A DNA stretch of 35,856 bases. Source: an uncultured Campylobacter sp. (GTDB taxonomy: Bacteria; Campylobacterota; Campylobacteria; Campylobacterales; Campylobacteraceae). Position numbers and translations under genes: made by a program. The notes under the pieces were generated by a model. It did not search any database and was not told where the DNA came from. It saw nothing but the letters and a program-made list of their open reading frames with translations. The DNA is taken from positions 1 through 35,856 of the forward strand of contig CAURMQ010000001.1 of the NCBI GenBank assembly GCA_963525765.1, in the 5' to 3' direction. Shown in pieces: positions 1-35,856 of the stretch. The number at the start of each line of letters is the position of its first letter. Position 1 is the stretch's first letter.

Positions 1-230
1 AGCGCCAAATACACGCAGTCTGCGGGCGTAGCGTCATCGAGTTTGAAAAATCCGTCGTCGAGCTTGATAAATCTAAGCGGACGCGTGAGCGTGAGTGAGT
101 GCGAGCATGCCGATTTCTCCGAGCTTGGCGCTACGATGGTAACGTTTGCGATTCCTCTTAGCGCGCTTGCGAGTTCTAGAAGCCCGCGCGCTTCGAATCC
201 ATCGTCATTGGTAATTAAAATTTCTTTCAT
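1..230 (-). CDS. surE: 5'/3'-nucleotidase SurE, 5' part (runs off the left edge)
   Basis: Manual translation from ATG at 230: MKEILITNDDGFEARGLLELASALRGIANVTIVAPSSEKSACSHSLTLTRPLRF...DATPADCVYLA, with the SurE motifs TNDDG, VAP..EKS..SHSLT and TPADCV. Confidence 0.95.
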   Translation of the reverse strand, partial: MKEILITNDDGFEARGLLELASALRGIANVTIVAPSSEKSACSHSLTLTRPLRFIKLDDGFFKLDDATPADCVYLA

Positions 231-240
231 ATTCTCTCTT

Positions 241-600
241 TAGCTAAAATTTCACAACAGACCTATCGGGGCGGAATTTCGTCTGTAAAATTTTAGCGCT
301 TAATTCTTTACTATGCAAAAATTGCTACTTAGCTTGCGTGGCGTAGAATTCCGTCGCGCCAAATTTTTCAATAAAATTCCATGCGAACTTAAATCGCAAA
401 ATTCATAGAAAAATTCCGTCTTTTTGCTACGAAATTTTATCTTTTTTTGCTACAAATTTTATAGCCTGCTATGCAATTTCATCGCCTAAATTTCGTTTTC
501 GAAATTCCTTAAATTAAATTTTGCGACCGCACTCCGCAACTCGCCGCAAAATTTGTCTTTTAAATTATCGTAAAATTTTACACCACGAAATTTTGCTTTC
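241..600. repeat. RAATTY-dense intergenic region
   Basis: About 16 hand-counted RAATTY hexamers (AAATTT/AAATTC/GAATTT/GAATTC) in about 360 bp, plus a short duplication TTTTTGCTAC-[G/-]AAATTTTAT near 421 and 444. Confidence 0.75.
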
Positions 601-642
601 GCGCCGATGCAAATCCGCGGCATAAAATTACGCTAGACTTAT

Positions 643-1143
643 CTATAACCCTGCTTTGCGGCATATCTCCTCGCTCACCTGCGAATCAAGTAGGTGCGAG
701 CTTGGATAATCGTAGAAAAATCGGTGCACTTCACGCACTCCGTTTCGCAATAAAGCTCGCGTACTAGGTGCGTTGCAGTCATTTTCGGTAATATCCTTGG
801 TTAGCAATTTGAGATATTTTTGCCGATCGGAGCTTTTCAGGCTCGCCCAGCCAGGGCTTAGCGAGTAGGCATAGATCAGATCGCTTCCTTGTGCGCTAAT
901 TTCTTCGAGGAAGGCAAACTGCGCGACCTTAACGTGGGGCTTGGCGCCGCCTAGGTCTGCTGCGATCTCGCTAGCTGCGGCTTTAGCGACGAGTGCGGGC
1001 GAGCCTAGCTTACTAAGCGCCTCAAAACGCGCCGTTACTGCGGGATCCTCGGTGACTTGACGCTTTTGATATTTAGCCGCGCCGCAACCGCCTAGCAACA
1101 TCACGAACGCGCCACATAGCGCTAAAATTTTAAAATTTCTCAT
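643..1143 (-). CDS. Hypothetical lipoprotein
   Basis: 166 aa; basic N-terminus, hydrophobic stretch and lipobox LGGC; AAGGA RBS upstream on the minus strand. Confidence 0.75.
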   Translation of the reverse strand: MRNFKILALCGAFVMLLGGCGAAKYQKRQVTEDPAVTARFEALSKLGSPALVAKAAASEIAADLGGAKPHVKVAQFAFLEEISAQGSDLIYAYSLSPGWASLKSSDRQKYLKLLTKDITENDCNAPSTRALLRNGVREVHRFFYDYPSSHLLDSQVSEEICRKAGL

Positions 1144-1164
1144 CTTAAATCCTTTGTCGGCTTA

Positions 1165-1187
1165 ATTTTAGCACATTTTGCTATAAT
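1165..1187. promoter_or_regulatory. Back-to-back extended -10 boxes (sigma70) for the lipoprotein gene and lpxB
   Basis: + strand TGCTATAAT at 1179-1187; - strand TGCTAAAAT at 1173-1165. Confidence 0.55.
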
Positions 1188-1211
1188 TAACAAAAATTTA
1201 AAAGGCTAAAT

Positions 1212-2642
1212 TTGAAACATTTAATCTCTTGCCTAGAACCCTCGGCGAATCTGCATTTTAAAGAGGTTCTAGCGCATCTTAAAAAGCTTGATCCTGCTTG
1301 CGAGATTTGCGGAATTTTCGATGAAAAGCTGGGCTCGCCGATATACAAAAGCAGCGAATTTTCTGCGATGGGCTTTATAGAAATTCTGCCGCTAATTTTA
1401 AAAGCCAAGCGTGCGATAGCGCAGATGACGCGACTTGCGGCGGAGTGCGATCGCGTGCTACTCATCGACTCGCCCGCGTTTAATCTGCCGCTTGCTCGCG
1501 CGATCAAAGAAAGCGGCGCGCGCGCGGAAATTTCATATTATATCCTACCGCAGGTTTGGGCATGGAAGCCGCGCAGAGCGGAGAAACTGAAGGCGTTTTG
1601 CGACAATCTGCTCTCCATCTGGCCTTTTGAGGCGAAATTTTTCGGCGCGGATTGCGAGGGAGATAAAGGCACTGTGCCGCAAGAAGCGAAGAGCAAAGAC
1701 GCTGCGCCGAAAGAAGATGCCGAACAAAGCGAGCAAAATTTTACCTCGCCAAATTCTGCGCCTAATTTCGCGAATCAAAATTCTAGGGTGCGAAATTCTA
1801 CGCAGCAAAGCTCCGCAACGCAAAATTCCGGTAATTTTTGCGAGCGAAATTCCGAGACCGAAAATTCTAATGAGCCAAACCTCACCGGACAGGGCTTCTC
1901 GCAGAATTTCATATCGCAAAATTCTGATAAACATAGCTCCTCGCAGAATTTCACGCAGCAAAGCTCCGACAAGCCGTGCTCCGCGCAGAATTCTGCGGCT
2001 TTAAATTTAGAGGCTCAGAGCCGTGCTCGCTATTTTTTCGTGGGGCATCCGCTGCTTGATGAGATAAAATTCCAAAAATCAAGCTACGAAAAACAGGGCA
2101 AGATCGCCTTTATGCCGGGCTCGCGCAGGGCTGAAATTTCAAGATTGATGCCGATTTTTAGAGTCCTTGCGCCTAAATTTGAAAATAGCGAGCGAGTCTT
2201 AATAATCCCACCGCATCTGATGGATCAAAGAGATGAAATTTACGGGCCTCTGGACGGCTTTAGCATCGCAAACGATACTCCTGCCACGCTTAAGGATTGC
2301 GATTTTGCCTTCATCTGCTCGGGCACGGCGACGCTTGAAGCGGCGCTCATCGGCACTCCATTCGTGCTGTGCTACAAGGCTCGTGCGTTTGACGTTTGGC
2401 TCGCGCGAAAGCTCGTAAAGCTAAAGCACGTGGGGCTTGCGAATATTATTTTTGATTTTTTGGGCGAGGAGCCGCTTCACGAGGAGCTTTTGCAATCCGA
2501 GGTAAGCGCGCAAAACCTACTCGCCGCATACGATCGCTGCGACGCTGCGAAATTTAAACTTGCGAGCGAAAAGCTGCGAGATTATCTGAAATTCGGTTCC
2601 AGCGAAAACGTGGCAAAAATTTTAACGCAGCCTGCGAGCTAA
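1212..2642 (+). CDS. lpxB: Lipid-A-disaccharide synthase with a ~125-aa low-complexity in-frame insertion
   Basis: Motifs EPSAN, MGFIE, IDSPAFN, YILPQVWAWK, VGHPLLD, MPGSRRAEI, SGTATLE, VGLANI; TTG start. Confidence 0.95.
   Translation: MKHLISCLEPSANLHFKEVLAHLKKLDPACEICGIFDEKLGSPIYKSSEFSAMGFIEILPLILKAKRAIAQMTRLAAECDRVLLIDSPAFNLPLARAIKESGARAEISYYILPQVWAWKPRRAEKLKAFCDNLLSIWPFEAKFFGADCEGDKGTVPQEAKSKDAAPKEDAEQSEQNFTSPNSAPNFANQNSRVRNSTQQSSATQNSGNFCERNSETENSNEPNLTGQGFSQNFISQNSDKHSSSQNFTQQSSDKPCSAQNSAALNLEAQSRARYFFVGHPLLDEIKFQKSSYEKQGKIAFMPGSRRAEISRLMPIFRVLAPKFENSERVLIIPPHLMDQRDEIYGPLDGFSIANDTPATLKDCDFAFICSGTATLEAALIGTPFVLCYKARAFDVWLARKLVKLKHVGLANIIFDFLGEEPLHEELLQSEVSAQNLLAAYDRCDAAKFKLASEKLRDYLKFGSSENVAKILTQPAS
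1736..2008 (+). repeat. In-frame RAATTY/QN[S/F] repeat array inside lpxB
   Basis: RAATTY at 1736, 1751, 1778, 1793, 1823, 1847, 1862, 1904, 1919, 1946, 1988 and 2003; all spacings are multiples of 3. Confidence 0.85.
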
Positions 2643-2690
2643 AATTTTAAGGCTAAAGCTTATATAATTTGATAAAAAGAAAGGAAGATT

Positions 2691-3182
2691 ATGACGACAG
2701 AACCAATGACGCTTTACGGATATGAAAAGATCACCTCCGAGCTCAAGGAGCTTCAGAGCGTGAAGCTGCCTCACATCGTGCAGCAGATCGACATCGCGCG
2801 CGGACACGGCGATCTGAAAGAAAACGCTGAGTACCACGCAGCGCGCGAGGAGCAGGCGTTTTTGCTCTCGCGCATCGCCGAGCTTAGCGACATCGTCTCT
2901 CGCTCAAAGATCATCGACCCCTCCACCTACGAGCACGACCGCGTAAAATTCGGCTCTACCGTTACCTTTATGGACGTGGAGACCGAGCGGGAGGAGGTTT
3001 ACACGATTGTAGGGCTTAGCGAGGCCGATATTTCAAGGCATCTCATCAATATCAATACGCCGCTTGCGCGTCAGCTTTTAGGCAAGGCAGAGGGCGATGA
3101 GGTAGTGCTTCAGCTGCCATCGGGCACCCGCGATGTGGAAATTTTAAGCGTCGAATACAGACCGATCAAATTTGGAAAATAA
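2691..3182 (+). CDS. greA: Transcription elongation factor GreA
   Basis: [15 protein letters not shown] motif, [31 protein letters not shown] at 2663-2668. Confidence 0.97.
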
Positions 3183-3183
3183 G

Positions 3184-4191
3184 ATGAAAAAAGCAGGGAT
3201 CATCGGCGTTAGCGGCTATACGGGGCTTGAGCTGATTAAGGCTCTACTTTCTCATCCGGGCTTTGAAATTTCATATTTGGGGGCTTCGACGCAGGGCGAG
3301 ATAAGCGAGATTTTCCCGCAACTTCGCGGAGTTTTGCAGATGCGCGTAGAAGCCGCGGATGCTCGCGTTGCGGCGCAAAGATGCGATCTTATTTTTTTGG
3401 CGCTGCCGCATGGAAAAGCGATGGAGTTTGCCCGCGAAATTTTAAAATTTAAAAGCGTCAGGGTAGTCGATCTATCCGCCGATTACCGCCTAAGCCGCGA
3501 GCTTTACGAGAAAAATTACACCGCACATTTAGACCCTCGTAATTTAGCCCACGCCGTTTACGGACTGCCCGAGCTAAATCGCGAAAAGATCCGCACGGCG
3601 CGGCTTACGGCAAATCCGGGCTGCTATCCTACCTGCTCTATTTTGGCGCTCGCGCCGTTTGTGCAGCTACTCGATCCGGGTATCGGCGTATTTATCGACG
3701 CAAAAAGCGGAGTAAGCGGCGCAGGCAAGGCCCTCAAAACAAGCAGCCATTTCGTAAGCGTGAACGAAAACGCAAATGTTTACTCGCCGATCTCGCATCG
3801 CCACGCAGACGAGATCAAAGAGCAGCTGGAAATTTTAAAAGGCGGCGAATTTAGCACGCTTTTCGTGCCGAATTTGCTGCCGATTACGCGCGGAATGCTA
3901 ATTAGCGCGTTTGGCGTACTGCAAAAGAGCGTGGATGCAGAGGCGGTGCTGCGGGAGTTTTACGAAAACGAGCCTTTCGTGCGCGTCCGAGGCGAGCCCG
4001 TGAGTATAAAAAACGTCGTAGGGACGCACTTTTGCGATATTTTTGTAAAAACTGCGGGCGATAAAATTTGGATCAACTCGGCGATCGATAATCTTTTGCG
4101 CGGAGCTTCGTCGCAGGCGATCGCAAACGCAAATTTAATGTGCGGATTTGCCGAAGATACGGCGCTGCCGCGCATAGCGCACGGAATTTAA
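3184..4191 (+). CDS. argC: N-acetyl-gamma-glutamyl-phosphate reductase
   Basis: GVSGYTG, LALPHG, DLSADYRL, YGLPE, ANPGCYPT, SGVSGAG, IDNLLRGA; ATG at 3184 preferred over TTG at 3172. Confidence 0.95.
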   Translation: MKKAGIIGVSGYTGLELIKALLSHPGFEISYLGASTQGEISEIFPQLRGVLQMRVEAADARVAAQRCDLIFLALPHGKAMEFAREILKFKSVRVVDLSADYRLSRELYEKNYTAHLDPRNLAHAVYGLPELNREKIRTARLTANPGCYPTCSILALAPFVQLLDPGIGVFIDAKSGVSGAGKALKTSSHFVSVNENANVYSPISHRHADEIKEQLEILKGGEFSTLFVPNLLPITRGMLISAFGVLQKSVDAEAVLREFYENEPFVRVRGEPVSIKNVVGTHFCDIFVKTAGDKIWINSAIDNLLRGASSQAIANANLMCGFAEDTALPRIAHGI

Positions 4192-4233
4192 GCGATGAGC
4201 TTTTCGCAAAAACTATCACGCGCCGGAGCTTAG

Positions 4234-4968
4234 ATGCAAAATGATCAAATTCAGACGATAAAACCCGGCGCGATCTTTATCGGCGATGCGCACGCGGGCG
4301 CGAGCAGACCGCAATTTTTGAAATTTATGCGCGCGCTGTGTTCTGCACAAAGCCTGCCGCCTCAAATTTTTATGATGGGCGATATGTTTGATTTTTTGGC
4401 AAACACGACCTACGTACAGCGCTTCTACGAAGAGGAGATCGCGCTAATAAACGAGCTATCGCGGAAATGCGAAATTTTTTACTTCGAGGGCAACCACGAT
4501 TTTAATCTGTGCGAAATTTTCCCCCGCGCAAAAGTTTATCCAAACGCCGCGCAGCCTGCTAAATTTATCTGCGAGAGCGGTGAGACGGTACAGATCGCGC
4601 ACGGCGATCTATTTTTGCCGCGCCTGACGCAGTTTGCGCTGCTTTCGCTACGAAACAGGGCTTTTCTGAAATTCATGGATCTGCTCGATCGTGCTTTAAA
4701 ATTTAAAATTTCAAAGATGATCTTAAAATCGCAAGAGGGGAAAAACCTCTACAGAAAAATGCCAAATTTTAAGGATATAATCGCGCCGAAGATCGATTTT
4801 TACGCGGCAAATTTAATCATCGAGGGACACTATCATCAAGATGAAATTTTATATTTCGGCGAGAAAAAATATATAAATTTATGCTCGTTCGGGGTTAGGA
4901 GCAAAATTTACGAGGTCGCAAAAAGCGAAAAATTTATGCTAATTCCAAAAAACTTAAACTTAAATTAG
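4234..4968 (+). CDS. lpxH: UDP-2,3-diacylglucosamine diphosphatase (LpxH-like metallophosphoesterase)
   Basis: Calcineurin-like motifs GDAH, GDMFD, EGNHD, AHGD, GHYH; lies near lpxB/greA. Confidence 0.75.
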   Translation: MQNDQIQTIKPGAIFIGDAHAGASRPQFLKFMRALCSAQSLPPQIFMMGDMFDFLANTTYVQRFYEEEIALINELSRKCEIFYFEGNHDFNLCEIFPRAKVYPNAAQPAKFICESGETVQIAHGDLFLPRLTQFALLSLRNRAFLKFMDLLDRALKFKISKMILKSQEGKNLYRKMPNFKDIIAPKIDFYAANLIIEGHYHQDEILYFGEKKYINLCSFGVRSKIYEVAKSEKFMLIPKNLNLN

Positions 4969-4999
4969 CTATAATTCCTAAATTTTTGCGAGGATATTT

Positions 5000-5623
5000 A
5001 TGATAAAGCTTTGTGTTTTCGACTTTGATTCTACGCTGATGGACGGCGAAACGATAGGTTTTTTCGCCGCTAAAATGGGTACGCAGCGACAAGTTAGCGA
5101 AATTACGAAGCGGGCGATGGCGGGCGAGCTTGATTTTTTTGAGAGCCTTAGCGAGCGAGTGGCGCTGATAAAGGGGATGAAGCTTAGCGATGCTAAAGCT
5201 ATCGCGGAAAGCCTGCCTTTTGTTTGCGGCGCTAGCGAGATCATCGCGTATCTGAAAAATAAAGGCATAAAAGTGATCGTATTTAGCGGCGGATTTCATC
5301 TAGCCACGGACGCCGCGCAGAAAAAACTGGGTTTTGACGCGAGCTTTGCGAACTATCTGCATGAAAAAAACGGAATTTTAACCGGGCTTTTCGGCGGCGA
5401 GATGATGTTTGGATACTCAAAAGGCGCGCTGCTTGCGCAGCTTAAATCGCTGATGGGTCTAGAAACGAGCGAGGTAATGTGCGTGGGGGACGGCGCGAAC
5501 GACGTTTCGATGTTTCGCGAGGCGGGACTTAAAATCGCCTTTTGCGCGAATGAAATTTTAAAAGAGCACGCGAGCGTCTGCATTGAAAAAAAGGATTTGA
5601 AGGAGATTATGAAATATGTATGA
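5000..5623 (+). CDS. serB: Phosphoserine phosphatase
   Basis: HAD motif DFDSTL, ITKRAMAGELDF, SGGF, GDGAND; TATAAT at 4970-4975 and GAGG RBS. Confidence 0.95.
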   Translation: MIKLCVFDFDSTLMDGETIGFFAAKMGTQRQVSEITKRAMAGELDFFESLSERVALIKGMKLSDAKAIAESLPFVCGASEIIAYLKNKGIKVIVFSGGFHLATDAAQKKLGFDASFANYLHEKNGILTGLFGGEMMFGYSKGALLAQLKSLMGLETSEVMCVGDGANDVSMFREAGLKIAFCANEILKEHASVCIEKKDLKEIMKYV

Positions 5624-6623
5624 TAAAGCCTTAAATTTCAGCCTTTGGTGCGACTTTTTGGAGCGCGATTTTATTGATAAAGATTTCGACGAGCTGATCA
5701 AAAAAGGGATAATTAACGGCGCGACTTCCAATCCTGCAATCTTTAAAAACGCGATCCTAAGCTCCTCAGCATACGATGCGGCTAAAGAGGAATTTAGAAA
5801 AAAAGAGCCTAAAAAGCTATATGAAATTTTAGCCACCGCGGACATCAGAAGCGCGGCGGAGAGCCTGCTTAAAAATTTTATTAACGGCGATGACGGCTTT
5901 GTGAGTATCGAGGTCGATCCATATTTCGCAGATGATGCTGAAGCGATGTATCGCGAGGGCAAACACCTATACGGCACGATCGGCATGCCAAACGTAATGA
6001 TCAAAATCCCTGCAACAAAGGCGGGCTACGAAGCGATGCGCGATCTACTGAAAAAGGGGATCAGCGTAAACGCGACCTTGGTTTTTTCGCCTGAGCAGAC
6101 CGTAAAATGTATCGAGGCGATAAAAGAGGGAATCGCGGGCTTTCGTCGCTACTTCCCGAAGGCAAATTTACCAAAAACCGTAATTAGCATCTTCGTTAGC
6201 CGCTTCGATAGGTTACTGGATGAAAAAATGGCAGCGGCGGGTCTTCCTACCGGTAAAATCGGCATAATGAACGCCGCGAAGTGCTACAATATCATCGCTA
6301 AAGAAAATTTAAACTACGTAAAGCCGCTGTTTGCGAGCACGGGGGTAAAAGGAGACGATCTACCGAAGGATTACTACGTAAGCGAGCTGATGTATCCGGG
6401 CTGCGTAAATACCGCGCCGCTTGAGACCATAGAGGCTTTTGTAAGCGGCGATCAAAAACCCAAAACGCCGCCGAGCGATGCGCAGATAGAGGAATTTTTC
6501 GCGCGCGTAGCGGATGCGAAGATCGATATGAAAAAGGCGTATAAAAAGCTGCTGGATGACGGGCTAGCGGCTTTTGAAGAGGCATTTAAAGAGATAATAA
6601 AAACACTTAAAAAGGAGAAATGA
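5616..6623 (+). CDS. tal: Transaldolase
   Basis: GATSNPAIF, VSIEVDP, MIKIPAT, VNATLVFS, SIFVSRFDR, FASTGVK. Confidence 0.95.
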   Translation: MYDKALNFSLWCDFLERDFIDKDFDELIKKGIINGATSNPAIFKNAILSSSAYDAAKEEFRKKEPKKLYEILATADIRSAAESLLKNFINGDDGFVSIEVDPYFADDAEAMYREGKHLYGTIGMPNVMIKIPATKAGYEAMRDLLKKGISVNATLVFSPEQTVKCIEAIKEGIAGFRRYFPKANLPKTVISIFVSRFDRLLDEKMAAAGLPTGKIGIMNAAKCYNIIAKENLNYVKPLFASTGVKGDDLPKDYYVSELMYPGCVNTAPLETIEAFVSGDQKPKTPPSDAQIEEFFARVADAKIDMKKAYKKLLDDGLAAFEEAFKEIIKTLKKEK

Positions 6624-7840
6624 TGGCGGGTTCTATAGATTATTCGCAGTATCAAGTTGACGCTTCTACACTGGATTTTAAGCAGCGAGACAGGCTAAAT
6701 AAATATTTGGAATTTCTAATCCAAAACGGCGGTAGCGACCTTCACATAAAATCAGGCGCGGTTATCAGAGGGCGCATCCACGGCGAGCTAGTAAAATTTA
6801 GCAAAACGCCATTTTTGAAAGAAGACGCGATGACGCTAGCTAAGGAGCTTCTCATCACGCGCTTTCCGGAGCTTATCGAGAAAAAGAGCGTAGATTTTAC
6901 CTACAAGCTAAACGAAGATTATCGCTTCCGCGTTAATATTTTTTTTCAGATCGACGGTATCAGCGCGGTTTTCCGAACGATCCCGGTTAAAATTCCAGAG
7001 ATCGACGATCTAGGTCTGCCGCCCTCGATCAAAGATATTTGTGACACGGCTATGCGCGGCGTCGTGCTGCTTACCGGACCTACGGGAAGCGGAAAGACGA
7101 CAACGATCGCAAGTATGATAAATCGTATAAATAGGCAAAGAACCAGCCACGTCGTTACGATCGAAGACCCCGTCGAGTTCGTATTTAAAGACGATAAATG
7201 CATCATCAATCAGCGCGCTATCGGCGAGGACTGCAATAACTTCGCAGATTCGCTTCGCGCTGCGCTGCGAGAGGATCCCGACGTTATATTTGTGGGTGAG
7301 ATGCGTGATTTGGAGACGATCGAGACCGCACTTCACGCCGCAGAGACGGGTCACCTCGTGTTTTCGACGGTGCACACCATCGACGCAAAAGAGACGGTAA
7401 ACCGAATCATTGCGATGTTTGAGCAGGCTGAGCAGGAGCGTATCCGAATGACGCTAGCATCCGTCCTAGAGGCGGTCATTTCTCAGCGCCTTGCCCGTAC
7501 TGTCGAAGGCAAGCGCGTGGCCGTCGTAGAGATTTTGCGCAAAAACACTCGTATTAAGGATATGATACTTGATGCGCGCGACGATGAAATTCCGGACGCG
7601 ATCGCCGACGGTCGCAACACCTACGGCATGCAGACCTTCGATCAGCACCTGCTTGATCTTTACAGAGATGGCGTCATTACCCGCGAAGAGGCGCTGGATA
7701 AGGCCTCTAAGCGAAACGACCTCGATCTGCAGATCAAAAACGTAGATCTTGCCAAAAAAAGGGATTTGGCAGCAGAATCCGGAGAGAGCGCCGAGGAGAT
7801 GCTCGCAGGCGAAGTCGTACAGCTAAAAGAGATCCGCTAA
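6620..7840 (+). CDS. pilT: PilT/PilU family type IV pilus retraction ATPase
   Basis: SDLHI, Walker A GPTGSGKTT, TIEDPVEF, ALREDPDVIFVGEMRD, AAETGHLVFSTVH, GMQTFDQ. Confidence 0.9.
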   Translation: MMAGSIDYSQYQVDASTLDFKQRDRLNKYLEFLIQNGGSDLHIKSGAVIRGRIHGELVKFSKTPFLKEDAMTLAKELLITRFPELIEKKSVDFTYKLNEDYRFRVNIFFQIDGISAVFRTIPVKIPEIDDLGLPPSIKDICDTAMRGVVLLTGPTGSGKTTTIASMINRINRQRTSHVVTIEDPVEFVFKDDKCIINQRAIGEDCNNFADSLRAALREDPDVIFVGEMRDLETIETALHAAETGHLVFSTVHTIDAKETVNRIIAMFEQAEQERIRMTLASVLEAVISQRLARTVEGKRVAVVEILRKNTRIKDMILDARDDEIPDAIADGRNTYGMQTFDQHLLDLYRDGVITREEALDKASKRNDLDLQIKNVDLAKKRDLAAESGESAEEMLAGEVVQLKEIR

Positions 7841-7887
7841 GTCGCAAATTTTAAAATTCTAAATTTTTGCAATTTAAAATTTTAAAG

Positions 7888-7948
7888 AATTCTGCCTGCC
7901 GCTAGGCGGGCGGAATTTAATTCGTTTGCCCGCTGCTATGCGGGCAGA
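7888..7948. terminator. Two GC-rich hairpins after pilT (probable terminator region)
   Basis: AATTCTGCCTGCC-GCTA-GGCGGGCGGAATT (with G:U pairs), followed by TTGCCCGC-TGCTAT-GCGGGCAG. Confidence 0.55.
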
Positions 7949-8074
7949 TACTACCTTAAATTTCGTTTTAAAATATCTATAATTTCGATTAAAATTCCAC
8001 GTCCGATTAATCTTATAAAATTTCTATTTATTTAATCTTTAATAAACAAAATTTCAACTAAATTTCAGGGGAGG

Positions 8075-8104
8075 TATAATTATGCATATTTTTTCTATAA
8101 GGAG
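8075..8104 (+). promoter_or_regulatory. -10 box and RBS of the small basic ORF
   Basis: TATAAT at 8075-8080 after an AT-rich periodic upstream tract; TAAGGAG at 8098-8104. Confidence 0.6.
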
Positions 8105-8110
8105 TAGGAA

Positions 8111-8215
8111 ATGCCGGCTAAGAACCGAATGAGCTCTAACAAAACAAAAAGAGCAGGATGCAATAGGACTCATGCCCAAAAAGCGGGCGACAAAAAACGT
8201 CGCAAAAAGAAATAA
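8111..8215 (+). CDS. Small very basic protein, 34 aa (not in the ORF track)
   Basis: MPAKNRMSSNKTKRAGCNRTHAQKAGDKKRRKKK*; strong RBS, upstream -10 and downstream terminator. Confidence 0.7.
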   Translation: MPAKNRMSSNKTKRAGCNRTHAQKAGDKKRRKKK

Positions 8216-8245
8216 TCTCGCGTCGAAATTAGTCGCGAAATTTAT

Positions 8246-8285
8246 CTAAAAAGCGCTGAGGTCTTAATGCTTCAGCGCTTTTTAG
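8246..8285. terminator. Intrinsic, probably bidirectional, terminator
   Basis: Perfect 14-bp inverted repeat CTAAAAAGCGCTGA...TCAGCGCTTTTTAG with A- and T-tracts. Confidence 0.8.
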
Positions 8286-8347
8286 AATTTAAATCGCGCA
8301 AGCGATCAAATGAATAAAATTTTAAAATTTAATCACAAGAGAATTTT

Positions 8348-8929
8348 ATGAAATACGAGATAATCGACGTCCATACCGCGCTAGAGATTGTTTTTAAAAA
8401 TTTTAAATGGGCGCTACTTATTGGAATTTTGCTGTTGCCGTTAGGCGTGGGTGCCGTGATTTTAGTGCTTTTGCCGTTTCAAAGCATTTTGATCTACAAC
8501 AAAAACAAAAGATACCTGATCGATATGCAAACGGGCAAAATCACTTTCCCTAGAAGCGATGTTGAAAATAGCATTGTAGCCGTTTTGCTCTGCGCGCCGT
8601 ATTGGAATTTAATGCGCAGCAGAACCGTCACGGCAGATCAAATCGAGGATATGCGCTTAGAGAAAAAAGAGGTAAAAAGCGCAAATATTTTTAAAATTTT
8701 CCTAGCGGTGATTAAATTTTTTAGGATGAGCTCCAAAAATGCCAAAACAGCTAGATTGGGGCGGCGCATTAATGATATCCAAACAAGATATTATCTCTAC
8801 GTCTTTGGAAGCTTCGGCTCGACGGGACTATACTTTTATGACAAGCAAAAGCGCGACGAGGTACGTAGCGCCATACGAGAATGCGTGCTTAAATTTAGCG
8901 CCAAAAATATAGATAGGAATTTATTCTGA
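8348..8929 (+). CDS. Hypothetical membrane protein
   Basis: 193 aa with an N-terminal hydrophobic hairpin (WALLIGILLLPLGVGAVILVLLPF); stop codon lies 1 nt before the next ATG. Confidence 0.7.
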   Translation: MKYEIIDVHTALEIVFKNFKWALLIGILLLPLGVGAVILVLLPFQSILIYNKNKRYLIDMQTGKITFPRSDVENSIVAVLLCAPYWNLMRSRTVTADQIEDMRLEKKEVKSANIFKIFLAVIKFFRMSSKNAKTARLGRRINDIQTRYYLYVFGSFGSTGLYFYDKQKRDEVRSAIRECVLKFSAKNIDRNLF

Positions 8930-8930
8930 G

Positions 8931-10136
8931 ATGATAATTATAAATCGAATGTTTTCGGGCGGCTATTTGAACGAGAGCTTGGGGCACGAAATCATCAATC
9001 TTTTTAAGGCAGACAACGGCAGGCACTACATCTACGTAAATCCTTACGGCACGATAAACGAGGATGCGAAGGACGCACACAAAGTCCTTTTAGTGCGTGC
9101 CATCTCGAAACATTGTTTTGAAATTTTAGCTTGCGCTAGCGAGTTAAAACTGCTTTTGAGCGATGAACTTTTTGCTAGCGGCAGAAAGCGTGGCGCTAAA
9201 GAGGAGCTTAAAAGACAATCTGAAATGATTGAAGCACAAAATATCGCTTACGGCGGTGTGCTTCTAAACGAGCTATTTGAAAGCGAAAACGATAGCCCCA
9301 ATGCGGCGTATATAACATTTGAGACGTCGAATTTTAAAAAACCAAAATTTAAATTTTACATCGTTGATGATGAGAAACTGATAGACGAAACGCATTTTTT
9401 AGTGCCATTTAAATTTTCCTCGCAATCTTTAAAGCAATATGTCCAGGGCGAAAGCGCGCTGGATAAAATTTTCGCGCCCGAGCTTTGGCAAGAGAACGAT
9501 ACTACGAAGCGGATCGGGCTAAATGAAATTTTAAATTTCAAAGCTAAAGAGCAAAATATCTTAGAGATAATCGGCAAGATGGACGATGAGTTAAGCTTTT
9601 CAAATTGGATAGTCTATTATTTGCGAAACGATGCGCAGCTATTTTTAAAATTTGCGAGCGAAATTTTACGGCTAAACATAAGCGAGGACGCGCAAATTTT
9701 AAGAGAATACAAAAATATAGATATTTTCATAAAAGATCAAAACCACGCAATCGTCATCGAAAATAAGATCAAATCCGGTATCAACGGGATAAGACACGAT
9801 TTACAGAGCGATGCTGTGCGCTCTCAGCTAGATAAATACTCAAAGATTGCCGATCAGCAGGATTCAGGCGGCAGAGCAAAGTGCTTTTTGCTTCTACCTG
9901 ATTATAGCTATGCAGATAAAGAGTTAGCGAAATTTGATGAGTATGGACGCTATTCGGTCATAAGATACAGCGCGCTTTTGAGATTTTTTGAAGCTTGCGA
10001 ATGCGGCTTGAAATTCTACGACGAATTCAAAGACGCGCTGCGAAAGCATGCGAGCGAATACAAAAAGGATTTTTATGAAATCATGGGAGAGCGGCTAATT
10101 ATGACGATTTTACGGCATAGAGGCTTATCGTCGTAA
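8931..10136 (+). CDS. PD-(D/E)XK nuclease family protein
   Basis: C-terminal half carries E..FSNWI..YL...REYKNIDIFI.......IENKI...QL.KY, typical of PDDEXK_4-like nucleases; AT-richer than the flanking genes. Confidence 0.75.
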   Translation: MIIINRMFSGGYLNESLGHEIINLFKADNGRHYIYVNPYGTINEDAKDAHKVLLVRAISKHCFEILACASELKLLLSDELFASGRKRGAKEELKRQSEMIEAQNIAYGGVLLNELFESENDSPNAAYITFETSNFKKPKFKFYIVDDEKLIDETHFLVPFKFSSQSLKQYVQGESALDKIFAPELWQENDTTKRIGLNEILNFKAKEQNILEIIGKMDDELSFSNWIVYYLRNDAQLFLKFASEILRLNISEDAQILREYKNIDIFIKDQNHAIVIENKIKSGINGIRHDLQSDAVRSQLDKYSKIADQQDSGGRAKCFLLLPDYSYADKELAKFDEYGRYSVIRYSALLRFFEACECGLKFYDEFKDALRKHASEYKKDFYEIMGERLIMTILRHRGLSS

Positions 10137-10282
10137 TTTATATTGCAGTGCACAAAAGACATCCTAACATGCATAAATAAATTCCACTATTGATCGATCT
10201 GCATAAAGTCCCATATTTCTTAAATAGATTTAAAGCAACATTTAGCTATTATCACGCTTCATTTTTTCACAAAGGAAACCTA

Positions 10283-10819
10283 ATGTTAGAAGGTATCGTT
10301 AGAGATAGTATCGGTAAAAGGGCTTCAAAATCCCTAAAACGAGATGGTTATCTAATCGCTAATATTTATGCGAAAGGATTTGAAAATATTAACGCAGCGT
10401 TTAAAGTAAACGACTTTATCAAGGCTATGCGCACAAAAGAAGATCTTCCTTTCGAGGTTAGCGTGGGCGGTAAGACATATCGCGTTATAGTGCAAGAATA
10501 CCAAAAGCACCCCGTCACAAATACTCTAACTCACGTAGATTTGCGAGTAGTTCAGGATGACGTCGTAAGCAAATATTTAGTGCCGGTTAAGGTAACTGGC
10601 GTCGCTAAAGGGCTAAAAAACAAAGGTATTTTGGTGCAATCCAAGCGCCGTATCGCCGTAAAATGCGCCGGCAAAGATCTACCAAACGATTTTACGCTCG
10701 ATGTGAGCGATCTTGACGTAGGCGATTCACTTTTGATCCGAGACATTCCGGTAAAAGAGGGCGTCAGCATCATCCTAGACGGCTCGGTAGCGGTAGTCGG
10801 AGTTACTTCGGCTAAATAG
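10283..10819 (+). CDS. rplY: 50S ribosomal protein L25/Ctc
   Basis: [12 protein letters not shown]...IANIYAKG...QKHPV...HVDL; RBS AAAGGA before ATG 10283. Confidence 0.95.
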
Positions 10820-10827
10820 GGGCGCCT

Positions 10828-11385
10828 ATGATACTGATCGCAGGACTTGGGAATCCTGCTCAGAAATACGCAGACACCAGACACAACGTCGGTTTTATGC
10901 TAATCGACGAAATTTTAAAGACGGGCGGCTTTAGCGAGCTCGGCTCGTCTAAATTCCAAGGCGAGCTTTTTAAAAAGGGCTCGCTGCTTCTTTTAAAACC
11001 CCAAACTTTTATGAACTTAAGCGGCAACTCCGTAAAGGCGGTGAATGATTTTTACAAGCCCGAGCGCATCATCATAGTGCACGACGATATAGATTTGGAT
11101 CTGGGCGCCGTTAAATTTAAAAAAGGCGGCAGTAGCGGCGGGCACAACGGCATCAAGTCGATCGATGCGCTAATCGGTGCAGATTACGAGCGCGTGCGTA
11201 TCGGCGTGGGCAAAAAACGGCAGGACCAGGATGCGGCAAATTTCGTGCTCGGAAATTTTAACGAAAGCGAGCGCGAGAAGCTGAGCGAAATTTTACCCTA
11301 CGTCGCGCGCGCAGTAGAGGAGCTCATTTGCTCGGATATAGAGCAGGTCGCGCAAAAATTTACGATTAAAAAGGCTAGGGTGTGA
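10828..11385 (+). CDS. pth: Peptidyl-tRNA hydrolase
   Basis: [35 protein letters not shown]. Confidence 0.97.
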
Positions 11386-12428
11386 AGTTATACGTAAAAT
11401 ACGCGGCTCTTTCTTATCTGAAGTATTTTTTTATCCTGCTAATAGCCCTTGAGTGCTTTTATGTAGGCATCGATGTGCTTACTAATCTCAAAGATTTTCC
11501 TTCAAGCGCGAATACCGCTCTTTTATATATCGCCCTAACCGCCGCAGTCGCGCTTAGCTACACGCTGCCGCTAAGCCTCATTTTCGCGCTGATTTTAATG
11601 ATGTTTAATATGATTAGAAGCAACGAGCTGGTGAGCTTTTATGCGCTTGGAGTTAGCAAAAACGCTCTGATAATCCCTCCATTTTTGATCGCACTTGCGA
11701 TTACTGCAGGCTTTATAGCTTTAAATTCCACCCCGTTTGCATACGCGCTAAAATTTCAAAAGAATTTAACCGATTTATCGCCTACGGGGGGAGATATGTT
11801 TTTGAAATTTGAGGGTAAATATATCTACATCAAAGCTCTAAACGGCAAAAACGCAAATGATATAACGATCTTTGATGTGGGTGATAACTCCGTTGCTTCA
11901 CGCTCGCATGCAAGCTCTGGCGAATACGCAGGTAAAATTTGGCATCTGCACGACGTAAATACTACTACTTTACCAGCACAGCTTAAACTTGGAGGAAGTG
12001 GATTAAAAAGTAAGCTTAGCGTGCAGGGCGAGGCGCTTAAGGGCTTTGATCCAAGCTCAATTGCAAGCGTTTATGATACGAGTAATGTATATTCGATCAG
12101 GGATGCTTTGCGTTCGATCCGCACCTTTTCGCATCAAGGCGTAAATATCTCTACTATAAAAGCAAGCCTTTATAATATGATATTTTTTCCGTTGTTTGCA
12201 CCTTTGGCGGTATTGGTTCTGTATTATTATCTGCCCGTTACGGGGCGATTTTTTAATCTCGCGCTACTAAGCTTTGGATTTTTTATCGCTACGCTATGCG
12301 CTTGGGGCGTGCTTTTCGTGTTAATTAGGTTTTCTCTCAACGGCGTCATCATCCCAGAACTTGGCATTATCGTGCCCATAACAGCGTTATTAGGCTTCGC
12401 GGCATTTTTAGTTTTTAAGCATCGTTAA
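11382..12428 (+). CDS. LptF/LptG family permease
   Basis: Multi-TM protein with LPLSLIFA...[12 protein letters not shown] motif and a central periplasmic domain; GTG start overlaps the pth stop. Confidence 0.85.
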
Positions 12429-12473
12429 GCCTTGATTTGTTAGAATGGCGCAAAATTTATCGGTGGAAATTCT

Positions 12474-13787
12474 ATGGATTATTCAAGCTTAGCCCGCAAA
12501 TACGGCACCCCTTTATACGTTTACGATTTTAACGAGATACAAAAGAATTTCATAGCGCTCAAAGAGGCCTTCGTAGCGCGCAAGTCGCTCGTTTGCTTCG
12601 CGATTAAGGCAAGCTCTAATTTAAGCATTTTAAAATTTCTATCGGATCTGGGCAGCGGCTTTGACTGCGTCAGCATAGGTGAGCTGCGCCGCGCTCTGTA
12701 TATCGGCGCAAAGAGCTATAAGATCATATTCTCTGGCGTCGGTAAGCAAGATGGCGAGCTCGAGTTTGCGCTAAAGTCGGACATCTTGCTAATAAATTTA
12801 GAAAGCGAGGCCGAGATGCTGCGCCTCGAGCAAATCGCGCAAAATCTAAATAAGCCCGCTCGCATCAGCATCCGCGTAAATCCGAACGTTGATGCTAAGA
12901 CCCACCCCTACATCTCTACGGGGCTAAATGAGAATAAATTCGGCGTCAGCATCGAGACCGCGCGCAAGATGTATATCTACGCCAAAAAGAGCAAATTTTT
13001 AAATCCCGTCGGTATCCACTTTCACATCGGCAGCCAGCTTACGGACATTTCTCCGATCTGCGACGCGGCAAAGATCGTAAGCGATCTGTTGCGCGAGCTG
13101 CGAGCCCTTGAGGTCGATATAAAATTTTTCGACGTGGGCGGCGGCATCGGCATCCGCTACGAGGATGAAAAACAGATCGTGCTCTACGACTACGCGCAAG
13201 GGATTTTAAAGAGCCTAAGCGGTCTAGATGTCACGATCGTGTGCGAGCCGGGGCGCTTCATCACGGGAGCAGCGGGCGTCTTCCTTACTCGCGTGCTTTA
13301 TGAAAAACAAAACTGCGGCAAGCGCTTCGTCATCGTTGACGGCGCGATGAACGATCTCATACGCCCGAGTCTCTACGGCGCGCACCACGCCATCGAGATC
13401 GTTGGCGCTTCGGAGGGTATAAATTTAAACGAGCCCGATGCGAGCGAAGTAAATTTAGGCGGCAGAGGCTCGGATCAAATAAACGGTTCGTGTGCAGATC
13501 AAAAAAATTTGAGCGGCGCAAATTTAGCCGCAGCGAGCCTCTGCGACGTCGTGGGGCCGATCTGCGAAAGTGGCGATTTTTTGGCCAAAGGCGTTAGCCT
13601 GCCTAGCCTGCAAAGCGGCAATCTGCTCGCGATCAAAAGCGCCGGCGCTTACGGCTTTTCGATGTCGAGCAACTACAACACCCGCTGCCGCGCCGCCGAG
13701 GTCGCGGTTTACGACGGACAGGACCGCCTGATTAGAAAGCGCGAGAGCTTTGATGATCTAATCGCGCTCGAAAAGGATCTCGTATGA
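12474..13787 (+). CDS. lysA: Diaminopimelate decarboxylase with a ~40-aa in-frame insertion
   Basis: GTPLYVYD, FAIKA, HPYISTG...KFG, HFHIGSQ, EPGR, RPSLYGA, VVGPICESGD, GAYGFSMSSNYN. Confidence 0.95.
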   Translation: MDYSSLARKYGTPLYVYDFNEIQKNFIALKEAFVARKSLVCFAIKASSNLSILKFLSDLGSGFDCVSIGELRRALYIGAKSYKIIFSGVGKQDGELEFALKSDILLINLESEAEMLRLEQIAQNLNKPARISIRVNPNVDAKTHPYISTGLNENKFGVSIETARKMYIYAKKSKFLNPVGIHFHIGSQLTDISPICDAAKIVSDLLRELRALEVDIKFFDVGGGIGIRYEDEKQIVLYDYAQGILKSLSGLDVTIVCEPGRFITGAAGVFLTRVLYEKQNCGKRFVIVDGAMNDLIRPSLYGAHHAIEIVGASEGINLNEPDASEVNLGGRGSDQINGSCADQKNLSGANLAAASLCDVVGPICESGDFLAKGVSLPSLQSGNLLAIKSAGAYGFSMSSNYNTRCRAAEVAVYDGQDRLIRKRESFDDLIALEKDLV

Positions 13788-14221
13788 TCCGCGCGGCGAG
13801 CCGTCCAAAACGGGGCGCGATCTTAAATTTCAAATCCGAACGCGCAGCGGCTTTAAATTTTAACGCAGTAGCAAGCACGGTCTTAAATTTTAAACGCACC
13901 GCCGATTTAAATTCTAAGCCTGAACGCGCCGCCGCTTTAAATTTCAAATCCGAACGAAATGCGCCTCTAAATTTAACGCCAGAACGAAGCCCCGTTTTAA
14001 ATTTTAATCGCGGCTCTTTAAATTTTAGATCCCGCTGCGACGAATTTTATCGCGCCTTCTTAGCGCGCGGAAGCTACGGCGCAGTAATTGCAAGCGATGA
14101 AATTTTAAGTTCGCGCGGTAAGAATTTCAAAGCACAAAGCAGCAAGAGCGGCGGCATGAAATTTCTAAAACCGAAATTTAGGGGCGAGCAAAAGGAGGGT
14201 TGTGATGCAAAATATCGATGA
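13784..14221 (+). CDS. Possible repeat-derived ORF (LNF decapeptide repeats) bridging lysA and pheA
   Basis: 145 aa; ATGA overlap with the lysA stop and end overlapping the pheA start; low-complexity content. Protein function is unsupported. Confidence 0.35.
   Translation: MIRAASRPKRGAILNFKSERAAALNFNAVASTVLNFKRTADLNSKPERAAALNFKSERNAPLNLTPERSPVLNFNRGSLNFRSRCDEFYRAFLARGSYGAVIASDEILSSRGKNFKAQSSKSGGMKFLKPKFRGEQKEGCDAKYR
13823..14025. repeat. Degenerate ~30-bp tandem array with a TTAAATTT core
   Basis: Cores at 13823, 13853, 13883, 13907, 13937, 13967, 13997 and 14018 (spacings 30, 30, 24, 30, 30, 30, 21). Confidence 0.85.
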
Positions 14222-15281
14222 TCTGCGCGTTTGTATCGATAGGCTGGATGATGAAATTTTGCGCCTTATCGACGAGCGCATGGGGTTTGTCAAAAAGATC
14301 GGCGAGCTAAAGCAGACCGCGGGCAGCGCGATCTACCGCCCGGAGCGCGAGCGCTCGATCATCAGCAGGCTGGACGGCGGAAAGGCGCGAAATTTAAGCA
14401 AAGAGGCGATTGAGGCGATATTTTTTGAAATTTTTTCAGTCTCGCGAAATTTAGAAAAGCCGCAGATCGTCGCGTTTTTAGGGCCTTTCGGCACCTATTC
14501 GCACCAAGCCGCCAAGAGCCGCTTCGGCGCGGTAAGCTCCTATCTGCCGCTCTCAAACATCGAGGCGGTCTTTAAGGAGCTTGATAGCGGCGAGGCCAAA
14601 TACGGCGTCGTGCCGATCGAAAATAACACCGAAGGCGCGGTGGGAGCGACGCTTGATTGCTTGCGAAAATACGAGGGCGTCAAGATCGTCGCCGAAATTT
14701 ATATGGATATCCACCACTGCTTTGCGAGCCACTGCGACGACGTAAGCACAGTGGAGCAGATATTCTCGCATCCGCAAGGATACAATCAGTGCCTTAAATT
14801 TTTAGACGATCACGGCCTTAGCGGCGTTAAATTTACCGCGACCAAATCGACCGCGCTTGCGGCGCAGATGGCGGCCGCCACGCCGCACTCCGCCGCGATC
14901 TGCTCCAAGATCGCCGCCGATCTTTACGGCGTGCCGATGATGTTTCAAAAGATCGAGGATAACTCCGCCAACCGCACGCGCTTTTTCGTGCTCAGCGACT
15001 TTAAAAACCAAAAGAGCGACCGCAACAAAACGAGCATTCTAGCCAAAACTGACGACCGCCCGGGCGGGCTCGTGGACTTTTTGCAGATGTTTCGCAACGA
15101 GGGGATAAATTTAACCAAATTAGAAAGCCGCCCAGTCAAGCTTAGGGATTTTAAAAGCGTCTTTTATATCGATTTTGAGGGGCACATCGACGACGAACGC
15201 GTGGCGCGCGTGCTGCAAAACGCGCAAAAAAACGGCCACGAAATTACCTGGCTGGGAAGTTACATAAACGGAGGGGAGTGA
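14205..15281 (+). CDS. pheA: Chorismate mutase/prephenate dehydratase (P-protein)
   Basis: N-terminal CM (LRVCIDRLD...RPERE), [30 protein letters not shown] domain [20 protein letters not shown]. Confidence 0.95.
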
Positions 15282-16390
15282 TGAAATTTAACGAATTTGT
15301 AGAAAATCTAAGCAATTACGAAGCGGGCAAGCCGATCGAGCTTGTGGTGCGGGAGTTTGGTATCCGCAAGCAGGACGTACTAAAGCTTGCCAGCAACGAA
15401 AATCCTTTCGGCACGAGCGAGGCGGTGCAGGAGGCGATCGCACAAAACGCCGCCTGTGCGCATCTTTACCCCGATGATTCGATGTATGAGCTAAAGGACG
15501 CGCTCGCCTCGAAATTCGGCGTAGAGCCGCAAAATATCATCATCGGCGCGGGCAGCGATCAGATCATCGAGTTTGCGCTGCACGCCAAGCTCAATTCGCG
15601 CCGCGCGATACTGCAAGCGGGCGTCACTTTCGCGATGTACGGCATCTACGCAAGCCACTGCGAGGCTAAAGTTTACAAAACGAGCACGCAGGAGCACGAT
15701 CTGGCTGAGCTTTTAAAAATTTATAACGAGCACAGGGATGAAATTTCAGTCATATTTTTGTGCGTGCCGAACAACCCGCTAGGCGAGTGCTTGGATGCGG
15801 AGGCTGTATATGAGTTCGCTCGAAGCGTGGATGAGGACACGCTTTTGGTGATCGATGCCGCGTACAACGAATTTGCAGCGTTTAAAGATGAACGTAAAAA
15901 GCTCGATCCGAAATTTTTAATTCAAAATTTTAAAAACGTGCTCTATCTAGGCACCTTCTCGAAGGTCTACGGCCTGGGCGGCATGCGCGTAGGCTACGGC
16001 ATCGCGCCGTACGCGATCATAAGCGCACTTTATAAGCTGCGCCCGCCCTTTAACATCACGACGCTTAGCCTCGCAGCGGCGGTTGCGGCGCTAAAAGACG
16101 AGGCTTTTGTGCAAAAGAGCTTGCAAAACAACGCCGCGCAGATGAGCCGCTTTGAAGATTTTGCGCGCGAGCGAAATTTAGAATTTATCCCTAGCTACGC
16201 AAATTTCATCACGTTTAAACTTAGCCCGCCGCTAGATAGTAGCGAGCTTTGCGAGCAGCTTCTGCGCCGCGGCATCATCATTCGAAATTTAAAAAGCTAC
16301 GGGCTAAACGCCGTGCGCATTACGATCGGCACGCAGGAGCAAAGTAGCCGCGTTCTAGACGCAATGGGAGAAATTTTGAGTGGATATTAA
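15281..16390 (+). CDS. hisC: Histidinol-phosphate aminotransferase
   Basis: [44 protein letters not shown]. Confidence 0.93.
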
Positions 16391-18212
16391 AAATAAAAGC
16401 TTAGAGGAGTTACGGGAGCTTTGCACGCAGATCAGGGCGCGCATCATCGAAGTCGTGAGTAAAAACGGCGGCCATCTAAGCTCAAACATGGGCGCGGTCG
16501 AGCTCATTGTGGCGATGCACTATGTATTCAACGTCACGAGCGATCCGTTTATCTTCGACGTAAGCCATCAAAGCTACGCACACAAGCTTCTAACGGATCG
16601 CTGGGAGGAGTTCGGCTCGCTTAGGCAGTTCGGCGGTATCAGCGGCTATACGAAGCCTAGCGAGAGTAAATTTGATTACTTCGTCGCAGGACACGCCTCG
16701 ACGTCGATCTCTTTGGCCGTGGGCGCGGCAAAAGCGATAAGCCTAAAGCACGAGGATCGCGTGCCGGTTGTGCTCATCGGCGACGGCTCGATGAGCGGCG
16801 GCATGACCTATGAAGCGATGAACGAGCTCGGCGATCTGCGCCTGCCCTGCATCATCATCCTAAACGACAACAAAATGAGTATCAGCAAGCCGATCGGCGC
16901 CTTTAGCAAATACCTAAGCCAAGCGATGGCGGGCGAGACATATCAAAAATTTAAATCCCACGTAAGAGAGCTGCTCTCTCACGCTCCGCAAAGCGCGACA
17001 TATATGGCAAAGCGCTTTGAAAATTCCTTAAAGCTCATTATCCCTGGGATGTATTTTGAGGAGCTGGGGCTTGATTATATCGGTCCCGTGGACGGGCATA
17101 ATTTAGAGGATCTAATATCGGCGCTAAAGACGGCAAAAAGCGCGCGCAAGCCCGTCGTCGTGCACGCTCAAACGATCAAGGGTAAGGGTTACGACAAGGC
17201 CGAGGGATATTTAGAGAGCTGGCACGGCGTAGGGCCTTTCGATATTAAAAGCGGAGAATTTAAGAAAAAATCCGCCGCCAAAAGCGCCACGCAAATTTAT
17301 GCCGAAGCGCTTTTAAATTTGGCCGCTAAGCATGAAAACGTCGTGGGCGTGACCGCCGCGATGCCAAGCGGCACGGGTATGGATAAGCTGATCGAGAAAT
17401 TTCCGCACCGCTTCTGGGATGTAGCGATCGCCGAGCCTCACGCGCTAAGCTCGATGGCTGCGATGGCGCGCGAGGGTTTTAAGCCGTACGTTACGATATA
17501 TTCGACCTTCATGCAGCGCGCGTTCGATCAGATCGTCCATGATGCGGCGATTATGAATCTAAGCTTAGTCCTTGCGATGGATCGCGCGGGCATCGTGGGC
17601 GAGGACGGCGAGACGCACGAGGGGGTCTTTGACGTGAGTTTTTTAAACGCGATCCCAAACGTCAGCATGTGCGCGCCGCGAGACGAGGCTAGCTTTAAAC
17701 GGATCATCGAGTACTCCTACGCGCATGAGGGGATTTTGGCGATCCGCTATCCGCGCGGAAGCTTTATCTTGGGCTGCGACGAGACTAGTGCATCTGCGGT
17801 AGAGCTTGCAAAATCGGTGTTTTTAAAGCGCAGCGATAGCGCGCGAGTAGCGTTCATCGGCTACGGAAACGGCGCAGGCAGAGCGTATAAAACGGCCGAG
17901 GCGCTGGAGGGGCAGATCGAAGCAGACGTCGTGGATCTAGTCTTTGTAAAGCCTTTAGACGCCGAGTTTTTGCGAAGCTTGGCTAGCAAAGATAAAATTT
18001 GGTACGTCTTTAGCGACAATGCCAAAAAGGGCGGCGTCGGTGAAATTTTAAGCGCATTTTTGCAAGAAAATGAAATTTCGGACGTAAAGATCGTAAGCTT
18101 CGAGTTTGCTGATATCTTTTTACCGCACGGCAAGACTGCTGACGTGGAGCGCAGCTTGGGCTTAGATATCCAAACTCTAACCGAGCGAATATTAAGTGAT
18201 AAAAAGTATTAG
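16380..18212 (+). CDS. dxs: 1-deoxy-D-xylulose-5-phosphate synthase
   Basis: [66 protein letters not shown] start. Confidence 0.97.
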
Positions 18213-18252
18213 TTAATATCAACTTTGTTTAAAGTAAAATTTGATAATATCA
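18197..18252 (+). promoter_or_regulatory. Candidate Per/Fur-box-like sites upstream of perR
   Basis: TGATAAAAAGTATTA and TTGATAATATCA are AT-rich TGATAA-type half sites; compatible with autoregulation (inference). Confidence 0.4.
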
Positions 18253-18277
18253 CTTTAAAATTTTTTGAAGGACAAAA

Positions 18278-18688
18278 ATGAGCCACGTAGAACTACTCAA
18301 AACTTGCGGTTTGAAAGCAACTCCTCAAAGATTGTGCATCCTAAAGGTGCTCGATCGCCACGAACATCCAAGCATAGATGACCTATACGAGGGGATCAAA
18401 GAGGACTATCCATCCATTTCACTAGCGACGGTTTATAAAAATTTAAACACCCTACTCGACGAAGGCGTCGTAGTCGAGGTCAATGCGCCGAATAAAAAGA
18501 GCCGCTACGACATCTATCAGATGCCGCATATCCACGTCGTCTGCGAAAAATGCGGTAACGTCACGGATCTTTTCATGGATGATGCCTTTAATAAGGACGT
18601 TTTGAAAAACATCGAGCGCAAAGCGGGCAATTTCATCCGCAAGCTAAATATCACGGCTACGGTCGAAGACTGCGAAAAGTGTAGATAG
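18278..18688 (+). CDS. perR: Fur-family peroxide stress regulator PerR
   Basis: LKATPQR, HP, SISLATVYKNL, HIHVVCEKCG, C-terminal CEKC; follows dxs as in C. jejuni. Confidence 0.9.
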   Translation: MSHVELLKTCGLKATPQRLCILKVLDRHEHPSIDDLYEGIKEDYPSISLATVYKNLNTLLDEGVVVEVNAPNKKSRYDIYQMPHIHVVCEKCGNVTDLFMDDAFNKDVLKNIERKAGNFIRKLNITATVEDCEKCR

Positions 18689-18736
18689 TTTAAAGAATTT
18701 TCTGCTATTATTACCCACTTTATTTTTGGAGCGGGT

Positions 18737-20155
18737 ATGCAAACTAAGCGTAAATTTTTATTGAGCGACGATTCGATTCTGCGGACGCTAGAGCGTGCGG
18801 GGCTGAAATGTCGCAAGGTAAAGATCGCTTGGTTTTATACTTCGTTCTATCCCGAAATTTACTACATCCGCCAAAACGACGAATGCTCTTTGCACCATAA
18901 AAAAGAGGATCTTGACAGACAAACTCTAAATTTTAAAATTTCAAAAGATGATTTCAAAGAGGCTTTAAAAAGCAGGATCGCCCGAGTCGTGCAAAAGAAC
19001 CGTTACGGCTTTGCCAGTGACGAAGCGGAGTTTTGGCTAGAGCTTTACGGCGGCGAGCTAAGCACGCTCGTGATTTTACGAGCGAAATTTCAAAGCGAGG
19101 CGGCAAGCGCAAATTTTGATTTTGCAAAAACCTTCGGCAGCACCGATTTTTGCGAGATCACCGACGATTATCGCTACAAAAGCCGCTATCTGGCGCGCTA
19201 CGGTATCCCGCCGCGCTCGCTTGATTTCGCGCACGCCCGCAGTGTTTTTAAAAAATTTAGCCGAGTTAAATTTTTCGCGCCGCCCTATGCGGACAGCGTT
19301 AAGCTCGCGCGTTTGGCGCTTGAGCTAGCGTGGACGAGGGCGTGCGGCGCAAAGAGCGAATATCAAAAAAGCCTAGCCCCCGAAGCGCTTCACGAGCTGC
19401 GCGTGCAGATTCGTAAATTTAGAGCCGTTTTGAAGCTATCCGCGCCGCTTTTCGAAGCTGAAAAAAAGGATGAAATTTTAAAACTCCTCGCAGAATTTAT
19501 GAGCCGCAGCAATCAGCTGCGAGACCTTCACGTTTTTGCGGAGTTTTTAAAAGCCGACGACGCGCCTGCGAGCTTTTTGCAGCAGCTAAATCTTATCGCG
19601 AAGCGCTCGGAGGATAAAATTTTGGAATTTCTTTCTAGCGCGGAATTTACGAATTTAAGCGGCGCTATTAGCGGCTTTCTAAGCGGCGCGGACGGCATCT
19701 ACGCACGCAGCGAATATGAAAAAATTTCAAAAAAGTTCGCCTCCGCCCGCCTCTGCAAGCTGATTAAAAGCTTGCGCGCGGAGCTAAAAAATTTAAAGCA
19801 AGGCTCATCGCTGCAGGCATTTCACGACGTGCGTATAGGGCTAAAGAGGCTGCGATACGCGCTTGAAATTTTTGCAAGAAGCTTTGATGAAGGCTGCGTC
19901 AGAGAGCTGTTTAAGCGCACCAAGGCTGCCTGCGAGGATTTCGGCGCGCTGCAAGATATCAGCGTGTGGCAAAATTTCATCGCGATCTATCAAAAAGCAA
20001 GCGATAAAAGCGGCGTCGCGTTTGCGTATCTGCTGGCTCTGGACGCCCGCTTAAACGACCGCCGCGCCGAGCTGGAGGAAAAAATTTTAAATGAAAAAGA
20101 GCCTCTTTTACGCGCTCTGAAAAGATCGCTGCGTAAAATCAAAGCATACGAATAA
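18737..20155 (+). CDS. CYTH-like plus CHAD domain protein
   Basis: N-terminus RKFLL...K.RY...EIT.D.RY (CYTH-like); C-terminus LHELRVQIRKFR...RDLHV and FHDVRIGLKRLRY...GALQD (CHAD). Confidence 0.8.
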   Translation: MQTKRKFLLSDDSILRTLERAGLKCRKVKIAWFYTSFYPEIYYIRQNDECSLHHKKEDLDRQTLNFKISKDDFKEALKSRIARVVQKNRYGFASDEAEFWLELYGGELSTLVILRAKFQSEAASANFDFAKTFGSTDFCEITDDYRYKSRYLARYGIPPRSLDFAHARSVFKKFSRVKFFAPPYADSVKLARLALELAWTRACGAKSEYQKSLAPEALHELRVQIRKFRAVLKLSAPLFEAEKKDEILKLLAEFMSRSNQLRDLHVFAEFLKADDAPASFLQQLNLIAKRSEDKILEFLSSAEFTNLSGAISGFLSGADGIYARSEYEKISKKFASARLCKLIKSLRAELKNLKQGSSLQAFHDVRIGLKRLRYALEIFARSFDEGCVRELFKRTKAACEDFGALQDISVWQNFIAIYQKASDKSGVAFAYLLALDARLNDRRAELEEKILNEKEPLLRALKRSLRKIKAYE

Positions 20156-20164
20156 GGAAAGTCC

Positions 20165-20893
20165 GTGCAAAAACAGGAAAAAATCATAAAGATGTTCGAC
20201 GAAATCGCGCCTACCTACGATCTGGCAAACCGCGCCATCAGCTTCGGCGTGGACGTTTCGTGGCGCAAAAAAGCGGTCAAACTAACGCTTGAAAAGCTTA
20301 AAGGAAGGCTCGTGAGTATCGCCGACGTCGCGTGCGGTACGGGCGATATGATAAGCTCATGGCGCGACGGCGCGGCTCAGCACGGCGTGCAGATCGAGCG
20401 GATCGTAGGGATCGATCCTAGCGAAGGGATGCTCGAAGTGGCGAGGCAAAAATTCCCTGGCTGCGAGTTTATCAAAGCAACCGCGGGCGCCACGACGTTA
20501 GATGATGCAAGCGTGGATATTTTAAGCATCAGCTATGGCATAAGAAACGTCGTGGAGCTGGACGCGGCGCTTGCGGAGTTTAATCGGATCATCAAACCGG
20601 GCGGCTCGCTCGTGGTTTTGGAATTTACCAAAGCCGCTAGCGGCGGGCTCGCGTTTAAAATCAGAGATTTTTACGTGAGCAAAATTTTGCCCAAAATCGG
20701 CGCCTTCATCTCAAAAAACAAAGAAGCCTACGAGTATCTGCCAAGCTCCATCGGCAGCTTCCTAGACGCCGCGAGCTTTAGCGAAAAGCTCAAAAACGCG
20801 GGCTTTGAGCTGCGCGTGCAAAAGGGCTTCAGCTTCGACGTCAGCACGCTTTTCATCGCGGAGAAAATCGCGCGGAAGAGCGACGATGCTTAG
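20165..20893 (+). CDS. ubiE: UbiE/MenG family quinone C-methyltransferase
   Basis: MFDEIAPTYDLAN, DVACGTGD, SYGIRNV, VLEFT, AYEYLPSSI. Confidence 0.92.
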   Translation: MQKQEKIIKMFDEIAPTYDLANRAISFGVDVSWRKKAVKLTLEKLKGRLVSIADVACGTGDMISSWRDGAAQHGVQIERIVGIDPSEGMLEVARQKFPGCEFIKATAGATTLDDASVDILSISYGIRNVVELDAALAEFNRIIKPGGSLVVLEFTKAASGGLAFKIRDFYVSKILPKIGAFISKNKEAYEYLPSSIGSFLDAASFSEKLKNAGFELRVQKGFSFDVSTLFIAEKIARKSDDA

Positions 20894-22052
20894 CGTAAGC
20901 GAGCTAAACGCCCAAGCCAAGGCGCTTTTGGAGACGAGCTTTAGCTTCGTCGAAGTCGAGGGCGAAATATCTAAGCTTAGAATTCAAAGCACGAGCGGAC
21001 ACTGGTATTTCACGATCAAAGACGCGAGCTCGGCGATCGATTGCGCGATGTTTAAATTTAATGCCGCGCGGATAAATTTTATCCCCGCCGTCGGCGATAA
21101 GCTCATCGTAAGCGGCAAAGTCTCGCTATACGCCCCCACGGGCGCGTATCAGATCCAGGTCTCAAACATCCGCAAAAGCGGCGAGGGTGAGCTGGAAGCG
21201 GCGTTTGCCGCGCTAAAAGATAAACTTAGCAAAGAGGGTCTTTTTGATGCCGCGCATAAAAAGCAGCTTCCGAAATTTGCCCAAAGCATCGCGATCATCA
21301 CAAGCGCGGGCTCCGCGGCGCAGGCAGATATGCTTCGCACGGCGCAGGACCGCTTCGCGCTTTGCAAGATCGATCTGTATAACGCGCTAGTGCAAGGCGA
21401 GAGCGCGCCTGCTTCGATCATAAGTGCGCTGCGCGCAGCCGACGAGAAGGGCTACGATGCGATCGTAATCGCTCGTGGCGGCGGCTCACGCGAGGATCTG
21501 TGGTGCTTCAACGACGAGGCTCTGGCGCGCGCGATCTATGCAGCCAAAACGCCCGTCATCTCGGCGGTCGGGCACGAGATTGATTTTAGCATCAGTGATT
21601 TCGTAGCCGATCACCGAAGCCTCACGCCTACCGCCGCGATGATAGATCTGCTGCCCGATATTTGCGCGATCTTTCAGAGCTTAGACGGCATAAGCGACGC
21701 ATTTGATAGGCTGATAAAAGATAAAATTTTATCCGCACAAAACGCGCTGAGCCTCGCAGCTCTGGAGCTTAGATCAAAATCTATCGAGCCGAAAATTTCA
21801 GGCTCGCTCGCGGGGCTTTCAAATTTAGAGCTTAAATTTAAAAGCTTCGTGGCCTCCAAACTAAGCGCTGCGGAGCACGTGCTAAGCGCAAAGGATGAAC
21901 TTTTGGCGCAAAAGGCGAAATTTTTTGAGATCACCAAAGACCTCGTTCAAATCCAAAAGGGCGGCAAAACGGTGGCCCTAGGTGAGCTTGCCGCGGGCGA
22001 CGAGTTCGTCCTTTGCTCGCAGCAGCTTAGCAAAAATGCAAAAATCATCTAA
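20886..22052 (+). CDS. xseA: Exodeoxyribonuclease VII large subunit
   Basis: [51 protein letters not shown] 20886 overlaps the ubiE end. Confidence 0.95.
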
Positions 22053-22062
22053 AGGAGACAAA

Positions 22063-23139
22063 ATGGATAGGGTTTTAAATTTTAGCGCAGGACCTAGCAC
22101 CATCCCGCTGGGCGTGCTAAAGCAGGCGCAAGAGGAGCTGCTAAACTACGCAGGGCAAGGATTTTCGATAATGGAGATCTCGCACCGCACCAAAATTTTC
22201 GAGGAGGTTTTGCATAGCGCGATGAGCCGCGTGCGCGATCTCTACGGCTTTTCGGACGATTTTACGATTTTATTTTTGCAAGGCGGCGCGAGCCTGCAAT
22301 TCGCGCAGGTGCCGATGAACCTATACGCGGGCGGCGTCGCAGAATACGCTAACACGGGTAACTGGACGAGCAAAGCGATCAAGGAAGCGGGCGTGCTCGG
22401 CATAAACTACCGCGTGGTCGCAAGTAGCGAGGATAGTAAATTCGACCGCATCCCCGAGGTTAAATTTTCTGACGACGCCGATTACGGCTACATCTGCTCG
22501 AATAACACGATCTACGGCACGCAGTATCCGCAGCTGCCGCAGTGCGCCTGCCCGCTCGTAGTCGATAGCTCGAGCGATCTGTTTTCGCGGCCGGTGGAGC
22601 TTAGCAACGTGGGGATGTTTTACGGCGGCATTCAGAAAAACGGCGGTCCCGCGGGCGTTACGATGGTTGCAATCCGCAAGGATCTGCTGGACCGCGCGAA
22701 CCCTAAAACGCCGATGATCCTGCGCTACAAGACGCAGGCGGACGCGGACTCGATGAGCAACACCCCGAATACTTTCGGAATTTACATGCTAAATTTAATG
22801 CTCGGCTGGATCAAGGACGAAATCGGCGGGCTCGCGGCGATGCACGAGCGCAACAAGCGCAAAGCGGCGCTACTTTATGGCGCGATCGATGCTAGCGGCG
22901 GCTTCTACCGCGGCCACGCGCAAAAAACTAGCCGTAGCCTGATGAACGTGAGCTTTAATATCGCAGATGCTGCGCTTGAGCCGGTTTTCGTCGCGCAAGC
23001 GGAGGCGGAGGGGATGATCGGGCTTAAAGGACACCGCGTCTTAGGCGGCATCCGCGCCTCGATCTACAACGCGATAAACTACGAAGACGTTGAAAAACTA
23101 GTCTCCTTTATGAGCGAGTTTGCGCGCAAAAACGGCTAG
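22063..23139 (+). CDS. serC: Phosphoserine aminotransferase
   Basis: [58 protein letters not shown]. Confidence 0.96.
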
Positions 23140-23554
23140 CGGCGGTTAAATTTAGGGGGTTTGAACGCGGCTCGCGCTTATAGACGAGATTGTTTAGGAT
23201 CCGCGCTTGCCTTGCCGCTAAGCTGGTATTTGTGATAACTCTCGCTTTTATAGCCGGTATTTTACGGCAGAAATAGCTTTGATGCGGCTTGAATTTCGCT
23301 GCTAGAATTTTATTGAAGGCAAAATTTTATGATGTTAAATTTTGCATTGGATGAAGTCTGATGGCTTTGATTTTGCAGCGGTGAGCGGACTTGGCGCTGC
23401 TGGGATTTATTAGGTAGGATTTAATATTTAAAACGCTATTATCGGTGTTCGAGGATGGGAGGCGGTTTATTTATGTAGGCGCAGGTTTAGCGTATCTAGC
23501 GCCTAAATTTAAGCTTAACCCTAAAAACAGGCAAAATTAAACGAAAGGATTTAA

Positions 23555-23794
23555 ATGAGTTTTAAGAGATTTTTTGCAGTAGCGCTTGCGGTGGGCGCTT
23601 TCGCTTCGGTGAGCGCAGAGGCTAGCGCTGCTGGGGATTTTTGTATCAAAAACGGCGGCGAGCTGATCGTCCGCAAAGACGGCAATGGCGTGGACTACAC
23701 CGTTTGTAAGCTGCCTGACGGTACTATGATCGACGCTGAAGAATTTTATAAAACAGGCGGCGATTTGAGTAAATTTAAGAGCGTAAATCGATAG
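23555..23794 (+). CDS. Secreted DUF333-type small protein
   Basis: Signal peptide followed by A..FC.K.GG.L.......G.....C.LPDG; RBS AAAGGA. Confidence 0.75.
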   Translation: MSFKRFFAVALAVGAFASVSAEASAAGDFCIKNGGELIVRKDGNGVDYTVCKLPDGTMIDAEEFYKTGGDLSKFKSVNR

Positions 23795-24241
23795 AATTTT
23801 ATCGCTTGCGAGATTTGCAGCAGCGAAATTCCATAAAATTCTGCGTCAAAATTCCTCTTTAAAATTTAGATGAATTCTAACTAGCAAGCATTAGCGCAAG
23901 TAAATTATTTGGGTACCTCATACAAAGTGAGGGCAGCAGAGTGATGGAAGGAATTCAATTATCCAAATGTCAACGATGTGCGGAGATTTTGCTCCAGTAA
24001 GGCGCTGAAAGCAGTGGCTATGCAAGACAGAAACATTTTAAGTGATTTGACGCAACGTAGACAACCTGCTAGATTACTCGATTACGATGCAGATTTTTTT
24101 GGATATGTGATAAGCGTTTGCGCCCATACTTCCTGAACTTAAATTTTAGCCGTTCGTGGATGTCGCTTGCTTCCTTTTTTTTGAAAGGCTCAAATTTTAG
24201 TCGTTTGTGAGCGCTCATTCACTTCCTTTGCCCGCGTAAAT

Positions 24242-24928
24242 TTAGCGCGTAAAAACCACGACCTCGCCGCGCTCAAACGTGATCTGTCGCCCGGATAGAT
24301 ACAGCTCGAAGTACGGCTTTAAAAAGTCCTCCTGCGGCCTTTGCGCGTAGTTTGGATACTGCAAGTACACAGGTAGCAGATAGTCGCAGTTGATCGAATA
24401 GTACGCCTCGCCGAGCACCCATAGCTTCGTATCGAGCTTAGGCGAATCTATCATCCACTCCGTGATCGCCTCATAGACGGCGTGCGCAAGCTCATCTTTA
24501 TTATGCTCAAAATCAAAACCTTCCTGCACGCGAGCGGATTTTATCTGCTCAAGCATCTTTAAAAGCTCGCTCTTGCCTAGAAATTCTGCGAAAATTTTTA
24601 AATTTCGAACGTACGCTAAAGCTAGGCTCTTAAGCGCTTCGTCGTCAAATTTCGGATCCTGCGGCGGGCAAAAATACCCGGGCGCCACGCCTCGACCAAA
24701 CGCCTCTCGCGTCTGCTGCTCCGTGGCTGCGTAGACCGGCATTGTGCGCGCTTGCAGCGCTTCGCCGTTTTGCAGCGGCGCAAACACCGCCCGCACGCCC
24801 GTGCCCTCGGGCATAAAGCACTGAAAAAGCCCGTAAAGCTTATCCTGCAGATCGATCTCTTTGCAATCTAAATCAAGATCCAGCCCCGCAGCCTCGTCAA
24901 TGCGGCGCGCGTACTCGAAATTCGTCAT
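24242..24928 (-). CDS. Hypothetical acidic cytoplasmic protein
   Basis: 228-aa ORF with host-like codon usage and an AAGGG RBS; no family recognised. Confidence 0.7.
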   Translation of the reverse strand: MTNFEYARRIDEAAGLDLDLDCKEIDLQDKLYGLFQCFMPEGTGVRAVFAPLQNGEALQARTMPVYAATEQQTREAFGRGVAPGYFCPPQDPKFDDEALKSLALAYVRNLKIFAEFLGKSELLKMLEQIKSARVQEGFDFEHNKDELAHAVYEAITEWMIDSPKLDTKLWVLGEAYYSINCDYLLPVYLQYPNYAQRPQEDFLKPYFELYLSGRQITFERGEVVVFTR

Positions 24929-25599
24929 TTTCGCCCTTTTAAATTTTGGTCGTCAAAGCGTTTGGGTGGAATTTTACCTAAATTTTACGCATTTGCCGAA
25001 TTAAAATTTATGTGCGATGAGACTTTTGTAGAATTTAAAATTTAGCGGTTCGGTTTGGGCTCGGTACCGCGACAAAGCGGCAGAGCGATTGGCGGCGGCA
25101 GGTGTCGCGTGACGGGGTGATGAGCGGCGGCAGATGGGTTATCGCGCGGCGGGAGGAGGGCGGCGCCCGACGGCGGTACCTACGGCACGTGACGACGGGT
25201 GATAGCCGATGATCGCGACCGCAGCGCTCGCAGTCCACTTGCTCGCAAAAGCAGATTTTTCGCGCTCAGGCCGTCGCAAAATGGCGGGCGGTGTATTGGA
25301 CGACGGTCGCCGCCGCGGTATTCGCGGGCCGGTCACTTACAAAAGCGCTTTTCGCGTTCAGGGCGCGCATTAGCGGCGCAAGGTCGGCGGCATTATCCGA
25401 TCCGTTGCGCGCGAAATGAAATTTTATCGTTTAAATTCTAGAGCAAGACCTGCGCGTGCAGCGGTAAATTTGCTTGTAGTAATGAAATTTATCGTCCAAA
25501 TTTAGTAAAAGATAAAATTCCAAATCGCGCATTAAGTAGTGTGAAATTTTATTTGATTTTGCTTCGCCGCGCAGTGGTCTGCGCAGCCTGCTTTAAATT

Positions 25600-26103
25600 T
25601 TATTCTATCCCCGCAAATGCTGCTTTTGCGTCCGCCAGATCCTTCTCGTCCGGGTGTTTCGCAGCCTCCGCCCAGCGCGCAAGTCGCTCGGGGGTGATAG
25701 GATGGGGCGAGTTGCCGCCGGCCGCCATTTTGCGCATCGTTTCAAGCAGATTCGGATCAATCGCGCCCTGGCAGGCAAACTCCCTTATGATCTCGTTGCC
25801 GTTTGCTTTAAGCCCCTCTTCAAAGGTATCCAGGCACTTGCGCGAGTGCTCGCCGTCCGGCTCTGCGCCCAGAGTCATAAAAACGCCAAGCTTCTTGCCG
25901 TGAATCTTGCGTAAAAAGCGCATAAATTTCGCCTCTACTTCGCCCTTATCGACGTAAAAGCCCAAGGCTATGAAATCGTAGTCATCGACCTCGCCTTCAA
26001 AGTCGCGGAAATTTAGACTCTCGCAGCCCAGTTGCTCGGCGATCGCGTCGCCCACCTTTTTCGTGTTACCCGTTTGTGAGGTGTAAAGCACGATTTTTTT
26101 CAT
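25600..26103 (-). CDS. Flavodoxin-family protein, HmuF-like
   Basis: SQTGNT FMN loop, GFYVDKG, TLGA, CQGAID, and a cap segment with His at position 134 followed by ER..R..EAAKHPD. Confidence 0.85.
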   Translation of the reverse strand: MKKIVLYTSQTGNTKKVGDAIAEQLGCESLNFRDFEGEVDDYDFIALGFYVDKGEVEAKFMRFLRKIHGKKLGVFMTLGAEPDGEHSRKCLDTFEEGLKANGNEIIREFACQGAIDPNLLETMRKMAAGGNSPHPITPERLARWAEAAKHPDEKDLADAKAAFAGIE

Positions 26104-27314
26104 ACAAAATCCTTTCTAATAATGTTTGCTATCTCTTCGTTAATATTGTTGCCCCAAAAAATTCCGTCCAAGCTCAAGATCGATCTTTGATCTTTTAGCT
26201 CCAAAAGCCCCCAGCTCTCAAATTCTTTGAGTTTTTGCACCGCTTCGTCATAAACGCTCGCGCTTAGGCCGTCTTTTAGCGCGTTTAAATTTACGATCGG
26301 ATACTGAAAGAGGCTGCAAAGCACGCCGTATTTTGCCTCGCGCTCATCGATTCGCGAGATCATCTTATGTCCCGACACACCGTAAATTCCGAAGCCCGCT
26401 ATGTGTCCGCCCGCACCGTTGCCGATAGGCAGGATATCCGTGCCCTTGTGGCTTAGCTTGATGTAGCCGTAGTTATCGCGACCTTTTCGAGCAAGTTTGG
26501 TAAGCTCCAAAACCTCAAAATTCCCGCTTTGCAGCAGCGCCTCCGCGAAAGCGTGGTGCAGCTTTTTATCGGTCGGCAGATCGTAGTAGGAGGTGTCGAT
26601 CTTTTTGGATAGCTCCGAGCCTTCGAAAAACATCAGCGAGTAAAAGCTAGCGCTATCAAGTCCTAGCTCATTTACGTAGCGCGCATCCTCTAGCGCTTCC
26701 TCCACGCTTTCGTTCGGGAAGTTGTAGATAATGTCGCAGCAGAGCATGCCGTCAAATTTTTCTCTAAGATCCTTCAGTCGCTCGATTGCGCGAGCGGGCT
26801 TATGCACGCGGTTTAGAAGCGCGCGCCCCTGTCTGCTGAAGGTCTGCACGCCGATGCTAAAGCGGTTTACGCCGAAGCTTTGCAGGGCGAGCGCTTTTTG
26901 CGTATCTAGATTATGCAGGGTGGTCTCTACGCTGATCTCGCAGTCGTCTGCGATCTTAAAATTTTTATGCAGCGCGCCCAGAACCTTTTCGAAGTGAGCT
27001 TCGCTAAAGACACTCGGCGTGCCGCCGCCGAAGTAGATGCTTTTGACGCTTTTAGTATCGAAGTAGGGCATCTCGCCGTAGTCTTTGATCTGGCGGATCA
27101 AAAATTTAGCGTATTCGTCCAGCTCGTCGCCGAGTTTGGAGCGCATCATCGAACAAAACGAGCAGATGTTGTCGCAAAAGGGCACATGCAGATAGATCAC
27201 GCAATCGCTGTCTTTGGCGGGCTGCTCCAGCGCGTCGAACAGCTCGTTTTCGCTTGCGGAAACGCTCTCGAAAAGCTTGGAGCGGTGGTGGGATTTAATG
27301 CGTTCTTTAAACAT
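26100..27314 (-). CDS. HemN-like radical SAM protein, HmuW/ChuW-like heme-degrading candidate
   Basis: YLHVPFCDNICSFC (CxxxCxxC), YFGGGTPS, NRFSIGVQTF, G.GAGG; coupled to an iron-chelate ABC transporter. Confidence 0.8.
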   Translation of the reverse strand: MFKERIKSHHRSKLFESVSASENELFDALEQPAKDSDCVIYLHVPFCDNICSFCSMMRSKLGDELDEYAKFLIRQIKDYGEMPYFDTKSVKSIYFGGGTPSVFSEAHFEKVLGALHKNFKIADDCEISVETTLHNLDTQKALALQSFGVNRFSIGVQTFSRQGRALLNRVHKPARAIERLKDLREKFDGMLCCDIIYNFPNESVEEALEDARYVNELGLDSASFYSLMFFEGSELSKKIDTSYYDLPTDKKLHHAFAEALLQSGNFEVLELTKLARKGRDNYGYIKLSHKGTDILPIGNGAGGHIAGFGIYGVSGHKMISRIDEREAKYGVLCSLFQYPIVNLNALKDGLSASVYDEAVQKLKEFESWGLLELKDQRSILSLDGIFWGNNINEEIANIIRKDFV

Positions 27315-28097
27315 CTATTTCGTTGCCTCCGCGTAAATTTCATCCACCGTCTCGCCGATCTGCGGGCTGCCCCGCAAGATGAGCGTCGGAGCTTTTAAAA
27401 TTTTGCCCGATTTTACCGCTTTGGTATTTCTAAGAATCGGATTTGCCTTTAAAAAATCCTCCGTCTCGCCGCCCACGACGACGATTATATCGGGGTTTTG
27501 CTCGAGGATGTATTCGGCAGATACCGAAGGTGTACTGCCTTTTAGGCCGTCTGCGATGTTTTTAGCGCCGAGGCGAGCGAAAATGTCGCCGATGAGGGTT
27601 TTGTCGTTAAAAGCCATAGTGGCGTTTGAGCCGAAAAACATAGCCACTTTTTTGCCGCGAAGCGCGGGTTTGTTTGCAAAAATTCCATCCATCTGCGCGC
27701 AAATTTTATCCGCCTCGCTCTGTTTTTTTACGATTGCGGCGACCTTCTTTACGTTTTGGCAGATCTCTGCGGTGGAGTTCGCATCCATCGCAAGGCTCTT
27801 AAGTCCCAGCTTTTGTAGATTCTCGCTAACGCCTGCAGAGTGAAAGCTCGTGATGACCAGATCGGGCTTAAGCTCGACGATTTTTTCTAGATTGGGCTTT
27901 ACGTAGGTGCCAACGCTTGGTAGTTTCGCGGTTTCTGCCTCCGGGCGGATCTTGCTCATCGAGGTAGTTGAGATCGCAGCGATCTGATCCTGCGCCCCCA
28001 AAGCATAGATGATCTCGACTGCGGCGGGGTCGAGCACTACCAGGCCTTTGGCGAGTGCAAAACTCGTCGAAAGCAAAGCTATAAGAATTTTTTTCAT
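27315..28097 (-). CDS. Heme/iron-chelate ABC transporter substrate-binding protein
   Basis: Signal peptide, EIIYALGA, LPSVGTYVKPNLEKIVELKPDLVI, SAEYILEQNPD. Confidence 0.85.
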   Translation of the reverse strand: MKKILIALLSTSFALAKGLVVLDPAAVEIIYALGAQDQIAAISTTSMSKIRPEAETAKLPSVGTYVKPNLEKIVELKPDLVITSFHSAGVSENLQKLGLKSLAMDANSTAEICQNVKKVAAIVKKQSEADKICAQMDGIFANKPALRGKKVAMFFGSNATMAFNDKTLIGDIFARLGAKNIADGLKGSTPSVSAEYILEQNPDIIVVVGGETEDFLKANPILRNTKAVKSGKILKAPTLILRGSPQIGETVDEIYAEATK

Positions 28098-28867
28098 AAT
28101 TTCTCCTTTTTGGGTAGTATAAACTTTACCCCGTTTTCTTCTACTATTAAGGCTTCAAAGCCGTAAATTTCTTTTATGATCTGCGGCGTAAAAAGCTCGC
28201 TCGCACTGCCGCGATACCTCACTGCGCCGTCTTTTAGCATCAAAATTTCATCGCAAAACAGCGAGGCTAAATTTAGATCGTGCAGCACGATGACGCTCGT
28301 TAAATTTAGCGTTTTGGTTAAATTTTCGCAGATCCTCATCGCCTCGATCGCGTAGTTCATATCAAGCGCGCCCGTGGGCTCATCGAGCAGTAAAATTTCA
28401 GGCTCGCTTACGAGCGCTCTGGCAAGCAGCACACGCCCGAACTCGCCGCCGCTTAGCTCAAACGCGCTGCGATTTAAAAATTTTTTCACATCCAAAAGCT
28501 CGGCGATTCGCTCTACCTTGTCGCGGTCGCTCGCATCGTAGCCGCTAAATGCGCTTTTTAGGCGGCAAAATCTGCCCGCAAGTAAAATTTCATTCACGTT
28601 TAGCGCGGCTGCGAGGGCTGTTTTTTGCGGCACGAAGCCGATTAGCGCCGCAAGCTCTTTTAGGCTATACTCGCTTGCCTTTTTGCCGTTTATTTCGATG
28701 ATCCCGCTTGCAGGCTTTAAAATTTGCAAGATGTTTTTTAGCAAAGTGCTTTTACCGCAGCCGTTGGGACCCAAAATCCCGTAAAATTTACCCCGTTTTA
28801 AATTTAACTCGATGCCTCGCAAAATCGCTCGCTTGCCGTAGCTGAAGTTTAGCGCCGAAATTTTCAT
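28094..28867 (-). CDS. Iron-chelate ABC transporter ATPase
   Basis: GPNGCGKST, LSGGE, LLLDEPT, VLHDLNLA. Confidence 0.92.
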   Translation of the reverse strand: MKISALNFSYGKRAILRGIELNLKRGKFYGILGPNGCGKSTLLKNILQILKPASGIIEINGKKASEYSLKELAALIGFVPQKTALAAALNVNEILLAGRFCRLKSAFSGYDASDRDKVERIAELLDVKKFLNRSAFELSGGEFGRVLLARALVSEPEILLLDEPTGALDMNYAIEAMRICENLTKTLNLTSVIVLHDLNLASLFCDEILMLKDGAVRYRGSASELFTPQIIKEIYGFEALIVEENGVKFILPKKEKL

Positions 28868-29832
28868 GCATGCTTCCTAAACGCGAGGTATAGAAAAAAG
28901 GGCGCGCCGAAAAAGGAGGTCACCACGCCGATTGGAATTTCTACCGGCGAGAGGGCGTTTTTAGCGATTACGTCGCAAAAAACCAAAAAAACTCCGCCGG
29001 TAAGCGCGCTAGCGGGGATCAGCACGGCGTTGCTCGCCGTATGAAGCGCCATGCGAAGCGTGTGCGGAATGATGAGCCCCACGAAGCCTATCATACCCGT
29101 AAACGCGACCGAAAAGCCGATGATGAGCGAGGAGACGATGAGTAGGCTCTTTTTGGACCTCTCGACATTGAGCCCCAGCGATTTCGCCTCCTCGTCGCCG
29201 TTTAAGATGATATTCAGCTCGTGACGCTTCGCGTAAAAATACGCCATGCAAAACAGAAGCGGCGGCAGCAAAAGCGCGATCTTTTGCCAGTTTGCACCGC
29301 CTAGATAGCCCATCATCCACGCCGTAATCCTAAAACTATCCTCTCCGATTAGATAGACTGCAAAGGATGTAAATGCGCCCAAAAACGACGACACGGCGAT
29401 ACCTACGATCAGTAGCGTCGAGATCGAGCGGGTGTGGGCGGCGAGCTTAAAGATCACGATCGACAGCGCGCTTGCGCTTAAAAACGCGAAAATTCCGTAA
29501 AAAACGTCGCTAAGCCCCAGCAGGTAAGCTATGACTGCGCCGAAAGTCGCTGCCGAGGCGATGCCGATGATGTAGGGATCCGCAAGCGGGTTTAAAAACA
29601 CGCTTTGCACCACTACGCCGGAAGTTGCCAGTAGCGCGCCCACCAAGATGCCCATTACTAGGCGCGGCAGGCGCATTTGCAGCAAGATGAGCTGCTTGGT
29701 CTCGTCTATCTCGCCGAAGGTGAAAAATTTCACTACGTCGCCCAGCGAAATGCTCGCTCCGCCGCTACTTACGGCTACTAAAGCAAGCAAGACGAAAGCT
29801 GCGATTAGAAAGAGATAAAATTTAAAGCTCAT
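28864..29832 (-). CDS. FecCD/HmuU family permease
   Basis: RLPR, NPLADPYIIG, GDEEAKSLG, GMIGFVGLIIPH, EIPIGVVT..GAPFFL. Confidence 0.92.
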   Translation of the reverse strand: MSFKFYLFLIAAFVLLALVAVSSGGASISLGDVVKFFTFGEIDETKQLILLQMRLPRLVMGILVGALLATSGVVVQSVFLNPLADPYIIGIASAATFGAVIAYLLGLSDVFYGIFAFLSASALSIVIFKLAAHTRSISTLLIVGIAVSSFLGAFTSFAVYLIGEDSFRITAWMMGYLGGANWQKIALLLPPLLFCMAYFYAKRHELNIILNGDEEAKSLGLNVERSKKSLLIVSSLIIGFSVAFTGMIGFVGLIIPHTLRMALHTASNAVLIPASALTGGVFLVFCDVIAKNALSPVEIPIGVVTSFFGAPFFLYLAFRKHA

Positions 29833-30017
29833 AGTCCACCAGGCGAACTATACGCGCAGATTTCGTCGCGGCGGATATTTTTAAAATTTAAGCGGTGCCA
29901 AGAATTTATGCATGCGGAATTTATGAAATTCTCGCGGCTGGCGCAATTATTTTTGAAGCTTGCATAGCTTTTGATATCAGCGCGAAAAAGTACGTAGCCG
30001 CACACCTGATCCGGCAT
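29829..30017 (-). CDS. Possible 62-aa leader ORF coupled to the permease
   Basis: AGGAGG RBS 6 nt before the ATG; stop overlaps the permease ATG (ATGA). Confidence 0.4.
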   Translation of the reverse strand: MPDQVCGYVLFRADIKSYASFKNNCASRENFINSACINSWHRLNFKNIRRDEICAYSSPGGL

Positions 30018-30041
30018 AAATTTCCTCCTAAAAGTATTCGC

Positions 30042-30083
30042 GATTTTTATTAAGAAATTAAAATCGTTATCATGGGATTTTAT
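30042..30083 (-). promoter_or_regulatory. Candidate -10 and Fur-box-like operator of the heme operon
   Basis: Minus strand TAAAAT (30082-30077) followed by TGATAACGATTTTAA. Confidence 0.45.
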
Positions 30084-30388
30084 CGCTTGATTTCTTAAAC
30101 CGCGATAAATTCCGTAACGGCTAAGAGCTGAGGAGTTAAATTTGGGCGATTAGATATTAAAATTTCGCGCGCCGCCAAGCCGTATATTTAAATTTGAAAT
30201 TCAAAATTTAGGCGTTAAATTTAAATGCCGAAAGAGCTCTTTTTAATTTCGCGATTCAGCTTTAAATTATAAAAACGCCGATAAAATACGCACTAAATTT
30301 TATTTAACGAGCCCAGCTTTAAAGGCGCAAGCCGTTTGTTAAACGACGAATTGCGCCAAAGCCGCTCGCTAAGTTTTAAGGAGTGAGC

Positions 30389-32470
30389 ATGAAATTTTGG
30401 CAAAAGATTCTTTGGGCGGCGGTCGCCGTCATAGGGGCGTGGTGTTTCGGCGTACTTGCGCTAAATAAAGGCGAGAGCATCAGCGCCGTCTGGCTCGTAG
30501 TGGCCAGCGCGTGCATCTATCTGATCGGATACACCTTCTACGGGCGCTTTATCGCGTATCGCGTCTTTAAGCTGGACGATCGTCGCGCAACTCCTGCAGT
30601 GATCCGAAACGACGGACGAGATTACGTCCCTACGAACAAATACGTCCTTTTCGGGCACCATTTCGCCGCTATCGCTGGCGCAGGACCGCTCGTAGGCCCC
30701 GTAGTTGCCGCACAGATGGGCTATCTGCCCGGCACTATTTGGCTTTTGGTAGGCGTCGTGCTCGCAGGCGCGGTGCATGATTTTATCGTGCTCGTGCTCT
30801 CCACGCGCCGCGGCGGCAAGAGCCTCGGCGAGATGATCAAAGAGGAGATGGGCAAGCTCACGGGCGGCATTGCGATGATCGGTATTTTTTTCATCATGCT
30901 GATCATCGTGGCGATCTTGGCGATGGTCGTCGTAAAGGCGCTCGCAAACTCGCCGTGGGGGCTTTTTACGATCGCGATGACGATACCGATCGCCGTATTT
31001 ATGGGAATTTACATGAGGTTTTTGCGCCCGGGCAAGGTCAGCGAGGCATCGATCATCGGCTTTATTTTGCTGATGCTTTCGCTTTGGGGCGGGCATTACG
31101 TCTCGATCGATCCGTACTGGCACGACGTTTTTTCGCTAAAGGGCGAGACGCTCGCGCTTCTTACGATCGGCTACGGCTTTATCGCGGCGATTTTGCCAGT
31201 GTGGCTGCTGCTCGCGCCGCGCGATTATCTAAGCACCTTCCTTAAGCTCGGCGTCATCATCGGCATGGCGGTCGCGATAATCTTTGTCGCGCCCGAGCTT
31301 AAAATGCCCGCTACGACGAAATTTATCGACGGCACGGGTCCCGTTTTTGCAGGCCCGATATTTCCGTTTTTGTTTATCACTATCGCATGCGGCGCGATTT
31401 CGGGCTTTCACGCGCTGATCTCCAGCGGTACGACGCCGAAGATGCTCGAGCGCGAAACCCACACTCTTTTCATCGGCTATGGCTCGATGCTTATGGAGAG
31501 CCTTGTGGGCGTAATGGCGCTTGTGGCTGCGTGCATCCTAAGCCCGGGCGAATACTTCGCTATCAACTCGCCCGCTGCAGTGCTGGGCAAAGACGCGGTA
31601 AGCGCCGCGGCGTATATAAATTCTATCGGATTTAGCATTACGCCTGAGCAGATCGGCGCCTTGGCTTCAAACGTCGGCGAGACCACGATGATGAGCCGCA
31701 CGGGCGGCGCTCCTACCTTTGCGATGGGGCTAACGATGCTACTGCATCAGATCATCGGCGGCAAGGAGCTGATGGCGTTTTGGTATCATTTCGCGATTCT
31801 GTTTGAGGCGCTGTTTATTCTGACCGCGGTCGATGCGGGCACGCGCACGGGGCGCTTTATGGTGCAAGAAATTTTAGGCAACGTCTATAAGCCATTCTCC
31901 GATACCAAAAATTCCCTCTACGGCATCATCGCGACGCTAATCTGCGTGGCGGGCTGGGGCTATCTGCTCTATAGCGGCGTTACCGATCCTATGGGCGGAA
32001 TTTACACGCTGTGGCCGCTTTTCGGCGCGTCCAACCAGATGCTCGCGGGCATCGCGCTGCTGCTTGCTACGGTGGTGCTTTTTAAAATGGGCAAGCAAAA
32101 ATACGCCTTCGTCACGATCGCTCCCGCGATTTGGGTGCTTATAACCACGCTTTATGCGGCGATCTTGAAGCTGATGCCGGCTAACGGCGAGCGCGTGCAC
32201 GATGCGGTAAGCCACGTGGCTATAGCGCAAAACACCGCCGCCAAGCTCGCCGGCCTAAGCGATCCCGCGGCGATCGAAAAGGCGCAGGCCATCATCAGAA
32301 ATAACGTCATCGACGCCGTGCTATGTGCTCTTTTCGTCGTCGTTACGATCATCGTCATCGCTCAAACGATACGAATGTGCCTTAAAATTTCAAAAGGCAG
32401 CGCGAGCGAGGGATATTTCAAGCTGGCAGAAAGCGAGTACGTAGATGCAGGCGTTTATGAAAAAGTTTAA
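30389..32470 (+). CDS. cstA: Carbon starvation protein A family transporter
   Basis: DGRDYVPT, FGHHFAAIAGAGPLVGP, ACGAISGFH, SRTGGAPT, AVDAGTR, LWPLFGASNQML; RBS AAGGAG (GTG 30383 is an alternative start). Confidence 0.95.
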   Translation: MKFWQKILWAAVAVIGAWCFGVLALNKGESISAVWLVVASACIYLIGYTFYGRFIAYRVFKLDDRRATPAVIRNDGRDYVPTNKYVLFGHHFAAIAGAGPLVGPVVAAQMGYLPGTIWLLVGVVLAGAVHDFIVLVLSTRRGGKSLGEMIKEEMGKLTGGIAMIGIFFIMLIIVAILAMVVVKALANSPWGLFTIAMTIPIAVFMGIYMRFLRPGKVSEASIIGFILLMLSLWGGHYVSIDPYWHDVFSLKGETLALLTIGYGFIAAILPVWLLLAPRDYLSTFLKLGVIIGMAVAIIFVAPELKMPATTKFIDGTGPVFAGPIFPFLFITIACGAISGFHALISSGTTPKMLERETHTLFIGYGSMLMESLVGVMALVAACILSPGEYFAINSPAAVLGKDAVSAAAYINSIGFSITPEQIGALASNVGETTMMSRTGGAPTFAMGLTMLLHQIIGGKELMAFWYHFAILFEALFILTAVDAGTRTGRFMVQEILGNVYKPFSDTKNSLYGIIATLICVAGWGYLLYSGVTDPMGGIYTLWPLFGASNQMLAGIALLLATVVLFKMGKQKYAFVTIAPAIWVLITTLYAAILKLMPANGERVHDAVSHVAIAQNTAAKLAGLSDPAAIEKAQAIIRNNVIDAVLCALFVVVTIIVIAQTIRMCLKISKGSASEGYFKLAESEYVDAGVYEKV

Positions 32471-32675
32471 ATTTAATCCACTTGCGGCTCCGAAGGCCGT
32501 GGCGAGGCTTTTGGCGCGCGTGGATGCCGCACTTGCGCCGCTCATCGGGCTCGGCGATTACGAGGGCTATCTGAGCCATTTCAGAAGCGCTCATCCAGAC
32601 GAAATCCCGCTAAGCAGGGCGGAATTTTTCCGTGCGATGCAAGATAGCAAGGCAAAAAATGTCAAGTGCTGATAG
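32457..32675 (+). CDS. kcuS: CstA-associated YbdD/YjiX-like selenoprotein (KCU-star type), ending Lys-Cys-Sec-stop
   Basis: G..DY..YL.H....HPD..PLS..EFF motif; ends AAG TGC TGA TAG; hairpin just downstream. Confidence 0.8.
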
Positions 32676-32700
32676 CGGCGAAAGGGCGCGGTCGCGCCGT
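32676..32700 (+). promoter_or_regulatory. Putative bacterial SECIS element
   Basis: GGCGC-GGTC-GCGCC hairpin at 32685-32698; the G-first apical loop begins 18 nt after the TGA at 32670-32672. Confidence 0.7.
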
Positions 32701-33098
32701 ACTTATTGCCAACCCGCGACGCTTTGCCGTCATATCACGGAATTTCGCCGCGGATTTGAAATTTTAAATTTGATAGGGTGCGGGCGCGCGAGTCATGAAA
32801 TTTAGCCCGCTGCTAGGGATAAAATTTCGCGCGTACCTCTTTGAGATTGCGCTTTAAATTTGCTCGCACTTAGGGCGTTAAGATTTATTCTCGCCGCCGC
32901 GCCGTACTCATCGCTAGCCGCGCCGTTTTGCAACGGTCTCGCCTGCATGTCGTAGAATTTTTAAACGGGTATTTCCGCGTCTTGGTAGAATTCTATATAA
33001 AATTTTTGCAAAATTTTTAACAAACCTGCCTTAATTAAAGGCGTGAAATCACGGCTGCAAATTTTAAATCAGGAATATGGGTGTGCTTGGACAATGGC

Positions 33099-34254
33099 TT
33101 AGATCTCATAGCAGGTTAAAATTTGATCCGCGTCCTCGTCGTAAGCGTTATCTATCAGCACTCGACACGTGCGGGTATGCGGCTGCGTATGCTTCTCTTT
33201 TTCGACGCCGCCTTCGGGCATTAAATTTTGCTCGGCAAATGCGCCCTTTCGCTCCGCTTCAGATTTTGCGCTCGCAGCCTGGTAAGAAGCAAGCCGTAAC
33301 GACGCCTAAAATTCTCGCACCCTTTTGTTTAAATTTATGCGCCAAAATAGGCTTTGTCGCGAGATATCGGACGGTCTCATTTTGCTCAAATTTATCCGTC
33401 GCTTCGCATCCGGATTTACTCGCCTCGCCCTGCATAAATTCGCCCGAGCTGTCGCGCTCAAAGCCACCCGTCTCGCTACGCATGAGATCAAGAACCCTCA
33501 GCTCATTCGGCTCGTTTATAAAGTGCCCGCGCCAGCCGTCTGATCCGCCTGCCACAAGCTCGAATTTATCAAAATCAAAATCGAGCTTCACGCGGAATTT
33601 AACGTTAAAATTCGCGTCCATAAAAACTAGCTCGTTAGCACCCTCGTTTTCGCCCGCTTCGCCCACGCGAATGCAATATCCGCCTTCCGCGCGCTGCGCC
33701 TGCGTCATAGGGCAAGTTTTGGCGATGATTTTAAGCTCGCAACCGCTCAAATTTAAGCCATAAATTTGACCCGAGCGCGTAAAAATCAAGAAATTTAGCT
33801 TATCTTGCTTAAAAATCGCCGCGCAGCCCTTTAATCGCTTTCGCGTGCCCGTCTGCGTCTCAAAATTGTAAATAAAAAGCGTGTCGTCGGTCGCCGTAAT
33901 AGCCTTTTTATCGCCGCCCTTGCTACTTAGCGCGATAAAATTGCCGTATTTTAGCACGCCCTTTTTGTGCTTTGAGATGAGCGCGAGATCCGCGGCGTTA
34001 AATTTATAAATCTTGTCAATAAAACCCAAAACTACGAGCGTGCAGCCGTCATCGTCAAAGGTCGCGGCGCGGGTAAAATCGCGGAAAGGCGCGCCGGCTA
34101 GCTGCTCGCCGCTTGCGAGCGAGAATTTTCTAAGCTTCATCTGCTTTTGTTCGTCGTTATCGCCTACGTAAAATGCGCGATCGCCCTTTATCAGGATATT
34201 TTCGCCGATATCTCGAAGTCTGTTTTGAAGCCTACTTTGCCATAAAATTTTCAT
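33099..34254 (-). pseudogene. Hypothetical beta-rich protein, probably frameshifted near 33262-33305
   Basis: ATG 34254 with AAGGAG RBS; main frame stops at 33259 while the +1 frame stays open 33305-33099 and ends RVLIDNAYDEDADQILTCYEI*. Confidence 0.5.
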
Positions 34255-34520
34255 CGGCCGCTCCTTCTGTCTGCGCGCAAAGAACACAGCGCGATTTATT
34301 GCTTTTAATTTGCGCTAACGGTTTTATCGGCGCGCATGCTAATACTTGAATTATTGCTTTTAAATTTACGTTATTTGCGCGGCGCTCGGTATTAATCAAA
34401 TCGGCATTTCAGCCGTGCTTTGCGGGCAAATTTATCCGCACAGCGTTTGGACCGGGCTAGAAAGAAATTTAACCGCGCGCTGTTTGAGCGAAACCGCAAA
34501 ATTAGCCTCGCAAATTTAGA

Positions 34521-34721
34521 TCATTTTTTCGGTTTATTTTCTTTGATATAGTCCACGGCGATACGCTGGCAGGCGATTTTATCGTTCTTTTCGAGGCATA
34601 AAGTCTCCAGCTCCTCGCGGCTGAAATTTTTGTAATCTTTGATCGTCTTTTTGCCGCCGTCGCCCATGATGAAGTATATGAGAGCCGCTAAAATCGCCAT
34701 CGCTGCGATTAATCTAAGCAT
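34521..34721 (-). CDS. Small membrane-anchored hypothetical protein
   Basis: 66 aa; N-terminal TM segment, C-x8-C pair; AGGA RBS. Confidence 0.6.
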   Translation of the reverse strand: MLRLIAAMAILAALIYFIMGDGGKKTIKDYKNFSREELETLCLEKNDKIACQRIAVDYIKENKPKK

Positions 34722-35024
34722 AATTGCATCCTAAATTTTATAAATTTTTGTGTCTAGCGAGCGAATTCGGCGCGCATCTGTTTAAAATAGGCGGTCAAAT
34801 TTTGCGCCACGCGGATTTTGCGGATAGCGCATTTTTAAATTTAGAGCAATTACGATTGCTTCGGAAAGTATCTATCCAGCGTCTGAACTACCTGCTTTAG
34901 CCATACCTTTCGCTCAGTTTCGTCGCTATCCGCGATCACTCTAAACATCAGCCACTCAAATATTTTTACGCCGCAAAAATCAAAAATACAACTTTATATC
35001 GCCGCCACATTCAATATGGTCGTA

Positions 35025-35447
35025 TTAGGCTTTTTTATTGGCTTCTACAAGAGCTAGTATGTCTTGTAGTTTATTATATGGTATTTTATATTTTACGTGA
35101 TTAAATTTAACTTCATGTATTCGATTAAATTCGTCATTGGAAATTGGCTTGAATACAGTTATGCTGTTAGGATCAAATTCAAAGAAACCATTATATTTAG
35201 TTTTTGATTCAATATAAGCTTTCTCATAGCGTTCTGAATTTAAAAATATAGCAGAAGCTATAATCTTGCTTCTATATTGAAACAAGATCAAAGAGCCGGT
35301 CGAAGTTTTTAGCCCACTAGTTCTATATCTATATAAACCCTTTCGTACATTTTTTAACTCCTCTATAAACCACTCCTGAAGCTCTTCTATAGATTTATCT
35401 TCAAATTCGTCCATAGACATCGGCAAAATACGAATTTATTTTTCCAT
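35025..35447 (-). pseudogene. AT-rich hypothetical gene with a premature stop at codon 4
   Basis: AAAGGA RBS, then ATG GAA AAA TAA ATT CGT ATT TTG CCG ATG..., in frame with the 133-aa ORF. Confidence 0.6.
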
Positions 35448-35470
35448 TGCAAATCCTTTCTTAAAATTTT

Positions 35471-35485
35471 TTACTCCCACTCGAT
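35471..35485 (-). mobile_element. att direct-repeat copy of the guaA 3' end (island boundary)
   Basis: Minus strand ATCGAGTGGGAGTAA = IEWE*, the conserved GMP synthase C-terminus, isolated in AT-rich non-coding DNA. Confidence 0.75.
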
Positions 35486-35611
35486 ATATACATTGATATC
35501 GTTTTGTATAAACGGCATAAAATTAAGGTTATTCTTATATGTTTTAGCCCTATTATCCGTTTTATTTCTGTTTATCTGATTTTTTGCAAGCATATTGCAA
35601 GCACGTACAAA

Positions 35612-35856
35612 TTAAACCTTAGGAATCATAGTTGATAAGTTTGGAGTTTCAGAAACTAAGTTCCATGTAGATATTTTCATCTTTTTTATAAATTTTCCAC
35701 TTCCATAATCTAGTAAATCTTCTCTTTTAAAAATGTTTAGTAATTTATTTAATGTACCTAATCCTGCTGAAGTCATTAAAAAAGCTTCTTCAGGATCGAT
35801 TAACTTACAATATGACCATAATTGTCCTAAATCCCTTAATGTTAAATTAGTTTTTT
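35612..35856 (-). CDS. 3' part of an AT-rich gene, possibly a PD-(D/E)XK nuclease (runs off the right edge)
   Basis: Manual translation KTNLTLRDLGQLWSYCKLIDPEEAFLMTSAGLG...STMIPKV*; QLxxY helix typical of restriction-like folds. Confidence 0.6.
   Translation of the reverse strand, partial: KTNLTLRDLGQLWSYCKLIDPEEAFLMTSAGLGTLNKLLNIFKREDLLDYGSGKFIKKMKISTWNLVSETPNLSTMIPKV

Follow-up and report, generated by a model that had tools for sequence, protein, structure and literature searches.

Methylated motifs, uptake sequences and coding repeats

In Campylobacter jejuni, the uptake of DNA is described as requiring RAATTY motifs that are methylated by CtsM (PMC10046745, PMC8468864, PMC8627207, 10.1101/2024.09.10.611283). 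The RAATTY methylase of this species is annotated as a D12 N6-adenine methylase (PMC4294202), and a gene for a RAATTY methylase is reported to be present in all C. fetus isolates studied (PMC13436318). The genome considered here (G000; 218 contigs, 86.6% complete, 47% GC) is a member of the Campylobacter gracilis group, an oral lineage. It shares with C. jejuni the same motif at a similar density per kb, and it also has a gene of the D12 methylase class and one for ComEC (PMC10046745, PMC8627207, PMC8468864). It differs from C. jejuni in being a 47% GC lineage in which the motif stands about 8-fold over expectation and forms dense arrays and coding insertions.

The uptake sequences of Neisseria (DUS) and Pasteurellaceae (USS) are likewise motifs of self DNA that are conserved beyond codon needs, biased in frame, found in permissive regions and able to reshape the proteome (PMC2817400, PMC2397512). 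Their origin and spread are ascribed to mutation and homologous recombination, in contrast to elements that insert copies of themselves (PMC2817400). RAATTY is a 6-bp palindrome at about 10 per kb, whereas USS and DUS are 9- to 10-mers at under 1 per kb. A further difference is that RAATTY is also multiplied by local duplication and lengthens enzymes by as many as about 200 residues. The cyanobacterial HIP1 resembles RAATTY as a hyper-abundant palindrome that is tied to orphan methylases and conserved in all frames and outside genes; the cause of its abundance is still debated, and the accessible parts of these sources hold no report of coding arrays built from HIP1 (PMC4390886, PMC5861425). 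A ratchet model for HIP1 invokes MutS/MutL repair, while MutL was not found in the five genomes searched here (see below). The known effect of USS, DUS and HIP1 on proteomes comes about by substitution, whereas here the motif appears to lengthen essential enzymes by whole segments.

The RPEs of Rickettsia, which form families of about 150 bp with a conserved peptide, likewise extend unrelated metabolic enzymes in frame (PMC10969869). The RAATTY insertions, unlike RPEs, have no more in common than the hexamer and a few bases next to it, and they grow locally. The initial annotation of the locus described below had likened it to an RPE; as far as the element is concerned this likeness is not supported, since neither dispersed copies of full length nor a conserved peptide were found, and the fold does not go beyond that expected from the content of units. 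Intragenic VNTRs, or coding minisatellites, show length polymorphism in unit steps that arises through slippage or unequal exchange. The RAATTY insertions have such unit steps as well (30 and 42 nt in lpxB, 15 nt in trmA), but in contrast to VNTRs they are highly degenerate, reside in core enzymes of the cytoplasm instead of surface proteins, and are all based on one genome-wide motif. No description of these insertions was found in the literature, as covered by titles and the openings of abstracts and with few subscription papers, and they may have been noticed before.

The insertion in LpxB

The window, that is, the whole stretch of 35,856 nt that was analysed, contains the only full-length lpxB match of the assembly (Table 1). 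Its product passes TIGR00215 with 202.5 bits against a cut-off of 190.25, and the model of its core is a GT-B fold, the top matches being structures of E. coli LpxB (5w8x, 5w8n) and 5w8s. The insertion is bounded by FEAKFFG (aa139-145) and YFFVGHPLLD (aa274), which had been said to be normally only a few residues apart. This is indeed the case in distant LpxB: outside the gracilis group, where the frame is 341-402 aa long, the two anchors are adjacent or separated by few residues.

Table 1. Features of the window that are referred to in the text (positions are those of the window).
Feature	Position	Strand	Remarks
lpxB, lipid-A-disaccharide synthase	1212..2642	+	476 aa, TTG start
Whole lineage-specific insertion, 128 aa (aa146-273)	1647..2030	+	From helix 140-144 to strand 273-276; predicted disordered
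Acidic E/K/D/A layer, older, about 31 aa (aa145-175)	1644..1736	+	Without RAATTY
RAATTY layer, 96 aa (aa176-271)	1737..2024	+	12 phase-2 sites, 1736 to 2008
30-nt site-to-site unit	1793..1822	+	In G000, G005 and G063; missing in G019, G022 and G072
Two degenerate 42-nt direct copies	1899..1982	+	1899-1940 vs 1941-1982, 30/42 identical
Insertion of the same kind, 38 aa, in lysA-like decarboxylase gene	13413..13526	+	4 sites, all phase 2
Non-coding RAATTY array	346..593	.	13 chained sites, no phase lock
Second non-coding RAATTY array	7846..8065	.	11 sites, 8-nt tandem unit

The segment had been presented as built from RAATTY throughout. This can be maintained for its larger, distal layer, while the layer before it is free of sites and represents an older acidic insertion. 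The 12 sites, at positions 1736, 1751, 1778, 1793, 1823, 1847, 1862, 1904, 1919, 1946, 1988 and 2003, all fall in codon phase 2, in which they are read as N-S, N-F or N-L, and their spacings of 15, 27, 15, 30, 24, 15, 42, 15, 27, 42 and 15 nt reproduce exactly those given at first. The 13 remaining sites in or touching lpxB are divided 6/6/1 over phases 0/1/2. The probability of such a density by chance is 6.6e-5 and that of a single phase 5.6e-6, both calculated post hoc. The internal 42-nt duplication that had been pointed out is real but degenerate (Table 1), and Tandem Repeats Finder detects no array at 1647-2030 (score 30). Pfam has no family for the insert when this is searched alone.

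In an AlphaFold2 model made from a 23-row alignment, pLDDT is below 50 at aa142-270, in line with the disordered segment that had been proposed. Sequons for N-glycosylation have the pattern D/E-X-N-X-S/T in exported proteins, and LpxB acts on the cytoplasmic side. An array of sequons was considered and rejected, as the insert contains a single one (EQNFT at aa174) in such a cytoplasmic-side enzyme. Two overlapping frames, 1627-2004 on the forward and 1545-1961 on the reverse strand, were taken as shadows of the stop-poor, phase-locked array.

Alleles of lpxB among relatives

The lpxB alleles were surveyed at 56 related loci, 54 of which fully cover the insertion region. A short form with an acidic insertion of 37-49 aa and zero sites is found in 49 of these 54 relatives, and a long form of 104-115 aa with 9 sites in the other five (G005, G019, G022, G063 and G072), which possess a homologous RAATTY layer of 72-82 aa. 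Counting the genome under study, 6 of 55 genomes have the long form, and long LpxB is also represented by six protein clusters (445-476 aa, 51 members). The acidic layer is common to all gracilis-group alleles examined, so that none of these offers a clean empty site in which a target duplication could be sought. The insert thus shows the length polymorphism that had been anticipated, and this, together with the predicted disorder, supports the earlier idea of an in-frame expansion in a tolerant loop.

Long alleles differ from one another by blocks of 30 and 42 nt, each of which equals a site-to-site distance; the region of the two 42-nt copies is 42 nt shorter in the other five. On the tree of the lpxB flanks the long alleles are scattered (5 changes, with 103 of 500 shuffles equally low), and recombination among lineages is therefore likely. 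A single clade of long alleles is not rejected (p-AU 0.128), and gain and loss both fit.

RAATTY arrays and coding insertions in the genome

RAATTY occurs 18,687 times in the genome (10.25 per kb), an over-representation of about 8-fold; in the sample of the related genome G044 the ratio of observed to expected is 8.4. The commonest hexamer of the genome is AAATTT, which makes up 12,562 of these sites, GAATTC contributing only 646. In 1354 ORFs the three phases hold about equal numbers of coding sites (3579/3717/3674). At least five phase-2 sites within 300 nt are present in 87 of these ORFs, and 21 picked from this list include those for ArgRS, TrpF, ThrC, TrmA, two Mur ligases, MnmE, an RsmD-like protein, PriA, SelA and RpiB. 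Stricter clusters in 1347 ORFs number 42, 9 and 6 in phases 2, 0 and 1, against maxima of 23, 10 and 6 under a within-ORF null, so that the null is exceeded by phase 2 only.

Same-phase clusters were dropped as a proxy for insertions because the AT-rich relative G012 has them in ordinary protein sequence (in 9 of 299 ORFs). To avoid circularity, genes were aligned with their orthologues from two AT-rich relatives, each sampled over 400 kb, and insertions were defined from these alignments, which yielded 35 insertions in 32 of 301 genes. Their site density is 18.8 per kb (26/35/127 by phase) as opposed to 7.2 per kb in the aligned core, and the outgroups' own gaps, 22 in 14 genes, have 6.9 sites per kb; both lists include some poorly aligned regions. 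Under a strict filter applied against six samples, the genes with insertions amount to 10/174, 13/176, 8/110, 5/92, 10/119 and 7/94, with 21-28 sites per kb in the insertions of these six overlapping gene sets. About 6-8% of the conserved genes carry such insertions; TrmA, PriA, MnmE and ArgRS, the last compared by its frame lengths, are among the carriers. The insert of LpxB is therefore not special but one among dozens in this genome, and another lies in the same window (Table 1).

A phase lock other than phase 2 is seen in some insertions, either phase 0 (E-F) or phase 1 (E-I-L or K-I-L), from which it follows that the unit is the DNA and not the peptide. Outside ORFs, 175 arrays of at least 8 sites cover 34 kb. 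These are not phase-locked, their spacings being divisible by 3 in 553 of 1708 cases, and two of them are located in the window.

Conservation of the motif and of the peptide

The initial annotation had suggested that the DNA motif might be better conserved than the amino acids, and this is borne out by comparisons both among alleles and between the genome under study and G044. In site contexts, Asn is encoded by AAT in 88-91% of cases, as compared to about 48% elsewhere in core genes. Over 234 gene pairs with G044, synonymous changes that break a site occur at 0.16 of the control, a depletion of about 6-fold. By context the values are 0.10 for N, 0.02 for I, 0.12 for K and 0.90 for E, which means that the G-containing half-site of the E context is barely protected. 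Gain of sites stands at 1.32 of the control. As uniform weak selection or drive, set to agree with the codon odds, predicts a loss of 0.30 and a gain of 2.38, a simple uniform uptake drive does not fit; methylation-linked protection, or a mixture of strongly held and neutral sites, fits the asymmetry of loss and gain better. Of the non-coding sites, 6.7% are lost or differ between the two genomes, against 12-21% for five control classes of hexamers.

In eight genes (about 50 alleles), variants that break a site were seen in 8 of 76 site columns, compared with 67 of 221 control columns. The insert of mnmE, for which 25 distinct alleles are available (26 of 30 loci parsed), illustrates this at the level of single positions. 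Minor cells in the AATT core number 2 of 1500. At the Y position (Ser to Phe or Leu) 20 of 375 cells are changed, one of which breaks the site, and codon positions 1, 2 and 3 outside the sites vary by 4.1, 5.3 and 5.2%. In lpxB, pN/pS is 0.35 in the RAATTY layer, 0.39 in the acidic layer and 0.12 in the core; in mnmE it is 0.61 in the insert and 0.07 in the core. The insert peptides are under relaxed selection without being strictly neutral; 0.35 is well below 1, and some constraint at the protein level is therefore left in the lpxB layer.

Growth and shrinkage of the arrays

Arrays lengthen by direct duplications and shorten by deletions that keep the register of the sites, a pattern that is apparent from the flanks of the sites and from the lengths of the inserts. 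Direct flank similarity of at least 70% is found within versus between arrays in 1.4% versus 0.24% of comparisons in phase 2, 3.3% versus 0.19% in phases 0 and 1, and 1.2% versus 0.37% in non-coding arrays, that is, an enrichment of 6-fold in phase 2 and 17-fold in phases 0 and 1. Inverted flank similarity shows no increase in coding arrays, whereas non-coding ones have about twice as much of it. The most frequent spacing within coding clusters is 15 nt, and in DNA outside genes 8 nt. The 10-11-bp period of A-tracts is absent from the spacing tables, which peak at 8, 15-16 and 24-25 outside genes and at 15 inside, and extended palindromes at individual sites show no excess over shuffled flanks.

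The insert of trmA measures 66-198 aa in 30 of 30 genomes and varies mostly in steps of 5 aa (15, 30, 45 or 60 nt); that of priA measures 94-254 aa in 27 of 30. Indels in the register of the sites account for 82 of 142 keys in trmA (18.8 expected) and 18 of 44 in priA (4.8 expected), the keys being derived from pairwise alignments and thus not independent events, and the null being crude. Between the genome under study and G044, 35 of 38 coding indels are multiples of 3. Of 20 indels from this comparison, none had exact AATT microhomology at its ends, where 0.45 were expected, a test of low power.

Methylase, competence and repair genes

The genome has a single match to the D12 class of adenine methylases (PF02086), in an ORF of 373 aa, to which NCBIfam assigns no family. 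This ORF has matches at E<=1e-30 in 191 of 200 genomes of the family, and only weak ones, in 4 of 16 genomes, outside it. Judged by its class and distribution, the enzyme is probably of the CtsM type, and the presence of its gene suggests that RAATTY is methylated in this organism. ComEC (PF03772) was found in 5 of 5 genomes. MutL (PF01119) was not found in any of the five genomes searched for it, three of which are single-contig, in searches where the controls matched in 11 of 14 cases.

A proposed explanation and its rivals

The explanation that we favour, with a probability of about 0.68, is that the LpxB loop is a degenerate coding minisatellite with RAATTY, mostly AAATTT or AAATTC, as its persistent core, the motif being one that is methylated in Campylobacter and needed for DNA uptake in C. 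jejuni. Of the steps involved, the first was observed and the second was observed as a pattern: a motif that is about 8-fold over-represented resists loss at the DNA level, and short direct duplications and deletions in site register change the length of its arrays. In genes, only stop-free events of 3n nucleotides in surface loops would survive, so that every copy would keep the phase of its founder, and phase 2, giving the polar N-S, N-F and N-L, would most often be tolerated. Spacers would subsequently be randomised by substitution while the sites persist, leaving a motif-built, weakly constrained and disordered peptide. A CtsM-type methylase system may keep the sites, either by uptake preference or by protection or repair linked to methylation, and length alleles would be shuffled among lineages by recombination. 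The loops are presumably translated, and that of LpxB would be tolerated baggage and not a new functional domain. Taken alone this loop is ordinary, but it marks a lineage-wide process, apparently a way in which bacteria come by new disordered stretches of protein.

It could be imagined that no more is needed than generic slippage in an AAATTT-rich genome, with the motif as a common repeat, a cold spot or an A-tract that has no methylation or uptake role in the insertions. AAATTT does make up the bulk of the sites and GAATTC very few of them; loss is suppressed while gain is near background, the pattern expected of a cold spot; other AT-rich hexamers too exceed background per-base conservation in non-coding DNA; and sites are missing from the acidic layer and from some other insertions. 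We nevertheless consider this unlikely. Counts follow RAATTY, with 2714 GAATTT and 2765 AAATTC against 359 CAATTT and 771 TAATTT, AAAAAA (2541) is five-fold under AAATTT, and purines and pyrimidines are each freely interchanged at the R and Y positions. Moreover, 5 of 6 lpxB loci from other families, which lack a close methylase match, have 0.8-5.0 sites per kb (the sixth, at 29% GC, 8.3). Selection on the loops as protein, be it as disordered N/S/Q-rich spacers, as interaction or degradation tags or as sequons, would make the motif a by-product of codons. The pN/pS values of 0.35-0.61, the dominance of phase 2 and the nearly fixed length of the mnmE insert (a 594-aa frame in most gracilis-group genomes) agree with it. 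It is quite improbable in view of the bias to AAT at sites, the presence of the same material in non-coding DNA, the occurrence of three phases with unrelated peptides, the absence of the RAATTY layer of lpxB from 49 of 54 relatives, and the single sequon in an enzyme of the cytoplasmic side.

A small mobile element of the RPE or MITE kind, inserted in frame and then decayed, seems very improbable, even though the insertions are in frame in unrelated housekeeping genes, as RPEs are (PMC10969869). The folding of the single strand, with z=-3.1 against dinucleotide shuffles and -4.2 when sites are kept and spacers shuffled, would speak for such an element, but it can be explained by the content of units, z being -0.7 when the insert's own site-centred blocks are permuted. 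The best non-self match in this genome (86.6% complete) is 29 nt long, with no match extending across the insert; coding arrays show no enrichment of inverted similarity; the length variation follows unit steps; and the peptides differ between genes and come in three phases. An assembly artefact, envisaged at the outset as a refutation and conceivable for an assembly in 218 contigs, deserves hardly any credence: homologous but distinct long alleles exist in five other assemblies and in six protein clusters with 51 members, and the two 42-nt copies differ at 12 positions. Of four sequencing runs compared with the locus, all of which consist of contigs, three join across the RAATTY layer as short alleles and none covers it, which weighs neither for nor against an artefact.

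An extension of the minisatellite reading is put forward tentatively, as possible but on balance doubtful: an orphan methylase system would write protein. Methylated RAATTY would set the register of duplication and be shielded from decay by a MutL-independent mechanism, and it would act as a selfish seed that inflates intergenic DNA and adds disordered loops to some 6-8% of the conserved enzymes; this would have happened independently in two or more GC-rich lineages of Campylobacter. An old question, whether it is uptake drive, selection or biased repair that maintains hyper-abundant motifs linked to a methylase, can be tested directly in this lineage, and its value for this purpose lies in inserts that are weakly constrained, available as dozens of alleles and located in genomes where MutL was not found.

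Distribution in the Campylobacteraceae

Arrays per 100 kb sampled number 8.8 in G044, 5.9 in G223, 2.7 in G048, 2.3 in G230, 1.5 in G043, 1.5 in G012 and 0 in G233. In G223, which represents another GC-rich genus of the family (45% GC), 92 genes contain 4 insertions, all at positions where the genome under study has none. Three of these four are motif-rich, and overall they contain 25.8 sites per kb (4/3/19 by phase). One weak case was found in 110 genes of G230, and none in 119 genes of G048 and 94 genes of G233. The latter two have the methylase gene and 9-12 sites per kb, yet no insertions, and the motif system is therefore not sufficient. We can only guess that a weaker deletion bias is the reason why some GC-rich lineages gather insertions. 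Within the gracilis group, the loops account for oddly long proteins and constitute highly polymorphic typing markers.

Insertions in other enzymes

RAATTY-built insertions also occur in genes other than lpxB. The clearest array with a 15-nt step is that of TrmA, in which 66-198 aa lie between the anchors, and this gene is preferable to lpxB as a model locus. PriA carries two large insertions, its frame measuring 772-955 aa in the C. gracilis group versus about 610-630 in most outgroups. The MnmE frame (loci L197-L226) has 594 aa and a nearly fixed insert length in most gracilis-group genomes, 567 aa in the sister genome G024, and 492-519 aa in a few genomes of the group.

Features discussed in the text (G000, source genome; phase 2, the codon phase reading N-S/N-F/N-L)
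Feature	Location	Strand	Locus or remark
D12 methylase gene	G000:C92:3056-4171		L136 685-1806, -
TrmA	G000:C46:554-2185		L119; alleles L287-L316
PriA	G000:C24:10966-13617		L126
lysA-like gene insertion	window 13413-13526		38 aa, four phase-2 sites
Dense non-coding RAATTY array	window 346-593
Dense non-coding RAATTY array	window 7846-8065
Dense non-coding RAATTY array	window 13788-14201
Dense non-coding RAATTY array	window 23741-23877
Two genes	window 8348-10136		between PilT-like ATPase and L25 genes
Open alternative frame across LpxB insert	window 1545-1961	-	138 aa
Open alternative frame across LpxB insert	window 1627-2004	+	125 aa

Site composition and methylases

Across the source genome, AAATTT sites number 12,562, the mixed types 2765 and 2714, and GAATTC 646. 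These counts fit independent half-sites with a preference of about 82% for A at the R position; a half-site with G is itself hardly protected. The AT-rich relative G012 (sample L177-L196) has 10.8 RAATTY sites/kb, its ordinary proteins in this sample are rich in E-I-L/K-I-L, and the motif is built up there through substitution, without insertions. The gracilis group contains two divergent types of D12 methylase, about 93% and 66% identical to the source-genome copy, which occur together in some genomes (G019, G006 and G063).

Other features of the window

One dense non-coding array includes a degenerate 30-nt tandem unit near 13823-13956. The two alternative frames are probably shadows of the phase-locked array. 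The second gene of the pair at 8348-10136 encodes a PD-(D/E)XK nuclease domain, and the pair was possibly acquired.
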